IMG/VR virus record: IMGVR_UViG_3300027963_000039 | DNA: 64,000 bases | Source: a virus | Strand: one strand, 5' to 3' | Shown here: positions 1 to 64,000 of the stretch, in pieces | Position numbering within the stretch: the first letter of the stretch is position 1 | How the letters are laid out: every line of letters begins with the position of its first letter | Made by a program: the position numbers and the translations under genes | Notes under the pieces: model-generated | Database searches by the model: none | What the model was told of the DNA's origin: nothing | Seen by the model: the letters and a program-made list of their open reading frames with translations, nothing else

Positions 1-64
1 TGTTGTGAGTGATTCAGATATTTCTGGATTACAGAAAAGTTCTTTAACAATTTGTATCAGGTAT

Positions 65-140
65 GCACCTATCGTCTAACGGTTAGGACGGCGCCCTTTC
101 AAGGCGTAAACGGCGGGTTCGATTCCCCCTAGGTGTACCA
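65..140 (+). tRNA. tRNA-Glu(TTC)
   Basis: Acceptor GCACCTA/TAGGTGT, anticodon loop CT-TTC-AA, GTTCGATT T-loop, encoded CCA. Confidence 0.92.
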
Positions 141-355
141 TATTAAAACGCATTGGGTTACCAAGCCAGTAGGTACCTTAGCAGAGAATTATTCCTAGTG
201 ACGGCTAGGCTCTGCTAAGACTACATGAAGCCTCCCGAGGGTGCTGGAACAACTTGGCAAGTAATGTGTGCGATAGACAAGTCCGTGGACGGCACGGTAG
301 GGCAGGTTCAAAACTGTTATTTCTATCAAACATCCTAATGTGTTTTAATATGGTA
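136..355 (+). ncRNA. Unassigned highly structured RNA (element A) in tRNA array
   Basis: ~22-bp closing stem (TACCATATTAAAACGCATTGGG / CCTAATGTGTTTTAATATGGTA) enclosing nested stems such as CTTAGCAGAG/CTCTGCTAAG, CCTAG/CTAGG, CCAAG/CTTGG, GATAGA/TCTATC and CCGTG/CACGG. Confidence 0.6.
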
Positions 356-479
356 TTAGATTAGTTGACGTAAGCCATGGGTAATCGTAACACCTGAGTA
401 ACTGCGTACATAAACGGTAAGGTGGCCACTAATTCCGTTGAGCGTAGCAAATAGTGCGTCAACTAATCTAATACCATAT
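348..479 (+). ncRNA. Unassigned structured RNA (element B) in tRNA array
   Basis: Perfect 23-bp inverted repeat 348-370 / 457-479 enclosing internal stems (AACGG/CCGTT, CTGCG/CGTAG); directly abuts tRNA-Tyr. Confidence 0.6.
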
Positions 480-572
480 GGAGTAATTGATGCTATGGCG
501 TGTGCATCGGCGGACTGTAAATCCGTCCCCTTGTGGTAAACATTCTTGGTTCGACTCCAAGTTACTCCACCA
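480..572 (+). tRNA. tRNA-Tyr(GTA)
   Basis: GGAGTAA/TTACTCC acceptor, CT-GTA-AA loop, long variable arm, GTTCGACT, CCA; atypical enlarged D arm. Confidence 0.88.
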
Positions 573-580
573 AAAATTAT

Positions 581-656
581 GTGGGTGTGCGCTGAAAGGC
601 TAGGCAACTGATTGCAAATCAGGACAATGCAGGTTCGATCCCTGTCACCCACTCCA
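581..656 (+). tRNA. tRNA-Cys(GCA)
   Basis: GTGGGTG/CACCCAC, TT-GCA-AA loop, U73 discriminator, CCA. Confidence 0.92.
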
Positions 657-774
657 GAGTCACACCATCAAGGTGTGCCAAACCAGCAATGCTGGCGTGT
701 AAAGCGGTGCATCAACGATGTACTTTCGGTATCCGCGTAAGAGATACGGCTAAAGTTCGTAATGCCAAATATTC

Positions 775-849
775 GGGGGATTGGTGCTAACGGGAACACA
801 TGTGCTTTGCAAGCATGAGTTAAGGGTTCGATTCCCTTATCCTCCACCA
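775..849 (+). tRNA. tRNA-Ala(TGC)
   Basis: GGGGGAT/ATCCTCC with G3:U70, TT-TGC-AA, CCA. Confidence 0.93.
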
Positions 850-857
850 AATTTTTT

Positions 858-932
858 ACCGCCTTAGTAAAATGAATATTACACATCGCTACGAACGATG
901 AAGTGGGAGTTTGATTCTCTCAGGCGGTACCA
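858..932 (+). tRNA. tRNA-Arg(ACG)
   Basis: ACCGCCT/AGGCGGT, CT-ACG-AA, T-loop TTTGATT, CCA. Confidence 0.85.
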
Positions 933-937
933 AGTAA

Positions 938-1011
938 GTCTCGCTGGTGTAATGGCAGCATGACGGTCTCCAAAACCGTTGGTTGGGGTTCGAGTCCCTA
1001 GCGGGGCGCCA
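938..1011 (+). tRNA. tRNA-Trp(CCA)
   Basis: GTCTCGC/GCGGGGC, CT-CCA-AA, GTTCGAGT, CCA. Confidence 0.92.
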
Positions 1012-1019
1012 GATTATTT

Positions 1020-1093
1020 GGGGGTATAACTTAGTGGTAAAGTAGTAGGCTTTTAACCTATTAACCGGAGTTCAATTCTCCGTGCCCCTACCA
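1020..1093 (+). tRNA. tRNA-Lys(TTT)
   Basis: GGGGGTA/TGCCCCT, CT-TTT-AA, GTTCAATT, CCA. Confidence 0.92.
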
Positions 1094-1097
1094 GATT

Positions 1098-1172
1098 GGT
1101 CTCAAAGTGTTCATGGACGCACATATGCCTGTCACGCATAAAGAAGGGGATCGTTACCCCTTGAGACCGCCA
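1098..1172 (+). tRNA. tRNA-Asp(GTC)
   Basis: GGTCTCA/TGAGACC, CT-GTC-AC, G73, CCA; non-canonical T-loop ATCGTTA. Confidence 0.87.
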
Positions 1173-1177
1173 AATGA

Positions 1178-1253
1178 CGCGGTGTATGGAAGTGGTCATC
1201 CGTTTGGTCTCATAAGCCAAGAATCGCAGGTTCGAATCCTGCCACCGCAACCA
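1178..1253 (+). tRNA. tRNA-Met(CAT), initiator-like
   Basis: C1:A72 mismatch, CT-CAT-AA, GTTCGAAT, CCA. Confidence 0.88.
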
Positions 1254-1258
1254 GTTTT

Positions 1259-1314
1259 AGGATACTTTCAGCAATCAAATAACTTTAATGGAAATAAAGC
1301 AAAAAGAGTATCCT
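1259..1314 (+). ncRNA. Small hairpin RNA carrying an anticodon-like stem-loop (GGA)
   Basis: AGGATACT/AGTATCCT closing stem, CAGCAA motif, inner 5-bp stem CTTTA/TAAAG with 7-nt loop A-T-GGA-A-A. Confidence 0.45.
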
Positions 1315-1321
1315 GTTAGTT

Positions 1322-1439
1322 TTGTAAATGCTGTTTACAGCAACCGAGTTACAAGTTTAGGGTTGAGGCTCTAATATCGAAAGATAATTAGTTTACTAAT
1401 ACCGTGTTACAAGTGAAGGGTTGAGGCTCTTCTTTACAA
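1322..1439 (+). repeat. Two 30-nt direct repeats with covarying hairpins (probable ncRNA)
   Basis: 1343-1372 and 1401-1430 are 27/30 identical; hairpins TTAGGG-ttgagg-CTCTAA vs GAAGGG-ttgagg-CTCTTC show compensatory changes; whole unit closed by TTGTAAA/TTTACAA. Confidence 0.65.
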
Positions 1440-1448
1440 TTTTATTAT

Positions 1449-1523
1449 TCCAGAGTAGCACAGCGGTAGTGCAGTTGACTGTTAATCAATTGGTCGTAGG
1501 TTCGATCCCTGCCTCTGGAGCCA
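1449..1523 (+). tRNA. tRNA-Asn(GTT)
   Basis: TCCAGAG/CTCTGGA, CT-GTT-AA, GTTCGATC, CCA. Confidence 0.93.
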
Positions 1524-1530
1524 TATATAA

Positions 1531-1605
1531 GGTGATGTAGCACAATGGTAGTGCATTTCCTTCATACGGAAGAGGTTGGGGGCTCGAATCCCTCCATCAC
1601 CACCA
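1531..1605 (+). tRNA. tRNA-Met(CAT), elongator-like
   Basis: GGTGATG/CATCACC, TT-CAT-AC, CCA. Confidence 0.85.
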
Positions 1606-1610
1606 GTTTC

Positions 1611-1684
1611 GCCCTATTAGTATAATGGTATTACGCCTGTTTTGTAATCAGGTTACGGCAGTTCGATTCTGTCATGGGGCACCA
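1611..1684 (+). tRNA. tRNA-Thr(TGT)
   Basis: GCCCTAT/ATGGGGC, TT-TGT-AA, GTTCGATT, CCA. Confidence 0.92.
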
Positions 1685-1709
1685 ATTATAAACATTTATA
1701 GGTAGTGTT

Positions 1710-2353
1710 ATGAAACAAATGGCATTATATCTACGCCATCCCAAGGCTTCACGAGATTGTGTATATGCTATGGTTGATGCACTTTCATCAAATTACCAAA
1801 TAAGAATATTTAATGAAAGTGAGTTAGATGATGATGATTTTTTTGATAACATCGACATTATTGCTTTTCCTGGTGGAATTGGTGATAGTGACACATATCC
1901 TAATTTCTTCACTAGAACAAGAGCGAATCGAATCGCCAACTTCATATCAAATGGTGGTTGTTATCTTGGTATCTGCATGGGTGCTTATTGGGCTGGAAGT
2001 CGTTATTTTGATATACTCAATGATGTAAATCCGGAACAGTATATTAAAAGACCAAATGCAACTGTCCGTAGAAGTTATGGAACAGTTGCTGATGTAGAAT
2101 GGAATGGTTCAAAAGAACAAATGTATTTTTATGATGGTTGTGCATTGATTGGTGATAAAAACAAATTCAAAACAATCGCACAATATGCCAATGGTGATCC
2201 AATGGCAATCATACAGGGAAGAATAGGATTGATAGGTTGCCATCCAGAAGCACCTTTGTATTGGTATGAGAAACCATGGCAATACATAAACAAACATTGG
2301 AATGGTGGAAGACACCATAAACTATTATTAGATTTTGTAAATGAATTAACTAT

Positions 2354-2363
<10 letters not shown>
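1710..2363 (+). CDS. Class I glutamine amidotransferase-like protein (biotin-protein ligase N-terminal/BPL_N type)
   Basis: IAFPGG, YLGICMGAY nucleophile elbow, C-terminal HPE (Cys-His-Glu triad). Confidence 0.75.
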
Positions 2364-2430
<67 letters not shown>

Positions 2431-2436
2431 ATTAAT

Positions 2437-2512
2437 GGGGGATTAGCTCAGCTGGGAGAGCAGTAGCTTTGCAAGCTAAAGGTCAACGGTTCGATCCCGT
2501 TATCCTCCACCA
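2437..2512 (+). tRNA. tRNA-Ala(TGC), second copy
   Basis: GGGGGAT/ATCCTCC, G3:U70, TT-TGC-AA, CCA. Confidence 0.93.
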
Positions 2513-2515
2513 ATC

Positions 2516-2592
2516 GCCTCAATAGCTCATTCGGTTAGAGCACCGTCTTGATAAGGCGGGGGTGCCTAGTTCGAATCTAGGTTGAGGCACCA
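2516..2592 (+). tRNA. tRNA-Ile(GAT)
   Basis: GCCTCAA/TTGAGGC, TT-GAT-AA, CCA. Confidence 0.92.
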
Positions 2593-2596
2593 ATAT

Positions 2597-2670
2597 ATCT
2601 CGATAGTGTAACGGCAGCATACCGGTCTCCAAAACCGTTGGTCGGGGTTCAAATCCCTGTCGGGATGCCA
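2597..2670 (+). tRNA. tRNA-Trp(CCA), second copy
   Basis: ATCTCGA/TCGGGAT, CT-CCA-AA, CCA. Confidence 0.9.
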
Positions 2671-2673
2671 AAT

Positions 2674-2747
2674 GCGGAGTTAGTTTAATGGTAAAACTGT
2701 AGATTTCCAATCTTCCGTTGAGAGTTCGATTCTCTCACTCCGCTCCA
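2674..2747 (+). tRNA. tRNA-Gly(TCC)
   Basis: GCGGAGT/ACTCCGC, TT-TCC-AA, U73, CCA. Confidence 0.92.
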
Positions 2748-2767
2748 ATTATAAGAAGGACATTATC

Positions 2768-3238
2768 ATGCGTAAATTAAATTTAGACAACGTTATTTCT
2801 TTCATTGAACAGCAATCACCTGAAACCAAAGTTTATATTGGTTGTGATTCTGAAAGATTAATGGTTGATGGAATTCCTTATGCAGATTACGTTCTTGCTA
2901 TCGTAGTACATATTAATGGAAATAATGGATGCAAAATTTTTGGTGAAGTTATTCGTGAAAGAGATTTTGACCAGAAACGAAGTAAACCTAGATATAGATT
3001 AATGAATGAAGTTTACAAAGTTTCAGAGTTGTATTTGAAACTTGCAAATGTTCTAGTTGATCGTGATATTGAAGTGCATTTGGACATTAATCCAAATGAA
3101 ATGCACGAATCGTCTTGTGTCATTAATGAAGCTGTTGGATATATAAAAGGAACGTGCAATGTTATTCCTTTAGTTAAACCCGAAGCCTTTGCTGCTACGT
3201 ATGCAGCAGACAGATTTAAGACACTAAAAGCAGCATAA
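2768..3238 (+). CDS. RNase H-like YkuK/DUF458-family protein
   Basis: VYIGCDS, RLMNEV, IEVHLDIN and AAD motifs; embedded in tRNA array. Confidence 0.75.
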   Translation: MRKLNLDNVISFIEQQSPETKVYIGCDSERLMVDGIPYADYVLAIVVHINGNNGCKIFGEVIRERDFDQKRSKPRYRLMNEVYKVSELYLKLANVLVDRDIEVHLDINPNEMHESSCVINEAVGYIKGTCNVIPLVKPEAFAATYAADRFKTLKAA

Positions 3239-3243
3239 CAAAT

Positions 3244-3319
3244 GCGGGAATAGCTCAGTTGGTAGAGCACTTCCTTGCCAAGGAAGATGTCGAGAGTTCG
3301 AACCTCTTTTCCCGCTCCA
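3244..3319 (+). tRNA. tRNA-Gly(GCC)
   Basis: GCGGGAA/TTCCCGC, TT-GCC-AA, canonical D and T loops. Confidence 0.95.
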
Positions 3320-3374
3320 ATTAACAAAACCCCAAAAGCCTATCACAGAAGCTCAAACCTTGAGGTTACTTTAT

Positions 3375-3450
3375 GGTGTCTTTAGTGTAGTGGCCTGCAC
3401 CCTGCTCTGTGAAAGCGGTAGTACCGGATCGATACCGGTAAGACACCCCA
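3375..3450 (+). tRNA. tRNA-His(GTG)
   Basis: G-1 plus GTGTCTT/AAGACAC, C73, CT-GTG-AA, CCA. Confidence 0.9.
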
Positions 3451-3455
3451 TTTTC

Positions 3456-3533
<78 letters not shown>

Positions 3534-3550
3534 AATTTACCAAAAATAAC

Positions 3551-3579
3551 TTGACAAAGCGATATAAGTATAGTAGAAT
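3551..3579 (+). promoter_or_regulatory. sigma70-type promoter
   Basis: TTGACA-17 nt-TAGAAT. Confidence 0.75.
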
Positions 3580-3588
3580 GATATAAAT

Positions 3589-3655
3589 GCGGTGTGTAAT
3601 AGTACGGCGTAGGATTCCCTCTTACGTTACCTGAGCAAAGCAGAACACCGCTCCA
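3589..3655 (+). ncRNA. D-armless tRNA-Gly-like RNA
   Basis: GCGGTGT/ACACCGC + U73 + CCA; 9-bp stem GGCGTAGGA/TCTTACGTT with TTCCC loop; short T-like arm CTG-AGCAAAG-CAG; no D stem. Confidence 0.65.
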
Positions 3656-3676
3656 TTTCTATTAAAGGCTTTCAAC

Positions 3677-3922
3677 ATGAATTTAAAACCAACTGCATCA
3701 AACGTATATATTACCAGAATCGCTTCAGAGAAGCAAACATCTTCTGGTATTATTTTAAAAAGTTCCGAAGAGCCTGATAAAGCAAGAGTCGAATCTATCG
3801 GCAAAGATGTAACCGATCTTTCTATCGGTGATATCATTCTTGTTAATTGGAACAAAGCAATTAAAATTGAAAAAGAATCATACATCATCCCATCAGAAGA
3901 TGTGGTTTTGGTGTTCGAATAA
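3677..3922 (+). CDS. groES: GroES-like co-chaperonin
   Basis: LKP...TSSGIIL mobile loop, ARVESIG, IGDIIL. Confidence 0.85.
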   Translation: MNLKPTASNVYITRIASEKQTSSGIILKSSEEPDKARVESIGKDVTDLSIGDIILVNWNKAIKIEKESYIIPSEDVVLVFE

Positions 3923-3927
3923 AATAT

Positions 3928-4002
3928 AGCGGGGTAGCGCAGTAGTAGAGCACCGGGCTCATAATCCGGAGGTCGGTGGTGCGATTCCACCTCCCGCAAC
4001 CA
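3928..4002 (+). tRNA. tRNA-fMet(CAT), second initiator-like
   Basis: 1:72 mismatch (A:A), CCGGG/TCCGG anticodon stem, CT-CAT-AA, CCA. Confidence 0.85.
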
Positions 4003-4022
4003 AATAAAGAAAGAGATATAAA

Positions 4023-4334
4023 ATGGAAATCTTGGCACTCAAATTAATTACTGGCGAAGATGTTTTGGGTGAAGTTGAATCTCAATCCGAAACCGAATTT
4101 GTAATTTGTAATCCTGTTGGAATCTCTATCGTTCGAGGTAAAGATGGCCAACCCAACGTAGGATTCTCACCTTTTCCACTACACGCTGAACAAAAAACAG
4201 GCACAACTATTGCCTTGGCGAAGAAAAATGTAGTATATTCATACACTCCTGCGGAAGATTTTATTTCAAATTACAATCAAATTTTTGGTTCAGGTATTAT
4301 TCTTCCGCAAACTAAATCATTGATTACGGGATAA
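4023..4334 (+). CDS. Conserved T4-like phage small protein (Sm-like fold suspected)
   Basis: LKLITGEDVLGEV...YNQIFGSGIILP pattern; RBS; precedes DNA polymerase. Confidence 0.6.
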   Translation: MEILALKLITGEDVLGEVESQSETEFVICNPVGISIVRGKDGQPNVGFSPFPLHAEQKTGTTIALAKKNVVYSYTPAEDFISNYNQIFGSGIILPQTKSLITG

Positions 4335-4337
4335 CAG

Positions 4338-6875
4338 TTGAGTTCTAATTTTTATACTAATGTACAATGCTTCGGTAATCACATACTTTATCGTGGCATT
4401 AAAGATGGAAAAAGAGTCAAAGAGAGGGTAGATTATTCACCCTCTCTTTATGTTCCATCCAAACGTATAACAAATTTTACCTCACTTGAAGGTGTATATC
4501 TCGACCAGAAAACATTTGAAACAATACGTGAGTCCCGTGATTACATTAAACAATTTGAAAGTGTTCAAAATGCTCCGAAGATTTATGGTCAAACTCGATT
4601 CGAATATGCGTTCATTGCGGATCAACATCGAGGTATGGTTGATTATGAACAGGATAAAATATCGATTGCGGTAGTTGATATTGAAGTTGGTTCTGAAAAT
4701 GGATTTCCTGATCCATACGAAGCGAATGAACCAATCACAGCTATTTGTATCAAGTACATCAATGGCGACACATATGTTTTCGGTTGCGGAATATATGAAA
4801 CAAAAGGCAAAGAAATTTATGTAAAGTGTAGGGACGAATACTCACTTTGCAAACAGTTCATGGCTTTGTGGACTAAAAAGTGTCCTGATATTCTCACTGG
4901 TTGGAATACAAAGTTCTTTGATGAACCTTACATTATCAATCGTTTCCGTAAAATTCTCGGTGAAGATGAAACCAAAAAATTGTCTCCATGGAATTACATC
5001 GGAGAAAGAAACACCTTTGTAAACAATCGTTCAATGATTGCTTATAATTTGATGGGTGTCGAATCACTCGACTACATCGAACTGTACAAATGGTATGCGC
5101 CAGGTGGCAAATCACAAGAATCATATCGTCTAGATGCCATTGCTCAAGTTGAATTGGGTGAAGGTAAAATTTCTTATGACGAATACGATAATCTACATTC
5201 ACTTTATCGTTTGAATTTTCAAAAGTTTATTGAATATAACATCAAAGACGTTGAACTGATTATCAAGTTAGAAGAAAAACTTAAACTCATCGAATTGGCA
5301 GTTACACTTGCGTATGATACCAAGACAAACTATCAAGATGTGTTTGCACAAACCCGTATGTGGGATTCAATGACATATGCCTATCTATTTGAGAAAGGCA
5401 TTATTGTTCCTCCACGTATCGTCAAAGAAAAAGATTCCGCATTTGAAGGTGCATATGTTAAAATACCTCAGGTGGGATTGCATGATTGGGTGGCATCTTT
5501 TGACTTAAACAGTCTATATCCTCATTTGATGATGCAGTATAATATCTCGCCCGAAACATTGATTGAACCACAAGATTACACGGATGAAATGCGTGAGGTT
5601 CTTTCACAAGGAATTTCTGTTGAAAAACTGTTGAAAAAACAAATCAATACTTCAAGTTTACAAAAGGCAACACTAACACCTAACGGTCAATTTTTCCGTA
5701 CAGATATTCAAGGCTTCTTGCCTAAGATGATGGAAGAAATGTACGAAGATCGGAAAAAGTTTAAAAAGTTGATGCTTCAGGCTAAACAGGAATATGAAAA
5801 TGAATCTGACGGATCCAAAAAATATGAAATCGAAAAACGAATTGCCAAGTATAACAACATACAACTTGCAAAGAAGGTTTCTCTCAATTCTGCTTATGGT
5901 GCTCTTGGTTCTCAGTATTTCAGATTTTATGATTTGCGTATGGCTCTTGGTGTTACTACTGCTGGCCAGTTGTCTATTCGGTGGATTGAAAACAAAATAA
6001 ATGAGTACATGAACAAATTGCTCAGTACAGATAAAGATTATGTAATCGCTTCTGATACTGATTCGATTTATCTACGCATGGGTGAATTGGTGAATAAGTT
6101 CATCAAAGATACTTCTGACAAACAGAAGGTGATTTCTCTCATGGATAAAATTTGCGAAGAAAAACTACAACCATATATCGATAAATCATATAAAGAGTTG
6201 GCAGATTACGTACACGCTTACCAGCAAAAGATGGAGATGAAACGTGAAGGTTTATCTGACAAAGGTATCTGGACAGCCAAGAAGCGTTATATCCTAAACG
6301 TGTACAATAACGAAGGTGTTCAGTATAAAGAACCACAGATGAAAGTTATGGGTTTGGAGATGATTAAATCTTCAACTCCTTTTTCTATTCGTGAGAAGAT
6401 GAAAGAAGCAATCGAACTCATGGTAAATGGTACACAAGAAGATATACACACATTTATTGCCAGTTTCAGAAAAGATTTCAAAGAGTTACCAGCTGAAGAA
6501 ATTTCTTTCCCTAGAGGTCTGAACGGACTAAACACTTACTCGGATGCTGTCACACTATATAAAAAGGGAACACCGATTCACGTTAAAGGTGCTATACTAT
6601 ATAATCATTACCTTAAACAAAAAGATTTAACTAAAAAATATCCGCTCATCCAAGAAGGCGAAAAACTAAAATTTACTTATCTGAAAATGCCTAACCCATT
6701 TAAAGATACCGTTATATCATACCCGTCACGTTTACCTAAAGAGTTCGAATTACAGGAATACATTGATTATGATATGCAATTTGATAAGGCCTTTTTAGAA
6801 CCGATTAAAGTGATTCTAGATTGTATGGGTTGGTCTACCGAAAAAACAAGTTCCATCGAGGATTTCTTTGTATGA
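4338..6875 (+). CDS. gp43: Family B DNA polymerase (T4 gp43-like)
   Basis: Exo DIE, SFDLNSLYP, KVSLNSAYG, SDTDS, KKRY; C-terminal clamp-binding SIEDFF; TTG start. Confidence 0.98.
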   Translation: MSSNFYTNVQCFGNHILYRGIKDGKRVKERVDYSPSLYVPSKRITNFTSLEGVYLDQKTFETIRESRDYIKQFESVQNAPKIYGQTRFEYAFIADQHRGMVDYEQDKISIAVVDIEVGSENGFPDPYEANEPITAICIKYINGDTYVFGCGIYETKGKEIYVKCRDEYSLCKQFMALWTKKCPDILTGWNTKFFDEPYIINRFRKILGEDETKKLSPWNYIGERNTFVNNRSMIAYNLMGVESLDYIELYKWYAPGGKSQESYRLDAIAQVELGEGKISYDEYDNLHSLYRLNFQKFIEYNIKDVELIIKLEEKLKLIELAVTLAYDTKTNYQDVFAQTRMWDSMTYAYLFEKGIIVPPRIVKEKDSAFEGAYVKIPQVGLHDWVASFDLNSLYPHLMMQYNISPETLIEPQDYTDEMREVLSQGISVEKLLKKQINTSSLQKATLTPNGQFFRTDIQGFLPKMMEEMYEDRKKFKKLMLQAKQEYENESDGSKKYEIEKRIAKYNNIQLAKKVSLNSAYGALGSQYFRFYDLRMALGVTTAGQLSIRWIENKINEYMNKLLSTDKDYVIASDTDSIYLRMGELVNKFIKDTSDKQKVISLMDKICEEKLQPYIDKSYKELADYVHAYQQKMEMKREGLSDKGIWTAKKRYILNVYNNEGVQYKEPQMKVMGLEMIKSSTPFSIREKMKEAIELMVNGTQEDIHTFIASFRKDFKELPAEEISFPRGLNGLNTYSDAVTLYKKGTPIHVKGAILYNHYLKQKDLTKKYPLIQEGEKLKFTYLKMPNPFKDTVISYPSRLPKEFELQEYIDYDMQFDKAFLEPIKVILDCMGWSTEKTSSIEDFFV

Positions 6876-7960
6876 TATACATAACACTACTTTCAGCAAT
6901 ATTACTATCCGGTATTGCAGCATATTATTCCATTATCGGTCTTGCTGCTATTTTTACTGGCGCATTTTGGCCTATTGTTTTCATGGGTTCTGTACTCGAA
7001 CTTAGTAAACTAGTTACGACTTCTTGGTTGTATAGAAACTGGAAAACTTGTCCAATTTTACTCAAAACATATTTGACTACCGCTGTTGTTATATTGATGT
7101 TGATTACCAGTATGGGTATTTTTGGATTTTTATCTAAATCACATATTGATTCTACACTGGATGCTGGTGCTAACTCAGTTGAAATCAAAACACTAACACA
7201 ACAAGAAAAAATCACCAAAGAAAGATTGGAATATTTGCTTGCTCGTGCTAAAGATCCATCAACCGCAAGTAATAAACTAGACAGACAAATCCAAGATACA
7301 CAAAAAGAATTAAAAGAAATTGCAAATAAAAAACTACCACTCCTGCGTGAAGAAAATAAATTAATTGCAGAAGTTGGGCCAATCAAATATGTTGGTGAAA
7401 TGGTATATGGTAGTGAAGATGATAATGCCATCGATAAAGCAGTTCGTTTGGTAATCATGTTGATCATGGTTGTATTTGACCCTCTAGCTGTGTTATTATT
7501 AATAGCAGCAAATATGTCCATGAAAAAACCAGAAGTTGAAGAAGAAATCAAAGAAGAAACACCAGATCCATATGTTGCTGATGTAGGAGAAAAACCAACC
7601 GAAGAAGAATTGCAACCTGAAGTAATTTTGACCGAAGAAAAAATAATTGAAATGGCAAATGAGATAAACGATAAAATACAAGAACTCAATAATAATATTG
7701 CCAAGATGAATGAAAACAAAGATGAATCGACCATCAATGTTGACAAAGAAAACGTAACAACAATAGAAGAAAATAAACCAGAACCATTTGCATATGATCC
7801 TGTGACAGATGAAGAAGTTGTTTTAGAACCGGTTAGCAGAGAAGAACATCATGCTCCTGGCGTATACACCGAACACCATGAGGTTGTTGAGGTAAAAAAA
7901 AAGTTGGAACCAAAATATGATTATACTGCTGAGTACGCTTTTAAAGAAAAAGAAAAATAA
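6872..7960 (+). CDS. Membrane protein with coiled coil and acidic C-terminal tail
   Basis: Three N-terminal hydrophobic helices, coiled coil, EVGPIKY...FDPLAVLLLIA helix; ATGA overlap with gp43. Confidence 0.7.
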   Translation: MIYITLLSAILLSGIAAYYSIIGLAAIFTGAFWPIVFMGSVLELSKLVTTSWLYRNWKTCPILLKTYLTTAVVILMLITSMGIFGFLSKSHIDSTLDAGANSVEIKTLTQQEKITKERLEYLLARAKDPSTASNKLDRQIQDTQKELKEIANKKLPLLREENKLIAEVGPIKYVGEMVYGSEDDNAIDKAVRLVIMLIMVVFDPLAVLLLIAANMSMKKPEVEEEIKEETPDPYVADVGEKPTEEELQPEVILTEEKIIEMANEINDKIQELNNNIAKMNENKDESTINVDKENVTTIEENKPEPFAYDPVTDEEVVLEPVSREEHHAPGVYTEHHEVVEVKKKLEPKYDYTAEYAFKEKEK

Positions 7961-7965
7961 ATTTC

Positions 7966-8568
7966 ATGACACAGTTTGAAAAATATGGATATGAACTTGT
8001 CCATGATGTTGTTAATGAACAGACATCAAAATTATTATCAGAAACAATGAGGCAAGAAAAAAAAATCTATTTCTATGAAAAAAAACTTAGAAAAGATTCA
8101 TATAAAGGAGACCCTTTAGTTGAGAAATCATTTACCAAGTATTCATTAAATTGCCTAGAAGTTTTGTGTCAAATGTTACTTCCGAAAATGGAAGAAATTA
8201 CAGGCAAGAGCTTGTTTCCAACCTATACATATAGTAGAATATATTATGAGGGAGCAGAAATGTCTGCACATTTGGATAGGCCTAGTTGTGAATATTCCGC
8301 AACATTAACCCTATCGATATCAGAAGAACCTTGGGAAATTTGGATAAAAGATTTATTGAAGAATGATATATGTTTAAAAATTCCTGTAGGATCCATGTGT
8401 GTATATAAAGGACAGGAAATGTTGCATTGGCGCAACAAATATGAAGGCAAAGAACAAATACAAGTTTTTCTTCATTACGTTGATGTTAATGGTCCATGTG
8501 CTAAATTTAAGTATGATGGTAGACCAATGATGGGTCTAAGGACTAACTACGAAGTAAGTGAAAAATAA
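7966..8568 (+). CDS. 2OG-Fe(II) oxygenase
   Basis: HLDRPSCEYSAT (HxD), distal HWR, QVFLHY. Confidence 0.8.
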   Translation: MTQFEKYGYELVHDVVNEQTSKLLSETMRQEKKIYFYEKKLRKDSYKGDPLVEKSFTKYSLNCLEVLCQMLLPKMEEITGKSLFPTYTYSRIYYEGAEMSAHLDRPSCEYSATLTLSISEEPWEIWIKDLLKNDICLKIPVGSMCVYKGQEMLHWRNKYEGKEQIQVFLHYVDVNGPCAKFKYDGRPMMGLRTNYEVSEK

Positions 8569-8587
8569 ATCTGATTAAGGTGAATAT

Positions 8588-9661
8588 ATGAGTATTTTAG
8601 ACAAAATTAAAAAGAATAGCAGTATCAAAGAATCTGCAATTTTATCCAAGTCGAAGTTCTTCACGGACAAAGACATGATTCCTACAGCGATTCCAATTAT
8701 CAATGTGGCACTTTCTGGTAAGTTAGATGGTGGCTTAACTCCTGGTCTTACAATGTGGGCAGGTCCATCAAAACATTTTAAAACCGCATTTAGTCTGTTG
8801 ATGGCTAAATCTTATTTGGAGAAATATCCCGATGCTGCTCTTTTATTCTACGATTCTGAGTTTGGCACTCCTCAATCTTACTTTGATTCATTCGGTATTG
8901 ATACCAATAGGGTGTTCCATACTCCTCTTACTGATATCGAGCAATTAAAACACGATGTTATGCAACAATTAACTCAAATTGAACGTAGTGATAAATTAAT
9001 TATTATTATTGATTCAATTGGAAATTTAGCATCCAAGAAAGAAGTTGATGATGCTGTTGAGGGAAAAACTGTTGCAGATATGAGTCGTGCAAAACAAATC
9101 AAATCATTGTTCAGAATGGTCACACCACATCTAACGATGAAAGATATTCCTATGATTGTTGTGAATCACACGTATAAAGAAATTGGTATGTTCCCGAAAG
9201 ATATTGTTGGTGGTGGCACAGGAAGTTATTATTCGGCAGATAATATCTTTATTCTTGGTCGTCAACAAGAAAAAGAAGGAACAGAAGTCGTTGGTTACAA
9301 TTTCATAATTAATGTTGAGAAGTCTAGATATGTTAAAGAAAAATCTAAAATCCCTGTTACTGTATCTTTTGATGGTGGTATCAGCAAGTGGTCTGGTCTA
9401 CTTGATATCGCACTCGAATCAGGACACGTTGTTAAACCCAGCAATGGTTGGTATTCCAAAGTAAACAAAGATACTGGTGAAATAGAAGATAAAAAATACC
9501 GCATCAAAGAAACAGATACAAAAGATTTTTGGTTGCCTATCATAAAACAAAAAACTTTCCGAGAATTTGTTGAAGGAAAATATAGAATCGCTACAGGTAA
9601 CATTATGAAATCGGAAGATGTAGAAGAAGCATTTAATGTAGAAACGATTAACGGTGCCTAA
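8588..9661 (+). CDS. uvsX: RecA-like recombinase UvsX
   Basis: AGPSKHFKT Walker A, FYDSEFG, IIDSIGNLASKKE, GGGTG. Confidence 0.97.
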   Translation: MSILDKIKKNSSIKESAILSKSKFFTDKDMIPTAIPIINVALSGKLDGGLTPGLTMWAGPSKHFKTAFSLLMAKSYLEKYPDAALLFYDSEFGTPQSYFDSFGIDTNRVFHTPLTDIEQLKHDVMQQLTQIERSDKLIIIIDSIGNLASKKEVDDAVEGKTVADMSRAKQIKSLFRMVTPHLTMKDIPMIVVNHTYKEIGMFPKDIVGGGTGSYYSADNIFILGRQQEKEGTEVVGYNFIINVEKSRYVKEKSKIPVTVSFDGGISKWSGLLDIALESGHVVKPSNGWYSKVNKDTGEIEDKKYRIKETDTKDFWLPIIKQKTFREFVEGKYRIATGNIMKSEDVEEAFNVETINGA

Positions 9662-10277
9662 AATGGATGTTCAATATCTGAAAAATCCTCCTCATGTTTT
9701 TGTTATTGAAAATTTTTATACAGAAGATGAATTGAATTTGATGTGGAATGAATTTGACTCTTTTCATAATAAAGAGTTTTTGACCTCATCAACAGGATCT
9801 GCCAGAACAATTGATTATATACCCCTAAAAAAATCCAAAGGCACTTGGTTAGATGAAAAAACAAATTCAAATTCACAAATATTAAAATTTAGTAAAAAAG
9901 TAAAAGAGAATCATCACCTGTATTCGGAATATGATAGAGAATATAGTGTGTTGAGTGACTGTGTATGCAGTACGTTAATTTCTTATTATGGTGATGGTGA
10001 CTATTATAAACCCCATGAAGATACCACACTATTTACTGCTTGTACATACTTCTTTAAAGAGCCAAAAAAGTTTTCTGGTGGAAATTTTTTATTAAATAAT
10101 TACAATATTGAAATTGAAATAAAAAACAATATGTTAATTATTTTTCCTGGAAAATACACACATCAAGCTAGAAAAGTTGAATTAAAGAAAGAATTTAAGG
10201 GTTACGGAAGATATTGTATATCACAATTTTTTAATATTCCTGTACCAGAAGAATCCGAGGAGAAAAAAAATGATTGA
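9654..10277 (+). CDS. 2OG-Fe(II) prolyl-hydroxylase-like oxygenase
   Basis: YYKPHED, FSGGNF, IIFPG..H, RYCISQF. Confidence 0.82.
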   Translation: MPKMDVQYLKNPPHVFVIENFYTEDELNLMWNEFDSFHNKEFLTSSTGSARTIDYIPLKKSKGTWLDEKTNSNSQILKFSKKVKENHHLYSEYDREYSVLSDCVCSTLISYYGDGDYYKPHEDTTLFTACTYFFKEPKKFSGGNFLLNNYNIEIEIKNNMLIIFPGKYTHQARKVELKKEFKGYGRYCISQFFNIPVPEESEEKKND

Positions 10278-10593
10278 AGGAATAGACTATTGTTTCATCT
10301 ATCCAAAAGATGATGCGGCCTCAGTACACGTTAGATTACTTGACGGACCTTACAAAAATACCATCTTCAAATATGGCAAAGTAAAGTTTGAGGAAAAGAA
10401 TGATCAAATGTATTTACTTTTTGGTTACGATGTGTTAGAATCTGATGTGAGTACGCCGAAAAAGTTAGAAAAGAGTGGTGATTTTAAGAACCATATTGGT
10501 GACCTTTTGGTACAAATAATGTCATCTAACATTGAACAGGAAATTATTGATGAAGTTGGAACAAACGATTCTCAAGAATCTATTTTACAATGA
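10270..10593 (+). CDS. gp40-like head vertex assembly chaperone
   Basis: Synteny between uvsX and gp41; FKYGKVKF motif. Confidence 0.55.
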   Translation: MIEGIDYCFIYPKDDAASVHVRLLDGPYKNTIFKYGKVKFEEKNDQMYLLFGYDVLESDVSTPKKLEKSGDFKNHIGDLLVQIMSSNIEQEIIDEVGTNDSQESILQ

Positions 10594-11938
10594 AGATTAT
10601 CTCAGAAAAGTATTACCATTTTTAAAACCGGAATATTTTACCTCGAATACTGAAAAAGTTTTATTCGATGAAATTACATCATTCACACAGACTTACAATA
10701 ACACACCAACGATTGAAGCAGTTGCATTGGCCGTCAAAGAAAGGCGCAATCTCACAGATGACGAAGTGGAAAAGTGTTCGTCTTATCTTAAAGAAATTGA
10801 ATCTACTAAAAGCGAAGAATCCAAAATTCAATGGCTTGTTGATAAAACCGAACAATTTTGCCAAGAAAAAGCCATATACAATGCAGTATTGGGGTCTATT
10901 TCTATTCTCGATGGAAAAGACAAAACACATGAAAAAGGTCAGATTCCCAAGATATTATCGGACGCCTTGGCGGTAAGTTTCGATAACTCGGTTGGTCATG
11001 ATTATTTGGAGAATTCAGATGAGCGTTACGAATTCTACCACCGAAAAGAAGAACGTATTCCTTTTGATCTGGAATACTTCAACAAAATCACAAAAGGCGG
11101 CCTGCCTGCCAAGACACTCAATATCGCTCTAGCGGGTACTGGTGTCGGTAAATCATTGTTTATGTGTCACGTTGCTTCGTCTTGCATGGTACAAGGTAAA
11201 AACGTATTGTACATCACACTTGAAATGGCAGAAGAAAAAATTGCTGAACGTATTGATGCAAATTTATTAAACGTGACGATTGATGATTTGATGCAACTAC
11301 CTAAAGACATGTATGACAAGAAAGTTGCTCGGGTCCGTGAAAAGACTACAGGTAAACTTATCATCAAAGAATATCCAACCGCATCAGCTTCAACAATTCA
11401 TTTTAGGACATTATTAAATGAACTTAATCTTAAGCGCTCTTTCGTTCCTGATATTATCTTTGTGGATTATCTTAATATATGTTGTAGTTCTCGGATTAAG
11501 GCTGGTGCGAATATTAACTCATACACATACGTTAAGTCCATCGCAGAAGAGCTTCGAGGCCTTGCCGTTGAACATAATGTTCCTATTGTATCTGCGACTC
11601 AAACTACCAGAAGCGGATTTACATCGTCTGATCCGGGCTTGGAAGATACGAGTGAATCGTTCGGGTTACCTGCTACCGCCGACCTGATGTTTGCTTTGAT
11701 TTCTTCCGAAGAATTGGAAGAACTTGGCCAACTTATGGTCAAACAATTAAAAAATCGTTACAATGATCCAACATATTACAAAAGATTCACGGTTGGTATT
11801 GACAGGTCTAAAATGAAGCTGTACGATATCGAACAGGCTGCTCAAATTGGAATTGCAGATGCTGGCCACGATAAGCCAATAAACACATTTGGTGATCGTG
11901 AAAGACAACCTAAAAAGTTTAGTGGATTTAAAGTATGA
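10550..11938 (+). CDS. gp41: Replicative DnaB-like helicase (T4 gp41)
   Basis: AGTGVGKS, ITLEMAEE, IFVDYLNI, SATQTTR, QLKNRY. Confidence 0.97.
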   Translation: MKLEQTILKNLFYNEDYLRKVLPFLKPEYFTSNTEKVLFDEITSFTQTYNNTPTIEAVALAVKERRNLTDDEVEKCSSYLKEIESTKSEESKIQWLVDKTEQFCQEKAIYNAVLGSISILDGKDKTHEKGQIPKILSDALAVSFDNSVGHDYLENSDERYEFYHRKEERIPFDLEYFNKITKGGLPAKTLNIALAGTGVGKSLFMCHVASSCMVQGKNVLYITLEMAEEKIAERIDANLLNVTIDDLMQLPKDMYDKKVARVREKTTGKLIIKEYPTASASTIHFRTLLNELNLKRSFVPDIIFVDYLNICCSSRIKAGANINSYTYVKSIAEELRGLAVEHNVPIVSATQTTRSGFTSSDPGLEDTSESFGLPATADLMFALISSEELEELGQLMVKQLKNRYNDPTYYKRFTVGIDRSKMKLYDIEQAAQIGIADAGHDKPINTFGDRERQPKKFSGFKV

Positions 11939-13041
11939 CGTTGACCTTTGAAGATGCAGTACATTGCGCCAAAGTATTCGAAGATTATTTTGGGAATTTT
12001 GATCGCATCGATGAGTACATGAGAGATCAGAAATTAAATTCTCTGGCCGAACTTCCATCCAATCCTTTATTTCCAATTGAAGATGAATTATTTCAAAACT
12101 TTACAATGCATCCAAAAGATATGGATTTTGAAGTACTTGAAATAGATAACGAAACATGGACTAATCTACTGAACATTACCTCATCACACGTAAACATTCC
12201 CCCAGTTGGTCGTAATGTCAAGTTGGCCGTGCGTGAGAAGAATACAGGAAAGTACGTAGGATTCATCCGACTTGGTTCACCAGTCATCAACTGTAAACCC
12301 CGTAATGACATGCTTGGCCAAGTGTTTACACAAAATCCTGACTGGGGTAAACGATTCAACGACTCTGCAATGATGGGTTTTGTTATTGTACCGGCACAAC
12401 CATTTGGTTATAATTATCTTGGTGGTAAACTTCTAGCTGCAATCTGTACATCACATGAAGTACGTCAAATTGTCAATAAGAAATACGGAATGAATTTGTG
12501 TCTCTTTGAGACTACTAGTTTATACGGTAGTTCAAAAACAGTATCACAATATGATGGTATGAAACCCTATATCAGATATAAAGGTCTTACTGATTCTGAT
12601 TTTTTACCCATGATGCACGGCAAACCATATTCTGATTTACGTGACTTTGTGGAAAGTAAACTTGGTAAACTTGTCGATGAAGATGCGTCTAGTAAGAAAC
12701 TAAAAATCTCTATGAAGATTATATCACTCACTAAAGCAGCACTTAAAGGTACATCTGAGGGCGGCACATTCCAAGCAACGATTGAGAAGGCTAAGGGGTT
12801 GACAGAACAGAAAAGATATTATATAAGCGACTATGGTTTTAAGAACATGGTTGATTATGTAAACTGTAAGACGGACGTACTTGTTCCTGGTGAAAACTAT
12901 GAAAAACATAAAATGGTAAACTTGATTGAATGGTGGCGAAATAAAGCTTGCAATCGGTATGAAACACTATACAATGAAAACAGGTTAAGAAACGAACTTG
13001 AAATCTGGACATCAGGAAAAGATATTCAGATTATCAGATAA
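11935..13041 (+). CDS. Conserved phage protein, DUF4338-like (GNAT/Mom-related fold suspected)
   Basis: PVGRN...VGFIRLGSP, VPAQPFGYNYLGGKLLA, ETTSLYG, QYDG. Confidence 0.55.
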   Translation: MTLTFEDAVHCAKVFEDYFGNFDRIDEYMRDQKLNSLAELPSNPLFPIEDELFQNFTMHPKDMDFEVLEIDNETWTNLLNITSSHVNIPPVGRNVKLAVREKNTGKYVGFIRLGSPVINCKPRNDMLGQVFTQNPDWGKRFNDSAMMGFVIVPAQPFGYNYLGGKLLAAICTSHEVRQIVNKKYGMNLCLFETTSLYGSSKTVSQYDGMKPYIRYKGLTDSDFLPMMHGKPYSDLRDFVESKLGKLVDEDASSKKLKISMKIISLTKAALKGTSEGGTFQATIEKAKGLTEQKRYYISDYGFKNMVDYVNCKTDVLVPGENYEKHKMVNLIEWWRNKACNRYETLYNENRLRNELEIWTSGKDIQIIR

Positions 13042-13062
13042 ATACTTTCATTTGAGATTAAT

Positions 13063-14319
13063 ATGGCCACCAAAATCCATCCTGTCATTAAGGTGTTGAA
13101 TAGTTTTCCTTCTGAGTTAAAGAAAAAGACTCGAAATAAGGAAGTTTATGTTGTTAAATCCAGCAACAGAGAACAAACACAAAAAGAAATTGAAGGCCTT
13201 TTAACTAAAATTAAAATCTACAATTATAGAAAAAAAGATCCTTCTTTATCAGGTAGCACAGAAGTTACAGTCATCGATGATCCTGTAGTAAAAAATAATC
13301 AGATCGTTTTAGTGTTTAAACCTGCTGCCGGCGGTATGCAAGAAACAACTTTGAATTCTACTATAACTGAACTTGCACCTGCGGTTGGATTCACACAAAA
13401 AATAACACCAAAAGATTTCAAAGATTTTTATGATAAGGTCAAGGCAACCGATCCAAAGAAATTAACAGTATATGTTAATGACAAAGATAGAAAATCAGGA
13501 ACAGATTTCATCAATAATTTTCCAAAGTCATCCAAATTCGAAATTAAAATGAAAAATGCAATTGGTGTTTTGAATTGGTTAAAAGATGAAAATAAAAAAA
13601 ATCCCATAGCAAATGTTATTTGGGGTTATCGTGCCAAACCTGAAGGTGTAGATTCAAAACATAAAGGTGATTTGTTTGTAGAATATAAAACTGGAAAAAT
13701 GTTAGGTGTGTCACTTAAAGCGGGTGATGAAAATACTAGTGAACCAAAATTAAATACTTACGTGAAACCTATTTTAGAAAAACTGAATGAATCAGAAATA
13801 CAAAAATTAAGAAATAAATTGTATGATGAAATTTATTTCAAATTCAGTACATCAAAAGATGGTTACGATAAGATTGCCAAAAGGCAAACTATTTCTAAAT
13901 TGGCTGAGCTTGAAAAAGTTGACGTTAACGGATACAATGAACTTTACGATAAAAGTCTTGATATTATACGCAACGCCTTAGTTAAAATTTTTCCTAAAAA
14001 TACTACCAAGACAGTTAATTATCTAAGAGAAGCTATTACAGGACAAGTTGGAGATGTTCCTCTAATAGTTTTAAAAGCTTTCAACAGCTCAGTTAAAGTG
14101 TTGACTGATGAAGATGATGTTGAAGTATTTTTGAACAAAACCAAATCAATTAATTCTTATGCATCAACAACATCGAAACAAGATTTTTTTATTGAATTGG
14201 TTGCTAGTTCTTCAGATAAATTACTAATGAAATTTTCAGTACGTACAAACAAAACTGGAGATGAACATAAATTAGGACAATTTTTTAACTTGTCTGTAAA
14301 ATTTAATGGAGTTAAATGA
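13063..14319 (+). CDS. Putative PD-(D/E)XK-fold nuclease
   Basis: HKGDLFV...GVSLKAG motif; basic composition; GATAAATA late-like promoter just upstream. Confidence 0.5.
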   Translation: MATKIHPVIKVLNSFPSELKKKTRNKEVYVVKSSNREQTQKEIEGLLTKIKIYNYRKKDPSLSGSTEVTVIDDPVVKNNQIVLVFKPAAGGMQETTLNSTITELAPAVGFTQKITPKDFKDFYDKVKATDPKKLTVYVNDKDRKSGTDFINNFPKSSKFEIKMKNAIGVLNWLKDENKKNPIANVIWGYRAKPEGVDSKHKGDLFVEYKTGKMLGVSLKAGDENTSEPKLNTYVKPILEKLNESEIQKLRNKLYDEIYFKFSTSKDGYDKIAKRQTISKLAELEKVDVNGYNELYDKSLDIIRNALVKIFPKNTTKTVNYLREAITGQVGDVPLIVLKAFNSSVKVLTDEDDVEVFLNKTKSINSYASTTSKQDFFIELVASSSDKLLMKFSVRTNKTGDEHKLGQFFNLSVKFNGVK

Positions 14320-14452
14320 TGGCGTTGGAACAGGTAAACGCATTGACATGGAAATAGAAACGGGCCATTACATTCTTAAACTCAACATACGTGATACGCA
14401 AGGTGGTGATGGATATCCCAATCGTATGATGTGTGACTATTCTTATAAATAA
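14318..14452 (+). pseudogene. Orphan C-terminal gene fragment (no start; 44 codons)
   Basis: Open frame DGVGTGKRIDMEIETGHYILKLNIRDTQGGDGYPNRMMCDYSYK* with protein-like composition directly after the nuclease stop. Confidence 0.5.
14444..14451 (+). promoter_or_regulatory. T4-type late promoter
   Basis: TATAAATA 27 nt before the ART start. Confidence 0.75.
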
Positions 14453-14478
14453 TGGTACTTTCTTAAAGATATATTAAA

Positions 14479-15183
14479 ATGAAAACATTTAAAACATTTA
14501 TTGTGGAATCAGACACAGAAGAAGATGACTCCAAAAAATTTCATTCATCCAATAAAATGAAAGATGAAATTGAATCTCATGCTAAAGGTCACACAGGTTG
14601 GTTGCGTAATTATAGTGATAAATCTAAACAAATGAATGATGCATTACATGACCATGCCGCTGGTAAAAAAATTGAAGATACTCAATTCAATGATCCTGAA
14701 AGGCATGAAAGAAATTTATCTTTTGCTCACGAAACTTCAAAAGTTTTAGCTAAACACCATACAAAATCCGACCATACTGTGTATTCTGGAATTCAACAGA
14801 AACACACTGAGATTTTTAAAAATAAAAATAAACCAACTAAACTACACCATCCTGGATTTATATCAACTTCTACGGATTTTAATCAAGCCACAAGGTTTAC
14901 AGGTGGTGGAAAAAATTCTAAAGAAGAACATCATGTGTTGAAAATTCATGTTCCAAAAGGAACACAAGGTGGTTCTATGAGTGGCAATACACACAGTCCT
15001 AAAGAAAAAGAAGTTCTTTTACAAAGGGGACATGATATTGAGGTACACCACAAACCAACAATCATAGACCATCCAAAGCATGGAAAAATTCATGTATGGA
15101 ATGCAAAAATTGTTGGACATAATCCAAAACCATTAAATGTTAAACCTGTAAAGGATGTTTTATATAAACATGAAATGAACTGA
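14479..15183 (+). CDS. ADP-ribosyltransferase (VIP2/C3/Alt-like), capsid-targeted
   Basis: VYSG, GFISTS, VLKIHVPKGT, EKEVLL motifs; N-terminus MKTFKTFIVE. Confidence 0.8.
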   Translation: MKTFKTFIVESDTEEDDSKKFHSSNKMKDEIESHAKGHTGWLRNYSDKSKQMNDALHDHAAGKKIEDTQFNDPERHERNLSFAHETSKVLAKHHTKSDHTVYSGIQQKHTEIFKNKNKPTKLHHPGFISTSTDFNQATRFTGGGKNSKEEHHVLKIHVPKGTQGGSMSGNTHSPKEKEVLLQRGHDIEVHHKPTIIDHPKHGKIHVWNAKIVGHNPKPLNVKPVKDVLYKHEMN

Positions 15184-15184
15184 T

Positions 15185-15466
15185 ATGCCACTAACAGAAT
15201 TTGATAAAGTTATGAAAGAATACCAGGATCTGGAAGATGATTTTGGTTTTTCTGCTGTGTCTGAAGAAGAATATAATTCAATTATCAATAAGACAGCACA
15301 AACTGCCGATGATTATAAAGAAAGATTAACGGAATTAGAAAAAATTATTGTTCCGTTTCTCACCAAGTTACATTCGACCGGAGATAAAGAATACATATAC
15401 TGGCCGAATAGAAAACCCCTAATCGAAAAACAGATAGAAAAAATACTTAAATTGACAAGGAATTAA
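15185..15466 (+). CDS. Conserved hypothetical phage protein
   Basis: DDFGFSAVSE...KEYIYWPNR; tightly packed. Confidence 0.7.
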   Translation: MPLTEFDKVMKEYQDLEDDFGFSAVSEEEYNSIINKTAQTADDYKERLTELEKIIVPFLTKLHSTGDKEYIYWPNRKPLIEKQIEKILKLTRN

Positions 15467-15468
15467 TT

Positions 15469-16182
15469 ATGAAAGCAACAGTGATTATACCCACCACGGG
15501 TGCATTTGAAGTACGTGATGCAATCGATTCTGTACTTGACCAAACAATAGAGACACAAGTTTATCTTGTTTGTGACGGTGATAGCTTTAAAGGTAAAGTT
15601 AAAGTTATTTCTGATGACTACGCAGGAAATCCATTCGTAAAAGTTTGTTATCTGCCTATCAACGTTGGTGGTAATGGTTTTTACGGACACCGTATATATG
15701 CTTCCTTCACACATTTGATTAACACCGATTATGTTTTTTATTTGGACCAAGATTGTTGGTTTGAAACTAATCACGTAGAAGAATGTATCAAAACAATAGA
15801 AGAAAATGATCTGAGTTGGTCTTATTCTTTGCGTAAAGTTACAAATAAAGAAGGCGAATACATTTGTAATGATGATTGTGAATCTTTAGGCAAATGGAAA
15901 ACATATCACGGCATCAATCATATAGATACAAATTCGTATTGCCTTAAAACTGATGTTGCGATAAAATTGGCTAGTGTATGGCATGGTGGTTGGGGTCAAG
16001 ACCGTGTTTTCTTTGGCACCCTTGCCCAACACTTTGCAAGATTTCATTGCACAGGACAATATACAGTAAATTATCGTGTAGACGGGAATCCAGGTTCAGT
16101 TAACGCCGAATTCTTTTTGAATGGTAATAAAGTAATGAATGAAAAATATAATGGAGAATTCCCATGGCGCAAAAAAATCTAA
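15469..16182 (+). CDS. Glycosyltransferase family 2
   Basis: ATVIIPT, SVLDQT, VFYLDQD (DxD), GQD. Confidence 0.85.
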   Translation: MKATVIIPTTGAFEVRDAIDSVLDQTIETQVYLVCDGDSFKGKVKVISDDYAGNPFVKVCYLPINVGGNGFYGHRIYASFTHLINTDYVFYLDQDCWFETNHVEECIKTIEENDLSWSYSLRKVTNKEGEYICNDDCESLGKWKTYHGINHIDTNSYCLKTDVAIKLASVWHGGWGQDRVFFGTLAQHFARFHCTGQYTVNYRVDGNPGSVNAEFFLNGNKVMNEKYNGEFPWRKKI

Positions 16183-17021
16183 TTATTGGTGGTTACACAA
16201 ACTACGGCATCAACCAACTTAAACCTTGGGTATTATCTGCAAAAGAAGTTTCGGGTGAAAACGATGTTGTTTTAGTTGCTGGTAAAACATCAAAAGAAAC
16301 GGTGGAGTGGTTACAGGAACAAGGTGTGGTTGTTGTTCCTATGATATCGGTCAACAATGTTCCTATCCACGTATTGCGTTTTCTTTCCATTTATGATTAC
16401 TTAAACAATCATTGGAAAGATTATGAATATGTTGTCACAACAGATGTGAAAGATGTTTACTTTCAAACAGACCCGTTTTATCCAATGACACGTTATCTTA
16501 AAGATGAATATAAACTTATTGTTGCTTCTGAAGGATTGAAATACAAAGATGAATCTTGGGGTAATGAGAATTTAATGCAGTCTTACGGACCATATGTCTA
16601 TGAGAGATTCAAAGATAACGAAATCTTTAATGTTGGAACGTTCGGTGGTGTCTCTGAGTATGTGAAAGATATGGTGTTCAACATCTTCACTAATGCAATC
16701 AACAGGCCAATTCCTATCTGCGACCAAGCGGTCTTTAACGTACTAATAAATACACAACCATTTAAGAATATCGTTTTCAAGACATCAACTTGGGCCTGTG
16801 AAGCGGGTACGGTTGCTGATCCATCAAAGATCGATAACTTTAGACCAAATCTATTGTTTAAAGAACCTATTGTAAAAAATGGTATTGTTTTGAGTGATGA
16901 TGACTGCGAAATACCTTTTCCAATTGTTCACCAATATGATCGTGTACCTGATTGGAAAAAATTTGTCCAAGAAAAATATGGACAAGAAGATGAATCGGAA
17001 TATTTTATTTACAGGGCTTAA
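16164..17021 (+). CDS. GT-A fold glycosyltransferase-like protein
   Basis: VTTDVKDVYFQTDPF, NVGTFGG, DQAVFN, IVHQYDR. Confidence 0.75.
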   Translation: MAQKNLIIGGYTNYGINQLKPWVLSAKEVSGENDVVLVAGKTSKETVEWLQEQGVVVVPMISVNNVPIHVLRFLSIYDYLNNHWKDYEYVVTTDVKDVYFQTDPFYPMTRYLKDEYKLIVASEGLKYKDESWGNENLMQSYGPYVYERFKDNEIFNVGTFGGVSEYVKDMVFNIFTNAINRPIPICDQAVFNVLINTQPFKNIVFKTSTWACEAGTVADPSKIDNFRPNLLFKEPIVKNGIVLSDDDCEIPFPIVHQYDRVPDWKKFVQEKYGQEDESEYFIYRA

Positions 17022-17023
17022 TT

Positions 17024-17587
17024 ATGAAAACTTTAGTTGATATCATGGTCGAAAAAAATTTAAGAAACGACACACACTATGAATTTGGAACGGACAAAGA
17101 ATTTAATCACAGATATTGCACCGCTTTTTACGATAAAGAGTTTCCGAAATATCGTGACAAGAGAATTCGTTTATTGGAGATTGGAGTACACCGTGGCGGT
17201 GGCCTCGCAGTATTCCACGAATATTTTTCCGATGCTGACATCTATGGTGTAGATCCTTTTGAGTTTGGTGCTGCAAAGAATTGTTTGCCTTATCCTAGAG
17301 TTAGAGTATTTACTGCTGACGGGTATAGTAAAGAATTTGCAGACACACTTCCAAAATTTGATATCATTATTGATGATGGTCCACATACAAAAGAGAGTCA
17401 TCTAAAGTCATTACAAATTTACCTCAACAAATTGAATGATGGTGGTGTTTTTATTATTGAAGATATTTCAGAAATGGAATGGACAGAAGAATATAAAGCT
17501 TTAGTTCCTCCTTGGATGACATATGAAATTATTGATGCTCGAGAAATCTCTGGCATGTCAGATTCTATTATGTTTGTAGTAAGATAA
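17024..17587 (+). CDS. Class I SAM-dependent methyltransferase (sugar O-MTase-like)
   Basis: LLEIGVHRGG, IYGVD, FDIIIDDGPH, GGVFIIED. Confidence 0.88.
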   Translation: MKTLVDIMVEKNLRNDTHYEFGTDKEFNHRYCTAFYDKEFPKYRDKRIRLLEIGVHRGGGLAVFHEYFSDADIYGVDPFEFGAAKNCLPYPRVRVFTADGYSKEFADTLPKFDIIIDDGPHTKESHLKSLQIYLNKLNDGGVFIIEDISEMEWTEEYKALVPPWMTYEIIDAREISGMSDSIMFVVR

Positions 17588-17588
17588 A

Positions 17589-18317
17589 ATGTCATCACTA
17601 TCTTTTTTACACCTAGCTTCTGCCAATAAAAAAATATCAACAGGACATATTGTATCAAACATAAGGAAATATCATCCTCATGCATACTACTTTTTAGGTT
17701 CTGATGCAGCTGATGATTTATCTGAAATCGCTGCAACCAACAATTGTGACTATGTTTATTACACAAATAAAATAGGATATCCAAGTTACAAAATCGAAAA
17801 GGTTATTTCGTGGTTAGAGAGATTTCGTTATGCTTGCGAAAAATCAAATACTACACATATTATGATGGTCGAAGATGATGTGTGGATCAAAAAGCCAGTA
17901 ACAGTACTCGATGAATGGGAAATGTCCTGTCATGACATCACACACGGTAATGAAATGCCGCCTCAAGTTATTGATTTGATCGAAAACTTTTCCGGTAAAA
18001 GACCTCTCACAAATTATTATGGCGGCGGTGGAGGTTCAATATATAAAGTAGACACGTTTCTAAACAACTATGAACGTGTATTGGATTGGTTTAAAACTCA
18101 TCATAACGACATTCAAAGTTATTATGAACCGTTTGGTTTTATGGACTGTTATATGGTAGCATACTACATGCTGTGTGGAAAAGATTACAACGTCAATCCA
18201 TACATGACAGATACACACCATCACAGAAATAATGGTTTTGATTGGGATGAATTTGTTGAAACTAGAAAAGAAAATATTGAAATCGTAAATAACTATAAGA
18301 AATATTATTGGGTATGA
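17589..18317 (+). CDS. GT-A-like glycosyltransferase
   Basis: IMMVEDDVW, YGGGGGSI; in glyco cluster. Confidence 0.6.
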   Translation: MSSLSFLHLASANKKISTGHIVSNIRKYHPHAYYFLGSDAADDLSEIAATNNCDYVYYTNKIGYPSYKIEKVISWLERFRYACEKSNTTHIMMVEDDVWIKKPVTVLDEWEMSCHDITHGNEMPPQVIDLIENFSGKRPLTNYYGGGGGSIYKVDTFLNNYERVLDWFKTHHNDIQSYYEPFGFMDCYMVAYYMLCGKDYNVNPYMTDTHHHRNNGFDWDEFVETRKENIEIVNNYKKYYWV

Positions 18318-19108
18318 ATAACATAAGTATCGTTACTGCTTTCTTTGACATTGGTCGAGGTGATTGGACTCCAGACAAAGGATTACCACATTATCTACAA
18401 AGAAGTACAGACACCTATTTTCAAAGATTTGCACACTTAGCCAAATTAGAAAATCACATGGTGGTCTTTACCTCCGAAGAATTTGTTGACAAAATCAAAG
18501 AGCTACGTGGCAGTAGACCGACACAAATACTTCCTTTAGATTTCAAAAATTCTTTTGATAAACTACGTGAAGAAATTTCTAGGGTACAAAAGTTACCACA
18601 GTATCAATCAAAAATCAATCCAAGTCAGGTTAAAAATCCAGAGTATTGGAATGCTGATTACGTGCTTGTAAATTTATTAAAATCATCTTTTGTAACTAAG
18701 GCCATGGAGTTAGGTTATGTACCAACTGAATTGGTTGCATGGATCGATTTTGGTTATTGCAGAGAACCTCTAAAAACTATAGAATGGTCTTACGACTTTA
18801 ATCCAGAGAAGATACATTTCTTCAATATCAAAGATTGGGTTGAGGGTACATACATTCAAGATGTGATTGCAAATAATGATGTTCACATTACAGGACCTTG
18901 TATTGTTGGCGGCAAAAAATGTTGGCCAATATTAGAACATCTTGTACACCACTCTGTAAATGAATTATTGAAAAATGATTTAATTGATGATGATCAAACA
19001 CTACTTTTAATGTCGTATCTATATAAACCACAGATGTTTGATTTACATAAAGTTTCGCCTGATAATTGGTTTGTTGCATTTGAGGATTATAATGAAAGTA
19101 TATCTTAG
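18314..19108 (+). CDS. HtrL/YibB (WlaTC)-family protein
   Basis: SIVTAFFDIGRGDW, NPEYW, AWIDFGY, IDDDQTLL. Confidence 0.8.
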   Translation: MNNISIVTAFFDIGRGDWTPDKGLPHYLQRSTDTYFQRFAHLAKLENHMVVFTSEEFVDKIKELRGSRPTQILPLDFKNSFDKLREEISRVQKLPQYQSKINPSQVKNPEYWNADYVLVNLLKSSFVTKAMELGYVPTELVAWIDFGYCREPLKTIEWSYDFNPEKIHFFNIKDWVEGTYIQDVIANNDVHITGPCIVGGKKCWPILEHLVHHSVNELLKNDLIDDDQTLLLMSYLYKPQMFDLHKVSPDNWFVAFEDYNESIS

Positions 19109-19832
19109 TTCTACCGCCAATCTTGGTGACTTCATCAATGGCATGCCTGTACTTTCGGGCTTACACAAATCTTATGGAAAATTTGAACTTGTCATTAAAG
19201 GTGAAATGAAAAAATTTAATGGTATAAAAGAATTTCTTATGTACCAAGATTTGTTTACTGAAGTTAATTTTGATTCTGATATATGGATGTATGGTTCAAT
19301 CATCAACCTTAGTTCTTGGACCAGAGAAGATAAAAGACATCCTGATAGACCAATCGAGACATGCCGATATGAGAATTGGTTGAAAGAACAATATAGAATG
19401 GAATTTGATGTTGATGATGGTTTTATTGTAAAAACTCCAGAGTTTGACATTGAAATAAAAGATGATTATTACGTTGGTGATCGTTGGGATGTAGGCAACA
19501 TTGATGATCGTAGAGAAACACACATTCTATCACATCTTGACAAATACGAATTTATTGATTACAATAAAACGATGTTGGAGAACGCATACATTATTAAGAA
19601 TCTAAAGAAACCTTTCATCACAAACTTTACTGGTGTTGGCATGCTTGCTGATATGTGTAATGTTCCTTTGTATTGTGTTTGGAAGGCAGAAGATTGGAAA
19701 CCTGAATTCCGTAGAGGTGAGGATGTGTCTTGGGATGATGGTAAAAATATCAACAAAGTCTTTGAGAAACATTTCTATTTAAATCGTCAAGCAAAACTGG
19801 TTCATGCCAAAGACTTAGAAACATTATTATGA
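19092..19832 (+). CDS. GT-B (GT9-like) glycosyltransferase
   Basis: NLGDFINGMPVL, FITNFTGVGMLA. Confidence 0.6.
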   Translation: MKVYLSSTANLGDFINGMPVLSGLHKSYGKFELVIKGEMKKFNGIKEFLMYQDLFTEVNFDSDIWMYGSIINLSSWTREDKRHPDRPIETCRYENWLKEQYRMEFDVDDGFIVKTPEFDIEIKDDYYVGDRWDVGNIDDRRETHILSHLDKYEFIDYNKTMLENAYIIKNLKKPFITNFTGVGMLADMCNVPLYCVWKAEDWKPEFRRGEDVSWDDGKNINKVFEKHFYLNRQAKLVHAKDLETLL

Positions 19833-20518
19833 TTATTAATATTCAGCCAGATACATTTGGTACAATTAGAAATGGTGACATGATTGCTGCAGCGAATGCT
19901 GTTGCTTATCTAAGAAAACAACAACAAAAAGATATCAAATTTTATTTTGAACCAGGATCAATCAGCCCAGCAAAACATTGCCAAGATTTTCACTCTTGGC
20001 TGATTGAACACACAGACTATTTTTCTGCACAAGAGGGTGTTGATAAGTTATTGTGGAAAAAAGTTAATCTTTGGGATTTCAGGGATATATCCGGTGATCT
20101 GGTCAAAATACCAAATCCACACGCAAGAGAAAAAAAGATTGTTATATGTCCAATTTTTGATGCACCATATAACAAATATCGTAATTGGCCAACAGATTTA
20201 TTTTTAGAAATAATTAAAAAGTATGATAAATTTGATGGTCAAAAAATTATAATCAGCGAAAAGAATTTCAATATTGAAGGATGGACCGATAGTACCAATT
20301 TTATAGAGAGTCTGAAACATATCATGACTGCTGAACTATATGTCGGTGGTGATACAGGACTTTCACATTTTGTTGGTGCTTTAGAGGGTGGTCCTGTTCC
20401 AATCTATTATACGTCTAGCCGAGGACTCCTACATACTACTCCATTTTATTGGATGACAGAAAAAAAAGGTATAATGAAAACATATTGGTTAGATTTTGAA
20501 GGGACAAGATGGCAATGA
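19829..20518 (+). CDS. GT9-like glycosyltransferase
   Basis: RNGDMI, RNWP, YVGGDTGLSH. Confidence 0.65.
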   Translation: MIINIQPDTFGTIRNGDMIAAANAVAYLRKQQQKDIKFYFEPGSISPAKHCQDFHSWLIEHTDYFSAQEGVDKLLWKKVNLWDFRDISGDLVKIPNPHAREKKIVICPIFDAPYNKYRNWPTDLFLEIIKKYDKFDGQKIIISEKNFNIEGWTDSTNFIESLKHIMTAELYVGGDTGLSHFVGALEGGPVPIYYTSSRGLLHTTPFYWMTEKKGIMKTYWLDFEGTRWQ

Positions 20519-21522
20519 AAAAAGTATTCATAACAGGTGTTGCAGGATTTTTAGGTAGTCATTTAGCTGATGCATTTTTAGCTAAAGGATATAATGTTGC
20601 TGGTATTGATAATTTATTAGGGGGTTATCGTGATAATGTGCCTGATAGCGTTGAATTTTATGATTGCGATCTATTGCATTTCGACAAACTAAAAAAAATG
20701 ATGAAAGGTTGTGATGTTGTATATCACACAGCCTGTACCGCCTACGAAGGCCTATCTGTATTCTCACCTTCACTTATTGTTCAGAACACAACTCAAATTG
20801 CTGTTAATGCTATGACAGCGGCCATCCAAGCTGGCGTACCAAAGTTTGTACATTGCTCATCGATGGCAAGATATGGTACACAAGAAATTGTTCCGTTTAC
20901 AGAAGATATGACTCCGAAACCGCAAGACCCTTATGGTATTGCCAAGTGGGGTACAGAACTTCTTTTAAAGAATCTGGCAGAAATTCACGGTGTTGAATTA
21001 GTAATTGCAGTACCACATAACATCATTGGTCCTCGTCAGAAGTATGATGACCCGTTCCGAAATGTTGCTAGTATTATGGTCAACCTGATGTTACAAGGCA
21101 GACAACCAATCATTTATGCTGACGGATCACAGACTAGGTGCTTCTCCGATATATCAGATGACGTAGATTGTCTTGTTGAATTTGCAGAGAATCCTAAGGC
21201 GGTTGGAGAGATTTTTAACATCGGTCCTGATGAGAATCCAGTAACTATTTTGGAACTTGCACAAGTAATTTCTGGTCTACTGAACTTCAAGTTGGATCCA
21301 GTATTCATGCCAGGACGACCACAGGAAGTCAAACATGCGAATTGTTCTGCCAATAAAATCAGAGAATTTTTTGGTTACGAAACAAAAACCACTTTGGAAC
21401 AGTCATTACAAAAGCAAATTGACTATATCCAAACACGGGGTACCAAACCTTTTCAGTACCACTTAGACATAGAAATCGTTTCCGATAAGACACCGAAAAC
21501 TTGGACACAGAGATTGTTCTAA
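20515..21522 (+). CDS. NAD-dependent nucleotide-sugar epimerase/dehydratase
   Basis: ITGVAGFLGSHL, YGIAK (YxxxK), NIIGPRQ. Confidence 0.93.
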   Translation: MKKVFITGVAGFLGSHLADAFLAKGYNVAGIDNLLGGYRDNVPDSVEFYDCDLLHFDKLKKMMKGCDVVYHTACTAYEGLSVFSPSLIVQNTTQIAVNAMTAAIQAGVPKFVHCSSMARYGTQEIVPFTEDMTPKPQDPYGIAKWGTELLLKNLAEIHGVELVIAVPHNIIGPRQKYDDPFRNVASIMVNLMLQGRQPIIYADGSQTRCFSDISDDVDCLVEFAENPKAVGEIFNIGPDENPVTILELAQVISGLLNFKLDPVFMPGRPQEVKHANCSANKIREFFGYETKTTLEQSLQKQIDYIQTRGTKPFQYHLDIEIVSDKTPKTWTQRLF

Positions 21523-21594
21523 AAACCCAACAATCGTGAGACTATGTATCTAACCCAATTTTTACACCTTTTAGGTGTGAAAATATGGATGTTG

Positions 21595-21602
21595 TATAAA
21601 TA
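21595..21602 (+). promoter_or_regulatory. T4-type late promoter
   Basis: TATAAATA in intergenic region before 21661. Confidence 0.8.
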
Positions 21603-21660
21603 GTATGTCCATATAACATTTTGGTAACCATAGTGTGATACCAATTCAGTAAGGAAACCC

Positions 21661-22851
21661 ATGTTAACATTCAAAACCTATTTAACGGAAGAAGCCGAAG
21701 AATCTTCCCAACTTAAACATATTCATCATGCTGAAGATAGGCCGTTGATGCATGGCCATGCTGGTTTTGAACACGCATATGGTGCTTTACAAAAAGCTCA
21801 CGAACACATTAAGGCTGGTCAAAAAAGTTCCAACCTGACGATGAAATATGATGGTTCTCCATCAATCGTTTTTGGTCATCATCCAAAAACCGGTAAATTC
21901 TTTGTTGCAACCAAATCAGCGTTCAATAAAAACCCAAAAATTAATTATACAGAAAAAGATGTTGAAAAGAATCACGGACATGCTCCTGGTCTTGCTAAAA
22001 CTCTTAAACATGCACTTAAGCACTTGCCGAAAGTAACACCAAAACACGGTGTTTATCAAGGTGACCTAATGCATCATGCAGAAACAAAGACCTTGCATGA
22101 AGAATATATTGCAGAAGCCAAAGGTGATGTTTCATTCACACCAAACACTATCACCTATACTGCAAAAGGCGAAACAGCAAAGAAGGTTAAAAACTCAAAA
22201 GTAGGTGTTGTCGTTCATCACAAATATGATGATGAAATGAAACACGCTTCACCTAAAGTTGACCATGAAAATTTCAAACAACATAAAGATGTTCATATTC
22301 ACGGTGCAGAACACGACACAAGCAAAGTAAAACATTCAGCTGAAAACGAATCAGGTTTTCACAAGCATATGTCTGCCGCCAAAGAAATACATGATACACA
22401 TGGCCACAAGATGTATGATTCCGTTCACCCAAAACACTCAGGTGAAACTGGCCACCTATCAACCTACATAAACAAGACCGTGCGACATGATGAGGTTCCA
22501 TCTGTAAAAGGATTTAAAGAACATCTGAAAGACGTACATGAAAAGGCAGCTTCTAAAGTTAAAACGGAAAAGGCCAAATCAGAAAAAACTGGTGAGGGCG
22601 CCAAACAAGTTGCCCACGTTGAGAAACACAAAGCACATTATGGTAATTTATTGACTATGCATCATCATTTACATCAAGCAAAGAATCACTTAGTTAAATC
22701 ATTAGAAACACATGAAGGTGATTATGAGCATCATATTGAAGGTAAGAAATCAAAGCCAGAAGGATTCGTTGTACATCACAACAATGAACCTACTAAGTTG
22801 GTCAACCGTGCAGAATTTGCCAAACAAAATCTGTTGAAGGTTAGAAAATGA
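21661..22851 (+). CDS. His-rich capsid-targeted protein with ATP-dependent ligase/capping-type nucleotidyltransferase motifs (DUF6267-like)
   Basis: TMKYDGS (KxDG), YQGDL, PEGFVV, KLV; N-terminus MLTFKTYLTE. Confidence 0.65.
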   Translation: MLTFKTYLTEEAEESSQLKHIHHAEDRPLMHGHAGFEHAYGALQKAHEHIKAGQKSSNLTMKYDGSPSIVFGHHPKTGKFFVATKSAFNKNPKINYTEKDVEKNHGHAPGLAKTLKHALKHLPKVTPKHGVYQGDLMHHAETKTLHEEYIAEAKGDVSFTPNTITYTAKGETAKKVKNSKVGVVVHHKYDDEMKHASPKVDHENFKQHKDVHIHGAEHDTSKVKHSAENESGFHKHMSAAKEIHDTHGHKMYDSVHPKHSGETGHLSTYINKTVRHDEVPSVKGFKEHLKDVHEKAASKVKTEKAKSEKTGEGAKQVAHVEKHKAHYGNLLTMHHHLHQAKNHLVKSLETHEGDYEHHIEGKKSKPEGFVVHHNNEPTKLVNRAEFAKQNLLKVRK

Positions 22852-23537
22852 AAACCTATAAACAATTAATTTGGGAAGTTACCGGACAAGGCGGCCGAGA
22901 TTATGAAACTGTTATCAATGACAAATTAAAAAAACACGGTAAAGCACATCCAGACGCAAAAACTGCTGGTTCATCTGCTGACGCTCCCGATGCAAAGTTT
23001 CACCATAACGGTCAAGAACATAATTTAGAAATCAAAAAAGATAAAGGCGCTATGTTTGGCCAAATTGAATTGCATCATAATGGAAAATCTTGGGATGTTT
23101 CAGAGAAGTCTAAGAAAAAATATCCAGAAACACATAAAGCAATACAAAAAAGTGGTTTCTTAGATAAAGTTAATAAGCATTGGGGCAAACCATCGGGCGA
23201 CTACCATAAAGATTTAAAGATGGGTAATGTATACCATGACCACCACAATGCTGATCCAATCAAATCACATTATGGAAAAGATAGAAAAACAAATTATGTA
23301 CAAATAGGTGGCGGCCATGGACTTTATCATACAGGTCACGATGCTGCAAAATTAGGTTCACCCGAATTACACGGAAGAACACAGATTAGAGCAAGAATGA
23401 AACCAAGAGGATATGATGCAAACGGTAAGAGAACATATGGCGCTCTTGCTGTAATGTCATTGAAAGGTGCAGATAAATCACATCACGATTTGGATGCTGA
23501 ACCACCAAAACCTAATGTTAAAGTTGGCAAGAAATGA
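22848..23537 (+). CDS. His-rich capsid-targeted PD-(D/E)XK nuclease-like protein
   Basis: YE...APDAKF...NLEIK motif; N-terminus MKTYKQLIWE. Confidence 0.6.
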   Translation: MKTYKQLIWEVTGQGGRDYETVINDKLKKHGKAHPDAKTAGSSADAPDAKFHHNGQEHNLEIKKDKGAMFGQIELHHNGKSWDVSEKSKKKYPETHKAIQKSGFLDKVNKHWGKPSGDYHKDLKMGNVYHDHHNADPIKSHYGKDRKTNYVQIGGGHGLYHTGHDAAKLGSPELHGRTQIRARMKPRGYDANGKRTYGALAVMSLKGADKSHHDLDAEPPKPNVKVGKK

Positions 23538-25360
23538 AATCTTTTTTAGATTTAATTAAAGAACAAGAAGAATATGAGAAGCATCATGTGATAACCTTTG
23601 GTCGCATGAATCCGCCTACGACCGGTCATTTAAAATTAATTAATAAAGTTAAAGAGATTGCCAAAAAACACAAGGCATCATATGAAATTATCGTTTCTCA
23701 TTCTCAAGACAGTAAGAAAAATCCATTAAGTTCTGAACAAAAAGTTAAACATTTAACTAGGTACATGGCTTCTCCAAAAATAGAAGAAGCTGTTTCCATC
23801 AAATCGTCAGTACATAAAATTGCATCTAAACCAAAAATTACTGCTGCATCAAAAGAAAAACCAACTATATTACATCACGCAGTAGCATCATATAAGAATG
23901 GAGTAACGCATCTCCACGTTGTTGTTGGATCGGATCGTGTTAAAGAAATGCATGATCTATTGCATAAGTATAATGGCGTTAAAGCTGGTCACGGAGAATA
24001 CCACTTTAAAAGTATAAAAATTCACTCAGCAGGTCATCGTGATCCTGATGCTGAAGGTACAGAGGGTATGTCCGGAAGTAAGATGCGTGAACATGCCAAA
24101 AATAAAGACTTTAAAGAATTTAGAAAAGGCGTTCCTTCCCATGTGTCGGATGAACATGCCAAAGAATTGATGCATGATACACGCAAAGGTATGGGTTTAC
24201 ATGAGAGCCATTATCATGGAATGTTCAAAGCTGTTTTTGTAACTGGTGGTCCTGGCTCTGGAAAAGATGTTGTTATTCGTGAATCTATTCCACTATCAAA
24301 CGCAGTTGAAATAAATTCAGTACAGGCTTTTGAATATCTTGCAGACAAACATACTTTGTCACAAAGAACCTCTGATTTCCGTAGAGAATCGATTCGTAAC
24401 CGTGGTCCATTAATTATCAACGGACCAGCAGATGATATCGAAAGAATTTCTCACATTAAAGAAGAACTAGAAGATTTAGGTTACGATACACTTATGGTGT
24501 TTGTTAACACAACGGATGAAGCCAGTAAAGAAAGAAATTCTAGACTAAAAAGAATGATGAGTGAGTCCATTAGACATGATAAATGGATAAAATCTCAGGA
24601 AAACAAAGACTTTTTCCTTGAAAGGTTCTCATTTTTCAAAGAAATCGATAACAATCAAACAATACAACAGATTGAAGAAGATATTACTGACACATATCAA
24701 TTTATAAATAGGTTCATAAATGATCAATTCTATAGTGATATAGCTACAGATTGGTTTACAAGACGTAATAAATCAAATATATTTGAGGATAAAAATGTTA
24801 AAAGCTATAGTCAATTTTCTAAAATTAAAACCTCGGGTAACCGAGCAGAAGGACCTAGTGATATCCCAGCCGACAATCGAGCAGGAGCCACAGACACCGG
24901 TGACGACATCCGTGGAAACACCTTCCCAAGAAAAAACACAAACAAAACCTACACGTTCAAAACCTACAGCGAAGAAAACAACCCCAAGCTCACCATCAAC
25001 CCGAGCCCCAAGGAAACAAACTTCTCCAAGGACAAAGAAAAAAGTAGATTAAAGAATAAAAGATTCTCTGATTCTCCTACACAAAATCAGAGAATGAGAA
25101 ATGTAACAGGTATAGGTCCAGAATTTGATACTCGCCAGCAGGGAACAGTATATCCCATGTCCGGTCTAGGCGATGTGACTTACCGAGAACAGAAAGAAAT
25201 TATTAGTTTTAGGAAATTTAGAGAAGCGATTGATGATCCAGGAGCTGTTGACATGGGAGTTGGTGGAACACTTAATGGATCAACAAATAAAGAGCCTATG
25301 CAAACTTATAAAGACTCGGATAGAAATATTAACATTCAAATCAAAAAGAAAAAGAAATAA
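23534..25360 (+). CDS. Cytidylyltransferase-like (HIGH/Rossmann NTase) fused to P-loop kinase
   Basis: TFGRMNPPTTGH, VVGSDR, MSGSKMR; second domain VTGGPGSGKD...MVFVNT...ERN. Confidence 0.8.
   Translation: MKSFLDLIKEQEEYEKHHVITFGRMNPPTTGHLKLINKVKEIAKKHKASYEIIVSHSQDSKKNPLSSEQKVKHLTRYMASPKIEEAVSIKSSVHKIASKPKITAASKEKPTILHHAVASYKNGVTHLHVVVGSDRVKEMHDLLHKYNGVKAGHGEYHFKSIKIHSAGHRDPDAEGTEGMSGSKMREHAKNKDFKEFRKGVPSHVSDEHAKELMHDTRKGMGLHESHYHGMFKAVFVTGGPGSGKDVVIRESIPLSNAVEINSVQAFEYLADKHTLSQRTSDFRRESIRNRGPLIINGPADDIERISHIKEELEDLGYDTLMVFVNTTDEASKERNSRLKRMMSESIRHDKWIKSQENKDFFLERFSFFKEIDNNQTIQQIEEDITDTYQFINRFINDQFYSDIATDWFTRRNKSNIFEDKNVKSYSQFSKIKTSGNRAEGPSDIPADNRAGATDTGDDIRGNTFPRKNTNKTYTFKTYSEENNPKLTINPSPKETNFSKDKEKSRLKNKRFSDSPTQNQRMRNVTGIGPEFDTRQQGTVYPMSGLGDVTYREQKEIISFRKFREAIDDPGAVDMGVGGTLNGSTNKEPMQTYKDSDRNINIQIKKKKK
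24703..24710 (+). promoter_or_regulatory. Internal T4-type late promoter
   Basis: TATAAATA within CDS 23534-25360, ~85 nt before the nested ATG. Confidence 0.55.
24795..25052 (+). CDS. Nested overlapping (+1 frame) Thr/Pro/Lys-rich small protein
   Basis: GAGGA RBS, ATG, internal late promoter, local C-rich compositional shift across most of the ORF. Confidence 0.6.
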   Translation: MLKAIVNFLKLKPRVTEQKDLVISQPTIEQEPQTPVTTSVETPSQEKTQTKPTRSKPTAKKTTPSSPSTRAPRKQTSPRTKKKVD

Positions 25361-25372
25361 CGGGAGAAAATT

Positions 25373-27058
25373 ATGTTTGTCAAAAACACCAAAATCGAAT
25401 CTATTGCTGAAGCAGTTAAACAAGTTGTTGAAGCTTCACCTGTAAAAATTCCTACTCCAACAGGAACAAGAGTTCTTGGTACAAGTTATGGAAATTCTGC
25501 AAAGACCCATCGTGATCAAATATCTGATCCTTTTGCTGCTGTTAAAGGTCCAGGTAAAAAAGATTTGGAAAATATTGAGAAACCAAAGAAAAAACAAGAG
25601 AGTTTTTCTGCCTTCACAAACAAATTGCTCAATAGTTTAGAAGAAGATAAACAAATTCAGAAACAGATTGATGAAGTTCTTAAAAAAGATGCATCAGCTG
25701 GTGATTGGATTCACGATTTTGTACATTCAGACAATCCTAAATTTGCAGGTAAATCTAAAGCCGAGCGCAAGAAAATGGCTCTTGGTGCCTACTATGCAAA
25801 ACAAAATGAAGAAGTTGAGCAATTTGACGAAGCAGCCAAGCCTAACGAACTTCATGTAGTCGATGATGGCGTCGGCAGGTATAAAGTCCGTGCCGTTGGA
25901 TCTAACCACGCTCACGATATCAAGGTTGGTGAACATCTAACCAATAAACATCTGGATGATTTCCACGATAAGGGTGTTAGGGTGATGATTCATGATTATT
26001 TTGATGATTCTGCCGAACGGTTGAAACATAAACAGGTTGATGAAGCCAAAAAAGAATCTAAAAAAGATTTTGATGACCGCCAGAAAAGATTGGCTGCAGC
26101 TAGTAGTGAAACTGCAAAAGATCCAGAGCGTTTAAAAAAATTATCGAAGATTCCTGGTTATACTGCTGCAATGGATTTGGCTAAAAAAACAACAAAAGAA
26201 GAAGTTGAGCAGATCGATGAGATCGGTAATACACCAGCCGGCCAAAAAGCACTTCAAGCAGTAAACGATAGAGGCACCAAAGCAATGGATACTTGGAATA
26301 AAAAACCAGAAAGTGGTTATAGTTCTGCACCTAAAAAGACCACACGACAATTTGCGGGGGCAATGAATGCCGACCGTAGACAGCGTGGATTTGGAATTGA
26401 TGCCAGCGCCAAAGGTCGAGCTCAAAGACAGATTGATTATGCAAAAAGGATGCGTGGTGAGGAAGTTGAACAGGTTGATGAAGCAGTAACACGTAAACAC
26501 TTCCAACAAGTTGCAGATTTAATTAAATCGCATGATAATCCAGGTAAACGTAAAGAGTTAGCACAACATCATGCTGAAATCTTTAAACAACAAAATCCAC
26601 GTTTTGACCATGGAAAATTCATGAAAGCTTGTAATGTAAATGAATGGAAAGAAGAAGTTGAACAACAAGACGAAGCTTTGATTGGCAATCAGAAAAAAAT
26701 TGATAAGAACCATAATAACAAAATTGATGCACAAGATTTTAAAATTCTTCGTGGCAAAAAAGTTGATGAAGTTTTAAACCCTTCAAATAAAACTATTGAC
26801 ACATTAGCGGGTCGTAGTAAAAAAGTTCCTGCTGAAGCCAAGTTGGATAATAGCCACACTTCAGCAAAAACTCAATTAAAAGCTGAAGCAAAAACTCCAG
26901 AACATGACGATGTACCTTTTGATCCTCCATACAGAAGAACATCCGATGACGATACAGTAACAGACAAGTCTGGTGCAAAACATACACCAATGTCCCGTGC
27001 TAAACACTTGGCTCAAACGGCATTACAACGTGTAAAGAGTGACCTAAAGGCAAAATAA
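25373..27058 (+). CDS. Modular internal head polyprotein with EEVEQxDE linkers
   Basis: Repeated EEVEQ(F/I/V/Q)DE and K(Q/K)(I/V)DE linkers; EF-hand-like DKNHNNKIDAQD. Confidence 0.65.
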   Translation: MFVKNTKIESIAEAVKQVVEASPVKIPTPTGTRVLGTSYGNSAKTHRDQISDPFAAVKGPGKKDLENIEKPKKKQESFSAFTNKLLNSLEEDKQIQKQIDEVLKKDASAGDWIHDFVHSDNPKFAGKSKAERKKMALGAYYAKQNEEVEQFDEAAKPNELHVVDDGVGRYKVRAVGSNHAHDIKVGEHLTNKHLDDFHDKGVRVMIHDYFDDSAERLKHKQVDEAKKESKKDFDDRQKRLAAASSETAKDPERLKKLSKIPGYTAAMDLAKKTTKEEVEQIDEIGNTPAGQKALQAVNDRGTKAMDTWNKKPESGYSSAPKKTTRQFAGAMNADRRQRGFGIDASAKGRAQRQIDYAKRMRGEEVEQVDEAVTRKHFQQVADLIKSHDNPGKRKELAQHHAEIFKQQNPRFDHGKFMKACNVNEWKEEVEQQDEALIGNQKKIDKNHNNKIDAQDFKILRGKKVDEVLNPSNKTIDTLAGRSKKVPAEAKLDNSHTSAKTQLKAEAKTPEHDDVPFDPPYRRTSDDDTVTDKSGAKHTPMSRAKHLAQTALQRVKSDLKAK

Positions 27059-28419
27059 TGTATAATACTGCCAAAAAACTTAAAGAGATTGTCAAGGGAC
27101 CTGCACCAAAATCAACTTTTGGTACAGACCCTAGAGATCCTTGGTCAGCTAAAGCCGGTATTACTGAAGGTGCCTTAGAACAATATTTGATGTCGAGGGG
27201 AATTAATCCAAACTTTGTTTCTAAAGATACTAAAATCTCTCATGCAAAATCATCATCTTTCCTGAAATGGAAACGTGATCATATGATGGAAGAAACTGAT
27301 AAAAAAGACACAGTAGTTTTGGACATTCCTCTTTTAATTCGTGTTCTAGAATTGGCCAGAGAAGATATTAAAACCGACATGGACTTACACCGTGTAGTTG
27401 AGAAACTAATCTCAATACGCACTAAGGGTGTGTTGACCATGGACGATTACAATACTATTGCTGACATCAAAGAGAATCACATTGCAATCGCTATGGGTAA
27501 GATGTTAGATGATGAAGGAAGTATGGTTCTTGATCAGATGGATCAATTAGAGCGTGCTATCACAATGATTCGCAACCATATTGGTAAAGACTATGAGAAA
27601 CAACTTCCAGCATGGGTTCAGTCCAAGATAACACTTGCAACAGATTATGTTGATACTGTTGGTAACTATTTGACTACCAAAAATGAAGAAGTGGTTTCAG
27701 AAGTTAGTTCTGAACTATTGGATCGTTACAAAGAGAAAGCCAAGAAGTCTGCTGATGAGTTGACATCTAAGGGCCAACATAAAAAGTCCACAGACCGTTG
27801 GATGAATGTTATGAAGGCAACTGGTAAACAAATTGAAAAAACTACCGGAAACATTAGAAAAGCTTTAAACAAAGAAGATAAGTTTCAAGATACCTATGCA
27901 GCTACACAGACAGTAGGTCCAGAAGTTGAAAGTGCTGATAATAATTCAAATAAAATGTCCAAATCAGCAAAAATTATCAAATCTTTATATAAAAATAAAG
28001 GTGTGGAGGAAGGCTTGAAATCTATGTATCACAATGCTGTTGCTAAACATTATGGTCGTAAAGCAGACGATGCGTTTGACAATGGCGATGAGGAGGGCTT
28101 CAAAAAGTCTATGGACAAAAACATCAGCCATAAACTGAAAGCAGGCGAAAAGATTCCTCAAGTCCGCGATCCTAAAAAGTTTCAGCAAGGCATGGCGGAA
28201 GATATGTATGATACCGAAAAAGAAGATAAGTCGGTCGCATCGTATGGTAGACCACCAAAAATGTCATCGATAAATCCAAATAAAAATATTGGTGACAAAG
28301 CTCAGGCTGCAGCAGTTTTAACTGGCGGAAAAACTTTGACAGGAAAAACCAGAGATACGTTAGAGATTGATCCTATAATGCGAAAAGCAGGACCTTTGGA
28401 TCAGAATAAAAAAATATAA
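27058..28419 (+). CDS. Modular internal head protein
   Basis: Modules separated by ITE/IKE/VSE/VEE/MAE sites; LPAWVQSKIT module. Confidence 0.55.
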   Translation: MYNTAKKLKEIVKGPAPKSTFGTDPRDPWSAKAGITEGALEQYLMSRGINPNFVSKDTKISHAKSSSFLKWKRDHMMEETDKKDTVVLDIPLLIRVLELAREDIKTDMDLHRVVEKLISIRTKGVLTMDDYNTIADIKENHIAIAMGKMLDDEGSMVLDQMDQLERAITMIRNHIGKDYEKQLPAWVQSKITLATDYVDTVGNYLTTKNEEVVSEVSSELLDRYKEKAKKSADELTSKGQHKKSTDRWMNVMKATGKQIEKTTGNIRKALNKEDKFQDTYAATQTVGPEVESADNNSNKMSKSAKIIKSLYKNKGVEEGLKSMYHNAVAKHYGRKADDAFDNGDEEGFKKSMDKNISHKLKAGEKIPQVRDPKKFQQGMAEDMYDTEKEDKSVASYGRPPKMSSINPNKNIGDKAQAAAVLTGGKTLTGKTRDTLEIDPIMRKAGPLDQNKKI

Positions 28420-28461
28420 ACATAAATAGTACCATAACCAGAGGTTAACAAGGAGATTAAA

Positions 28462-29118
28462 ATGCCATTATGGGGAAATACAGATTCAGCGAATAACAAA
28501 CCACATTTCTCATCATTGAGAGAAGTTGTTCCTGTTACATCGCTAGTAACAGCAAACGCAACGACTGGTGGTAACACAATCGTGTTCACTTCCAATGCAA
28601 ACTTTTCAGTATTAACAACTGGAATGTTTGTTTACTCAGCCGATGCCAACAATGCAGTTTCACGTAACCAAAAAGATTTATCTATTTTGGATGGAAACGA
28701 AGCAGCATTTTGGAAATCAAATAACACAATCGCTAGAATTGATACTGCAAACTCATTAATTCAGATTAGAAACGTTGTAATGGGAACACTTGCAACCGGT
28801 TCAACTGTTTGGGTTGGCAATAACATTTCTTATCACGCCACCGCAGATGATGCTGGTTTTGGTGCTGCAAACGATGTTATTTTAGTTACAGCAACTCGGA
28901 TGGCCAACACACAAGGCACAACTGGCGCTGGTGGTTCAAATGTATCAAACACCAAACTAGGTAGTGTAAATGCAGGTTGGAACCGTATCACTCAGAAAAT
29001 TAACAATGACGGTACAGTTCGTTTCTTAAAAGAAACATTGGTTGCTCTTGCTAATCCAGTAGCTTCCAATACAAGTTCTGCCAATACTAGTGCTAACGCT
29101 ATTTTTGGTGGTCTATAA
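28462..29118 (+). CDS. Virion structural protein (Asn/Thr/Ala-rich)
   Basis: MPLWGNTD N-terminus, AGW...ETLVAL C-terminus; CATAAATA late-like promoter and AGGAG RBS upstream; terminator downstream. Confidence 0.6.
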   Translation: MPLWGNTDSANNKPHFSSLREVVPVTSLVTANATTGGNTIVFTSNANFSVLTTGMFVYSADANNAVSRNQKDLSILDGNEAAFWKSNNTIARIDTANSLIQIRNVVMGTLATGSTVWVGNNISYHATADDAGFGAANDVILVTATRMANTQGTTGAGGSNVSNTKLGSVNAGWNRITQKINNDGTVRFLKETLVALANPVASNTSSANTSANAIFGGL

Positions 29119-29131
29119 TTCACTATAAAGT

Positions 29132-29165
29132 AACCTTGCGGATTAAACTCCGCAAGGTTTTTTTT
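29132..29165 (+). terminator. Rho-independent terminator
   Basis: AACCTTGCGGA-ttaaac-TCCGCAAGGTT followed by T run. Confidence 0.9.
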
Positions 29166-29185
29166 GAAACATAATAATAAAAATA

Positions 29186-29572
29186 ATGATTGATGATTTG
29201 AATGAAGAAAATTTCATGATATATGCAATGAAGTGTTATAATTCACCTCATTGTATTATGTCTGAATTTGAAGGTGATATCAAAAGAACAAAATATTTAA
29301 AGAGATTGTTCCGTAGATATAAAATCACCAAATCTCTAAAAGAGAGATTAATACTTAATCACATTATTTTATTGAATAATGTTTTTGGTCCGTTGGCGAC
29401 ATCGAGAATATTATTCTATAAAACCGATGAAAGAGACTACGATATACTTAAAACGTTTTTGTCGTATCTTGATATTATGCCGGAAGAAATTAAGGGTATT
29501 AGGGGTATGAATTTGCATACATCCAGTATTCCCTTAGAACCTAATGTTGTAGAAATATTAAGACGCATATGA
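29186..29572 (+). CDS. Conserved T4-like hypothetical protein
   Basis: YAMKCYNSPHC...ERLILNHIILLNNVFG. Confidence 0.75.
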   Translation: MIDDLNEENFMIYAMKCYNSPHCIMSEFEGDIKRTKYLKRLFRRYKITKSLKERLILNHIILLNNVFGPLATSRILFYKTDERDYDILKTFLSYLDIMPEEIKGIRGMNLHTSSIPLEPNVVEILRRI

Positions 29573-30012
29573 AAACCTTTAGACAATTCATCAATGAAAA
29601 CTCTTATTGTGTTACAGCTTTAGAAAAAGGCTTAAAACAATTAGATAAACATGATTATGATTCAATTAATAAATTGATGATGGATATATCTAAAAAAAAC
29701 AACACTACCGGTAAAGATTTACACAACGATTTTGTATCCAAACACGGCAAAACTCCCGATGAATGGATTAAACAAGGTTTGAAAGAAGATTTAAGAAAAT
29801 GGTTTAAACAAAAGTGGGTTCGCATGGACACCAAAGGTAATATTAAAGGTGATTGTGCTAGAGAACCCGGTGAAGGTAAACCAAAATGTCTACCTCAAGC
29901 AAAAGCTCAGGCTATCGGTAAAGATGCTCGTGCTTCTGCTGCTCAAAGAAAACGTAGGGAAGATCCAAATCCAGAACGCCGTGGCGCACCAATCAATGTT
30001 AGAACCAAATGA
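29569..30012 (+). CDS. Capsid-targeted small basic protein
   Basis: MKTFRQFINE; EDLRKWFKQKWV...KPKCLP module. Confidence 0.65.
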   Translation: MKTFRQFINENSYCVTALEKGLKQLDKHDYDSINKLMMDISKKNNTTGKDLHNDFVSKHGKTPDEWIKQGLKEDLRKWFKQKWVRMDTKGNIKGDCAREPGEGKPKCLPQAKAQAIGKDARASAAQRKRREDPNPERRGAPINVRTK

Positions 30013-30608
30013 AAACTTTTAAAGAATTCCAAGACCATTTGTTTGAAAAAAATGTTCCAACCAGTCCAGAAAAGTGGGCTGCTGCAAAAGCTGCAGCTAA
30101 ATCTAAATTTGCTGTTTATCCTTCTGCTTATGCGAACGGATGGGCTTCGAAGAAATACAAATCTATGGGTGGTGGATGGAAAAGTGTCAGTGAGGAATTT
30201 GAACAATCTGTATTGATAGATTTGGAAGAATTGTTTGATTCTATTGAAGATATTGTTGAACATGTTGCTGAGAGACACGGAATGGATTCAGAAATATTGT
30301 GGGAAGAACTCGAATCTATAACTGACGAAGAATTAATAGAAGCTACCGCAGCATGGCAAAGATCAGCAGGTAAAGACCCTAAGGGTGGATTGAACCGTAA
30401 AGGAATTGCTTCTTATCGTAGACAACATCCAGGTTCTAAGTTATCTATGGCTGTTACAACAAAACCATCAAAATTAAAACCCGGATCGAAGGCTGCTAAA
30501 CGTAGAAAATCTTTCTGCGCTCGTATGGGCGGAATGCAAGGTGCGATGAAGAAACCAAATGGCAAACCAACCCGCAAAGCATTAGCTTTAAGGAAGTGGA
30601 ACTGTTAA
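30009..30608 (+). CDS. Capsid-targeted basic protein (DUF6321-like C-terminal module)
   Basis: MKTFKEF; YPSAYAN module; AWQRSAGKDPKGGLN...RRKSFCARM...ALRKWNC. Confidence 0.7.
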   Translation: MKTFKEFQDHLFEKNVPTSPEKWAAAKAAAKSKFAVYPSAYANGWASKKYKSMGGGWKSVSEEFEQSVLIDLEELFDSIEDIVEHVAERHGMDSEILWEELESITDEELIEATAAWQRSAGKDPKGGLNRKGIASYRRQHPGSKLSMAVTTKPSKLKPGSKAAKRRKSFCARMGGMQGAMKKPNGKPTRKALALRKWNC

Positions 30609-30850
30609 TGAAAACATTAAAACAATTTCGTGAAGCTTGTTGGTCAGGTTACAAACGCAAAAAAGGCACACAAGAATACGAAAAAGGCAGCTGCGTCAGA
30701 GAAGATGGTGTTGCTGTTGCTGGACCAACTAACGCAGTAAGTTCTGGTGCTATTGCTGGTTCTGGTGGTGCTGGTGGAGAACCTGGTGTTCATCTAAAGA
30801 AAAAGAATCCTATTATTTTGCCTATGGGTAAAAGAAAGTCGCCTGTCTAA
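30608..30850 (+). CDS. Capsid-targeted small protein
   Basis: MKTLKQFRE; CWSGY..C module; Gly-rich tail. Confidence 0.6.
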   Translation: MKTLKQFREACWSGYKRKKGTQEYEKGSCVREDGVAVAGPTNAVSSGAIAGSGGAGGEPGVHLKKKNPIILPMGKRKSPV

Positions 30851-31296
30851 TGTGGTTACTATCGTGGTTGCCTGATTGGTTATTCTACACAATATTTTTT
30901 GTTGGACTATTAGGTCTTTTGGTAACTTATGTTGTAAAATTTATACCTTTCATAAACACATTTCAAGAACCTATAAGATTAGTTTCGATGGTTGCAATTA
31001 TTTTTGCAACATACATGATTGGTGGAATATCAAATGAAGCTTCATGGAAAGAAAAAGTTGCTGAGATGGAAAAGAAAGCATCTATTGCACAAGTAGAATC
31101 ATCAAAGCAAAATGTAAAGATTGTTGAAAAAGTAGTTAAGAAAACAGAATATATCACACGCAGAGGTCAAGATATTGTTACATATGTCGATAGAGAAGTA
31201 ACAAAATATGATGCAAAATTTGCACCAGGTGGTATATGTGAGATACCAAAAGAATTTATTAAAGCGCATAATGATGCAGCTGAGGCACCAAAATGA
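30850..31296 (+). CDS. i-spanin (Rz-like)
   Basis: N-terminal TM helices, coiled coil, C-terminal Cys; precedes lipoprotein and endolysin. Confidence 0.7.
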   Translation: MWLLSWLPDWLFYTIFFVGLLGLLVTYVVKFIPFINTFQEPIRLVSMVAIIFATYMIGGISNEASWKEKVAEMEKKASIAQVESSKQNVKIVEKVVKKTEYITRRGQDIVTYVDREVTKYDAKFAPGGICEIPKEFIKAHNDAAEAPK

Positions 31297-31556
31297 AATA
31301 CATTGCCTGTTTGTTTATTGTTCTGTTATCAGGTTGTTCTACGGTTGTTCCCGTTTCGATGAAATTTCCTGATGTACCCGAAAGGTTGTTACAAAAGTGT
31401 TCTACACTTGAGAAATTGGAAAATGAATCAAAACTTAGTGATATATCGAAAACGATTACAAATAACTATACAACATATTATGAATGTGCAGTAAAAACTG
31501 ACGCATGGATTGAATGGTATAATATACAAAAAAATATATTCAATGGAGTAAAATAA
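31293..31556 (+). CDS. o-spanin lipoprotein (Rz1-like)
   Basis: Lipobox LLSGC, Pro-rich segment, two further Cys. Confidence 0.75.
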   Translation: MKYIACLFIVLLSGCSTVVPVSMKFPDVPERLLQKCSTLEKLENESKLSDISKTITNNYTTYYECAVKTDAWIEWYNIQKNIFNGVK

Positions 31557-32170
31557 TGGAATTAACATTAGACAAACTAAAAAAAATTATGGGTAATAAC
31601 CAGTATATCGAATATTGGTACCAAGCTTTTGAGAAAATATTACCAGAGTATGAAATTGATTCTGCTCCACGGATAGCAGCTTTCTTAGCGCAATGTGGTC
31701 ACGAATCTGGTAATTTCACAGCACTCCAAGAAAATTTAAATTACAAAGCAGAATCTTTGATGCGTGTTTGGCCTAAATATTTCCACGACATTGATACTGC
31801 AAATCATTATGCACATAAACCAGAAATGATTGCAAACAGAGCATACGCAAATCGTATGGGCAACGGACCAGAAGAAACTGGTGATGGTTGGAAATTTTGC
31901 GGTAGAGGTCTAATTCAATTGACAGGTAAATCAAACTACCAAGCTTTTGCTGAAAGTTTGGAGATGGATTTAGAAGAAGTTCCTGCGTATCTTGGAACAT
32001 TTGAGGGTGCAATTCAATCTGCTTGTTGGTTTTGGGAAGCCAACAACCTAAATAAGTTTGCAGACTCAGGTGATATCAAAGGTATGACAAAGGTCATCAA
32101 TGGCGGATATCTAGGTCTGGAAGATCGTGAGAAACACTATCATCATGCAATCGAAATACTAAGTTCTTAA
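31556..32170 (+). CDS. Endolysin, glycoside hydrolase family 19
   Basis: AAFLAQCGHES, ENLNY, GRGLIQLTG..NY, SACWFW, INGG..GL. Confidence 0.93.
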   Translation: MELTLDKLKKIMGNNQYIEYWYQAFEKILPEYEIDSAPRIAAFLAQCGHESGNFTALQENLNYKAESLMRVWPKYFHDIDTANHYAHKPEMIANRAYANRMGNGPEETGDGWKFCGRGLIQLTGKSNYQAFAESLEMDLEEVPAYLGTFEGAIQSACWFWEANNLNKFADSGDIKGMTKVINGGYLGLEDREKHYHHAIEILSS

Positions 32171-32247
32171 ATAAATTTTTTGCGAATTTTATAAATGGCA
32201 CCTTTGGAGTATGTTATGAACTATCTTACTAAGGGAAATTATAAAAA

Positions 32248-32742
32248 ATGCAATCAAAAAAGTACGGTAAAATATTCGCTGCCGCATTATTAGTATTCTC
32301 AACATTCACATATGCTGATGCAATCGTAACAGATTCCACATCAAGAAGTTATAGTGATTCAAATTCAACAACAACGGTAAAATCTCCGCCTCCAACAGCC
32401 GTTGCGCCAACAATTACATCTATCAATAACGATTTATGTATTGTTGGCGCTTCTGGTGCAGTTCAGACACAAATCTTGGGTATGTCGTTCGGTACGACCA
32501 CAAGAGATATGAATTGTGAAAGAATCAAGCTATCTAAAAATCTATATGATATGGGTATGAAGGTAGCCGCAGTTGCAACTCTATGCCAAGACGAAAGAGT
32601 TTTCATTGCAATGATGAACGCAGGAACACCTTGCCCAATCGATGGCAAGATTGGTACTGAAGCAAGAGAATTGTGGGAACAAAATCCTTCCCGTCAGCCA
32701 AAAAATTCAGAAGAAAAATCTGTAGTAACAAATCGTAAATAA
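32248..32742 (+). CDS. Exported Cys-containing protein
   Basis: Sec signal (..TYA-D), four Cys, SPPPTAVAP. Confidence 0.7.
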   Translation: MQSKKYGKIFAAALLVFSTFTYADAIVTDSTSRSYSDSNSTTTVKSPPPTAVAPTITSINNDLCIVGASGAVQTQILGMSFGTTTRDMNCERIKLSKNLYDMGMKVAAVATLCQDERVFIAMMNAGTPCPIDGKIGTEARELWEQNPSRQPKNSEEKSVVTNRK

Positions 32743-34436
32743 TGAAAAGCCTTTTGTTATGTCTGGCATTTTTTTGTGTTGGTGCTAATGCTCAGATAGT
32801 TTCTATACCAATTCCTGGAAGTCCACTTTCGTTAAGTGTGCTTGCTAATCCTCAGCCTTTACAGGAACTAAAAAACAATCCATCAGCAACTGCTCACTAT
32901 CTAGGAGATGATGGTTGGGCAAATGTACCGCTGCCATTTGCTTTCCCCTTCTACGGACAATCATTCAATGCATCTACCATGTATAGTAATGGTGCAGTAC
33001 AGTTTGGTGCAAATCGTTCCGCTTCTAATAACAGTTTTTGTTGTGCGGGGTTGCAACTCTCCTCATCAATGGGTCCACAATATAACTATTCCATAATGCC
33101 ATTATGGACCGACTTGATTGGTGCTGAGGGAAACAATCACTACACACTAGGAACAACCAACTCTATGACCTATGGATGGTATGGGGTTCAACAGTACGGC
33201 AGACCTGACAGTAGAAGCAGTTTTGAATTGAAGGTTGATTCCTCTGGTGGTATCGATATGCGATGGTCTGGTGCTATGGTAACTGCACATCCTGTGACCA
33301 TCGGAACGATTGGTAATTCTGCACTGGGTGAATTCACACAAAACTATTTCGGTCCATCAGGTATCAACATTACTAATCCCACTCAGCTTAGTACCGGCGG
33401 TATCGATATGTGTCTTTTGAGTCCTTTAAGTTCACCAACGTGTGCTGGTTATCAAGAAGCGTACAGAACACAACAATGTACAATTAATGTGTTATATGAC
33501 CAGTCTTGTCCTGGTTATCAAATGGCATATTTCAATCAACAATGTTCAATCAATCCTCTGTATAATATAGACTGTCTAGGTTATGCACCAGCATATCTAA
33601 ATGCACAATGCAGGTCAAATCCACTATATTCAACTACATGTGAAGGATATGAACAAGCATATTTAAATGCTGAATGTATTAAAGATTCTTTGTATAGTAA
33701 ATTATGTTCTGGTTATGCAACAGCTTATGCAATTAAGTATCTTGTTCCAAATATTGATTCAACAGCAGTAAACTCATCTTTATCCTCTACAGCTGCAACC
33801 AGAGCGAGTGATCCAACTAGCATCAATACAAACGGTAGAGTATCAACTACCATGGCATCCACAACAATAAACAATGATGGTTCGATATCAACAGGCGTAT
33901 CACCAACAGGTAATAGTAATGTTGATTCTGTCATACAGAATAGAGCGACCTCAGCAACAGGAACATCTCCTGCCGCAGCAGTTCAATTATCTCCACAACC
34001 ACCACAAAACACACCTACAGCTCAGAGACAAGAACAAAAACCTGAAGGTGGGCAACAAAATGCTCAAGGTGGTTCTCAACAAGATAAAAAAGATCAACCT
34101 AAAAGTGCGAGACAAGAATTACAAGAACGTAGAGAAGCTGCAGCTAAAAAAGAGGCTGTTGAAAAATCGAAAGACTTAGCTAATCAAATGTCTCAAGCTG
34201 AAAGTATGCAACAACAAGTTGCTGTTCAAAATATTGTAATACAAGCGATGGGATTTACTCCAGGTTTCGATGTGTACAACAGAACAATTGTTCCTGATGG
34301 AAAAATGTATCGACCATACACCGTTTACAATAATCAACAAAACGTTGACAATCGTAGAGCAAATATTGGTTTGTTCGGAACAACAAATTCAAAATATGAA
34401 GAATTGTTAAATTCACAATATGAGGTAGGAAAATAA
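32742..34436 (+). CDS. Exported protein: NIDO-like domain + five 22-aa Cys repeats + Ser/Thr linker + helical C-terminus
   Basis: Signal peptide; GDD...LPFAFPFYG...SNG...IMPLWTDL; repeats C-x2-NPLY-x3-C-x-GY-x2-AY. Confidence 0.7.
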   Translation: MKSLLLCLAFFCVGANAQIVSIPIPGSPLSLSVLANPQPLQELKNNPSATAHYLGDDGWANVPLPFAFPFYGQSFNASTMYSNGAVQFGANRSASNNSFCCAGLQLSSSMGPQYNYSIMPLWTDLIGAEGNNHYTLGTTNSMTYGWYGVQQYGRPDSRSSFELKVDSSGGIDMRWSGAMVTAHPVTIGTIGNSALGEFTQNYFGPSGINITNPTQLSTGGIDMCLLSPLSSPTCAGYQEAYRTQQCTINVLYDQSCPGYQMAYFNQQCSINPLYNIDCLGYAPAYLNAQCRSNPLYSTTCEGYEQAYLNAECIKDSLYSKLCSGYATAYAIKYLVPNIDSTAVNSSLSSTAATRASDPTSINTNGRVSTTMASTTINNDGSISTGVSPTGNSNVDSVIQNRATSATGTSPAAAVQLSPQPPQNTPTAQRQEQKPEGGQQNAQGGSQQDKKDQPKSARQELQERREAAAKKEAVEKSKDLANQMSQAESMQQQVAVQNIVIQAMGFTPGFDVYNRTIVPDGKMYRPYTVYNNQQNVDNRRANIGLFGTTNSKYEELLNSQYEVGK

Positions 34437-34437
34437 A

Positions 34438-34563
34438 ATGGCAGCAACAGCTTTTGTTATTGGTTTTTTTACAGCATTAGGTTGGTGGTCTGCTGGAAAA
34501 ATAACCAAAACGATTGACACTCCACCAACAATAACACAACAAGAAAATCAAAAGGAAAAATAA
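34438..34563 (+). CDS. Small single-TM peptide (41 aa)
   Basis: MAATAFVIGFFTALGWWSAGK...; exactly fills the gap between neighbours. Confidence 0.6.
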   Translation: MAATAFVIGFFTALGWWSAGKITKTIDTPPTITQQENQKEK

Positions 34564-34564
34564 A

Positions 34565-35164
34565 ATGTCAGAAGAAATCAAAGACGTTAATGCAAAAATT
34601 GATGAATTGGAAGCTGCAACTAAAAAGTATGCTAGCAAAGATACAGTCATCAGCATTGGTGGCTATGAATTTACCCCTGCAAAATTAATGGTTGCATTTA
34701 CTATTGTATCATCAACACTTGGTGGTCTCTATGGTGCATTTGAAGTTTATAAAGATTATCAAAGCATGAAGAAGAAGATTGCTGATTATGTTACTCCTGA
34801 TTTAACAGAAATCTATAAAAAGATGGATGTGTTGGATGCAAACACAAGCAAAATGACTGAATATACTAATAACATCAAGAACGATCTTAAACAAGATGTT
34901 CGTAGAGTTGAATCTGTAGTTGAAAACATTGAGAGATCCACAAAATCTAATCAAAGAGATACTGACCAAACAATCAAAGAAATAAAAAAAGACTCTGATG
35001 CAACTTTAAAAGAAGTTAGAAGATATAGTGATCAGAGTGTTAAAGAAGTTACACAAGAATTGGTTAAGAATCAAAAAGAAACAACGGCAGAAATTCGTGC
35101 GTTGAGAAACGAAGTTGATATGAAGATTAAAAGAGCTCTAGACAACCCACTTTCAAAAGACTGA
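34565..35164 (+). CDS. Membrane-anchored coiled-coil protein
   Basis: One TM (LMVAFTIVSSTLGGLYGAF) then heptad-rich helix. Confidence 0.7.
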   Translation: MSEEIKDVNAKIDELEAATKKYASKDTVISIGGYEFTPAKLMVAFTIVSSTLGGLYGAFEVYKDYQSMKKKIADYVTPDLTEIYKKMDVLDANTSKMTEYTNNIKNDLKQDVRRVESVVENIERSTKSNQRDTDQTIKEIKKDSDATLKEVRRYSDQSVKEVTQELVKNQKETTAEIRALRNEVDMKIKRALDNPLSKD

Positions 35165-35272
35165 AATATTACTTCAAATAAATAATGTATAGTCCATACA
35201 TTTTTTTCGATATGTGGATACAATATTCACTAGAAGTGTATTTTTTACCATATAAAATAATTGGAATTCAAA

Positions 35273-35812
35273 ATGGCAGATAGTAAACCATTATCCCGCT
35301 CAGAGCGGGAAGCACTAATAAAAGATAAAGCTGGTTGGGTTATCACGGTACTAGCAGCATTACTTGCTATCAACACCCTAATGGGTGGAAGTAATTCAAG
35401 TAAGGTATTGAATAACACCATTGAAGCAAACAACACTTGGGCATTTTACCAGGCAAAATCTATCAAACAAACCCTCGCAGAAATGGCATATGATGATGCT
35501 ACTAGAGCTAAAGATACAAAAAAGGCAGAATTTCTAAAGGCTAAGATTGATCGTTACGATAATGAGCCGAATGAAGGCAAAAAAGATTTAATGGCAAAAG
35601 CCAGAAAATTAGAGTCCGAAAGAGCTGTTGCCAAATCACGTAGTCCGTGGTATACTTATGCGGGCAGCTTATTCCAAATCGCTATCGTGTTGCTTACCGC
35701 TAGTATTTTGGCAGTTAATAATAGATTATATCACGCCAGTATTGGTGTTGGTATTTTAGGTGCAGTATTAATGAGTCAAGCCGTTTGGCTTTGGATACCT
35801 ATCGTAATATAA
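35273..35812 (+). CDS. DUF4337-like membrane protein
   Basis: TM, NNTWAFYQAKSIKQ motif, two C-terminal TMs (FQIAIVL). Confidence 0.7.
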   Translation: MADSKPLSRSEREALIKDKAGWVITVLAALLAINTLMGGSNSSKVLNNTIEANNTWAFYQAKSIKQTLAEMAYDDATRAKDTKKAEFLKAKIDRYDNEPNEGKKDLMAKARKLESERAVAKSRSPWYTYAGSLFQIAIVLLTASILAVNNRLYHASIGVGILGAVLMSQAVWLWIPIVI

Positions 35813-35827
35813 AAAAAGGATTTTATT

Positions 35828-36520
35828 ATGGAAAGAAGATTGATTTTTTTTAGTGGTGGACTGGATAGCACAGCTCTATTAACTCTATCCACACCTGATG
35901 ATATTATAGTTACGATTATTGATACTCCAGGAAATAAAGTAAATTGGTTCCACGATGTTGATATTGCGAAAGTTAAGAAAATTGCTAAACATTTTAATAG
36001 ATTTATTTATTTTAATCCTGTTCATATACCTGTTGCCGAAATTGAAAAGGGTCAAGGCGTAGAACAAACAAACGTTATGTTTTCAATTGCAAATAATTGG
36101 GCGAGAATAAAGGGAGAAAGTTTAAAAGAGGTTTGGTGGGGAGTATATGATTCCGAGATGGAACATAATTTGGATAATAAAAAGTTGAGGCGAGATTGGT
36201 TTAAAGCATGGGAAATATTACATCCAAATATTAAATTTCATAATCCCTTTGGACATTTACATAAATCTGATTGTTGGAAAATGATTCCAGACCAAGTTAA
36301 ACCTTTAGTGCATGTTTGCCGAGCAATTCCAAAAGGAAATATTGAAACTTGTATTTGTAATAAGTGTAATAGACATAGAAGAGCTATAACTCCGGGATCA
36401 TATTCTGGCAGTTATCACCGAAAGATTATACCGGAAGGCAAATATAAAGGAGATTTTATTGCCTACGACCCGTCTGGTGAAAGTAATATAACATATCTTT
36501 TAAGAGCAGAGGAACAATAA
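35828..36520 (+). CDS. QueC-like PP-loop ATPase
   Basis: FSGGLDST PP-loop; C-terminal C...CxCxxC zinc motif; NPF..LxK. Confidence 0.7.
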   Translation: MERRLIFFSGGLDSTALLTLSTPDDIIVTIIDTPGNKVNWFHDVDIAKVKKIAKHFNRFIYFNPVHIPVAEIEKGQGVEQTNVMFSIANNWARIKGESLKEVWWGVYDSEMEHNLDNKKLRRDWFKAWEILHPNIKFHNPFGHLHKSDCWKMIPDQVKPLVHVCRAIPKGNIETCICNKCNRHRRAITPGSYSGSYHRKIIPEGKYKGDFIAYDPSGESNITYLLRAEEQ

Positions 36521-36892
36521 ATGGCTGAAATAAAAAAAGAGGAAGATTGGATGCAAAAGAAGTGGCGTCCAGCCATGGGTTGGATGTACATGATTATTTG
36601 TACATTGGACATGGGTGTATTTCCAATATTGTGGAGTTTGTTGCAGGTGTTTACACACCAATCCATCACACAATGGAATCCATTAACACTACAAGGCGCT
36701 GGACTGTTTCACCTTGCTATGGGTGCTGTTCTTGGTATTGCTGCTTGGGGTAGAACCCAAGAAAAATTAGGTGGTGCAACAACTGTTTCGACTGCTGTAC
36801 CTGAATCAATACCGGCACCAAAGCCAATCAGTATGCCAATGAGTTCACCTACACCACTAGGACCAACTCCATCAAATCAACCTGCTATCTGA
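36521..36892 (+). CDS. Holin (GTA-type 3TM holin family)
   Basis: KWRPAMGWMY, QWNPLTLQGAGLFHLAMGAVLG, RTQEK. Confidence 0.7.
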   Translation: MAEIKKEEDWMQKKWRPAMGWMYMIICTLDMGVFPILWSLLQVFTHQSITQWNPLTLQGAGLFHLAMGAVLGIAAWGRTQEKLGGATTVSTAVPESIPAPKPISMPMSSPTPLGPTPSNQPAI

Positions 36893-36902
36893 AAGTAGAA
36901 CA

Positions 36903-37094
36903 ATGAAAAAAATCTTAATCGTTTTAAACATCTTAATCTGGTCTTTAGTTGGTTACCAAACATCCGTTTATGCTGCCGAAACAAAAAAGGTATGTAAGAC
37001 TAATGCAAAAGGTAAAGAAGTTTGCAAAAATGTAAAAATCCACAAGAAATTTGATGGTACCAAAGTACCGGATAAAAAAGACAAGAAGAAATAA
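36903..37094 (+). CDS. Small exported basic protein
   Basis: Signal peptide (VYA-A), Cys pair, Lys-rich tail. Confidence 0.6.
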   Translation: MKKILIVLNILIWSLVGYQTSVYAAETKKVCKTNAKGKEVCKNVKIHKKFDGTKVPDKKDKKK

Positions 37095-37095
37095 A

Positions 37096-37503
37096 ATGGC
37101 AGACGAAGATGTTAAAGTGGACATTGGTGTTTTAAAGACTCAAGTGTTGACATTATCAGCATTATGTAATAAAATGGATCAAGTTATCGAAAAACTTGTG
37201 GATCAACACGACAGACACATATCGAAAGTATATACCGACATGGACATCAGAAGAAGGGAAACGGACGCAGATATCAAAGAACTGCACAGCAGAATTGATA
37301 CTGTTCTCGATAAACTGTCCGAACAAAATGAAAAAATTATGGAAGAATTTAAATTTCTTAGAAAAGAAATGTCTAACCATAACTCGCAAGAAAAAGAACA
37401 ACTAGATAAACTTCTACAATGGAAGTGGATGATTGCTGGTGGTGTGCTTGTTCTGTCTTGGTTGGTTTCACATGTAAAATTAGACACAGTATTTTTTAAA
37501 TAA
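37096..37503 (+). CDS. Coiled-coil protein with C-terminal TM
   Basis: Heptad repeats then WKWMIAGGVLVLSWL. Confidence 0.65.
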   Translation: MADEDVKVDIGVLKTQVLTLSALCNKMDQVIEKLVDQHDRHISKVYTDMDIRRRETDADIKELHSRIDTVLDKLSEQNEKIMEEFKFLRKEMSNHNSQEKEQLDKLLQWKWMIAGGVLVLSWLVSHVKLDTVFFK

Positions 37504-37528
37504 TTTTCTCCGTTTGAATTAATATATT

Positions 37529-38545
37529 ATGAGTGTTTTCATCGACAGGAATTTCCTGTTACAACTTTCGCCCAAATTGCCGAGATTTTCCCAAAAAAAG
37601 GATGATCTCTACAATTTCAGGTGTCCGCTCTGTGGCGACTCACAGAAAAATAAAACCAAATGCCGTGGATACGTGTATCGCAAAAAGAATGATTATTTCT
37701 ATATGTGTCATAATTGCGGCGTGTCTACCACATTCTTCAATTTTCTGAAGCAAGTGGATCCTTCCCTTGTGCAAGAATATCAACTAGAGAGATACAAAAA
37801 CGGTGAATCTGGCCATAGTAACTTTGAGAAGCCTGAATTCGAAGAAGTTAAAACATCCAAACCAGTATTCAAAGAATCTTTACAGCTTCCGTCAATTGAT
37901 TCTCTACCAGAAGCACATTTTGCCAAGGTTTATGTGCAACAAAGAAAGATTCCTGAAAACCTACAAACACAGTTATACTACGCAGAAGATTTTGCAGACT
38001 TTGTGCAGGGTTTGGGAATTGAAAAAGACAATCTACATAAAAATGATAAACGTCTTGTAATACCATTCTATGATAAAGGCAAAAAACTTATAGCGATTCA
38101 AGGCAGATCATTGGGTGAATCCAAACTCAGATATATAACAATTAAATTACATGATGATAACAAAAAGATTTATGGATTAGACAGACTGAATCCAGAAATT
38201 TCTAGAATTTATGTAGTTGAAGGTCCTATCGATTCTATGTTTTTGGAAAACGCCGTTGCAACAGCAGACTCTAATTTGGAATCGATTGCGGACACACTGG
38301 ATAAGTCTAAGGTAGTTTTAATCTTTGATAACGAACCCCGCAACAAGGAAATAGTGAAACAGATGGAACATGCCATCGACAACCACTTTAATGTTGTTAT
38401 TTGGCCAGAAATGATTGTTGAAAAAGATATTAATGATATGGTATTGAATGGATTCTCACCAGACGAAATTCAAGATATTATAGATAAAAATACCTTCATT
38501 AATTTGAGAGCAAAATTTGAATTTATTAATTGGAAGAAGGTGTAA
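37529..38545 (+). CDS. gp61: DNA primase (T4 gp61)
   Basis: CPLCGDS...CHNC zinc finger, VVEGPIDS, FDNEPRN, KDIND. Confidence 0.96.
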   Translation: MSVFIDRNFLLQLSPKLPRFSQKKDDLYNFRCPLCGDSQKNKTKCRGYVYRKKNDYFYMCHNCGVSTTFFNFLKQVDPSLVQEYQLERYKNGESGHSNFEKPEFEEVKTSKPVFKESLQLPSIDSLPEAHFAKVYVQQRKIPENLQTQLYYAEDFADFVQGLGIEKDNLHKNDKRLVIPFYDKGKKLIAIQGRSLGESKLRYITIKLHDDNKKIYGLDRLNPEISRIYVVEGPIDSMFLENAVATADSNLESIADTLDKSKVVLIFDNEPRNKEIVKQMEHAIDNHFNVVIWPEMIVEKDINDMVLNGFSPDEIQDIIDKNTFINLRAKFEFINWKKV

Positions 38546-38546
38546 T

Positions 38547-39473
38547 ATGGAAACTACAGTATATGATCTACCAGAGTTGGAATACTTGGTTAGAGAATTT
38601 GATAGAAAATATGTTGAGAGTGGATTGACTTATGGTTGGAAATCCGAAACAAAAAAAGAATATGATTTTGGCCACTGGAATAAAGTTGTATTGAAATCCA
38701 ATAAACAATTTGTATTTGATAATGCAAAATTGCCTTTTATTAAAAAACATCCTGAAGTTGAAACAATTTGGAACATTGTCCAGTCAAAAATTGGTCGTAG
38801 AAAATTATTAAGAGCTTATGTCAACGGTTACACTTACGGAACTGATGCATATTTTCATAGAGATGATGGATGGATTTCGGAAATATACGGTCAAGGAATT
38901 TTGACAGAAACAGTTATAGTTTATTTGAATGATAAATGGGATGCCGATTGGGCAGGAGAGACTGTTATACTAGATGAATCTGGAGAAATCGAAAAATCTG
39001 TATTGCCTAAGAAGAATAGAGTATTGATTTTTGATTCGAATAAACTTCATGCTGCAAGACCACTCACAAGAGCTTGTGCTGAACTAAGAAAGGTTTTAGT
39101 GTTTAAAACTATCGATTATAATATTCAAACTAAAGAAGTTGATTTTATTCATAAGTTGACATTAAATGATCCTAGACTATTTTATGTTTCATTTAAAATG
39201 TCTATTGCTTTGGATGAAAGATTACAGAGTAAAGATGTATGTCTAGCTGCACTATATCATGCTGTGTACACTTATCCAAATATTGAGCGACAGACCGTTA
39301 AAGATTTAATTGGTGAATCTGCTGAACAATTAGTATATGAATATCACAACAAATTAAATATGGAAAATAAAGATTTAATGTATATTGAATTTGCAAAACT
39401 TATGCGTACAAATAAAGATGGTGTTCACAATGAGACTTTGAATACATTATGGAGAAAACTAAATGAAAGTTGA
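38547..39473 (+). CDS. 2OG-Fe(II) oxygenase fused to degenerate HD-like (DUF6817-type) helical domain
   Basis: YFHRD, WAGET, LHAAR, RKVLVFK; C-terminal VCLAALYHAVY...LIGESAEQLV. Confidence 0.7.
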   Translation: METTVYDLPELEYLVREFDRKYVESGLTYGWKSETKKEYDFGHWNKVVLKSNKQFVFDNAKLPFIKKHPEVETIWNIVQSKIGRRKLLRAYVNGYTYGTDAYFHRDDGWISEIYGQGILTETVIVYLNDKWDADWAGETVILDESGEIEKSVLPKKNRVLIFDSNKLHAARPLTRACAELRKVLVFKTIDYNIQTKEVDFIHKLTLNDPRLFYVSFKMSIALDERLQSKDVCLAALYHAVYTYPNIERQTVKDLIGESAEQLVYEYHNKLNMENKDLMYIEFAKLMRTNKDGVHNETLNTLWRKLNES

Positions 39474-40152
39474 ACTGATTAATTATTCACAAACTTCACT
39501 TAGTGATGATGCTGGTAGAATCTTACCACAAAAGAGTTTATTAGAACAAATTGCATATGCAGCTCGAGTTTCAAATCCATCGAATCAAAATAACAATGAC
39601 ACAGCTGAAAAGTTGGTTCGTTATTTGATTAAACACGAACATTGGTCGCCACTTGAAATGGTGAATGTGTGTTTAGAGATAGAAACTACCCGTGATATTG
39701 CAAGACAAATTTTAAGACACCGTTCTTTTTCTTTCCAAGAATTTTCACAACGTTATGCTGATCCGACATCCGAACTTTCTTTTGTGATGAGAGAAGCACG
39801 TTTGCAAGATACCAAAAATAGACAAAATTCTATTGAAATTCCTGGTACTACAATAAAAGAACAAACATTGTTAGAAGAATGGAAATGGCATCAACAAGAT
39901 GTACTTAGAACAATAGATCACGCTTATAATTGGGCAATTTCAAATGGCATTGCTAAGGAACAAGCAAGAGCTGTATTGCCAGAGGGTATGACTGTATCTA
40001 GAATGTATATGAACGGAACGCTTCGGTCGTGGGTTCACTATATACAACTACGGAGTGGAATTGAAACACAAAAAGAACATCGTAAAGTAGCTCTTGCCTG
40101 CGCTGATGCGATTGAGCCAATTTTTCCGATGATTAAAGAATTTTTAAAATAA
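39463..40152 (+). CDS. thyX: Flavin-dependent thymidylate synthase
   Basis: HWSPLEM, RHRSFSFQEFSQRY, AR.VLP, TQKEH. Confidence 0.96.
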   Translation: MKVELINYSQTSLSDDAGRILPQKSLLEQIAYAARVSNPSNQNNNDTAEKLVRYLIKHEHWSPLEMVNVCLEIETTRDIARQILRHRSFSFQEFSQRYADPTSELSFVMREARLQDTKNRQNSIEIPGTTIKEQTLLEEWKWHQQDVLRTIDHAYNWAISNGIAKEQARAVLPEGMTVSRMYMNGTLRSWVHYIQLRSGIETQKEHRKVALACADAIEPIFPMIKEFLK

Positions 40153-40169
40153 CAATAAGGCAAAAAAGT

Positions 40170-41987
40170 ATGATGGAATATCTAGGTATAAAAATCGATT
40201 TGGAGAGAGACAAACTCTTTGACGATCTGGGAATTAAAAGATTAAAAGAAAGTTACATGAGGGATGATGAAGAAAGTCCACAACACAGGTTCGCATTTGT
40301 ATCAAAAACCTTTTCAACAGATGAACAACACGCACAAAGACTGTACGAATATTCTAGTAAGCATTGGTTATCTTACAGCACTCCCATTCTTTCTTTTGGT
40401 CGCTCTAAGCGTGGTATGCCTATATCATGTTTCCTTAATTATATCGAAGATACTGCTGAAGGTCTAGTTGATAACCTATCTGAAACGAATTGGCTTAGCA
40501 TGCTGGGTGGCGGTGTTGGCATTGGCTTTGGTATTCGTTCAGCTGACGATAAATCTACTGGTGTTATGCCTCACCTCAAAATTTATGACGCATCTAGTTT
40601 GGCATATCGTCAGGGTCGCACTCGCCGTGGTAGTTATGCTGCTTACTTGTCTATTGACCATCCAGATATTATCTCTTTTCTAGAAATGCGTAAGCCTACA
40701 GGCGATCCAAATGTTCGTTGCTTGAATCTCCATCATGGTATCAATATCACCGATGACTTCATGCAAATAATTGAAAAATGCATGTTGGATCCGGAAGCCA
40801 ATGATGATTGGCAATTAAAAGATCCACATTCAGGTGAACTTAGGGAAGTTGTTTCAGCTAAACGTCTGTGGCAAGAAATTTTAGAATTACGTATGCATAC
40901 AGGTGAACCGTACATACACTATATTGATACAAGCAATAAAAAACTTCCGTATTGGTTAAAAGAAAAAGGATTAAAAGTCAATCAATCAAATCTTTGTTCG
41001 GAAATAATTTTACCGACAAATGAGGAAAGAACAGCCGTTTGCTGCCTATCTTCATTAAATTTGGAGAAGTATGATGAGTGGGAATCTAACAATTTATTTC
41101 TCAAAGACGTTGCCGAAATGCTTGATAATGTCCTCAATTACTTCATTGCTAATGCTCCTGATGTTATCAGCCGTGCAAAGTATAGTGCCGAAAGAGAACG
41201 TTCTATTGGTGTCGGTGCTCTTGGGTTCCATGCTTATCTACAACGTAACAATATTCCTTTTGAAGGCGTTATGGCCAAAGTCGTCAACAATAGAATTTTT
41301 AAACACATAAGAAAAGGTCTAGATGATGCAAATAAAATATTGGGGACGGAGAGAGGTGAAGCTCCTGATGCAACCGGTACTGGTTTCCGTTTTAGTCATC
41401 TTATGGCTGTTGCTCCCAATGCTTCTTCTTCCATTATCATGGGCAATACTTCTCCTAGCGTTGAACCTTATCGTGCCAATGCTTATCGCCAAGATACTTT
41501 ATCAGGTTCTCACCTAAACAAGAATCGTTGGTTAGATAAAGTCATTATGAAATATCTGGATCCAGAAGGTGGATCCGTTTTGACACCAAAAGGTGAACAA
41601 GAATATGCTGACATCTGGTCATCTATCATTGCTAATGATGGTTCGGTACAACACTTGACTTGGATGGACGAAAACACCAAAGCTGTGTTTAAAACATCAA
41701 TGGAAATTGATCAGCGTTGGGTAATTGATTTGGCCGCAGATAGACAAGAATACATCGACCAAGCACAATCGTTGAACTTGTTTTTCAGACCAGATTCGAA
41801 TATTAAATATATACATGCAATTCATTTTATGGCATGGAAAAAAGGATTAAAAACCCTATATTATTGCCGTAGTGAGAAATTAGCTAAAGCTGATAAAGTA
41901 TCTAAGAGAGTTGAAAGAGAAATTATTAAAGAATTAGATATGACACAAATTGCTCAGGGAAATGACTGTATAGCTTGCGAAGGATAA
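40170..41987 (+). CDS. nrdA: Ribonucleotide reductase class I alpha subunit (no ATP cone)
   Basis: ISCF, SNLCSEI, CCLSSLN, APNASSS, DQAQSLN, KTLYY, C-terminal CIACEG. Confidence 0.97.
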   Translation: MMEYLGIKIDLERDKLFDDLGIKRLKESYMRDDEESPQHRFAFVSKTFSTDEQHAQRLYEYSSKHWLSYSTPILSFGRSKRGMPISCFLNYIEDTAEGLVDNLSETNWLSMLGGGVGIGFGIRSADDKSTGVMPHLKIYDASSLAYRQGRTRRGSYAAYLSIDHPDIISFLEMRKPTGDPNVRCLNLHHGINITDDFMQIIEKCMLDPEANDDWQLKDPHSGELREVVSAKRLWQEILELRMHTGEPYIHYIDTSNKKLPYWLKEKGLKVNQSNLCSEIILPTNEERTAVCCLSSLNLEKYDEWESNNLFLKDVAEMLDNVLNYFIANAPDVISRAKYSAERERSIGVGALGFHAYLQRNNIPFEGVMAKVVNNRIFKHIRKGLDDANKILGTERGEAPDATGTGFRFSHLMAVAPNASSSIIMGNTSPSVEPYRANAYRQDTLSGSHLNKNRWLDKVIMKYLDPEGGSVLTPKGEQEYADIWSSIIANDGSVQHLTWMDENTKAVFKTSMEIDQRWVIDLAADRQEYIDQAQSLNLFFRPDSNIKYIHAIHFMAWKKGLKTLYYCRSEKLAKADKVSKRVEREIIKELDMTQIAQGNDCIACEG

Positions 41988-41989
41988 AG

Positions 41990-42622
41990 ATGTTTAAAGA
42001 AATTACAGAAACGTTAAGACAACAAAGATGGGACGACCATCGATATTACCATCACAGTAGAATCAATCAATTTCTACATTTAATTAGTGCAACATCATTT
42101 TTGGTTGCATATGTTTATTTGTTTATTGATCCTATTATAAGTGCTTATATTGCTTGGTTAATTTCAATGACATCACGGCAAATTGGTCATTTTGTTTTTG
42201 AACCTAAAAGTTATGATGAATATAATAAAGCTACACAAGAATACAAAGAAGAAATTAAAATAGGTTATAATTTAAATCGTAAACGGGTTTTGATGAGTCT
42301 GTTTGTTTTGATACCTATTCTTGCATATTTTGATTTTGCATTTATGAATTACATGGTTCCGGATCAAAACACAGAAACATTTTTAAATCGACTTGGTATT
42401 GGTTGGTTTTGGCTGGGCATTTCTGCTATCTTATTCAGAATGATCCAACTAACGATATTTCAAAGTTTTAAAGTTGCATTTGTTTGGTGCTTGAAAATTG
42501 TTACGGATCCAATACATGATCTATGGATTTATAGAAAATCACCATACTACTTGATGCGTGGTGAGTTAATAGATAAAGATTTAAAACAAGATTACGAATT
42601 AGAAATAGGTATTAAAAAATGA
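41990..42622 (+). CDS. DUF962/Mpo1-like membrane protein
   Basis: YYHHSRINQFLH, RQIGHFVFE, several TMs. Confidence 0.6.
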   Translation: MFKEITETLRQQRWDDHRYYHHSRINQFLHLISATSFLVAYVYLFIDPIISAYIAWLISMTSRQIGHFVFEPKSYDEYNKATQEYKEEIKIGYNLNRKRVLMSLFVLIPILAYFDFAFMNYMVPDQNTETFLNRLGIGWFWLGISAILFRMIQLTIFQSFKVAFVWCLKIVTDPIHDLWIYRKSPYYLMRGELIDKDLKQDYELEIGIKK

Positions 42623-42864
42623 AACAGTTATTAAAATTTTCAGCAACATGGTGTGGTCCTTGTAAATCCTTGGCCAACAATTTTAAACATGTGAATCTTG
42701 GTGATGTTGAATTGGTTAACATTGATATTGAAGAAGAAAGTGCAAAGACGATTAGTTATGGTGTACGTGGAGTACCTACTATGGTTTTATTGGAAGATGG
42801 TGTCGAAATCAAACGTAAAACTGGTGTACTTATGGCCGACCAAATCGAGGAATTCATTAAATGA
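42619..42864 (+). CDS. trxA: Thioredoxin
   Basis: WCGPC, VPT. Confidence 0.95.
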   Translation: MKQLLKFSATWCGPCKSLANNFKHVNLGDVELVNIDIEEESAKTISYGVRGVPTMVLLEDGVEIKRKTGVLMADQIEEFIK

Positions 42865-43847
42865 TAAGCAAAACAAAATCAATTTTAACTGATGAACGTA
42901 CATACTTTAAACCTTTCAACTATCCATGGGCCTACGATGCTTGGCTGAAACATGAACAATCACATTGGCTTCACACGGAAGTTCCAATGGCTGAAGATGT
43001 TAAAGATTGGAAAAAGAAGTTAACAAACGAAGAAAAACAATTTTTAACAAACATCTTTCGTTTCTTTACACAGGGTGATATTGACGTTGCTGGTGGTTAC
43101 GTCAATAATTACTTGCCTTATTTTCCCCAACCAGAAATACGGATGATGTTGGCTGGTTTTGCTGCTCGTGAAGCTTTACATATTGCTGCATATTCACATT
43201 TGATTGAAACACTTGGTTTACCTGAAACAACATACAACGAATTCATGGAGTATGCTGAAATGAAGGAGAAACATGATTATGTTATGGACATTGCCAGCAA
43301 AAATACAACAAAAGAAAACACCGCAACACACATTGCTGTGTTCTCAGCCTTCACCGAAGGTATGCAATTATTCTCATCATTCATTATGTTATTGAATTTT
43401 CCTCGTACAGGAAAGATGAGGGGTATGGGTCAGATTGTAACATGGTCGATTGTTGATGAGACAATGCACGCTGAGTCGATGATTAAGTTATTCAGAACCT
43501 ACATAGAAGAAAATAAAGAAATTTGGAATGATGAATTGAAAAGTAGAATATATACAATAGCTGAAAAGATGGTTCAGCTTGAAGATAAATTTATTGATCT
43601 AGCATTCGGTATGGGTGAAATGGAAGGTTTGAGTTCTGCTGATGTTAAGCAATACATTCGTTATATTGCTGACCGCCGACTCATTAGCCTTGGACTAAAA
43701 GGTATTAACAAAGTAAAACGCAATCCATTGCCATGGGTTGAAGAAATGATTAACGCACCAACACACACTAATTTCTTTGAGAATAGAGCAACCGACTATG
43801 CAAAAGGTGCTTTATCCGGAAATTGGGGAGATGTTTGGGCCAACTAA
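42861..43847 (+). CDS. nrdB: Ribonucleotide reductase class I beta subunit
   Basis: FFTQGD, EALHIAAY, EGMQLF, DETMH, NFFENRATDY. Confidence 0.97.
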   Translation: MISKTKSILTDERTYFKPFNYPWAYDAWLKHEQSHWLHTEVPMAEDVKDWKKKLTNEEKQFLTNIFRFFTQGDIDVAGGYVNNYLPYFPQPEIRMMLAGFAAREALHIAAYSHLIETLGLPETTYNEFMEYAEMKEKHDYVMDIASKNTTKENTATHIAVFSAFTEGMQLFSSFIMLLNFPRTGKMRGMGQIVTWSIVDETMHAESMIKLFRTYIEENKEIWNDELKSRIYTIAEKMVQLEDKFIDLAFGMGEMEGLSSADVKQYIRYIADRRLISLGLKGINKVKRNPLPWVEEMINAPTHTNFFENRATDYAKGALSGNWGDVWAN

Positions 43848-43861
43848 AAAGAAAGAAAAAA

Positions 43862-44050
43862 ATGACAAACAAATCTATGACTGGAGACTGTTCTAGCTGT
43901 GAATCAACCTACGGCATAGAATTTACGGAAGAACTTGTATCAGAAGAATTTCCGGAATATTGTCCATTTTGTGGTGAGACCATCGATGAATTATCAGAAG
44001 AATATGCAGAAGAAGATGATGATCCAGAAGATGAAAACCGATGGGATTAA
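43862..44050 (+). CDS. Small zinc-ribbon acidic protein
   Basis: CSSC...CPFCG. Confidence 0.7.
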   Translation: MTNKSMTGDCSSCESTYGIEFTEELVSEEFPEYCPFCGETIDELSEEYAEEDDDPEDENRWD

Positions 44051-44478
44051 ACTGGACATATAACGATAAAGAATTTACGGAAGACTTGATTGGTGATAAT
44101 TTAGGATTTGTATATGAAATAACAAATCTTGAAAATAATAGAAAATATATTGGTAAAAAATTATTTCATTCATCCAAAACCAAACAAGTAAAAGGTAAAA
44201 AGAAGCGTATTAAAGTTCCAAGTGATTGGCAAACTTATTACGGAAGTAGTGCCGATCTTGCTAAAGATGTGTTATCATTAGGACAAGAAAAGTTCCAAAG
44301 AAAAATAATACACCTTTGTAAATCTAGAGGTGAGTGTAGTTATCTCGAAGCCAAAGAACAATTTTTAAATTGTGTTATGGAAAGAGAAGATTACTACAAT
44401 ACGTGGATTATGGTTAGAGTTAGAAAATCGCATATTAAGGATTATAATGCTAGACTTCTTAGTGGAACTAAAGAATGA
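44041..44478 (+). CDS. GIY-YIG-family endonuclease
   Basis: GFVYEITN...KYIGKK, YYGSS, YLE, YYN. Confidence 0.8.
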   Translation: MGLNWTYNDKEFTEDLIGDNLGFVYEITNLENNRKYIGKKLFHSSKTKQVKGKKKRIKVPSDWQTYYGSSADLAKDVLSLGQEKFQRKIIHLCKSRGECSYLEAKEQFLNCVMEREDYYNTWIMVRVRKSHIKDYNARLLSGTKE

Positions 44479-44803
44479 TAATCAGGATTTTGATTTCCTG
44501 AGTTTCACTTCAAACGATAATGGTGAGTCATTATCTATTACAGGTGAAAAATATAAAGATCCAGGAACACCAGTCGGAGGCAGCGCTATTGGTCCACAGT
44601 ATCATATAGTCTTGTACAAAGATCATCCAACAGATAAGAAAAAATTCTGTGATGTGGAATGTTTTAATGGTATACTTGCTGATCCTTGGGAATACATCTC
44701 CGGACTAATTCCTGTAGGTTTCTATGGCGTAATCGCAAGAACAACTACCACTTCCGAACCAATCATACAAAGGCTGGTTGACACCATCAAAAAAGTGTGT
44801 TAG
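44447..44803 (+). CDS. Hypothetical protein
   Basis: AAGGA RBS, packed between nuclease and rnh. Confidence 0.6.
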   Translation: MLDFLVELKNDNQDFDFLSFTSNDNGESLSITGEKYKDPGTPVGGSAIGPQYHIVLYKDHPTDKKKFCDVECFNGILADPWEYISGLIPVGFYGVIARTTTTSEPIIQRLVDTIKKVC

Positions 44804-44836
44804 AATTGAATCTTTAGAAACTATTGAAAGTTTGTT

Positions 44837-45688
44837 ATGATTCTGGTAGATTTAAATCAGGTACTATTATCTGGCCTGATGGCACAGATTTCGAATCAAA
44901 AAGGTGTGAAGCTTGAAGAAAGCTTAGTTCGCCATATGATTCTAAACATTATCCGGATGCACGTTAGGAATTTCCGCAAGGACTATGGCGATATAGTCCT
45001 CTGTTGTGACAACAGGAAATACTGGCGTAAAGAATTCTTTCCTTTCTATAAAGCAAGCCGAAAGAAGAACCGTGAAAAATCCGACCTAGACTGGCATATG
45101 ATTTTTGATATGTTGGCAAAATTCAAGTTGGAACTGAAAGAAAATTTTCCCTACAAGGTTATCGATGTTGAAGGTGCAGAAGCTGATGATATCATTGGCA
45201 CATTAGTACCAATCTATGCACCACACGAAAAGATTTTAATTCTTTCTAGTGACGGTGACTTCCTACAACTACAGATGTATGGTGAAAATGTTAAACAATA
45301 CAATCCATCACAGAAGAAATACATTAAGTCCAACGAACCTCTTTTAGAATTAAAAGAGAAGATTATTCGTGGTGATAAAGGTGACGGTATACCAAACATT
45401 TTTTCACCATCAGATTGTTTTGTGCGTGAACTTAGACAAAAACCAATCACACAAAAAATAATTGAAAAATACCTAAATGAGTCAACCGATAAATGGGGTG
45501 ACGAATCAGCAATCACAGGATTCTCACGAAACGAAACCTTAATTGATCTAAGGATGATTCCATCTGAAATTAAACAGAAAATTATAAATAACTATAATGA
45601 AGTTAAACCTGCATCTAAACAACGGATGTTAAATTACTTTATCGAAAACAAACTAAAAAACCTAATGGAAGTGATTGAGGAATTCTAA
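44837..45688 (+). CDS. rnh: T4 RNase H (5'-3' exonuclease/FEN)
   Basis: ILVD, WRK...YKASR, EADD, SSDGDFLQL, GDKGDGIP. Confidence 0.95.
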   Translation: MILVDLNQVLLSGLMAQISNQKGVKLEESLVRHMILNIIRMHVRNFRKDYGDIVLCCDNRKYWRKEFFPFYKASRKKNREKSDLDWHMIFDMLAKFKLELKENFPYKVIDVEGAEADDIIGTLVPIYAPHEKILILSSDGDFLQLQMYGENVKQYNPSQKKYIKSNEPLLELKEKIIRGDKGDGIPNIFSPSDCFVRELRQKPITQKIIEKYLNESTDKWGDESAITGFSRNETLIDLRMIPSEIKQKIINNYNEVKPASKQRMLNYFIENKLKNLMEVIEEF

Positions 45689-46113
45689 TGAAAAATATCT
45701 ATGAAGTGTTTGATGAATTTGAAGAAGCAAAAAATAAAAAAGAAAGATTGACGGTAATTGAAAAGAACCTGTCAAAAACTTTAGTTGAAGTACTACAATA
45801 CACATTTCATCCAGATTACAAATGGAAAATAAATGAAATGCCGGAAAACTATAAGATTCCTATGGATGTAGCTCCTGGGTTATCACGTTGCCAACTATCC
45901 ACAGAAATTAGGAAACTATATTTGTTTCAAAGTGGAAACGAAGTTGCAGAATCTTTATCTCCCAAGAAACAAAATGAGTTATTAATTCAGCTATTGGAAT
46001 CAATCGAACCTAGAGAAGCTGAAGTGATTATTGGTATCTTCAAAAAAGACCAAAGTGTTAAAGGTCTGGATTATAAATTTGTCAAAGAGGCCTTTCCAAA
46101 TCTTTTACCTTAA
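45688..46113 (+). CDS. Conserved T4-like hypothetical protein
   Basis: IQLLESIEPREAE...VKEAFPNLL; coupled to rnh. Confidence 0.7.
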   Translation: MKNIYEVFDEFEEAKNKKERLTVIEKNLSKTLVEVLQYTFHPDYKWKINEMPENYKIPMDVAPGLSRCQLSTEIRKLYLFQSGNEVAESLSPKKQNELLIQLLESIEPREAEVIIGIFKKDQSVKGLDYKFVKEAFPNLLP

Positions 46114-46484
46114 TGGATAACAAAGATAAATTAATAGTAACAAGTGGTGAATTTGATCCTTTAACATATGATGAATTACGTTATCTACAAAGATGCCGTC
46201 AGAAAGGCAATTGGTTAATTGTGGGCATACATTCAAATTGGTGGATGACCTATGCCCGTGGTGGATTCACTCAAAACTATTTTGAACGTAGTCAAATAGT
46301 CAGTAATTTAAAATGTGTCGATGAAATATTCCAATTCAATGATTCTGATGGAACGGTCTGTCAGTTACTCAAATTAGTAAAATTCTGTTATCCGAATGCT
46401 GATATAACTTATATATCGCAAGACGATATGTTCAACATGCCCGAAACAAAAATACGTGGCATCAATTTCGAAACCATGAAGTAG
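46113..46484 (+). CDS. Cytidylyltransferase-like protein with degenerate HxGH motif
   Basis: VTSGEFDPLTYDE, LIVGIHSN, ER..IV..LKCVDE. Confidence 0.7.
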   Translation: MDNKDKLIVTSGEFDPLTYDELRYLQRCRQKGNWLIVGIHSNWWMTYARGGFTQNYFERSQIVSNLKCVDEIFQFNDSDGTVCQLLKLVKFCYPNADITYISQDDMFNMPETKIRGINFETMK

Positions 46485-46495
46485 GAGAAAAGAAA

Positions 46496-46690
46496 GTGAC
46501 GAAGTTTGTCGGTAAATTCCGTAAACAAAAAGATTACAACGATGATTACGAATTTAGTAGGAATGCGTTGAATAACCGTAAACGCAAAGGTGTGAACACC
46601 GAAGTTAAAAAACTATTAAAAATGTATGAAGAAGAAGAATTCATGTATGGATCTTCATACGACACAAAATCCAAAAAAAGAAGCCATTAG
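46496..46690 (+). CDS. Small basic hypothetical protein
   Basis: AGGAG RBS, GTG start. Confidence 0.6.
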   Translation: MTKFVGKFRKQKDYNDDYEFSRNALNNRKRKGVNTEVKKLLKMYEEEEFMYGSSYDTKSKKRSH

Positions 46691-46693
46691 CGC

Positions 46694-46734
46694 AAAAAAA
46701 TGACGCACCAGGATCAACGGTGGTGCGTTTTTTT
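46694..46734. terminator. Rho-independent terminator, probably bidirectional
   Basis: A7-..ACGCACCA-loop-TGGTGCGT-T run. Confidence 0.8.
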
Positions 46735-46766
46735 CAACTGGTCAATAGGCCGATATGGTACAAATT

Positions 46767-46828
46767 TGTTGTTTTTTAGCAACAAATACCAAAATCTGCT
46801 TGACAAAGCCCGAAATGTGTGTCATAAT
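46767..46828 (+). promoter_or_regulatory. TGTTG-N8-CAACA operator + sigma70 promoter
   Basis: Palindrome 46767-46784; TTGACA(46800)-17-CATAAT. Confidence 0.8.
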
Positions 46829-46855
46829 GATATCTCTTGACTGGAGAATCAAAAT

Positions 46856-47242
46856 ATGATTGTTTATGGACACATTCAAAAATCCAAAAAACGTAAAGTT
46901 CCAAAAGCTGTTAAAAAACAGCATGATGAGTGGTTGGCTTCTGTTATGAACATGTCTACCAACTTTTCAAAAACTAAGCCTAAAGCAAATTCTAAAGTAA
47001 TTCCTTCACCTAGTACGTTTGTACGCCGTGAAACGCCTCATTATCCGTCTTTGGATACAGGATACACAGGAACACTAACGAAAGTTGGAATTATGAAGGA
47101 TTATCACAAAATGTCAAAGGAAGAAAGAGCGAAAATTGATGAAATTAACGCTTGTGTAGCGCCTTTACATAAAAGTAATTATGTTTATGTTTCTCCTGGT
47201 ATGAATCCTGCCGGTTTTGGCAGAAAAAATGAAATTCTTTGA
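46856..47242 (+). CDS. Hypothetical early protein
   Basis: GGAG RBS after promoter; APLHKSNYV motif. Confidence 0.7.
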   Translation: MIVYGHIQKSKKRKVPKAVKKQHDEWLASVMNMSTNFSKTKPKANSKVIPSPSTFVRRETPHYPSLDTGYTGTLTKVGIMKDYHKMSKEERAKIDEINACVAPLHKSNYVYVSPGMNPAGFGRKNEIL

Positions 47243-47257
47243 AAGGAATATTTAAAA

Positions 47258-47446
47258 ATGTACGCTCCGCACGAAGAAACGCAAATTCTACGTGGTATTG
47301 ATGAAATTATGTTCAATTTACGTCATGTTCCAGTTGATGATGTTGCTCATTTCCTAGTAAAATTTAACCCCGAGCTTGCCAGTGAGTTGGCAAATTCAAT
47401 TTCTTTTCATTTTTTCGATAAAACAGAAGGTCAAACACATGAATAA
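47258..47446 (+). CDS. Hypothetical protein
   Basis: AAGGA RBS, packed. Confidence 0.6.
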   Translation: MYAPHEETQILRGIDEIMFNLRHVPVDDVAHFLVKFNPELASELANSISFHFFDKTEGQTHE

Positions 47447-47617
47447 TCAACAAACTAACACAAAAGTAGAAAAATACAATCTTTGGTTGAATGCCAAATC
47501 TGACGATGGTGAGATTCCTGATTGGAAACGCCTAGATATCGTTATGAGACAATGGGCAGTCATGTCACAATTTGAAAGTGATCAGTCCGAATACTTAAAA
47601 ATGAAAGAACTGTACCA

Positions 47618-47812
47618 ATGACAGAACAAATTTTCTATTCAAAAATAGAAGATGCTGATGACGGAAGCGGAGACGGCATTTTAACGATACCTCCAGAAAT
47701 TTTAGAATTTTATGGATGGAAAGAAGGCACAAAACTGGATATTTCCGTTATGGAAAATGGCAGCATTTTAATTAAAGAAGTTCGGGATGTTGTAGAAAAA
47801 CAACAGCCTTAA
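47618..47812 (+). CDS. AbrB/MazE-like small DNA-binding protein
   Basis: GILTIPPEIL...GWKEG..LDI...NGSILIK. Confidence 0.65.
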   Translation: MTEQIFYSKIEDADDGSGDGILTIPPEILEFYGWKEGTKLDISVMENGSILIKEVRDVVEKQQP

Positions 47813-47850
47813 AAAAAACACTTGACCTTGATCTGGAACTATGAGATAAT
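47788..47850 (+). promoter_or_regulatory. TGTTG-N8-CAACA operator + sigma70 promoter
   Basis: Palindrome 47788-47805; TTGACC(47822)-17-GATAAT. Confidence 0.78.
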
Positions 47851-47873
47851 ACTTGTATTACCTCGGAGAAAAC

Positions 47874-49988
47874 ATGGAAATTATTCAATCTAAATCGCTT
47901 CTTGCAAAATTAATGGCAACCGAAAATCTGGTTGTAGAACAAAGAAAAGTAAATACAGCTTCATTTGATGTTGTAAAGCGTGTTTTGACTGTTCCGATCT
48001 TAGATAAAAATATTTCTGGTTATTTGTATGACCTATTCATGGGTCACGAAGTTGGCCACGCCCTAGAAACTCCTGCCGAAGGCATGAAAAGGGCTTGGGA
48101 AATGAAAATCCCAATGTCAATTATGAACGTTCTAGAAGATGTTCGTATTGAGAGGAAAATCAAAAACAAATATCCTGGACTCCGACTATCGTTTGTCAAA
48201 GGTTATCGTGAATTGATTGAAAAAGATTTCTTTGGTACAAAAGATATCGACTTAAATGATCTGAATTTCCTTGACCGCATAAACCTCTACACTAAAGGTG
48301 GTGCTGCACAAGGTATTAAATTCAACGAAGAAGAAAAAGTTCTTCTTGAAAAAATCGAGTCAACAGAAACATATGATGATGTGATCGATTTGGCTAAAGA
48401 AATCATGGAATACATGAAGAAAGAAAAAGAAGAAAAAAAGAAAAACACTTCTAATGATCCAGATGAAGATTATGATGAAATAGATGATGGTGATGATGAC
48501 TGGTCGCCACAGGATTCCGATACTGATATGTTTGATGATTTAGATGAAATGGACGAAACCGAAGATGATAGCAATCATCCAGATGAGGCTAAAGAATCTA
48601 AACAAAAAGATCAGGAAAAATCTCAAAACGATGATTATGTATCACATACTGATGAATCTTATCGTAAAAACGAAACCAAATTATTTGCTAGTGATCCTGT
48701 AAATTATTATTACGGAAATATTCCAGATATGGATCTGGATAAATTGATCATTAATCATAAAACTATTTGGAAAAAATATCGTTTGTGGGTTGAAGGACAA
48801 GAACTTGACCACAGAGGCATAGATACAAAAGAATTTTTAAAAATTCGTAATGATGCAAAAAAAGTTGTTGGTTATTTGGCCAAAGAATTTGAATTACGTA
48901 AAAATGCCGAACAACTAAAACGTGCTTCAGAATCCAAAACCGGTGAGTTGAACATGAATAAAATCTATTCATATAAATTTGCTGAAGATATCTTTAAAAA
49001 GATGACGATTGTTCCTGATGGTAAATCACACGGATTGATTATGTTCCTTGATTGGTCTGGTTCCATGCACGACCATATGGGAAACACAATTAAACAATTA
49101 ATCAATTTGGTTATGTTCTGTAAGAAAGTAAATATTCCTTTCGAAGTATATGCTTTTAGTTCAGACTATGACCGTGTGTACCGACCAAATGAAGTTGCTG
49201 GCGACTTACAAGTTTGTCCTTTTAATTTGATGAATCTTTTTTCAAGTAAAATGAGTGCTTCAGAATTCACTTATGCTGGTTCAGCATTGGTTCGGATGTT
49301 TATATCTCACCGAGGTTACAGACCATTTTGGTTAAATTTGGGTGGAACTCCATTGACCGAAGCAATCATTGCCGCTTTGAAGGTTGTTCCTGCTTTTCAG
49401 AAACAATACAAATTGCAGATTGTAAACACAGTTTTCTTAACTGATGGTGATGGCCATTCGGTGTCACAAGTTTATGTAAAACATCCAAATGATCCAAGCC
49501 GGATGATGGCGGTATGGGGTGATGAATATTCGGAAGTTACAAGTATCTATAGAAGTAGTACCAAAAAATTAGTTATTGTTGATCCTGTAACTAAGCAACA
49601 AGAATTCTGTACACATGACACGGGACGGCCTTTAACATCGCACTATATCAAAATGTTAAAAGCCAGAACAGGATGTAATGTTGTTGGATTCTATATCATG
49701 TCCGGTCGTGAATTTGGTAGAGAATCTAGACACTTTTTTCCAAACGTTTTTGATGTGTCTAGGTTAAAACAAACATTTCGAAAAGAAAAGTGTATGGTAG
49801 TTACTTCTGCTGGATATGATGAATACTATTTGCTCCGTGCAGAAGGCCTAGATACAGAAGATGAGGTTACGTTTGAAGTGAAAGAAAACGCAACGACTAG
49901 AGGTCTTGTGTCCGCTTTCAGTAAATATACGGAAGGACGTTTGGCCAATCGTACAGTTTTGAATAGATTTATAGGAATGATAGCATGA
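47874..49988 (+). CDS. HEXXH metallopeptidase-like + acidic linker + VWA (MIDAS) protein (CobT-like partner of MoxR/CobS ATPase)
   Basis: HEVGHAL, NVLEDVRIE, LDWSGSM, GGTPL, FLTDGD. Confidence 0.85.
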   Translation: MEIIQSKSLLAKLMATENLVVEQRKVNTASFDVVKRVLTVPILDKNISGYLYDLFMGHEVGHALETPAEGMKRAWEMKIPMSIMNVLEDVRIERKIKNKYPGLRLSFVKGYRELIEKDFFGTKDIDLNDLNFLDRINLYTKGGAAQGIKFNEEEKVLLEKIESTETYDDVIDLAKEIMEYMKKEKEEKKKNTSNDPDEDYDEIDDGDDDWSPQDSDTDMFDDLDEMDETEDDSNHPDEAKESKQKDQEKSQNDDYVSHTDESYRKNETKLFASDPVNYYYGNIPDMDLDKLIINHKTIWKKYRLWVEGQELDHRGIDTKEFLKIRNDAKKVVGYLAKEFELRKNAEQLKRASESKTGELNMNKIYSYKFAEDIFKKMTIVPDGKSHGLIMFLDWSGSMHDHMGNTIKQLINLVMFCKKVNIPFEVYAFSSDYDRVYRPNEVAGDLQVCPFNLMNLFSSKMSASEFTYAGSALVRMFISHRGYRPFWLNLGGTPLTEAIIAALKVVPAFQKQYKLQIVNTVFLTDGDGHSVSQVYVKHPNDPSRMMAVWGDEYSEVTSIYRSSTKKLVIVDPVTKQQEFCTHDTGRPLTSHYIKMLKARTGCNVVGFYIMSGREFGRESRHFFPNVFDVSRLKQTFRKEKCMVVTSAGYDEYYLLRAEGLDTEDEVTFEVKENATTRGLVSAFSKYTEGRLANRTVLNRFIGMIA

Positions 49989-50664
49989 AAGAACTTGCAA
50001 CTTTTTTTGGTAAAGGTGGAGAAACCGTAGCTTTTCTTTTTGAAGGTGACAATATTTGGAAAGTAAATTATGGTGGGATCAGATCCACACCTCATTTACC
50101 AGGAAATATTTTATCCACTAAAACTTTTGCAACAGAACAAGAAGCAACAGAATTTATTTCTGATTTTATAAACGGAGAATAAAATGGAAATTTCGAAATT
50201 TATGAACGGCGATAAAGAAGCCGTTGTGATGCGTGATTTTAATATCATGCGAGAAAATTATACATATACTGTTCATTACTATCTAGATAAAAAATTGTTG
50301 AGTAAAGAGTCCGTATTAGTATATGAAGATGCTGCTGTCTTAGCGGAGAAATATATTTTTGAAGGCAAAGATTCTGGTCCAACTTTACTGATGGAAAATG
50401 TCTGATACATTTGACGAATTTTTAGATCCCAAAAAGATTTTCGATAACTTAATGAAAAGTTGTCGTGAACTTAAATTTTGGAATATAAGATGCATCGTTG
50501 ATGAAGCCTATTGTGTTGCTTTAGGAGAACTTCCTTTTAAAGTTATCATTATAGATGGAATTTACTACTGTACGGTTATTTCAGAAAAGAGAACCGAAGC
50601 AATGAAAAAGATTTGTGATCATTTACCCGTTATTAAATTTTTAGACAATGAACAAGAAGATTAA
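49985..50664 (+). CDS. Three small hypothetical ORFs (49985-50182, 50184-50405, 50398-50664)
   Basis: Overlapping or adjacent start/stop codons with RBSs; no recognisable motifs. Confidence 0.55.
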
Positions 50665-51037
50665 TGAAATCCTTTTGATTACTCAAGAGGAATGTGTAGA
50701 AGTTACACAAGCCATCAGTAAAGTTTTTAGGTTTGGCATGGACGATTCACACAAAGGTGAAACGAACCGTGAACGCCTAGAAGAAGAAGTTGGTGACTTA
50801 ATGTGTATGATTGACCTTTTGATAGAATCTGGCATCGTTAGTGAGTCTGCTGTAATGGCTGCCAAGGACGAAAAAATGATGAAATTGAAAACATGGTCAA
50901 ACATCTTTAAAGAAGAAGGTGAACAAGTTGTTGTTCCTAGGTGTTCAACTTATCCAGCCTGTTTACTTAAAGGTGTAGAAGGACGACTTACCATAATCAA
51001 CAGACCGGAGATTCCATATCCAAATGACGAATTCTGA
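50648..51037 (+). CDS. MazG-like NTP pyrophosphohydrolase
   Basis: QEECVEV..AISK...LEEEVGDL. Confidence 0.8.
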   Translation: MNKKINEILLITQEECVEVTQAISKVFRFGMDDSHKGETNRERLEEEVGDLMCMIDLLIESGIVSESAVMAAKDEKMMKLKTWSNIFKEEGEQVVVPRCSTYPACLLKGVEGRLTIINRPEIPYPNDEF

Positions 51038-51043
51038 AAAGCT

Positions 51044-51631
51044 ATGATTAACCATTATTTTCCTACAGCAGTATTTTCCGAAATAAACTTACCCTTGGCT
51101 GAGGCTATGTTGCCGGTTGCACGAAAATATTTGGATGATAAAGAATATGTTGGTAACCGATGGAATTACAAGAATACTTATGAGTATGGAATTAAAATGG
51201 CTGGACAACCAGACATACAACCATATAATCATTATATAACCGAGAAAAGTAAACAATTTTTACGTGTTATAGGATATGATCCAAATCATCTTGAGTTTGT
51301 TAGCCAGATTTTTGTAAGTGAGATGTTCAAAGGTGATCACCATGGAAGACACACTCATGCTAATTCTGTTATATCCGGAATTTTATATTTACAAGTACCC
51401 GAAAATTCAGCGCCTATTATATTTTTAGATCCTAGACCACATAGAGATTTTTTAAACTTACCTAAACTTTCATATAATACTCCGGAAAATAGAGACAGTA
51501 TAATGATTCATACTCGCAAAGGATTATTTCTATGTTGGGAATCTTGGTTACCCCATATTGTACCGAAATCTATGAATGAAAATGAAGGAAGAATTACGAT
51601 GGTTTTTAATTTAATTGAGAAAAGAAAATGA
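51044..51631 (+). CDS. 2OG-Fe(II) oxygenase (TIGR02466-like)
   Basis: FPT, HTH...SGILYL, F.DPRP, SWLPH.V, RITMVFN. Confidence 0.82.
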   Translation: MINHYFPTAVFSEINLPLAEAMLPVARKYLDDKEYVGNRWNYKNTYEYGIKMAGQPDIQPYNHYITEKSKQFLRVIGYDPNHLEFVSQIFVSEMFKGDHHGRHTHANSVISGILYLQVPENSAPIIFLDPRPHRDFLNLPKLSYNTPENRDSIMIHTRKGLFLCWESWLPHIVPKSMNENEGRITMVFNLIEKRK

Positions 51632-52200
51632 ACGAACACATAGATAAAATTAATGAAATGTTGCCAAAGCTTGGCAAGAGAGTGCCATCATTTGTAATGA
51701 TGTTGCAACACATCGGTCAAATTGACAATCCTTTGATTGTTGAAACTGGTTGTGCCAGAATGGAGAACAACTTTGAAGGTGATGGTATGTCATCACTCAT
51801 CTTTAATGAATTTTCAAAGATCAAAGGTGAGTTCTGGTCCGTTGACATCAATCCAGACAATATTGAATTTGCTAAGAAGTACTGTGATAACTCAAACCTG
51901 GTTTGTTCCGATTCTGTGGCCTTTCTACACCAGAAGAACAAAGAATGGACAGAAACAGGACGAAAGATTGATTTGTTGTATCTAGATTCTTATGACTTTG
52001 ATATGAACGATCCACATCCTTCTTCACTACACCATATCCTAGAATTGACTGCCATCATGCCATCGCTCCGAGAAGGCACCATGATTTGTGTTGATGACAA
52101 CTTTGGTGATATCGGTAAAGGTGGTTATGTACACCAATTTATGCTTGCTCTAGGCAAAGAACGTGTGTATAATGGATATCAATGGGTGTGGGTTCTATGA
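51628..52200 (+). CDS. SAM-dependent methyltransferase
   Basis: IVETG, SVDI, SDSVAFL, IDLLYLDS, ICVDD. Confidence 0.8.
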   Translation: MNEHIDKINEMLPKLGKRVPSFVMMLQHIGQIDNPLIVETGCARMENNFEGDGMSSLIFNEFSKIKGEFWSVDINPDNIEFAKKYCDNSNLVCSDSVAFLHQKNKEWTETGRKIDLLYLDSYDFDMNDPHPSSLHHILELTAIMPSLREGTMICVDDNFGDIGKGGYVHQFMLALGKERVYNGYQWVWVL

Positions 52201-53452
52201 AGCTGATAATCGATGAAAAGAAAGGTTCATATTACTATGTGGACGAACTTGATGAATCGATTAGGTTGTCACCAAGATTTGACTATCTTGAGGACGCCGA
52301 GCAATGGAAATCCCGTATGACCTATATTATGAACAAACTACTTGATGAGGACAAATATCATGAACAACCAAAACCAAATCTCTAATATTATTGAAGTACT
52401 AGAGAACGAACGAAACGTACTACTTACCGAGTTCTACAGACCCGAAACAGAAGGCACCGGTCATTTCAACACCGCAGCCTCGGTTCTCGAAATGCGTATC
52501 AACGAATACAAAACTAAAGCTTCCTTTTCTTCTCAGTTAAGCTAAGGCGTTTTCAGCGATTTCCGGCGCTTCCTAACACACCATGGATACTTCAAACATA
52601 CTCAACGAATCCAGTATATTTCCGGTTTGGCCAGAGCAATCAAGAGCTGATCCAAAGCAAATCGAAATAGAATTCTTTTGGCCTCTAACCGAGCAATTTA
52701 AATTGGATTTAGACTTCACGCCTTGCGAGAAACCTAAGACTTATTATTATGGTGTCGGTTCCAGCGGATCGGTAACATACACACCTAATGCCTTACACAC
52801 AACCAATTTCACAAATCTCACAAATACGGTAGAGTTGAACTTAAACTTAGACCGTACAAATATTGTGATTTCAGGAAAGCCACCCCTGATTCGTAGGTGG
52901 TTATACAAACTCTTAGGGTTTAAAATTAAGAATGGGAATTAAAATAATGGATATGGACTCAGCAGCATACTTTCTATCTGGTGCAATTTTGACCATGTTA
53001 GGCTTTATCATCGTTGCAATGGGTATCGTTGCAATCAATAACATCTTTGCACACTACTGGCAACCAGTAAAGTTCTTTCTGTATAACAATTACAATCCAA
53101 CGTTTGTTACAGAAGAAGAATTGACAAAGACTATCGAACCTACTATGGAACCTGCAAAGACCACTAAAAGTAATACCACCAAGTAATTACTGTAGATAGT
53201 ACTGTATATGGAATATCAGAGCACTCGAACGATACTCTCTAAGGTTACAACATGAGCTACGTTATATTCAAACACAACACAGAATATACTGCACGTAAGG
53301 GTCTAGAAGGACCCTTTCACTATCCTAACGGACAGGTTCTCTACTACGACCCTGTTGCCGGTGAGTATTGGGATCCACGCACAGACTTCTATGTGCCTAG
53401 TGAAGATGTTCATCGCCTTCAGAATTCGATCTTTGGTACCATCAAAGACTGA
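52197..53452 (+). CDS. Five small hypothetical ORFs (about 52197-52385, 52360-52545, 52583-52942, 52947-53186, 53252-53452)
   Basis: Contiguous + strand ORFs; one has a TM segment; last contains LYYDP..GEYWDP. Confidence 0.55.
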
Positions 53453-53658
53453 GATACGTTCCATATACAGAAAAAGTCTTTCCCACTAAAACCGGTCCAG
53501 AAAAAAAATCTAGGACCTCGAAAAGCAAAAATTCGAAATCCTCTGGTGGGGCTGGAAAAATAAATTTTGCGCTTAATCAGTTTGGGCCACCATAGCTTTT
53601 TTTAATATACACTGCTCGGCTCATAAATTTCCCCTATCCCTCAGAGCAGCTCCCCAGC

Positions 53659-53818
53659 AATACTTGACCAATCCGGTCAAGCATTATCCCCAATAAAATC
53701 AACAGCTTACCGGCGCCAAACCTAACGCTTGCCACTTTCGCCAAAAAGTGTATAATTGGCAACATGAAAACAAAAAACGGTGCAAAATTTACAAAGCTGA
53801 CCGGATTGGTCAAGTATT
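53659..53818. repeat. Perfect 21-bp inverted repeats flanking an IHF-like site and a promoter
   Basis: AATACTTGACCAATCCGGTCA (53659-79) / TGACCGGATTGGTCAAGTATT (53798-818); AATCAACAGCTTA at 53697-709; TTGCCA(53729)-16-TATAAT. Confidence 0.8.
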
Positions 53819-53900
53819 ATTTTAATGCTTGCCATTTCCACCAGCTCCTGTATCCTTGCACCATTGTTTGAAATTTGAACGTCATTTTATAGGAGATTAT

Positions 53901-54281
53901 ATGACAACCAACTACACCTTCCCTTGCGGTTCCGTTAACGGACTCACCCTTAGCCAAAAGCGTGAAGCACTTGCTGCTTTACGTGCTTCCATTAAAGCTG
54001 ACCGTGAGCTACGTGCTGCTCACCGTACAGCTACTAGAATTGCTAAGGTTGCAGCTGCTAATGCTAAAGCCGATGCTCTTGCTCAGAAGCGTGCTGCTGC
54101 TATTGCTAAAGCTCAGGCTCGCTTGCAGAAGCTGCTGGATAAGCAGAGCGCTCCAGTAGGTGCTAAAGCTGTTAAAGCTGCACGTAAACCTGGTCCCGTC
54201 ACCGTGACCAAATTCCAGTCCGAAGCTCGTGCTGCTAACGATATCGCTGCAGCACTGGTTGCAAAGCGTAAAAGCGCTTAA
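53901..54281 (+). CDS. Ala/Lys/Arg-rich basic (histone-like) early protein
   Basis: AGGAG RBS; strong GCT/CGT/AAA codon bias; promoter TTGCCA(53829)-16-TATCCT. Confidence 0.75.
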   Translation: MTTNYTFPCGSVNGLTLSQKREALAALRASIKADRELRAAHRTATRIAKVAAANAKADALAQKRAAAIAKAQARLQKLLDKQSAPVGAKAVKAARKPGPVTVTKFQSEARAANDIAAALVAKRKSA

Positions 54282-54292
54282 GCTCCCAAAGG

Positions 54293-54354
54293 TTGACCAA
54301 AACGGTCAACCATTTTATATGATGCTTGCCACTTTGTCAGGTTTCATATAAAAT
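54293..54354 (+). promoter_or_regulatory. TTGACC-N5-GGTCAA operator + sigma70 promoter
   Basis: Palindrome 54293-54309; TTGCCA(54326)-17-TAAAAT. Confidence 0.78.
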
Positions 54355-54667
54355 GGTTGTTTTGAAAGGTTGAAAATGGTAGTTTATAAATTGATTAAAA
54401 TTGAAGCAGGTCTTCCTGAGCGTTCCGTTGAATTGACGGATGGTGAATTGGATGCCATTTATGAGGCGATGGATGATTATCGCCATTATGAAGGTGAGCA
54501 GGAAGATACTGCTTTGGCAATTCAGGATAAAATCTCCGAATTGTTTGCTCTGTAATTGTGAAAGGATATAGAATGTTAAGTAAATTTGAGAGTATTGTTT
54601 TTCCTATAGTGTATGTTATAGCTCTGGTTGTGATTGTGCTTGATTTGATGGTCTGGAGGCCTTACTA

Positions 54668-55417
54668 ATGAAATTGCTATCTACAGGTAACCCGAAAGTG
54701 CTCAAAGGCCTTTCACAAGGTTATAACACTTATATTCTACACTTGGCACCTGCTAATATTTCAGGTTACGAGGTTTGCCCAAAACGCACCAAAGGTTGCA
54801 CCGATGCTTGCTTGAATTTAGCTGGTCGAGGTGGAATGTTTAAGCGTGGCGAGGTTACCAATGTAATTCAAGAAGCACGTAAGCGTAAAACCAAAATGTT
54901 TTTCGAAAATCGTGCCGAATTCATGAGGTTGCTAGTTGCTGATATTGAGTTAGGTATTAAGCAAAGCAAGAGGTTAGGTCTTACGCCAGTTTTTCGCCTG
55001 AACGGTACTAGCGATTTGTCATGGGAAAAATATTCTGTGGTTCGCAAAGGTCAGGTTTTCTCCAATATTTTCGAAGCTTTCTCTGAGGTACAATTTTATG
55101 ACTATACTAAAATTCTTGGTCGCCGTGTTACTAGTATTGATAATTATTCACTTACTTTTTCCGCTGCTGATGGTAATGAGCTTGATGTTTATCGTGCTAT
55201 TAGCCAAGGTTATAATGTTGCCGTTGTTTTTGGTATAAAGAAAACTGAACCGATGCCAGAATCCTATATCGGTCGCCCCGTGTTTAACGGTGATGAATCA
55301 GATTTGAGGTTCTTGGATCCAAAAGGTGTAGTTGTCGGGTTGTATGCTAAAGGTAAAGCTAAAAAAGATACCACTGGCTTTGTGAAATATCCTAATATTA
55401 TGTTAAAGGTTGCTTAA
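54668..55417 (+). CDS. Gp88-like phage protein
   Basis: LAPA..SG.EVCP...C...CL, RLNGTSD, QFYDYTK, GDESDLRFLD. Confidence 0.75.
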   Translation: MKLLSTGNPKVLKGLSQGYNTYILHLAPANISGYEVCPKRTKGCTDACLNLAGRGGMFKRGEVTNVIQEARKRKTKMFFENRAEFMRLLVADIELGIKQSKRLGLTPVFRLNGTSDLSWEKYSVVRKGQVFSNIFEAFSEVQFYDYTKILGRRVTSIDNYSLTFSAADGNELDVYRAISQGYNVAVVFGIKKTEPMPESYIGRPVFNGDESDLRFLDPKGVVVGLYAKGKAKKDTTGFVKYPNIMLKVA

Positions 55418-55492
55418 GATGGATATACTATCTAAAATGTTGCTTTGTATTGTTGTGATTGCTTTTTTGATGGTCACATAATATTAAGTTGA

Positions 55493-55555
55493 TGTTGCGT
55501 AAAAACAACATCATTCTAAAGGTTGCTTGCCATTTTGTCGAGTCTCCTTTAGAAT
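55493..55555 (+). promoter_or_regulatory. TGTTG-N8-CAACA operator + sigma70 promoter
   Basis: Palindrome 55493-55510; TTGCCA(55527)-17-TAGAAT. Confidence 0.78.
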
Positions 55556-55581
55556 GGTAGTTTAAATTGTGAAAGGTAATT

Positions 55582-56057
55582 ATGACAGAATTTGAAAAGC
55601 GTTGTTATGGTATGACCGAACAGGAAATACGTGAAGAATATATGCAAAGTATCACCGCAAAATTCTCAGGTCTCGAAATGGTCGTGATGGGTATTTTGTC
55701 AGATTGTCAACACCTGATGGAATTAGGTGATAATCGTGAAATGATCCGTAAAAATCTGAATGTCGCCAAGTTTATTCTAGGTGAGATGATGGAAGAAAAA
55801 CGTGAGGTAGAAATTTGATAGTATTCAATGATAGTTTCAGTAAGTATTCTAAAAGAGGTGCAACAGCTATCTTTACTAGAATACCAATAAGCGAGTTAGA
55901 ATGCTTTAAGAAATGGATAGGAGTGAGAGGTGTCGTTAAGATAAGGTACAGAGGTCCAAGATTCAATGTGCCGTCCGCTAGAAGTCGCTCAGGTCTCTCA
56001 AAGCAATCAACGTGCTTAAAACAGGATGCGACACACTTCTCAGTTTATCGGATATAG
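55582..56057 (+). CDS. Two small hypothetical ORFs (55582-55818, 55815-56057)
   Basis: RBSs, coupled stop/start. Confidence 0.55.
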
Positions 56058-56160
56058 CTTTGAGGTTGCTCTGGAATGACTAGGAGAAGGTAGGAAAACG
56101 TTTTTGGATCGCATCCACAAACTAAGAGCCGCTAAGCAGCACCAGATTGCGACAGGTTTG

Positions 56161-56333
56161 CGACACTTTTTTGCACTTTTTGACACTTTTTGACACTTGA
56201 TGAGGTAACTGATTATATACTGAAGCACATTTAACTAAATTCGGGTTTCATCCGTGAGATTACTTTAGGTAATACTATATTAAGTGTGTTTCAGTATATT
56301 TGTGGAGATAGTATATTCAGTATATTTGTGGAG
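56161..56333. repeat. Short tandem/direct repeats in non-coding gap
   Basis: Four ~10-bp units of (T/C)GACACTTTT type at 56161-56198; TTCAGTATATTTGTGGAG twice (56290-307, 56316-333). Confidence 0.75.
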
Positions 56334-56343
56334 GTATTATATT

Positions 56344-58106
56344 ATGACTGTAATTGCTAAGGTTAATAATAGGGTGGTTGAGATTGTAAAGACTGCTGGT
56401 AATGTACCTTTTTCGAATCGTTTTGGTTGGGTTATGATCTGTATGGACTTTCATCAGCCTGAACGGATGAAAAGTCAATTCAAGTGGGTACCTGCGGATA
56501 CTCGGTTTGAATGGGTAAGAGAGTTTTGTTTTGAGTAGTTGACCAATCCGGTCAGGTATTGGTTGACTATTCCTAGGATTTGTTGTATAATTTAGTCTTT
56601 ATTGTTTGGAGTACATGATGTTTGGTGGTAAAATTTTGGTGAATACACGTAAAACCGTTGAAGGTTCTTATAGGCAGGAATCATATTCTGATTCATGGCA
56701 GGATTCTATCGATATTGCCTATGACGGTGAATTGACACATGAAGTTTGTGAGGCAATTAAGAATGCTTTTTTCAAGTCAAAGGCACGGCAGAAGCCAGAA
56801 TCTGGTTATGGCCAATTGCGTTGGTCGGCTGGTGATTATGTTTCCCATATCGATGTTGCCAAAAAGCAGTTGATTTTGTCTTGTTCCGTGAATATTTGTG
56901 ATTGATATATGATGAATGAATTTTTGAAAAAACTATACGATGCGTCTGTGGAATATGTTGCAGACCAAGATGACGGTACGATAAGTCAATTGGAATTGAA
57001 TCATATTTGTGCTGAAACATTTGCCAATTCAATTACATATATGTGCTTGGATATATGTGAGAAAATTGGTGACCAAGGTCTGGATGCACATTATGCTGCC
57101 GATGAAATTTGCAGAGTCTTTGGAATGAGAAAATGATAGTAAACAATCACAAACCTAATCGATCTGGCGTTTATCTGGTCGACCGTACTTCCGAGAAACT
57201 AGGCACACCTTTTCGTTTCTATAATGCAGAAACGGACACCTGGGGCCTTTGTTCTTATGATTACGACACGGCACTACAAAACAAAACCAATACCACGCTC
57301 GGTGTGTTGCCTTGGGTCGGTCCTGCAAAACCGTCCAAACCAGCGGTTGAACAACCAGAAGCCGTGACAACAAAAACCAAATTGGCTCGGTTGGCTCGGT
57401 CACCAAAAACTGTAGAACCAACCAAAAACCTATTGGTCGATGGTTCTGTATTCTTCCGTGAAGATCGTAAAAAATGGGTTGTAGTCATTGACGGCAAACA
57501 ACCTTGTGCCCGTGATACCAAAGACGGCATACTTAAATGGTTATCGAAAAAGTTCCCTAGTGTTCGACCTATTCTTTAAAGAAAGTTTAAATTAAAAATG
57601 GATATTAAAAAATCATATATTCTGTCCTGTACTATTGCGTTTTTATCAGGATTAATCACGGCCTACATTTTTGCAAATTTGCTCAATGATTGGAAAACAA
57701 CCAATAACATCAAAACTTGCCTAAAAGTCGAAGGCACGGATTTGGATTATTGCAAAAAGTTAATAGAAAGAATGTACAAATGAATTTCGAAATCTTAAAA
57801 AACACCGAAAAATTAAATCTTAGTTCCTACCAAGGCTACGTTATTACCAATTATAACGATTTAGTCGAAAAGTTTGGTTTACCGCTTTACGGCCCCCATG
57901 CCGATATCGATGGGAAAGTGACCTGTGAATGGTGTATCGAATTTGGAGACGGTTCCGTAGCGTCCATCTATGACTGGAAGACTGGAGGAACGCCCCTAGG
58001 CGAGTACGAATGGCACATAGGCGGTTTCACGGATGAAGTCGTGGAGCACGTCCAATCCTTGCTTCACAAATCTGTCACAATGAAGAAGTCTAGGACTGTT
58101 GTATAA
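56344..58106 (+). CDS. Six small hypothetical early ORFs (about 56344-56538, 56615-56905, 56909-57136, 57133-57579, 57598-57783, 57780-58106)
   Basis: Contiguous + strand ORFs with RBSs or ATGA overlaps; no function recognised. Confidence 0.55.
56539..56591 (+). promoter_or_regulatory. TTGACC-N5-GGTCAG operator + sigma70 promoter
   Basis: 56539-56555; TTGACT(56563)-17-TATAAT. Confidence 0.75.
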
Positions 58107-58174
58107 AAACAACGTTGTTCCTGTACAACAAACCACCATCTTTTGCTTGACGGACCGTCCTGGAAGTGTATAAT
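58097..58174 (+). promoter_or_regulatory. Tandem (T/C)GTTG-N8-CAAC(A/G) operators + sigma70 promoter
   Basis: 58097-58114 and 58113-58130; TTGACG(58147)-16-TATAAT. Confidence 0.75.
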
Positions 58175-58199
58175 AACCATTTTAATCAAGAGAAAATCT

Positions 58200-59093
58200 A
58201 TGTCTAATTTGAACCCTAACATTAAACTGGTCAACGGAAAATATACGGCCGTTATCAACGGAAAAGTTGTAAAACGTACAAAACTGGAACACATGGAATA
58301 CGTATTGCGTAAAGCTGGCATGGCACCAGAATCTAAGTCTGCACCTGTCAAAGAATCCAAATTCACCATCAACCAACGCTTTGGTTTCCTGTCAGATATG
58401 ATCACCATGCTTGCCAAAGGCGACCAACCATCCGTTGTTGTGACTGGTCCAGGCGGTCTTGGCAAGTCCCACACCGTGACCGCATCATTGACTAAAGCCG
58501 GTTTGCGTGATATGTCCGTGCTTGATGAGTTTGATGTTGGTGCTGGTGTACCAAAAAGTGCGTTTGTTGTGATCAAAGGTTATTCTACACCTAAAGGTCT
58601 CTATCGCACCTTGTATGAGAATCGTAATTCTACCATTGTTTTCGATGATTGTGATTCCGTTTTGCGTGATCCTGTCAGCTTAAACTTGTTGAAAGGTGCT
58701 CTCGATTCTTATTCTAAGCGTGTGATCAGCTGGCGTGCAGATATCAAAGATGAAGATTTGCCTACATCTTTTGAGTTCAAAGGTCGTGTTGTGTTTATCT
58801 CTAACATGAGTTCTTCCAGTTTAGATCAAGCAATCATTACTCGCTCTTTGGCTGTTGACTTGTCAATGACAGCAGAACAGAAAATCGAGCGCATGAGTTT
58901 CTTGTTGTCTGAAGGTTCATTTATGCCTGAGTATGATATGCAACACAAACGTGATGCTCTTAATTTGATTTCCGATCTCAAAGATGATGTAAAAGAATTG
59001 TCCTTGCGTACCTTGATTCAAGTTACCAAGATTCGTAAGTCCAATCCTAACGGTGCTTGGAAAAACTTGGCAGAATATGCCATCTGCGGTTAA
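58200..59093 (+). CDS. P-loop/AAA-like ATPase
   Basis: VTGPGGLGKS, IVFDDCD, LLKGALDS, VFISN, R finger TRS. Confidence 0.85.
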   Translation: MSNLNPNIKLVNGKYTAVINGKVVKRTKLEHMEYVLRKAGMAPESKSAPVKESKFTINQRFGFLSDMITMLAKGDQPSVVVTGPGGLGKSHTVTASLTKAGLRDMSVLDEFDVGAGVPKSAFVVIKGYSTPKGLYRTLYENRNSTIVFDDCDSVLRDPVSLNLLKGALDSYSKRVISWRADIKDEDLPTSFEFKGRVVFISNMSSSSLDQAIITRSLAVDLSMTAEQKIERMSFLLSEGSFMPEYDMQHKRDALNLISDLKDDVKELSLRTLIQVTKIRKSNPNGAWKNLAEYAICG

Positions 59094-59377
59094 TAGGAGA
59101 AATTATGACTAATGCAGAGTTGATTAGTAAATTGGAACAGGCCCAACGCCTATTGTCGGACGTATATCATTGGGCGGATACACCAATGACCTTGGTACGC
59201 ACAAAAACGTCTAATGGTTTTGAAGGTAAGACAATTAGAACAAATTCCGAAGTTGCCAGCCAAATGAGTATAGCAGACTCTTGTATTATTGATGCGCTTG
59301 AAGCATTGGATTGGAATAGGGGAATTGATTAATGTCTAGAATGTCTGATTTGGTTGTTGATGTTAATGGTATACACA

Positions 59378-59818
59378 ATGAAAGTTATTAAACATGACTT
59401 TGGCGTTCGTCCAATTTGTATCACACCAAGATGCAAAAACGAATGCCAATTTATGGGAACATACCGTGTTGACGGTAGTCCAATATACCGGAGATTTTGT
59501 GGGAGTTGCCATATTGAAAGACAAGCGACTAAAAAAGGACAAACAAAAGCGGAATGGGTAAATGCAATGCACCCATACAGAAAATACCGCAAAGATTATT
59601 GTGAGAATAAAGACGGCAGATTCGGATTCAAGTGCAATTACAAAATAAGATTCTCTGGCCAATTGCAGGTTGACCATAAAAATGGAAATCCAACCGATGA
59701 TAGGTCAAAGAACTTGCAAACATTGTGTGCCAATTGTCATATTTTCAAAACCTTCAGTAAAGGTGATAATAAGACACATGGCAGGAAGTATTTTACAGAA
59801 TTGTTAAAGGCGGCTTAA
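59378..59818 (+). CDS. HNH endonuclease with Cys-rich N-terminus
   Basis: LQVDHKNGNPTDD..NLQTLCANCH. Confidence 0.85.
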   Translation: MKVIKHDFGVRPICITPRCKNECQFMGTYRVDGSPIYRRFCGSCHIERQATKKGQTKAEWVNAMHPYRKYRKDYCENKDGRFGFKCNYKIRFSGQLQVDHKNGNPTDDRSKNLQTLCANCHIFKTFSKGDNKTHGRKYFTELLKAA

Positions 59819-59830
59819 GGAGAAAAAAAT

Positions 59831-60999
59831 ATGGGTTTAGATATGTATGCTTTTTCAGTTGCAAAAGAAAATGCAATTGATGATTTTAAAATTGCTTTAG
59901 GCACAGATGGTTTCATGATTCAAAAAGAAGAATTGTTCTATTGGCGAAAGCACCACGATCTTCATGGTTGGATGGAACGTTTGTATCGTTCAAAAGGCGG
60001 CAGTAAAGAATCTTTTAATTGTGAGGCACTAAAACTTACCAGTAGAGATTTGGATGCTCTAGAGTTAGATGTGACGACCAATTCTTTACCTGAAACAAAA
60101 GGTTTCTTTTTTGGTGTTAATGTACCAGATGAAGAATCTATCGAATCAGATTTGGAATTTATTTCAAAAGCAAGAGAAGCTATTGAAATGGGCGATTGTG
60201 TTTATTATTATTCTTGGTGGTAATTATGAGTAGAATGTCTGAATTGTATATGGAAATTTGTGAATTGTCTAATCAGGGATACAAACCTACCAGTATTGCT
60301 ACTATGCTGGGTTTGCCATTAGATACCGTTAATAACGTTCTGTTTGATGATGTAGAAGAGCCGTATGAACCGGAAGATTACCGATACTATGATGGTGAGT
60401 AAATCAGTCAGTCTTTACATTTTAAGTAAATGATTGTTTTTTGGATAATTGTTGGAATTTTTGTTTTTGAATTTGTTTTAGGATTCATTGTTACCCTATG
60501 TATTAGAAAATGGGGAATTTATGGTCGTCATTAATTTGTTAAGGAATTGGATATGATTACAATAGATGGTTTGACCAAAGCACAAACTAAATTGCTCGAT
60601 ACAATGTGGAGTATCGATGGTTATGATGATTATTTGAAATGGAAATCGGAACTTTCCGAATCCAAACAATTAGAAGTAGAATTGTTGGAAGAAATGTTGA
60701 TGTTGGCCGATATAGATGATATTGAAGATGTTTCTCAAGCTCGAAACATACTTGCAAATTTTTAAGGAATGAAAATGAAAGTATCAGAATTAATTGAATT
60801 ACTACAGGACATGAATGAAGAAGCAGAAGTGCATTTTTCATACAATTACGGTGATCATTGGCGGACAAAAGTATCACCTTCAGTAGATGAAGTCTATGAT
60901 GGTTATATTGAGTATTCTGATTACCATCGAATGTATAAACTGATTGATGAATATAGTGATGATGTAGGCGATGCACGTAAAGTGGTCGTTTTAAGTTAA
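59831..60999 (+). CDS. Four hypothetical ORFs (59831-60223, ~60226-60402, ~60553-60765, 60769-60999)
   Basis: RBSs; first begins MGLDMY..YWRKH..LHGW and ends YYSWW, a common phage family pattern. Confidence 0.6.
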
Positions 61000-61000
61000 T

Positions 61001-61425
61001 ATGAACGAACGAATTAAACAACTTGCTGAACAGGCTGGTTTGAATGATGCTTATATGAATTTTGACCATAAATACTTCGCCCAGTTGATTGTGCGAGAAT
61101 GTTTAGGCATTGTACACGATGCTGAACGAGGTGGTAGTAATGAAATATGGGACAATGCCGTGAAGTTTATTAGACGAGATTTACAAGAACATTTTGGAGT
61201 TGAAGAATGAACGAACGAATTCGAGAACTTGCTGAACTGTCTGGTCTTGCGTTTGAGAAGTTCGCCCAGTTGATTGTTCAGGAATGCATGAATCAAGTAA
61301 GAGAACAATATCTGCCCGTGCTAAAAGATGAACTTATGATGAAGGACACGCATTGGAAGGGTTATGTCCAGTGCGGGGTTGATAGTTATGTAGCGATTAA
61401 AGAACATTTCGGAGTTGAAGAATGA
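61001..61425 (+). CDS. Two tandem paralogous small proteins (MNERI...FAQLIV.EC...EHFGVEE)
   Basis: 61001-61210 and 61207-61425 share DNA blocks ATGAACGAACGAATT, TTCGCCCAGTTGATTGT and GAACATTTYGGAGTTGAAGAATGA. Confidence 0.8.
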
Positions 61426-61584
61426 CTATTAATAGTGATGTCAAACAAAAACAAAAAGAAGCCAATCGTTTGTATGAAAAAAAATGGCAACGTCAACAGA
61501 CCATCGAAGTAATCAAAGGACTAGTATTTTTAGTAATTTTTATGGGTGCTATTGTGGTGCTGTCTTTGTTATAAGGATTGAAGA

Positions 61585-62739
61585 ATGATTGACTATACAC
61601 CGGACAAATGGATCATGATTAAATTAACCAATCAAGAAAACGAATCACACTATAGGATTTTTGCTTGTTGGTATGGTGGTTATCTTGGTAGTGATAGTTG
61701 GCGGATGAATTCTGGTGTTACCGAAGTATCCGAAGATGAACAAGGATATCATTTTAAAGGGTCATCTGGTTCGGTGTATTATTGTAATAAACGTATGTAT
61801 GGAACTAGTGGATATGGCCAATCAGTATTAATTGATATGATTGAAAAAAGCAAAGAAAAAGTTATAATGAAAATTATGCCAGAAGATGTTAATTTTATGG
61901 AGTTAGATTATGGGAACTAATTATTACGTTGCAAAGAACAAGTGTGATTGCTGTAAGCGAGTTGATCATGAGTATCATATCGGCAAATCATCATATGGCT
62001 GGGCATTTTCATTTCAGGGTTATAAATGGAATAAACTCACTTCATGGAAACAATGGAAAGAGTTTCTGAAAAGTCAGCAGATTATCGATGAATATGGTGA
62101 TGATATCTCATATGAAGAATTTGTTAATATGGTTGAGACATATAAAGCTCCAGGTTTTGTCCGTGAAGATGGTCATGTCAATCTTCAGCACAACAACTAT
62201 GTGCGTGAGAACAGCAGATTTCCTTCTGACTACAATCCTGAATATAACTGGAACGATGATGACGGGTATTCTTTTACTACTCATGAATTTTCATAATATT
62301 AATGGAATACATAGAAGGTGTGGACACTTGTAATAATTACATTAATAAACGGTGGTAAATCTCCACCAAAAATACAGGAACTACCATATAAAACAAAACA
62401 AGAATGCCTTGTTTCGAAAAGAAAAATGGAAGTTTCTGGAACTATCTTTGGTTACTGTGAACAAAGAAATGGAGAAAAAAAATGAGCAACGAACAAGATA
62501 AATTTAAACACTCTAAAAGATTATATCGTGACGAAACAGCAATCGCAAAACAAACTAGGATTGCCAAAGAATATGGAATCGATGTAAGAGAGCCAAATCG
62601 TTTTAATAAACATCATCCAACAAACTGCGGCAATCCAAAATGTGTAATGTGTGCAAATCCCCGAAAAGTATTTAAAGAAAAAACAGTCAAAGAAAAGTCG
62701 TTTGAGCAAAAAGGTTTAATTCCACCTTGGGAATGTTGA
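61585..62739 (+). CDS. Three hypothetical ORFs (61585-61920, 61910-62296, 62482-62739)
   Basis: RBSs; Cys motifs (CDCC; CGNPKCVMC). Confidence 0.6.
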
Positions 62740-62800
62740 TGTTGTTTTAAAACAACAAACTTAAAATACTGCTTGACTATCTCCATTGGTATGATACAAT
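62740..62800 (+). promoter_or_regulatory. TGTTG-N8-CAACA operator + sigma70 promoter
   Basis: 62740-62757; TTGACT(62773)-16-TACAAT with extended TG. Confidence 0.78.
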
Positions 62801-62829
62801 GGTATCTTTAAATCGATGGAGAAGTCATC

Positions 62830-63219
62830 ATGGAAATTCTTAAAGAAGTTACTGTTTGGGATTCTGAATTTCAACCCAACCACACATATTTGCTTTCTGG
62901 CAAAGGCAATATTATTGCGTATGCAAAAAATCACGGAGATGAAGTGTTTGTATCACCGTCAGGTAAAATCACACTTAATAAAAGTCGCCGTAAATTCATA
63001 ACATCTAAACATACTGGTTTGTTGAAAGTTATGAAATCTGTCTCCAAACCAATACATACCAATCCACAATGGAGTATTCTCTCCGATTCTGGTAAGACTT
63101 ATACCGTAGAACTGGATAACGGTAAATACACCTGTAGCTGTCCTGGTCATACCTATCGTGGAAAATGCAAGCATACCGAACTTGTTGCGAAAAAACAACA
63201 AGAAGGAAATAATGCTTGA
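62830..63219 (+). CDS. SWIM zinc-finger protein
   Basis: YTV...CSCPG..YRGKCKH. Confidence 0.8.
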   Translation: MEILKEVTVWDSEFQPNHTYLLSGKGNIIAYAKNHGDEVFVSPSGKITLNKSRRKFITSKHTGLLKVMKSVSKPIHTNPQWSILSDSGKTYTVELDNGKYTCSCPGHTYRGKCKHTELVAKKQQEGNNA

Positions 63220-63243
63220 CTTTTGCCGTGGTACCTGTACAAT
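63183..63243 (+). promoter_or_regulatory. TGTTG-N8-CAACA operator + sigma70 promoter
   Basis: 63183-63200; TTGACT(63216)-16-TACAAT. Confidence 0.78.
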
Positions 63244-63272
63244 TACATACATCTTAACTTAAAGAGTAAACT

Positions 63273-63488
63273 ATGAAATTGCCTTTTGATTGCACCGTTA
63301 TTGACAAAGAACCTCAATACATTACCAACCCATTTTCTGGTGAAGGTTGTATGTTGTCTCCTGAAGCAGTTGCTGTGTATGATACAATGCGTGGTTGTGA
63401 AATGTTTGGTGATTACAAAACTTTGCGTAAAGGCCTCGATTGGTTTCGTAAATACTTTCCTCAAGAATATATGATTTTATTGGATTAA
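63273..63488 (+). CDS. Conserved small phage hypothetical protein
   Basis: NPFSGE...AVAVYD..G.E...GLDWF....Y..LLD. Confidence 0.7.
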   Translation: MKLPFDCTVIDKEPQYITNPFSGEGCMLSPEAVAVYDTMRGCEMFGDYKTLRKGLDWFRKYFPQEYMILLD

Positions 63489-63628
63489 CATGGAAAAATC
63501 TACTAGAAAAAAAACTAGAGCGCATTATGTTCTTTTTTGTATGAATACACCCTACAAACCAAAACAAGTGCAATCTAAAATTGCTTACAATCGAAAAGAT
63601 AAACACAAATTGAAAGAAAGTTTAAATC

Positions 63629-64000
63629 ATGAATAAAAATGCAAAATCATTTATTGTTGCAGCTGAAACGATTTTTGGTAAAAATTCACTTTTGACCCGT
63701 GACGGCATTGATGAAGTTTGCAAAGAATCAGGCGCACCTTATCCATATTGGCTTGTAACAAAAACAGAATACCGAGCAGGCCGTGGCATGTATCGTGTTC
63801 CAGATTCCGGTGAAAATATTAAACAAGTGAAACAAAGTGAAACTCAACATGAAAGCGAAGAAATGCAAACAGAAGTAGCCTATGCTCAAGTCGTACAACT
63901 ACGACAACCAAAACTCATTGACGAATCTGATTCTGCTATTCCAGAAAAATATCCAGATTATGTTCCTTTTGGTTTCTTTAAAGAACTAAAAACTATCATT
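63629..64000 (+). CDS. N-terminus of probable CobS/MoxR-like AAA+ ATPase (truncated by window end)
   Basis: Open frame MNKNAKSF...YPYWL...RGMYRVP...IPEKYPDYVPFGFF resembling the N-terminus of T4-like phage CobS-type ATPases; Walker motifs lie outside the window. Confidence 0.55.
   Translation, partial: MNKNAKSFIVAAETIFGKNSLLTRDGIDEVCKESGAPYPYWLVTKTEYRAGRGMYRVPDSGENIKQVKQSETQHESEEMQTEVAYAQVVQLRQPKLIDESDSAIPEKYPDYVPFGFFKELKTII

Follow-up and report, generated by a model that had tools for sequence, protein, structure and literature searches.

The window analysed here, a stretch of 64,000 nucleotides from IMG/VR virus record IMGVR_UViG_3300027963_000039, opens with an array of 21 tRNAs within its first 6 kb. 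It comes from a phage whose T4-type DNA polymerase (gp43 family) is about 50% identical to cyanomyovirus gp43. Behind tRNA-Glu lies element A (136-355, + strand), a segment of about 220 bases, followed by a second structured RNA, element B, which ends 1 nt before tRNA-Tyr (480-572). The features of both elements are listed in the table. A sequence-only reading had described element A as a non-coding, structured segment set in a tRNA operon, itself neither a tRNA nor a tmRNA. This description holds: no reading frame is conserved, the fold covaries, the flanking tRNAs are called by ARAGORN, and the same program calls no tRNA or tmRNA between tRNA-Glu and tRNA-Tyr and nothing inside element A. 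Window 136-355 on the + strand is a genuine structured RNA.

Table. Features of element A and its neighbours (positions in the window)
Feature	Position	Strand	Evidence or remarks
tRNA-Glu(UUC)	65-140	+	ARAGORN; Rfam tRNA 55.1 bits
P1, 5' arm (22-bp closing stem)	136-157	+	inverted repeat, MFE fold, covariation helix 1
P2, 5' strand	161-165	+	pairs with 253-257; covariation helices 2 and 3
P2b, 5' strand	166-170	+	pairs with 243-247; covariation helices 2 and 3
P3, long hairpin	173-224	+	pairs 173-175/222-224, 177-186/210-219, 194-198/205-209; covariation helices 4-6
Junction AUGAA	225-229	+	
P4	230-232/240-242	+	7-nt loop; covariation helix 7
P2b and P2, 3' strands	243-247 and 253-257, within 243-265	+	A-rich bulge between them
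Domain 2	266-333	+	covariation helices 8-11
P5	266-268/331-333	+	
P6	272-277/322-327	+	
P7	283-287/293-297	+	loop GACGG
P8	303-305/314-316	+	loop GUUCAAAA
P1, 3' arm	334-355	+	inverted repeat, covariation helix 1
Element B	348-479	+	second structured RNA, perfect 23-bp closing stem, z = -6.2; separate from A

Element A is enclosed by an inverted repeat of 22 nt (91% complementary) that forms the closing stem P1. Read from the sequence, two positions of this stem are non-Watson-Crick, each a G-U pair on the + strand, in agreement with the earlier description of a stem of about 22 bp with mismatches of the G-U type only. The stem extends into its neighbours on both sides. The last five bases of tRNA-Glu, UACCA (136-140), are the first five bases of P1, an overlap with the ACCA end that had already been noticed, and the final 8 nt of the 3' arm (348-355) double as part of the 5' arm of element B. 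Segment 134-358 folds with a minimum free energy (MFE) of -82.9 kcal/mol (z = -5.5), and none of 200 shuffled sequences folded equally well. All helices named in the sequence-only reading (CCAAG/CTTGG, CCAG(T)/(G)CTGG, CTTAGCAGAG/CTCTGCTAAG, CCTAG/CTAGG, GATAGA/TCTATC and CCGTG/CACGG) are present in the MFE structure and are backed by covariation (helices 2, 3, 5, 6, 9 and 10). Four helices were added to that list: GTA/TAC, GCC/GGT, GTG/CAT and CAG/CTG. The closing stem itself (helix 1) is 97.6% paired and shows compensatory change in 17 of its 22 pairs.

The architecture comprises eleven helices and three three-way junctions. Junction 1 is closed by P1 and bears P2 and P5; junction 2, reached via P2-P2b, bears the long P3 hairpin and the variable P4; junction 3, reached via P5-P6, bears P7 and P8. 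Within the P2/P2b helices, the column pair 32/131 occurs as CG (33), UA (28) and GC (6), and in P3 all 15 pairs of helices 5-6 covary, with an extra pair at columns 68/73. The apical loop of P3 (199-204) carries GACG, which is GCCG in most relatives, and G(A/C)CG is displayed in both the P3 and the P7 loops. P4 varies most among the arms of the family: it can be as short as 3 bp or carry an insert of about 45 nt. Unpaired motifs that are invariant include GGUUAC, AGUAGGU, AUGAA and GUAAUGUG, and the 243-265 junction contains an invariant GUAAU. A mutual-information scan gave no signal of pseudoknots; the pairs it returned were nested or lengthened existing helices slightly, apart from one covarying non-canonical pair that closes the loop of P4. 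An alternative UUAC/GUAA pairing that would extend P2 is compatible with 65 of 68 sequences, both of its sides being nearly invariant. Two proposals for the loops were rejected: the P4 loop as a mimic of an Arg anticodon (N-Y-CCG-A-N, with ACG in two relatives), because other clades swap in a long GAAA-loop hairpin or a 45-nt insert, and the GACG loops as partners or mimics of the tRNA-Glu D-arm, because GACG is kept in phages with a different tRNA-Glu D-stem.

Relatives of element A were sought in IMG/VR by pattern scans for the stem ends, the core motifs and the window-type domain 2, and by one metagenome scan for further loci. A covariance model (R1), built from the six closest relatives of the window, divided true from chance matches, with true matches scoring 70-274 bits on the + strand. 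At least 83 distinct full-core relatives were recovered from lake phage contigs (68 in alignment A6 and 15 in alignment A7, both fitted to the covariance model). They are overwhelmingly of lake metagenome origin, and core length is about 175-200 nt across the family. Covariation among homologues, on which the sequence-only reading had staked its proposal, is strong: across the 68 sequences of A6, pairing holds in 96.8% of cells and compensatory changes occur in 54 of 70 pairs, values that none of 500 shuffles reached, while slid partners pair at 31-39%. An independent MAFFT/RNAalifold run gave 16 covarying pairs, and the top mutual-information column pairs are the predicted pairs. The 15 distinct relatives in A7 (97.2% paired, 31 of 67 pairs compensatory) share the two-domain fold, the GATAGA stem, the C(C/T)GTG hairpin and the GTTCAAAA loop, and seven of them stand first in a tRNA operon. 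That P6 and P8 are invariant in this alignment is partly a selection artefact, because the scan pattern fixed parts of domain 2. A divergent form (class 2; 55-62 bits) keeps domain 1 and the 22-bp stem and has a different domain 2. Outside these sources, the core pattern had 0 matches in 185,579 bacterial and archaeal species genomes, and blastn of 136-480 against GenBank phages returned chance matches of 20-36 nt only; no cultured carrier is known. Both the fold and the distribution are solid.

The signal is specific to one strand, with R1 scores of 106-274 bits on the + strand and 24-36 bits on the reverse strand. Wobble pairs are frequent in the 68-sequence alignment, where one U-G pair is invariant. 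A search for coding potential found no conserved reading frame, and conserved blocks fall in differing frames across homologues. Stop-free stretches on the minus strand (median 61 codons) were considered as coding and set aside, since their frame is not conserved. Comparison with Rfam, which the sequence-only reading had proposed as a check, gave no family, in line with that reading, which had recognised none. When 5 kb was searched against Rfam 15, no match fell inside 136-355 at E<=1, and at E<=10 over 130-485 a single 15-bit snoRNA match straddled the boundary between A and B, which is ascribed to chance. The class-2 relative likewise gave only noise against Rfam. Judged by these comparisons, element A is a member of an undescribed family of predicted phage non-coding RNAs.

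The family occurs in three genomic contexts: behind a tRNA, at the head of a tRNA operon, or as a stand-alone copy. Contexts were assigned for all 68 distinct sequences of A6; for A7, 14 of the 15 distinct sequences are among those listed. In most A6 copies (58) the start lies within tRNA-Glu(UUC), 4 nt short of its end. The remainder lie 11 nt after a CCA-less tRNA-Glu (1), after tRNA-Ser (1), after tRNA-Gln (1) or stand alone (4), or have a flank that is cut or N-masked (3). The A7 copies lie after tRNA-Glu (2), between tRNA-Ile and tRNA-Glu (1), first in a tRNA operon directly before tRNA-Glu (6) or before tRNA-Asp (1), or stand alone (5). Taken together, 60 copies overlap the CCA end of tRNA-Glu, 1 lies behind this tRNA with 11 nt in between, and 7 directly precede it. 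On the downstream side, the 5' end of the next tRNA overlaps the end of P1 in 13 A6 copies, where P1 takes in its first 3-4 nt; in 8 more it starts 4-9 nt past the end of P1, and in two more 55-57 nt. Because the next tRNA overlaps or lies within 9 nt of P1 in 21 copies, the RNA would be bounded by tRNA processing sites. The 9 stand-alone copies have no tRNA within the scanned flank (130 or 400 nt). One is preceded by a predicted sigma-70 promoter (11/12) ending 9 nt before the RNA. Another stands in the second half of an ORF-free region of about 880 nt (L065:4775-5652), where a promoter-like site precedes it by about 275 nt and a terminator follows about 90 nt behind it, and this copy may belong to a longer transcript. 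The earlier description of an element wedged between tRNAs therefore fits the embedded copies and fails as a general rule, as the core is also found first in a tRNA operon or standing alone with its own predicted promoter.

The length of P1 follows these contexts. In copies located behind a tRNA the median is 22 of 22 pairs, and in first-in-operon copies 20-21 of 22 are formed, while stand-alone copies have only 3-10 contiguous P1 pairs, so that the long stem is restricted to tRNA-embedded copies. The outer 12 bp of P1 are invariant in most copies. In the copy that follows a CCA-less tRNA-Glu (L058), P1 still includes UACCA although the tRNA ends 11 nt upstream.

Each of three carrier genomes of 164-177 kb (98-100% complete) contains one copy of element A, and copies are always oriented in the direction of tRNA transcription. 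The nearest phage record (G001) has a DNA polymerase 100% identical to that of the window and a different tRNA order; behind its tRNA-Glu it carries a class-2 variant of A (L001:1703-1973), with a different interior between similar ends. Because this record differs here despite its identical polymerase, near-identical phages appear to trade the tRNA/ncRNA array as cassettes.

On balance, we lean towards a core that is a stable RNA in its own right, probably acting in trans, with the long stem serving as a clamp for excision or insulation within the tRNA precursor. That the core is kept without tRNAs and without the long stem suggests that it has a function of its own; the long stem is then the context-specific part, apparently an adaptation to a polycistronic tRNA precursor. 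According to this model, element A would be transcribed within the tRNA precursor directly behind tRNA-Glu, and the 22-bp clamp would pair the UACCA end of the tRNA and its trailer with the sequence just 5' of the next gene. The clamp would isolate the fold of the RNA, set its ends at tRNA processing sites and mark it for excision by an RNase III-type nuclease, by the tRNA-trimming enzymes at work on either side, or by both. Helix length is the sole feature that points to the RNase III type: substrates of this enzyme have an uninterrupted helix of about two turns (at least 20 bp), and P1 offers two turns in its 22 bp. Clamp-like closure recurs in the neighbouring cassettes: element B and two further types also have closing stems of about 20 bp. 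Once released, the end-protected RNA would act in trans, most likely through a protein or RNA partner. The interpretation first offered from the sequence, a phage ncRNA co-transcribed with tRNAs and released by RNase III or tRNA processing, is right in outline and partly supported. Two features fit this model less readily. The invariant outer 12 bp of P1 suggest sequence-specific recognition, which lies outside the clamp model, and a generic trans-acting RNA would have no reason to sit next to tRNA-Glu almost constantly, before or behind it, a placement that could indicate a cis role specific to tRNA-Glu.

That adjacency would be accounted for if the RNA were functionally tied to tRNA-Glu, which it would bind, hold or chemically act on, at its CCA end or elsewhere; the association is kept in the independent orders Glu-RNA, RNA-Glu and Ile-RNA-Glu. 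Such an RNA could gate the maturation or charging of tRNA-Glu, or could be a ribozyme acting on it, and we regard a tie of this kind as unlikely. An equally improbable alternative confines the function to the precursor, with element A as a cis-acting maturation device that sequesters the CCA end of tRNA-Glu and has no function after release. Maturation of the tRNA-Glu 3' end and of the 5' end of the next tRNA would then depend on a double-strand nuclease or on regulated unfolding. The inclusion of UACCA in P1, the capture of the first nucleotides of the next tRNA in 13 copies and the preference of most tRNA-embedded copies for tRNA-Glu are what such a device would lead one to expect. Yet a plain hairpin would suffice for this purpose, whereas an interior of about 175 nt with invariant junctions is conserved, and stand-alone copies retain the core without a nearby tRNA or a long P1. 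The CCA-less tRNA-Glu of L058, whose P1 includes UACCA all the same, and the copies behind tRNA-Ser, tRNA-Gln and tRNA-Ile also argue against it.

A catalytic role was also weighed. Element A could be a catalytic RNA, self-cleaving or other, of a new class that acts at or near tRNA 3' ends, in the manner of theta ribozymes. In size, in its three junctions and in its many invariant unpaired nucleotides it resembles a typical ribozyme, and in most copies its 5' boundary is a tRNA 3' end, a position that it shares with the theta ribozymes. These are small HDV-like ribozymes, mainly of gut phages, for which processing of phage tRNA 3' trailers has been proposed (PMC10879173). However, no known ribozyme family matches at E<=10, HDV-like models included, in line with the earlier remark that no HDV core could be seen; the nested double-pseudoknot core of HDV-like ribozymes (about 60 nt) is absent from a fold in which covariation gives three three-way junctions and no pseudoknot signal. 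Theta-linked tRNAs, moreover, mostly lack an encoded CCA (only 4.5% encode it; PMC10879173); the CCA at issue here is encoded and lies in a helix. Element A also differs from theta ribozymes in its length of about 220 nt and in occurring away from tRNAs, and the sequence at the tRNA junction is unconserved in stand-alone and first-in-operon copies. We therefore hold a ribozyme of this kind to be decidedly unlikely. Least credible of all, and very improbable, is a DNA-level element, such as a miniature inverted-repeat mobile element or a recombination cassette, in which selection acts on the terminal repeats rather than on an RNA fold. The 22-bp terminal inverted repeats and the different interior between similar ends in G001, which resembles cassette exchange, would suit such an element. 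Against it stand the compensatory changes throughout the internal helices, the strand-specific G-U pairs and the far lower scores of the reverse strand. Complete genomes carry one copy each, always in the tRNA direction, target-site duplications were not found, and the bacterial and archaeal species genomes yielded no core-pattern copies.

That phage tRNA clusters carry extra stable RNAs was recognised as early as the 1970s. The closest analogues of element A, T4 RNAC and RNAD (species 1 and 2 RNAs), are likewise non-coding and encoded among the clustered tRNAs of a T4-type phage, immediately behind a tRNA: tRNA-Arg is followed 1 nt later by rnaD and then by rnaC. What they do biologically is unknown (PMC3014915). 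Their lengths are 119 and 139 nt, compared with about 220 nt for element A, and they lack a 22-bp clamp that includes a tRNA CCA end. With filters off, R1 scored at most 8.6 bits in the T4 tRNA region, at a site elsewhere, with nothing meaningful at rnaC or rnaD. By this comparison, T4 RNAC and RNAD are not recognisable homologues of element A. The element A family is a better handle on the role of such RNAs than the T4 RNAs, being larger, far more conserved and represented by at least 83 distinct members. Its fold is already solved by covariation, the RNA lends itself to structure determination, partner pull-downs and self-cleavage assays, and its three natural contexts separate the putative functional core from the putative processing clamp. 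As a setting for tRNA 3' maturation, a CCA end buried in such a clamp is unusual too.

Y RNAs of the YrlA type combine a long stem, formed from the 5' and 3' ends, with a compact module. Element A resembles them in that the module in the window's clade includes the T-loop-like GUUCAAAA, but this sequence is missing from most of the family and there is no Rfam match. No TROVE/Ro gene (PF05731) turned up in five carrier records, of which three are 98-100% complete, while control genomes gave matches; a Ro/Y-RNA system is thus unlikely. GOLLD and ROOL RNAs are carried by phages and prophages, often beside tRNA genes, and measure roughly 0.6-0.8 kb. These large, intricate bacterial RNAs of unknown function, for which homo-oligomers have been shown (PMC12286853), have Rfam models, none of which matches element A. 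A survey of IMG/VR predicted 8,495 unnamed candidate structured RNA motifs (PMC10690425), among which the element A family may sit; the main text of that survey describes no motif fused to tRNA-Glu.

Element B follows A at about a third of loci. Its cores (16 distinct) align at 85% identity, with invariant GUAAG and UAGUGC. Short words shared with T4 rnaC and rnaD (GCGTCAACTA, CGTAAGCC and CCTGAGTAA) raised the possibility that B is their homologue, which was rejected because a model of the 16 B cores finds neither. In four relatives (L004:1362-1520, L014:1941-2090, L127 and L129), the slot after A is filled by at least two other RNA cassettes with long closing stems, one type closed by TTTGTTTAGTGTTATC...GATAACACTAAACAAA and the other by ATATCAAAGCAC...GTGTTTTGATAT.

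Several further features of the array were recorded. The tRNA-Tyr(GUA) behind element B is unusually long, at 93 nt with the anticodon at position 38 (ARAGORN), and is classified best by Rfam as tRNA-Sec with just 30.7 bits; the same 93-nt form recurs in four relatives (L006, L010, L014 and L022). Two protein genes lie inside the array (1710-2363 and 2768-3238), one with a glutamine-amidotransferase/BPL_N-like domain and the other RNase H-like (PF04308, phrog_11311). In the gap after tRNA-Met, positions 1260-1315 weakly matched the Rfam model of Dictyostelium Class I RNA, below threshold (31.5 bits, E 0.0045) and probably by chance, and the gap 1254-1448 holds a duplicated 40-nt motif (1333-1372 and 1391-1430).

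Follow-up and report, generated by a model that had tools for sequence, protein, structure and literature searches.

A reduced tRNA-Gly-like RNA of T4-like phages as a candidate glycine carrier for a DruA-family, Mom-like GNAT

Positions 3589-3655 (+) of the window (the whole 64,000-nt stretch of viral DNA that was analysed) hold a 67-nt, tRNA-Gly-like RNA ("type A"; 86.6 bits with model R1). It belongs to a family, found in freshwater T4-like phages and apparently confined to phages, which keeps glycine identity fixed, has lost the marks of translation and is linked at the genome level to a Mom-like GNAT of the DruA family (henceforth class I). A preliminary description of the locus had offered three readings, namely an aminoacylatable, non-ribosomal glycine carrier, a nuclease decoy, or a 5' regulatory or stabilising element of the downstream transcript; those three properties favour the first. 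We consider it quite probable that the element is a dedicated, non-ribosomal glycine donor for the class I enzyme, and we regard a non-proteinogenic glycine carrier for the DruA-family, Mom-like GNAT class I as a moderately likely best explanation of the observations as a whole.

Results

A compact tRNA-like fold is conserved across phages

The two ends of the element are those of a tRNA-Gly. The 5' strand of the acceptor stem (3589-3595, beginning G1 C2 G3 G4) pairs with 3645-3651, pair 7 being frequently open among homologues, and the stem is followed by the U73 discriminator (3652) and an encoded CCA (3653-3655), both invariant in set A1 though outside the search pattern. The GlyRS acceptor elements listed in the preliminary description are all there, in an acceptor GCGGUGU/ACACCGC followed by U73 and the encoded CCA, as is the T-like loop AGCAAAG, which takes the place of TTCRANY in a short T arm (3630-3644) of 3 bp plus a C-A mismatch here and of 4 bp in most homologues. 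The element had been called D-armless, which proved wrong: a 3-bp mini D hairpin without G18G19 (GUA-AUAG-UAC, 3596-3605) is 100% paired and covaries. The anticodon arm (3606-3628) has 9 bp, with an A32-U38 pair, U33, anticodon UCC (3616-3618) and C37; the central 9-bp stem is confirmed, and what had been taken for a 5-nt loop (UUCCC) is really a 7-nt anticodon loop closed by A32-U38.

The canonical traits of bacterial tRNAs (G18G19 in the D loop, a TTCRANY T loop, 5-bp T and anticodon stems, and a purine at position 37) are missing from the element. ARAGORN called no tRNA at 3589-3655, and Rfam gave no match there at E values up to 10, RF00005 included. Folding of the single sequence was only mildly better than that of shuffles (z -2.13). 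The two normal tRNA-Gly genes that had been noted in the window are confirmed (2674-2747 and 3244-3319), with the UCC and GCC anticodons between them.

An 18-mer from the 5' end of the element retrieved 52 viral contigs and looser patterns retrieved more; the family comprises 86 distinct sequences of 66-69 nt at 243 loci (the pattern matches L184, L194, L202 and L257 were judged to be chance and excluded). A pattern that included neither the 3' end nor the anticodon retrieved 58 distinct homologues, every one of which ends in CCGCTCCA; base pairing holds in 95% of alignment cells (35-60% in slid controls), and covariation lies above all 500 shuffles and all slid controls. Together these results argue against a chance fold. 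Covariation was detected in all four helices, with changes on both sides in 14 of 23 pairs (18 of 23 with a wider set, whose alignment was fitted to the structure), and the anticodon arm has compensatory changes in 8 of its 9 pairs. The inner pair of the D hairpin is AU in 36 cases, GC in 16, CG in one and UA in one, and is never mismatched; the compensatory variant GUG-AUAG-CAC occurs in 17 of the 86 sequences and GUC-AUAG-GAC in L196. Local decay, which the preliminary description would have recognised by homologues with a normal cloverleaf, does not fit these data: the homologues share both the length and the reduced structure, and to judge by its substitutions the family is under selection on structure.

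As far as sequence searches reach, the family is phage-only. No type A copy was found among 185,579 GTDB genomes, and a type C pattern run on GTDB gave only one 10.8-kb MAG contig, on which the matching sequence is the same as that of a phage copy, plus two doubtful matches, so that there is no sign of a cellular family. A blastn search of the element against cultured phages returned only chance matches. In four metatranscriptomes the phage was barely present; only tRNAs of other organisms were matched, and neither the element nor groES was covered.

The RNA exists in several forms

Sister forms, which model R1 connects at E values of 1e-5 to 1e-11, occur in the same phages. A 70-nt form has a D hairpin around UAUAGAA and a T loop UGCGAAU, and it either replaces the 67-nt form in its slot or stands in tandem with it; a 65-nt form without a clear D stem and mixed forms are found as well, and types A and B swap in one slot or stand in tandem. 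Marine pelagimyophages carry a cloverleaf of 74 nt whose D loop lacks GG, whose T loop is GGCAGUA or AGCGUUA and whose anticodon is ACC, UCC or GCC; this form was missed by model R1 in whole genomes and found by pattern. The D-arm words common to these forms suggest one RNA lineage that may have shrunk stepwise (74, 70, 67, 65 nt).

Several individual loci illustrate this variety. The 65-nt form, with loop GUCCA, sits in tRNA arrays of class I phages (L057:948-1012; G035 44676-44740 (-); G036 33830-33894 (-)), and tandem pairs of two different mimic forms are found at L081:2254-2397, L085:5916-6058, L091:5901-6045, L249:4377-4516 and L268:7633-7776. The cultured phages HTVC008M (91140-91213 = L305:21013-21086 (+)) and Mosig (7779-7852 (-) = L304:19802-19875 (+)) each have an unannotated, 74-nt tRNA-Gly(ACC)-like gene without G18G19 or TTC, and a short "hypothetical protein" is annotated over the Mosig locus. 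A second, milder odd tRNA-Gly(GCC), with a D loop lacking GG and the T loop UGCGAAU, is present in some class I pelagimyophages (L438, L479, L527, L529, L530, L547).

Glycine identity is kept and the marks of translation are lost

The determinants of glycine identity in bacteria are G1-C72, C2-G71, U73, C35 and C36 (PMC9976931). Across the family, G1-C72, C2-G71, G3-C70, C35, C36, U73 and CCA are fixed while other positions covary, and the sequences thus have what a bacterial GlyRS substrate requires (G1-C72, C2-G71, U73, C35, C36, CCA). Both C35 and C36 are present in 80 of 80 parsed homologues and the wobble base is free (A, U or G), the anticodons being ACC in 62, UCC in 17 and GCC in one; bacterial tRNAs are hardly ever known to have an ACC anticodon. 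A point against charging is the length of the anticodon stem, which may put C35/C36 in the wrong place for GlyRS.

The features that a tRNA presents to the translation machinery are altered. C37 occurs in 75 of the 80 parsed homologues, positions 32 and 38 are paired in 79 and C33 is found in 13; the T stem has 3-4 bp (most commonly UCUG/CAGA), the acceptor-T branch measures 10-11 bp, and there is no elbow. EF-Tu affinity is set by the first pairs of a 5-bp T stem (PMC7826273), and the family is without the tight T-stem pairs G49-U65 and G51-C63, as are the staphylococcal non-proteogenic tRNAs (PMC7826273, PMC12256121). Read from its sequence, the element looks like an RNA that is charged but does not decode, and its reduction goes further than that of those staphylococcal RNAs. 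One could alternatively see in it a minimal working decoder of GGN codons, similar to shortened mitochondrial tRNAs, given that the window copy has U33 and a glycine anticodon and that GGU, readable by ACC, is the commonest glycine codon among the long genes of the window (154 of 278). This is very improbable in view of C37, the 32-38 pair, the C33 variants, the 9-bp anticodon stem, the branch length and missing elbow, and the normal tRNA-Gly(UCC) and (GCC) already present.

Promoter and gene context

The phage is T4-like, and the element lies within its array of 21 tRNA genes, between tRNA-Met and groES, with the gp43, UvsX and gp41 genes downstream. The consensus promoter that had been reported upstream, a putative sigma70-type site (3551-3579 (+)) with TTGACA (3551-3556), a 17-nt spacer and TAGAAT (3574-3579), is indeed the best promoter-like site in window positions 1-5000 (11/12), and the predicted transcription start near 3586 would give a short leader ending in AU. 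The -10 box is 8-9 nt from G1 in 36 of 45 promoter-bearing homologues and U stands at -1 in 85 of 86, a spacing and a base that we take to fit a short leader cut by RNase P. The late-like box TATAAATG (3582-3589), also proposed earlier, has to be given up: it overlaps G1, is found in 3 of 86 homologues and would place the start inside the RNA.

In this phage the RNA comes first in the groES-fMet-gp43 transcript, 21 nt before the groES start, and the locus taken by itself would suit a 5' regulatory or stabilising element of that transcript, or a decayed tRNA. The groES gene, however, comes next in only 21 of 86 variants; the others precede tRNA-Gly or some other gene, or form a tandem with a sister RNA, and this context largely refutes the groES-leader reading. 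The exchange of types A and B, together with the tightly conserved length and structure, likewise argues against a leader or decay, which we hold to be the least probable of the explanations considered.

The neighbourhood has other features of its own. A basic 60-aa ORF (start MATKGS) directly follows the RNA at ~87 loci (e.g., L017, 20 nt downstream), and a conserved, short non-coding stretch ending in CCCTGTAACCGGTAAGCAGGA or similar, with its own promoter, lies just upstream of the mimic at L025, L037, L051, L067 and L107. In the window, the tRNA array also contains a BPL_N/GATase-like gene (1710-2363) and an RNase H-like (PF04308) gene (2768-3238). A ~195-nt non-coding stretch in the gap between tRNA-Glu and tRNA-Tyr (150-345 (+)), with a terminal stem, a predicted energy of -60.8 kcal/mol and no Rfam match, is a candidate structured RNA. 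After tRNA-Met, a GGATACT...AGTATCC inverted repeat surrounds a CAGCAA word and an A-rich loop (1258-1316 (+); sub-threshold Rfam match only), and a short direct repeat with GGGTTGAGGCTCT (1352-1367 and 1413-1428) occupies the intergenic space before tRNA-Asn.

The RNA is linked to a class I DruA-family gene

Clustering of neighbouring genes revealed a 420-466 aa protein whose gene stops 20-130 nt short of the downstream RNA, or of a sister form, at ~35 loci. This class I protein, typically ~420 aa long, belongs to the DruA family (PF14236). Its gene lies outside the window, which encodes only a paralogue (class II); the nearest record, G001, 99% identical to the window where compared, carries both, with class I at 19159-20421, ~10-12 kb before the window start. 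Class I was found in 28 of 30 RNA-bearing records, the other two being 21-23% fragments. Among 50,697 cultured-phage records, full-length class I occurs in HTVC008M and Mosig only, and both have the odd tRNA-Gly; it is the sole tRNA match in the HTVC008M genome, a phage that has been listed with 0 tRNAs (PMC7029224).

Searching from class I gave a similar picture. Among Mosig-like loci, 15 had 9.5 kb or more of sequence beyond class I, and the odd tRNA-Gly was present in 14 of them; the RNA was within 10 kb in 15 of 22 freshwater loci; four long freshwater class I contigs without it in that range had it elsewhere in the record, two more freshwater loci were likewise RNA-bearing, and a class I homologue at 45% identity had an odd tRNA-Gly elsewhere in its record. 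Negative results for the RNA come from searches with a GCGG...CGCTCCA pattern, some of them in incomplete records, and are to be read as such: none of 13 other Kyanoviridae without class I (seven with class II only; the related Melnitz included) carried it, and distant class I homologues (44-48% identity; L401-L405, L494) had no odd tRNA-Gly within the 6-21 kb examined, mostly in partial records.

In a pelagimyophage set anchored on an unrelated gene, cobS, 13 members have both class I and the RNA, 11 have neither and none has one only (Fisher p = 4e-7, kinship ignored). The tree of this set implies at least two joint changes of class I and RNA, and the honest count to hold against the p-value is two to three independent joint events. 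The pair is not a single cassette, since in these phages other genes and a distance of 5-10 kb separate the two. Almost all of the freshwater clade has both traits, so the linkage contrast rests on the marine phages with the 74-nt form and on approximately two independent changes.

This co-occurrence also bears on the proposal that the RNA acts, independently of the GNAT, as a decoy against anticodon nucleases of the host or against other defences that sense tRNAs. Its own strong promoter, compact fold and location in a tRNA array would all suit a decoy, but the 13/0/0/11 distribution, and the linkage to the GNAT in general, would then go unexplained. Moreover, with its closed anticodon loop and free wobble base the RNA imitates a nuclease target poorly, and the strictly kept acceptor identity and CCA point to charging. 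We thus consider a decoy quite improbable.

The class I protein has a predicted GNAT fold, possibly close to that of Mom

Against PF14236, class I scores 79 bits and class II 33 bits (cut-off 27). The predicted model of class I (pLDDT 95, pTM 0.91) has a GNAT fold, and a fold search against 48,161 chains placed phage Mu Mom (8BV8) first (Z 9.7, rmsd 4.0, 171 aligned), with other GNATs within 1 Z; in Foldseek, Mom ranked 13th (E 0.07) and no match of any kind had E < 0.001. By sequence, class I matched neither PF25680 nor, in a profile search against the PDB, 8BV8. Genes for other consumers of aminoacyl-tRNA (FemAB, Acetyltransf_6, LPG synthase) were found in none of 5 complete genomes.

The class II gene of the window (368 aa, PF14236; 11935-13041 (+)) follows gp41; in L401, class I and class II are adjacent, before gp43. 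Numerous cyanophages that lack the RNA also have class II, which one record names "methylcarbamoylase mom", and for that reason class II may use another donor. We rejected class II as the partner of the RNA: seven cyanophages and three marine records with class II only, the latter among the negatives of the cobS-anchored set, have no RNA.

Mom moves glycine from Gly-tRNAGly to the N6 of adenine in dsDNA; it accepts every one of the E. coli isoacceptors, probably because it recognises the acceptor end (PMC13219725). Its catalytic residues are R111, S124, D149 and R151, and its product is 6-NcmdA. Class I is like Mom (PF25680, PDB 8BV8) in its GNAT fold, with Mom, an enzyme that needs Gly-tRNAGly, as top structural match; unlike Mom, it belongs to PF14236, is twice as long, has no sequence match to PF25680 and has a putative activity. 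Given that Mu Mom uses ordinary host tRNA-Gly isoacceptors, Mom chemistry does not demand a private RNA. Both phage paralogues resemble Druantia DruA (PF14236, DUF4338) in scoring above the family cut-off, and differ from it in residing in the replication module of lytic phages.

The RNA itself also has close parallels. In Staphylococcus aureus, the non-proteogenic tRNA-Gly NP1-NP3 serve as donors for FmhB, FemA and FemB (PMC7826273, PMC12256121); like them, the phage RNA retains glycine identity, has an altered T arm that should bind EF-Tu weakly, coexists with normal isoacceptors and would be used by a tRNA-dependent GNAT-fold transferase. The staphylococcal RNAs, however, are full cloverleaves with 5-bp T stems that are encoded in a cellular genome and feed peptidoglycan, whereas the phage RNA has 67 nt, a 3-bp D hairpin, a 9-bp anticodon stem and a 3-4 bp T stem, and occurs in phages only, with no FemAB gene in the five complete genomes searched. 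A 76-bp, tRNA-Gly-like "pseudo-tRNA" (anticodon DCC), to which no function was assigned, lies inside a mom homologue of Dehalococcoides ssrA islands (PMC3146451). It too is an odd tRNA-Gly with a free wobble base (A/G/U) and a tie to a Mom-type gene, but it is a complete cloverleaf embedded in a gene on a genomic island, in contrast to the free-standing, much reduced RNA of lytic T4-like phages, with its own promoter and a DruA-family partner.

Two further explanations keep the GNAT as partner. The donor role may be the same and the acceptor another: class I, alone or with class II, may place glycine on a protein, on a component of the cell surface or on a different base. All linkage evidence fits this equally well, other GNATs tie with Mom in the fold search, where FemA appears too, and there is no Pfam match to Mom. 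We nevertheless find it unlikely, as Mom ranks at the top and aligns over more residues than the entries that follow it, both paralogues stand among replication and recombination genes (gp46, gp41, gp43), and the Dehalococcoides locus places a tRNA-Gly-like sequence within a mom homologue. In the other explanation, the GNAT would be a TacT-like toxin that acetylates Gly-tRNA and the RNA its substrate, antidote or regulator; TacT recognises U73 and G71 of tRNA-Gly (PMC9976931), both fixed in the family, and strict co-occurrence would likewise be expected. To guard the phage, though, would take a decoding-competent tRNA, these phages also keep normal tRNA-Gly, the 420-aa enzyme is far larger than TacT, and TacT was outside the top 50 rows of the fold search, all of which makes the toxin scenario improbable.

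Discussion

Non-proteogenic tRNA-Gly, Mom chemistry and a tRNA-Gly-like locus in a mom homologue are already known. Neither Rfam nor the searched papers yielded the reduced architecture, the series of four forms or the tie to DruA-family enzymes. That literature, which included few subscription journals, contained no description of a non-canonical tRNA-Gly in phages, nor one connecting DruA/DUF4338 to Mom, GNAT or tRNA chemistry.

Under the glycine-carrier explanation, the RNA would be transcribed early from its own sigma70 promoter, and host RNase P and 3' nucleases would, as the visible signals suggest, cut the transcript back to its encoded CCA. Host GlyRS would charge it through the conserved G1-C72, C2-G71, C35, C36 and U73, and EF-Tu and the ribosome would presumably shun it, given its T stem of 3-4 bp, lost elbow and closed anticodon loop. 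Class I may then take the glycyl group and transfer it, as Mu Mom does, to the N6 of adenine in newly made phage DNA, which would block host nucleases. That the donor role and DNA as the target hold jointly seems to us slightly favoured. A broader proposal is one that we see as evenly poised, i.e., that aquatic T4-like phages have a widespread, two-part DNA hypermodification system consisting of a DruA-family, tRNA-dependent glycyl transferase and its own orthogonal carrier, shrunk through the 74-, 70-, 67- and 65-nt forms until it is a minimal natural substrate of GlyRS and is passed over by the ribosome.

If correct, these proposals would provide a first biochemical lead, and a function, for the DruA family (DruA/DUF4338). 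They would name both the carrier and the enzyme behind a base modification that has gone unreported and is probably common among abundant phages of fresh water and the sea. They would also show how a phage could keep a glycine supply away from EF-Tu, and would point to natural, very small substrates of bacterial aminoacylation that tRNA finders have overlooked.

Follow-up and report, generated by a model that had tools for sequence, protein, structure and literature searches.

Histidine-rich enzyme domains with T4-type leaders in a lake phage: composition, motif placement and a candidate capsid-cargo design

Proteins injected by phages are the first weapons that reach the host. To our knowledge, little is understood of how an enzyme in its folded state withstands the prohead protease, lies among packed DNA and gets through a tail tube of 4 nm. 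Among the closest described systems is that of T4, in which the internal proteins IPI-III and Alt carry a capsid-targeting sequence (CTS), MKTYQEFIAE, that the prohead protease gp21 cleaves off (PMC3012670, PMC5694885). Alt is cleaved at ITE-6 and, near its C-terminus, at LTE-619 (PMC5694885); these are two cuts among eight [LI]xE motifs, so that the motif alone is not predictive of cutting. The multiply processed head proteins of the giant phages phiKZ and SPN3US, which are cargo or ejection proteins, are cut by their prohead protease at several short motifs ending in Glu (PMC5694885). [quoted passage not shown]

The window analysed here, a stretch of 64,000 nucleotides, originates from an uncultured T4-like myophage of a lake, which has a near-identical relative in G001 (97-99% identity across the region compared). 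The putative cargo shares with that of T4 a 10-residue leader ending in [LI]xE, the basic character of the proteins, the presence of one ADP-ribosyltransferase (ART) and the cassette behaviour of its genes, since the genes for the ART and for a 229-aa protein are indel cassettes that are both missing from G001. Likewise, the gp21 protease of T4 has a counterpart in a gp21-type protease of G001 (PF03420 Peptidase_S77, E 3.6e-40, 133.5 bits), and scaffold and protease of G001 are enriched in [LI]xE like those of T4. The cargo differs from that of T4 in containing a ligase-like enzyme, an NTase and a nuclease-like protein, in a His content of 9-13% per domain (0-1.9% in T4 cargo proteins), in His-rich bodies that avoid [LI]xE whereas the body of Alt does not, and in a candidate internal site that lies inside a catalytic fold, whereas the second site of Alt lies near the C-terminus. 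With respect to phiKZ and SPN3US, the protease there belongs to family S80 with motif S/A-x-E and not to the gp21 type with [LI]xE; the portion of the source used here (PMC5694885) describes cuts at N-terminal propeptides or C-termini and none inside a catalytic domain, and, unlike what is found for the window, does not mention His enrichment. Searching the literature for phage ejection proteins rich in histidine yielded nothing of relevance.

The reading that we favour, with a probability of roughly one half, is that the enzymes of this locus would be cargo with removable leaders and His-rich bodies purged of protease motifs, that a loop and a linker would be cut, and that the ligase-like enzyme would work as two chains.

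Leaders and identities of the histidine-rich enzymes

The features concerned are the following, in window coordinates:
14479..15183, + strand: 234-aa His-rich ADP-ribosyltransferase (ART) with leader MKTFKTFIVE (PF03496)
21661..22851, + strand: 396-aa His-rich RNA-ligase-like nucleotidyltransferase, Pfam DUF6267 (PF19782, AF2 model, fold matches, motifs)
21661..21690, + strand: CTS-like leader MLTFKTYLTE of the 396-aa protein with L-x-E end (conservation, disorder in the model)
22090..22119, + strand: loop insert TLHEEYIAEA with two tandem [LI]xE, candidate prohead-protease site (residues 144-153 of the 396-aa protein)
22848..23537, + strand: 229-aa His-rich protein with leader MKTYKQLIWE, probable PD-(D/E)xK nuclease (invariant D..ExK)
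23534..24205, + strand: leader MKSFLDLIKE and His-rich HIGH-motif NTase domain of the 608-aa protein (PF01467)
23777..23791, + strand: KIEEA within the NTase domain, in a loop insertion that is rare (residues 82-86 of the 608-aa protein)
24194..24208, + strand: GLHES linker between NTase and kinase, candidate protease site (residues 221-225 of the 608-aa protein)
24206..25360, + strand: acidic P-loop kinase domain followed by a basic low-complexity tail (C-terminal part of the 608-aa protein)

CTS-like leaders ending in [LI]xE are carried by seven window ORFs, including each of the four whose His content exceeds 8% (Fisher p = 4e-5). For the 396-aa protein, this end is retained at residue 10 by 113 of 117 close relatives and, among diverse ones, by 70 of 93; the leaders of the 229-aa protein and the NTase are conserved in relatives as well, and the only [LI]xE of the ART is located at residue 10. 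The NTase domain is homologous to S-CREM2 gp154 (29% identity, E 3e-27), which also has a CTS-like leader, MKNFSSFLTE, and differs from the window NTase in having 3.8% His, 2 Cys and no kinase fusion. The leaders, the gp21-type protease of the near-identical relative and the presence of the NTase homologue in the S-CREM2 virion make it very likely that the His-rich enzymes belong to the capsid cargo. Because the leaders are 10 residues long, resemble the T4 CTS and end in [LI]xE, the most likely course is that the four unrelated enzyme domains would enter the prohead, have their leader trimmed by the protease and be injected with the DNA, in the manner of the T4 internal proteins and Alt.

His richness itself is not needed for packaging, as is evident from gp154, from the T4 head proteins (0-1.9%) and from the three window proteins with a leader and only 1-2% His. 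The expectation, raised in the sequence-only reading, that His content would follow leader presence thus holds for the four most His-rich window proteins but not for these three, and within DUF6267 there is no significant correlation between the two (p = 0.30). In that family, the absence of Cys tracks the presence of a leader (p = 0.0045).

The 396-aa protein matches PF19782 over residues 19-392 (E 3e-94, 316.9 bits; cut-off 27), and its AF2 model has a pLDDT of 92.3, with disorder over residues 1-15. The residues K62/D64/G65, Q133-G134-D135, E367-G368-x-V370 and K379 each occur in 90% or more of the 93 sequences compared, and could be assigned, by position and eye, to the ligase motifs (I = KxDG, followed by III, IV and V in order). 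Comparison of the model by VIA-align returned RNA ligases for all top seven matches (rmsd ~4 Å over 174-197 residues) at Z-scores of 7.6-8.9, of which values near 8 are borderline: 5cot 8.9, Trl1 8.3 and T4 Rnl2 8.1. Foldseek against the PDB gave no match at E <= 0.001 (best E 0.07 or worse), and the DUF6267 family profile retrieved only chance helical matches among PDB sequences. The protein has in common with the RNA ligases (Naegleria Rnl 5cot, Trl1, T4 Rnl2/Rnl1, T. brucei REL1) the KxDG motif I and the order of the conserved acidic and Lys motifs, and, as in T4 Rnl/Pnk and Trl1, a P-loop kinase adjoins the ligase. It differs from them in having a helical insert of ~120 residues and ~13% His and in lacking a detectable sequence relative among solved structures, and it is known here from sequence and model. 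Pfam DUF6267, on which our literature search found no papers, thereby acquires a likely fold and role, namely that of a virion-borne RNA-ligase-like enzyme working with an NTase and a kinase. This putative cargo family is abundant, with thousands of metagenomic members.

As for the other enzymes, the 229-aa protein has no Pfam or NCBIfam match, but D48, E61 and K63 are invariant among 45 relatives and it is probably a PD-(D/E)xK nuclease; among Atlas clusters, the closest resemble R.HinP1I/MspI (score 0.90), which serves as a lead only. The NTase domain matches PF01467 (CTP_transf_like; 31.4 bits, cut-off 21), and in its segment FGRMNPPTTGH, which includes the TxGH motif, the residues F22, G23, R24, M25, P27, P28, T29, G31 and H32 are invariant, with N26 conserved in at least 90%. 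For the NTase-kinase, Foldseek matched NadR, an NMN adenylyltransferase/ribosylnicotinamide kinase (E 2.5e-6), but also ATP sulfurylase-APS kinase (E 2.9e-7), the TM being as low as 0.22-0.30 in either case, and the NCBIfam NMNAT models scored far under their cut-offs. The ART matches PF03496 (46.3 bits against a cut-off of 23.4); no relatives of it were found in viral contigs or cultured phages.

Distribution, conservation and chemistry of histidine

The 396-aa protein contains 51 His (12.9%; binomial p = 1e-24 against a window background of 2.1%), in agreement with the hand count of about 50, or some 13%, in the sequence-only reading. The further impression recorded there, that the ART, the 229-aa protein and the NTase half are His-rich and that the kinase half and the replication proteins are not, was borne out: His accounts for 25 of the 234 residues of the ART (10.7%), 20 of the 229 of the second protein (8.7%) and 24 in residues 1-230 of the NTase-kinase encoded at 23534-25360 (10.4%), versus 3 in its residues 231-608 (0.8%) and 0.7-3% in polymerase, helicase, primase and the remaining window ORFs.

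The same distribution is found in relatives. All 120 close DUF6267 relatives contain 10.5-15% His and no Cys; of the 51 His, 34 are shared by 90% or more of the 116 clade relatives, and the mean conservation of His in this clade, 0.85, exceeds that of Lys, Glu and Asp. The family of the 229-aa protein has a median His content of 6.7%, and 68 of 72 among the relatives listed lack Cys. In 120 NTase-kinase relatives, the NTase domain has 8.1-14.2% His and the C-terminal part 0-1.5% (medians 11.6% vs 0.5%), the intragenic domain boundary marking a ~13-fold change, and the His-rich stretch ends at a G[LI]HE junction in all but one. The trait moreover recurs in a lineage of 60% GC. Because the positions are conserved, the trait recurs at 60% GC and it stops at the G[LI]HE junction, the His richness is selected and not the outcome of drift.

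A neutral origin of the excess, as a compositional or mutational by-product (for example of codon bias where the coding strand is rich in A) or through faulty ORF prediction, is accordingly very improbable. Two observations do fit it: the AT skew is high (0.26) at 22-24 kb of the window, and a spurious-looking antisense ORF at 60587-61069 reaches 10.6% His. Nevertheless, a by-product would not be expected to be better conserved than Lys, Glu and Asp, to change about 13-fold within one gene or to be maintained at 60% GC, and the ORFs concerned match Pfam families and fold confidently.

In terms of chemistry, the cargo enzyme domains combine their 9-13% of dispersed, position-conserved His with 14-15% Lys, little Arg, no Cys and a pI of 9.3-9.65 (the kinase domain has a pI of 5.6), and large hydrophobic residues are ~10 percentage points below the level of low-His homologues. 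The high-His forms are poorer in I, L, N, F and Y and richer in H, K, A and G. According to the substitution patterns, 15 of 50 His stand where low-His homologues have a hydrophobic or aromatic residue, and core-like and surface-like positions have been replaced in equal proportion. For the 396-aa protein, the calculated net charge is +13 at pH 7.5 and climbs to +54 at pH 5.5. We infer that His could serve as titratable positive charge, and that its use in place of aromatic and aliphatic residues could permit storage beside the packed DNA and easy, reversible unfolding. The pH- or metal-dependent His switch and the unfolding for tail passage that the sequence-only reading proposed are hypothetical.

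Alternatively, His richness could reflect a function of the DUF6267-NTase module other than storage, such as nucleic-acid or nucleotide binding, phospho-His chemistry or Zn/Ni binding, and the other enzymes of the phage would have gained the trait on the same biochemical grounds. DUF6267 as a whole is indeed His-enriched (median ~6.5% in 150 representatives at 50% clustering), eight His are conserved across the entire family, and both the lack of correlation with leader presence and the modest His content of the packaged S-CREM2 NTase agree with a role of this kind. We nonetheless consider it unlikely, given that the trait occurs in four unrelated folds of one phage and stops short of the fused kinase domain, and that the equal replacement of core-like and surface-like positions points to a bulk property and not to specific sites. 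In addition, the frequencies of HH, HxH, HxxH and HxxxH lie within 2 SD of shuffled sequences in all four domains (largest deviation 1.9 SD; p >= 0.08), so no clustering of the kind seen in metal sites was found. His runs and short-spaced motifs do not exceed the compositional expectation, and the protein therefore does not resemble the known His-tract metal binders.

Placement of cleavage motifs and naturally split genes

The overall [LI]xE count does not exceed the chance expectation in the 396-aa protein (3 vs 2.8 expected) or the 608-aa protein (7 vs 5.1 expected); the non-random features are placement and conservation. In the DUF6267 clade the motif is confined to residues 10, 147 and 152, and in the His-rich domains to the leader and to low-confidence loops and linkers. 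Bodies with at least 8% His are depleted of it (0.46 observed vs 2.09 expected), whereas homologues with less than 4.5% His have 4.3 (3.4 expected), and the depletion rises with His content. Similarly, the NTase body has 0 (0.73 expected) and the kinase domain is rich in the motif (6.29 vs 3.11 expected). Since the folded bodies avoid the motif, the earlier suggestion that these enzymes are cut into pieces was overstated as a general statement, and its tenable part concerns one loop and one linker that do look like real protease sites, having conserved P3 and P1, a free P2 and a disordered setting.

The loop is the acidic TLHEEYIAEA, which had been seen correctly to lie between ligase motifs: it is located between the YQGD and FTPNTITY strands, is a clade-specific insertion, and has a pLDDT below 50 at residues 147-152. 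The pattern [LI]xE..[ILVM]xE[AS] is conserved for L/I (97%), E (97%), I/L/V/M (91%), E (90%) and A/S (79%), with variable middle residues. The linker, GLHES, reads G[LI]HE in 119 of 120 relatives, with a pLDDT below 50 over residues 220-226.

Independent indications come from gene structure. In three diverged lineages the ligase-like protein is encoded as two genes, with the break at query residues 142-156, i.e. at the TLHEEYIAEA loop, which is replaced by a stop/start junction; the apparent half-length representatives P0221, P0262, P0241, P0243 and P0217, which have the look of truncated or chimeric gene predictions, were left out of this count. In split relatives, stand-alone NTases terminate at the GLHE junction. 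The idea of split enzymes, also put forward earlier, thereby gains support at the level of sequence, and because the loop coincides exactly with the site of the gene split in related phages, the 396-aa RNA-ligase-like enzyme probably works as two chains. Motif placement, the free middle residue and the gene splits together make cleavage at TLHEEYIAEA and GLHES plausible, with the odds slightly on its side. The protease would probably cut the loop (TLHE-EYIAE/A) and the linker (GLHE/S), leaving pieces of at most 28 kDa and a two-chain ligase-like enzyme, the arrangement that relatives encode as two genes. A cut after motif III divides the catalytic fold, and activity would therefore need both chains to be associated or to re-associate.

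The enzymes could also be cargo in which the internal [LI]xE loops stay uncut, the loop being a docking or regulatory element (a scaffold-core contact or a substrate-binding flap) of a protein that remains a single chain after leader removal. Six [LI]xE of T4 Alt stay uncut; some members of the DUF6267 clade lack the second loop motif or the entire insert, and the majority of the family has a short loop and no motif. Such an uncut protein would also keep its nucleotidyltransferase fold undivided. We regard it as rather unlikely, because predicted disorder with conservation limited to P3, P1 and P1' is the signature of a protease site and because the natural split genes indicate that a break at this very position is tolerated and maintained; the failure of a gapless leader profile to recognise the insert as a second leader also counts against it.

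Selection has rebuilt four folds to 10-13% His and few hydrophobics, with motifs purged from the bodies and kept in defined loops. This opens cargo design to experiments on pH-dependent stability, to N-terminomics and to fragment complementation, and provides a template for engineering enzymes that are delivered by T4-type capsids. A broader and distinctly more tentative reading takes the extreme, dispersed His substitution, which affects core and surface residues alike, and the purging of protease motifs from the folded body as a general physical adaptation; the head protease, or a gene split to the same effect, would turn a catalytic domain into two chains that come together again inside the host. 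If true, it would constitute a design rule for phage-injected enzymes, covering capsid storage and tail delivery, that may recur in unrelated phages.

With respect to the origin of the loop insert, an internal copy of the leader was considered and rejected, as the best internal score with the gapless profile (187 leaders) was below the 95% shuffle level; DNA similarity between insert and leader-coding segments is weak. The KIEEA site, which had been proposed alongside GLHES, did not hold up to the same extent, since this insertion occurs in about 2 of 120 relatives. It resides in a segment with a pLDDT below 50 (residues 80-98), and in 3 other relatives this loop carries an insertion of another kind, with ITEA or ISEA.

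Histidine-rich enzymes and their leaders

All four proteins of the window with a domain exceeding 8% His carry an N-terminal leader that resembles the T4 capsid-targeting sequence (CTS) (Fisher p = 4e-5), and we consider it likely (roughly 80%) that these His-rich enzymes are capsid cargo. The features concerned are the following.

14479-15183, + strand: ART
21661-22851, + strand: 396-aa RNA-ligase-like protein (the query in residue comparisons)
22090-22119, + strand: TLHEEYIAEA, residues 144-153 of the 396-aa protein, where the sequence-only reading had approximately placed it
22848-23537, + strand: 229-aa nuclease-like protein
23534-25360, + strand: 608-aa NTase-kinase

The 396-aa protein contains 51 His (12.9%), in agreement with an earlier hand count of about 50 (~13%). 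The His-richness described by eye for the nuclease, the ART and the NTase half is borne out as well (8.7%, 10.7% and 24 His in residues 1-230, respectively), as is its absence from the kinase half (only 3 His in residues 231-608). The background is 2.1% for the remaining + strand ORFs of the window (ORFs of at least 90 aa, 69 in all, with the four His-rich ones excluded). An antisense ORF of 160 aa (60587-61069, - strand) has 10.6% His and is the sole long - strand ORF in that part; the + strand of the window carries nearly all long ORFs (>90 aa) and all real genes. The antisense ORF is probably not a gene and was left out of the His statistics.

Seven window ORFs begin with M-[KL]-[TS]-[FYL]-x-x-..., and five of these have [LI]xE, the cut motif of the gp21 prohead protease, at residue 10. 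The expected relation between His content and leader presence holds in one direction only, as three of the window's leader proteins have just 1-2% His. T4 internal proteins carry a CTS (PMC3012670), and gp154 of phage S-CREM2 has been detected in purified virions (PMC10665884). The latter is an NTase-domain homologue with the leader MKNFSSFLTE and 3.8% His and the T4 head proteins have 0-1.9% His, which implies that packaging does not require His-richness. Two Lys/Asp/Glu-rich proteins, of 561 aa (25373-27058) and 453 aa (27058-28419), start with variant leaders ending in [LI]xE (...KIESIAE at residue 13 and MYNTAKKLKE at residue 10, respectively) and may be part of the same cargo set.

The 396-aa protein is assigned to Pfam DUF6267 (PF19782), and its model (93-sequence alignment; pLDDT 92.3, pTM 0.90) is disordered only at residues 1-15 and 147-152. 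RNA ligases occupy places 1-7 in an exhaustive structural comparison of this model (Z 7.6-8.9), and KxDG and the later ligase-type motifs are retained across DUF6267; since Foldseek and sequence searches against the PDB yielded nothing significant for this protein, the predicted RNA-ligase fold is assigned with moderate confidence. The 608-aa protein combines a HIGH-motif NTase with a P-loop kinase, a layout that resembles NadR and also ATP sulfurylase-APS kinase. The ART scores above the Pfam threshold, and the 229-aa protein retains an invariant D..ExK motif among its relatives, its R.HinP1I-like look-alikes being at lead level only. Several DUF6267 representatives (P0123, P0237, P0239 and others) form part of larger fusion proteins (1000-1250 aa); in P0123 the NTase precedes the DUF6267 domain, which lies at residues 848-1239. 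PHROG 455 models a DUF6267-NTase fusion, so the ligase-like and NTase domains occur together in fused form as well as on paired genes.

Selection on histidine

Several sequence comparisons show that the His excess is under selection. His makes up 10.5-15% of each of the 120 closest DUF6267 relatives (70-92% identity), and none of them contains Cys or Trp. Of the 51 His in the 396-aa protein, 34 are conserved in 90% or more of 116 relatives, and within the clade His is as conserved as Gly and more so than Lys, Glu and Asp. Likewise, in 120 NTase-kinase relatives the N-terminal domain has 8.1-14.2% His versus 0-1.5% for the rest, the change-over coinciding with the G[LI]HE junction. The same module occurs at 10-11% His on a contig of 60% GC, which rules out AT-rich codon bias as the explanation. 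Distant DUF6267 homologues are ordinary in this respect (1.2% in phage Melnitz, 1.4% in S-PM2), and the family spans 1 to 14% His across its 150 representatives (50% clustering). In the high-His forms I, L, N, F and Y are down and H, K, A and G are up, and at the His sites the low-His homologues have Tyr (3-fold enriched), Ser, Thr, Asn, Phe, Ile and Val. For 15 of 50 His, low-His homologues mostly have a hydrophobic or aromatic residue at the position, a share equal to that of all positions, so core and surface residues alike were replaced.

With pI values of 9.3-9.65 and GRAVY scores of -0.9 to -1.2, the His-rich domains are both basic and strongly hydrophilic, and their net charge is about 4 times higher at pH 5.5 than at pH 7.5. 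The proposed role of His as a pH switch would fit these charge and substitution patterns, but we regard it as rather doubtful; a metal switch finds no support in the spacing of His within these domains, which is random and unclustered.

Protease motifs and natural gene splits

The proposal that these enzymes are cut into pieces goes further than the distribution of [LI]xE allows, the motif being depleted from the folded bodies; protection everywhere but in one or two designed loops describes the data better. Total motif counts in the His-rich proteins are not above chance, and the depletion in the DUF6267 body scales with His content (Table), whereas T4 Alt, which PMC5694885 gives as cleaved at ITE-6 and LTE-619, lacks it (8 versus 7.8 expected). 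In one reading, hydrophobic-poor, His-rich domains would be loosely folded while the protease is active, making internal motifs unaffordable.

Table. [LI]xE in the DUF6267 body by His content
His content; observed; expected
at least 8%; 0.46; 2.09
intermediate; 1.33; 2.45
below 4.5%; 4.30; 3.40

Among 117 clade members the ligase-like protein has [LI]xE only at residues 10 (113 members), 147 (114) and 152 (91), the last two in a clade-specific insertion of variable length. The first loop motif has L/I at P3 and E at P1 (both 97%), the second I/L/V/M at P3 (91%), E at P1 (90%) and A/S at P1' (79%); the P2 entropies are 2.0 and 3.2 bits. In the His-rich domain of the NTase-kinase family, [LI]xE is conserved only at the leader and at G[LI]HE-224 (119/120). 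The KIEEA insertion occurs in about 2 of 120 relatives, and in three others the loop instead carries an insertion with ITEA or ISEA; KIEEA is thus a weak candidate for a conserved site. All flagged sites (TLHEEYIAEA, KIEEA and GLHES) fall in low-confidence model segments. Of the proposed internal sites, those in the ligase loop and the GLHE linker are the ones at which cleavage is plausible, somewhat favoured over its absence.

Both junctions recur as gene boundaries. On contig L018 the DUF6267 protein is split over two genes overlapping at TAATG: the first (142 aa) has a leader, ends in ...GDLMHTPEDHK and matches query residues 1-141 at 73% identity; the second (252 aa) starts with MSKVSFTPN, without a leader, and matches residues 157-393 at 59% identity. 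The pair lacks only residues 142-156, i.e. the insert, and His is abundant in both halves (10.6% and 13.5%). They are followed by a gene for a stand-alone NTase of 202 aa, which ends (...RKSMGK) at the GLHE junction, with a P-loop kinase gene elsewhere on the contig. This layout recurs in two more lineages (the P0213 contigs and the 60%-GC contig L020), each with a representative of its own when clustered at 50% identity. A maintained, presumably functional enzyme thus tolerates a backbone break at the loop, and protease-cut loop and gene split look like alternative routes to one two-chain product. L020 (ENA ERZ2944847 NODE_29, 86.6 kb) encodes the split His-rich DUF6267 protein and the stand-alone NTase, both with leaders, alongside genes for curli secretion (CsgG/CsgF) and a FecR gene. 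The module, known otherwise from T4-like phages, thus has a high-GC setting here, which may be bacterial or prophage.

The kinase domain (24206-24823) is acidic (pI 5.6) and nearly His-free, and [LI]xE is doubled in its body (6.29 versus 3.11 expected), all sites being conserved. This composition resembles that of T4 gp22 and gp68, both protease-degraded; the domain could undergo degradation inside the head, or it could serve the basic NTase as an acidic partner. In the disordered tail, KTYTFKTYSEE (24941-24973, residues 470-480) resembles the DUF6267 leader MLTFKTYLTEE and is the top internal match of the leader profile in the 608-aa protein (score 0.1); it may be the leader remnant of a once-separate, later fused gene.

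Genome setting

By the 396-aa protein, the closest cultured phages are T4-like Kyanoviridae, namely cyanomyophages and myophages of Methylophilales and Pelagibacter. A viral record of 107 kb (G001), 97-99% identical to the window over 14-31 kb, carries the gene for a prohead protease of the T4 gp21 type (PF03420, E 3.6e-40), adjacent to that for a scaffold-like protein. Both proteins are enriched in [LI]xE (7 versus 3.2 expected and 13 versus 6.9, respectively), which is the pattern of T4 gp21 (7 versus 2.6) and gp22 (16 versus 5.9). The ART and 229-aa genes are both absent from G001, in which the DUF6267 stop directly overlaps the NTase-kinase start. The leader-bearing cargo genes thus behave like cassettes that are swapped precisely, gene for gene, with ATGA overlaps as the joints; the hypervariable loci for internal proteins in T-even phages are similar.

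Follow-up and report, generated by a model that had tools for sequence, protein, structure and literature searches.

Genes read out of frame inside a larger gene are known from several phages. Rz1, a proline-rich product, and phiX174 E, which lies inside gene D and combines an N-terminal membrane element with a basic tail, are both nested in the +1 frame with ribosome sites of their own, and nested +1 phage genes often serve lysis, as these two do. In large DNA phages, fully nested out-of-frame genes are rarely documented. T4 gene 30.3' (NP_049817.1) is annotated as an internal translation in a different frame within gene 30.3, and in phage ShiLan an HNH endonuclease is encoded out of frame in a methylase gene (PMC11855218); the phiX174 overlap is cited in a review of overprinted viral genes (PMC8227390). 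The arrangement is thus already known (T4 30.3', Rz1, phiX174 E, ShiLan), whereas the nested protein family described here, found by sequence comparison in freshwater T4-like phages, is itself new and well supported.

The new gene is, like T4 30.3' (75 aa), small, wholly embedded out of frame in a T4-type phage gene, and basic at its C terminus. It differs from 30.3' in its host gene and in its helix-spacer-tail anatomy, which gp30.3' lacks, and kinship between the two was rejected (hhalign probability, 0.05%). With lambda Rz/Rz1 and phiX174 E/D it shares a +1-frame nested position and a ribosome site of its own; unlike Rz1 and E, it has neither a lipoprotein signal nor a transmembrane helix, and its host is an enzyme rather than a spanin or a scaffold. 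As in ShiLan, the out-of-frame gene is concealed within a loop-like, read-through segment of an enzyme gene of the phage, but where ShiLan has a homing insertion with a nuclease, this gene encodes no nuclease, is apparently ancestral, and overlaps a host frame with conserved motifs of its own. Restricted distribution, disorder in both frames, and enrichment in C and proline are features shared with overprinted viral accessory genes, although the examples of disorder and accessory roles in the review come mainly from RNA and eukaryotic viruses (PMC8227390).

The window, the whole 64,000-nucleotide stretch of IMG/VR record IMGVR_UViG_3300027963_000039 analyzed here, is a T4-like phage segment with PHROG matches to DNA polymerase, primase, and ribonucleotide reductase. 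Its host gene encodes an NTase-kinase enzyme with a long tail (Table 1); in the AlphaFold model, residues 1-413 are folded and residues 414-608 have pLDDT values below 50. Foldseek searches with the host protein returned NadR, ATP sulfurylase-APS kinase, and NMP kinases, all at low TM-scores. Although predicted to be disordered, the tail (window positions 24839-25357) contains the strongly conserved motifs TYTFKTYSE, SNFSKDKE, VYPMSGLGDVTYRE, EAIDDPG, and NKEPMQ, which often end in Glu and are possibly prohead-protease processing sites or binding motifs. The homologue search found the host tail in no isolated phage. In HTVC008M, the kinase and NTase are separate genes with no nested-type ORF nearby, so that this phage does not serve as an outgroup for dating the two frames, either of which may be the older. 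At window positions 21661-22851 lies a DUF6267 protein with a KYDG motif resembling ligase motif I, which adjoins the NTase-kinase in relatives; the two may possibly form a nucleotide- or RNA-repair module.

Table 1. Features of the host gene and the nested gene (window coordinates unless host residues are given)
Feature	Position	Strand	Basis or remark
Host gene, 608 aa	23534..25360	+	NTase, P-loop kinase-like domain, and predicted-disordered tail
Cytidylyltransferase-like NTase domain	host residues ~1-227		PF01467, E 2.6e-7; PHROG 3041/395
P-loop kinase-like domain	host residues 228-418		PHROG 12810/2071
Predicted-disordered host tail	host residues 414-608		AlphaFold pLDDT < 50
Intergenic TATAAATA heading the gene run with the host gene	21595..21602	+	putative role
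TATAAATA, candidate internal late promoter, lineage-limited	24703..24710	+	TATAAATA 4/70, ATAAATA 14/70
Shine-Dalgarno GAGGA of nested gene	24785..24789	+	codon choice and spacing among homologues
Nested +1-frame gene, 85 aa	24795..25052	+	kept in 62/70 distinct homologues
Amphipathic cationic N-terminal helix, consensus MLKxLLxLLK	24795..24833	+	model; moment; NNY codons 10% C
Thr/Ser/Pro/Gln/Glu-rich hydrophilic spacer, source of C-rich signal	24834..24974	+	NNY codons 88% C (spacer and tail)
Basic tail, motif TSxKTKKK	24975..25049	+	mean net charge +9.3, last 25 residues

An earlier note, made from the letters of the window, had described a nested gene in the NTase-kinase gene with its own late promoter and ribosome site. 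The elements it named are all present: TATAAATA at 24703-24710, GAGGA at 24785-24789, ATG at 24795, and an 85-codon +1-frame ORF, which closes with a TAG ending at 25052; its product ends in KKKVD and not, as claimed, in RAPRK. The ORF lies wholly inside positions 23534-25360 at an offset of +1 and spans host codons 421-507, within the disordered tail. The reported turn to C-rich, T-poor DNA is equally real, since host third positions in the window are 52% C and 9% T across the overlap; the corresponding values for the kinase part are 15% and 38%. C3 minus T3 reaches +0.43 there, compared with a window mean of -0.24 (sd, 0.11), and is the most extreme value among 2240 overlapping sliding windows; the next gene is far lower (+0.12). 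The open +1 frame of the window genome alone is not significant under synonymous recoding (P = 0.057), and TATAAATA occurs in the window 4 times against 6.3 expected. Both figures counsel caution about chance, and the case for the nested gene rests on its homologues and not on the window.

Homologous loci were taken from viral and metagenome contigs and reduced to 70 representatives with less than 90% host identity, down to 49%. An automatic rule (AGGA-type site, ATG, open +1 frame) accepted 63 of the 70; L191 was a false call, leaving 62, and the other eight comprise L081, with an open but altered frame and a changed ribosome site, and seven without a nested start. The homologues are related by descent, and counts among them are not independent. 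In the 62, at 49 to 100% host identity, AGGA, ATG, amphipathic N-terminal helix, and basic tail are all kept, with products of 69 to 113 aa on the same three-part plan. Start signals and open frame are therefore conserved in diverged homologues, as a fully nested gene should have them, and the stops in the +1 frame or missing ribosome sites that would have counted against the gene were not encountered in these 62 of 70. In 56 of 63 homologues, 8 nt separate the AGGA from the ATG; the window has 5 nt between them. When the fetched loci, a redundant set of 269, were searched with a nested-protein profile, 251 gave a single match each; those without a match were the clades lacking a start, two short contigs, the detached tail in L019/L101, and T4 and HTVC008M, which served as controls. 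Length changes also occur: L148 has an in-frame deletion that shortens both frames, and L170 and L131 have frameshifts in or near the overlap; all of these changes may be assembly errors.

Codon usage at the ribosome site points the same way. The host Lys-Glu pair there is written AAG-GAR in 56 of 56 homologues, against 30 of 560 pairs elsewhere in the same genes; as those 56 were chosen for having a ribosome site, the more telling figure is the 62 of 70 unselected homologues that have it. Among all host homologues, AAG-GAR is avoided in Lys-Glu pairs outside the overlap (30/560) even though AAG accounts for 28% of Lys codons, a rarity that reflects strong avoidance of internal Shine-Dalgarno motifs. 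By crude estimates (Jukes-Cantor, pairwise, with 37 doubly silent sites), changes that are silent in the host frame and nonsilent in the nested frame reach 0.56 of the outside dS in 43 independent pairs (dSN/dS; 95% interval, 0.47 to 0.65), and changes that are silent in the nested frame and nonsilent in the host frame reach 0.36 in the same pairs (dNS/dS; 0.29 to 0.42). For the nested frame, dNN/dNS is 0.86 (0.71 to 1.03) overall and 0.70 in close pairs, a moderate, weaker constraint. Purifying selection on both frames, moderate on the nested side, is strongly supported by these sequence comparisons.

The two-fold NNY codons of the host locate this selection, because either T or C at the third position gives the same host residue but makes the nested residue hydrophobic or polar, respectively. 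They are 28% C in the kinase part, 10% C over the nested helix, 88% C (934/1066) over spacer and tail, and 26% C after the nested stop. These codons indicate selection for T over the hydrophobic part of the nested protein and for C over its polar part, which confirms and refines the proposal that the C-rich stretch stems from residue choice in the nested frame.

Seven homologues lacking a nested start at this locus, with the start segment deleted or altered, serve as natural controls and fall in about four places in a quick tree built from the flanks. In the loci without a start (L204 and L081 included), C3/T3 is 0.15/0.38, near background, compared with 0.48/0.11 in bearers; their NNY codons are 28% C, equal to background, and the hydrophobic fraction of the +1 frame is 0.41, against 0.11 in the spacer and tail of bearers. 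The 18 host consensus residues, in contrast, show the same retention (88%) in loci that have the nested gene and in those that lack it. Since the host motifs persist while the C bias is gone, the host frame is functional alone and the bias belongs to the nested gene. The scatter of absences over about four places suggests that the nested gene is ancestral and was lost several times, with absence judged at this locus in incomplete contigs (records 3 to 11% complete), so that a copy may lie elsewhere in those genomes. Three groups without a nested start (L073, L097/L204, and L102/L225) keep the whole enzyme. A further clade (L185, L191, L201, and P0014) has a 377-aa version with kinase and tail but without the NTase domain and the nested gene; it may be a paralogue.

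Some phages have separated the two frames. Record G004 has a host gene that is interrupted within the overlap, and the tail of this gene forms a stand-alone 161-aa ORF about 5 kb away (L019:3932-4417). The nested gene stays with the front half of the host gene (L270:1127-3001, minus strand) and has acquired a new Lys/Pro/Thr-rich basic tail over unrelated host-frame sequence. The conserved host motif PKESNFSKDKE dictates part of the usual tail motif, and the rebuilt tail of L270, although a single case, answers the worry that the nested tail is a mere shadow of that motif. L019 had been considered a loss of the nested gene, a reading that was rejected because the gene is split and the nested ORF kept. 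In L264, 99% identical to the window, a TCA-to-TAA change puts a stop at host codon 414, immediately ahead of the ribosome site, and leaves the nested gene intact; the same change creates ATAAATA 27 nt upstream of the nested ATG (L264:2960-3000; window 24760-24795). L264 is a single assembly, and a real variant and an assembly effect are both possible. An apparent 242-aa fusion, P0023, was set aside as a probable chimera (836-bp contig; coverage, 1.06).

These observations bear on whether a second protein is made at all, or whether host sequence or a nucleotide-level signal yields the open frame and the C-rich DNA as by-products. The modest recoding probabilities (that of the window genome and a median P of 0.037 across homologues) would fit such by-products, as would the few loci without a start in which the +1 frame is nevertheless stop-free. 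They would not account for the background composition of no-start loci that have the same host motifs, for a T-to-C switch that follows the helix/spacer boundary of the +1 product, for the uniform codon choice at the Shine-Dalgarno site, or for a basic tail kept on new DNA in L270, and no RNA structure above chance was found at the nested start (z, 0.04). We consider this explanation very improbable. With conservation in 62 of 70 homologues, constraint on both frames, and loss of the C3 shift where the start is absent, the genuine dual coding put forward in the earlier note is strongly supported: the start signals, the open frame, the three-part anatomy, and the host frame are under selection as read from homologous sequences, an overlapping gene is very probably present, and we regard it as very likely that this gene is real and translated.

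The claim that the nested gene has its own late promoter fared less well. TATAAATA and ATAAATA follow a consensus that we take to be that of T4-type late promoters. ATAAATA is depleted in the window (10 copies against 27 expected) and precedes genes at 14479, 21661, and 28462, which is consistent with T4-type late promoters, and first-base variants of the consensus have been described (PMC2988020). The TATAAATA at 24703 lies 92 nt upstream of the nested start and overlaps host Ile-Asn codons. At the aligned site, ATAAATA is found in 14 of 70 homologues and TATAAATA in 4 of 70, compared with a single ATAAATA in the 71.5 kb of host codons farther upstream, and Ile is encoded by ATA in 16 of 28 cases at the site, against 294 of 1486 elsewhere; such an excess hints that an internal promoter functions in some lineages. 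However, ATAAATA occurs within 400 nt upstream in 13 of 63 nested-gene loci and is absent from that span in 50, and L073 and L081 have it at the site yet carry no intact nested gene. The motif is thus not conserved with, and only with, the nested gene; these counts speak weakly for a dedicated promoter and do not establish one. The candidate internal promoter is optional, and downstream genes may also be served by it; TATAAATA at 21595 is the likely default source of the nested-gene transcript. A second conserved promoter at Leu-Asn-Ile codons 20 to 45 nt upstream (TAAATA in 24/63) was rejected, being explained by host residues. The fourth TATAAATA of the window, at 45583-45590, sits in the 3' end of gene 44837-45688, some 100 nt ahead of where the following gene starts, and is possibly another internal late promoter.

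The nested protein itself is predicted to have a sole helix at residues 2-9 (pLDDT, ~85), with coil after it. Hydrophobic residues occupy positions 2, 5, 6, 8, and 9, and Lys occupies positions 3, 4, and 10; the hydrophobic moment is 0.59 (family mean, 0.61) and the mean hydrophobicity 0.22. Family mean net charges are +2.6 for the head (12 residues), -2.3 for the middle, and +9.3 for the tail (last 25 residues); the protein carries a net charge of +11. Prediction thus bears out the amphipathic N-terminal helix and basic disordered tail that had been proposed, and the overlap is probably tolerated because both products are predicted to be disordered there. With a predicted helix at residues 2-9 and a moment of ~0.6, the protein resembles the short N-terminal amphipathic helices of MinE (residues 2-12) and Escherichia coli MreB, which combine a hydrophobic face with Lys/Arg; the membrane helix of MinE has hydrophobic residues 3-8 and basic residues 10-12 (PMC5473585), and a nine-residue MreB helix is enough to bring GFP to the membrane (PMC3163269). 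The likeness is a pattern analogy involving a predicted helix only, and unlike in MinE and MreB, no folded domain follows it.

The helix is too short to span a membrane, and together with its MinE/MreB-like pattern this suggests a surface-seeking element; by this analogy, membrane binding of the helix is somewhat probable. We tentatively favor the view, to which we give slightly less than even weight, that the nested protein is an accessory late membrane tether made of a helix anchor, an arm, and a polyanion-grip tail. Ribosomes would start at the internal AGGA-ATG on late mRNA, transcribed by default from the promoter at 21595 and, in the lineage of the window, possibly also from TATAAATA at 24703, and would make the 85-residue +1 protein, with the host enzyme still being translated across this stretch. 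In the manner of the MinE and E. coli MreB helices, the cationic amphipathic helix would lie flat in the inner membrane on its cytoplasmic face, the hydrophilic spacer would serve as a flexible arm selected to stay polar, and the Lys/Pro/Thr-rich tail would grip a polyanion, most likely DNA or RNA, so that the target of the tether may be DNA, RNA, or anionic lipid. Such a tether would be useful but dispensable and would act late in infection.

The same helix could instead be a protein-binding motif for a host or phage protein, possibly the phage's own enzyme, with the tail adding affinity. The conservation data (62/70, both frames constrained, the NNY codons) fit this equally, binding to proteins is likewise seen for short amphipathic helices, a nested gene is bound to be inherited together with its enzyme, and in the clade of L185, L191, and L201 the nested gene and the NTase domain are both missing. 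The enzyme as partner is difficult to reconcile with the three groups that keep it whole without a nested start. Membrane anchors vary freely among hydrophobic residues, and specific interfaces usually do not; the nested helix varies freely among L, I, V, F, and W, which fits an anchor, and we judge the protein-binding explanation rather unlikely.

Late context, a cationic amphipathic helix, the high net charge, and the lysis roles of other nested +1 phage genes would also suit a membrane-damaging or lysis-accessory peptide, like the phiKT gp28 disruptin, which provides a precedent (10.1101/515445), or the embedded single-gene lysis proteins of small phages. Such a function seems decidedly unlikely for a helix of about 10 residues that is too short and, at its mean hydrophobicity, too polar to span the membrane, in a protein without a signal-peptide-like stretch, whose gene is absent at this locus in several clades. 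An embedded o-spanin of the Rz1 type was rejected: Cys occurs in the first 30 residues in only 8 of 62 products and is conserved in none of its positions, and the host is an NTase-kinase. The position of the gene within a late-gene run whose products start with leaders resembling the T4 capsid-targeting sequence, and its basic tail, raise the further prospect of a basic protein packaged into the virion with its neighbors as a DNA neutralization or ejection aid; as the nested N terminus has no leader pattern (no FxxF/LxE) and is more like a membrane-targeting helix, we find this improbable as well.

Database searches placed the nested protein in no Pfam or PHROG family, and no family or structure match pointed to a function. 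ESM Atlas returned three unnamed viral clusters at 0.88-0.90 with low recognition, a lead only. The profile searched against 1.84 billion representatives gave 14 matches, all to the same small family; in contexts L262-L267 the host frame runs over the nested gene, except in L264. The nested family was not found in the open-access literature on nested or overprinted phage genes and on the NTase-kinase enzyme. The expectation that gene callers miss the nested gene holds insofar as one of the two frames is usually reported, but some contigs call the nested gene and drop the host.

That pipelines report one of two frames explains how a gene common to most of a freshwater T4-like group came to be without a name or a family. 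The evidence for it is unusually clean owing to natural controls, namely about four clades without a start at background codon choice and rearranged phages that separate the frames, and the NNY test, with T over the helix and C over the spacer, offers a simple signature for finding other such genes. The most inclusive proposal, which we hold to be doubtful, is that a family existing only as the +1 frame of an enzyme tail, ancestral and widespread in freshwater T4-like phages, is a minimal membrane-to-nucleic-acid tether organizing late infection at the cell envelope, and that it has been lost repeatedly, has come apart from the host frame, and has had its tail rebuilt. If true, these events would form a natural series on the maintenance and undoing of dual coding, and the tether model, if true, would add a small membrane-organizing factor to T4-like late infection.
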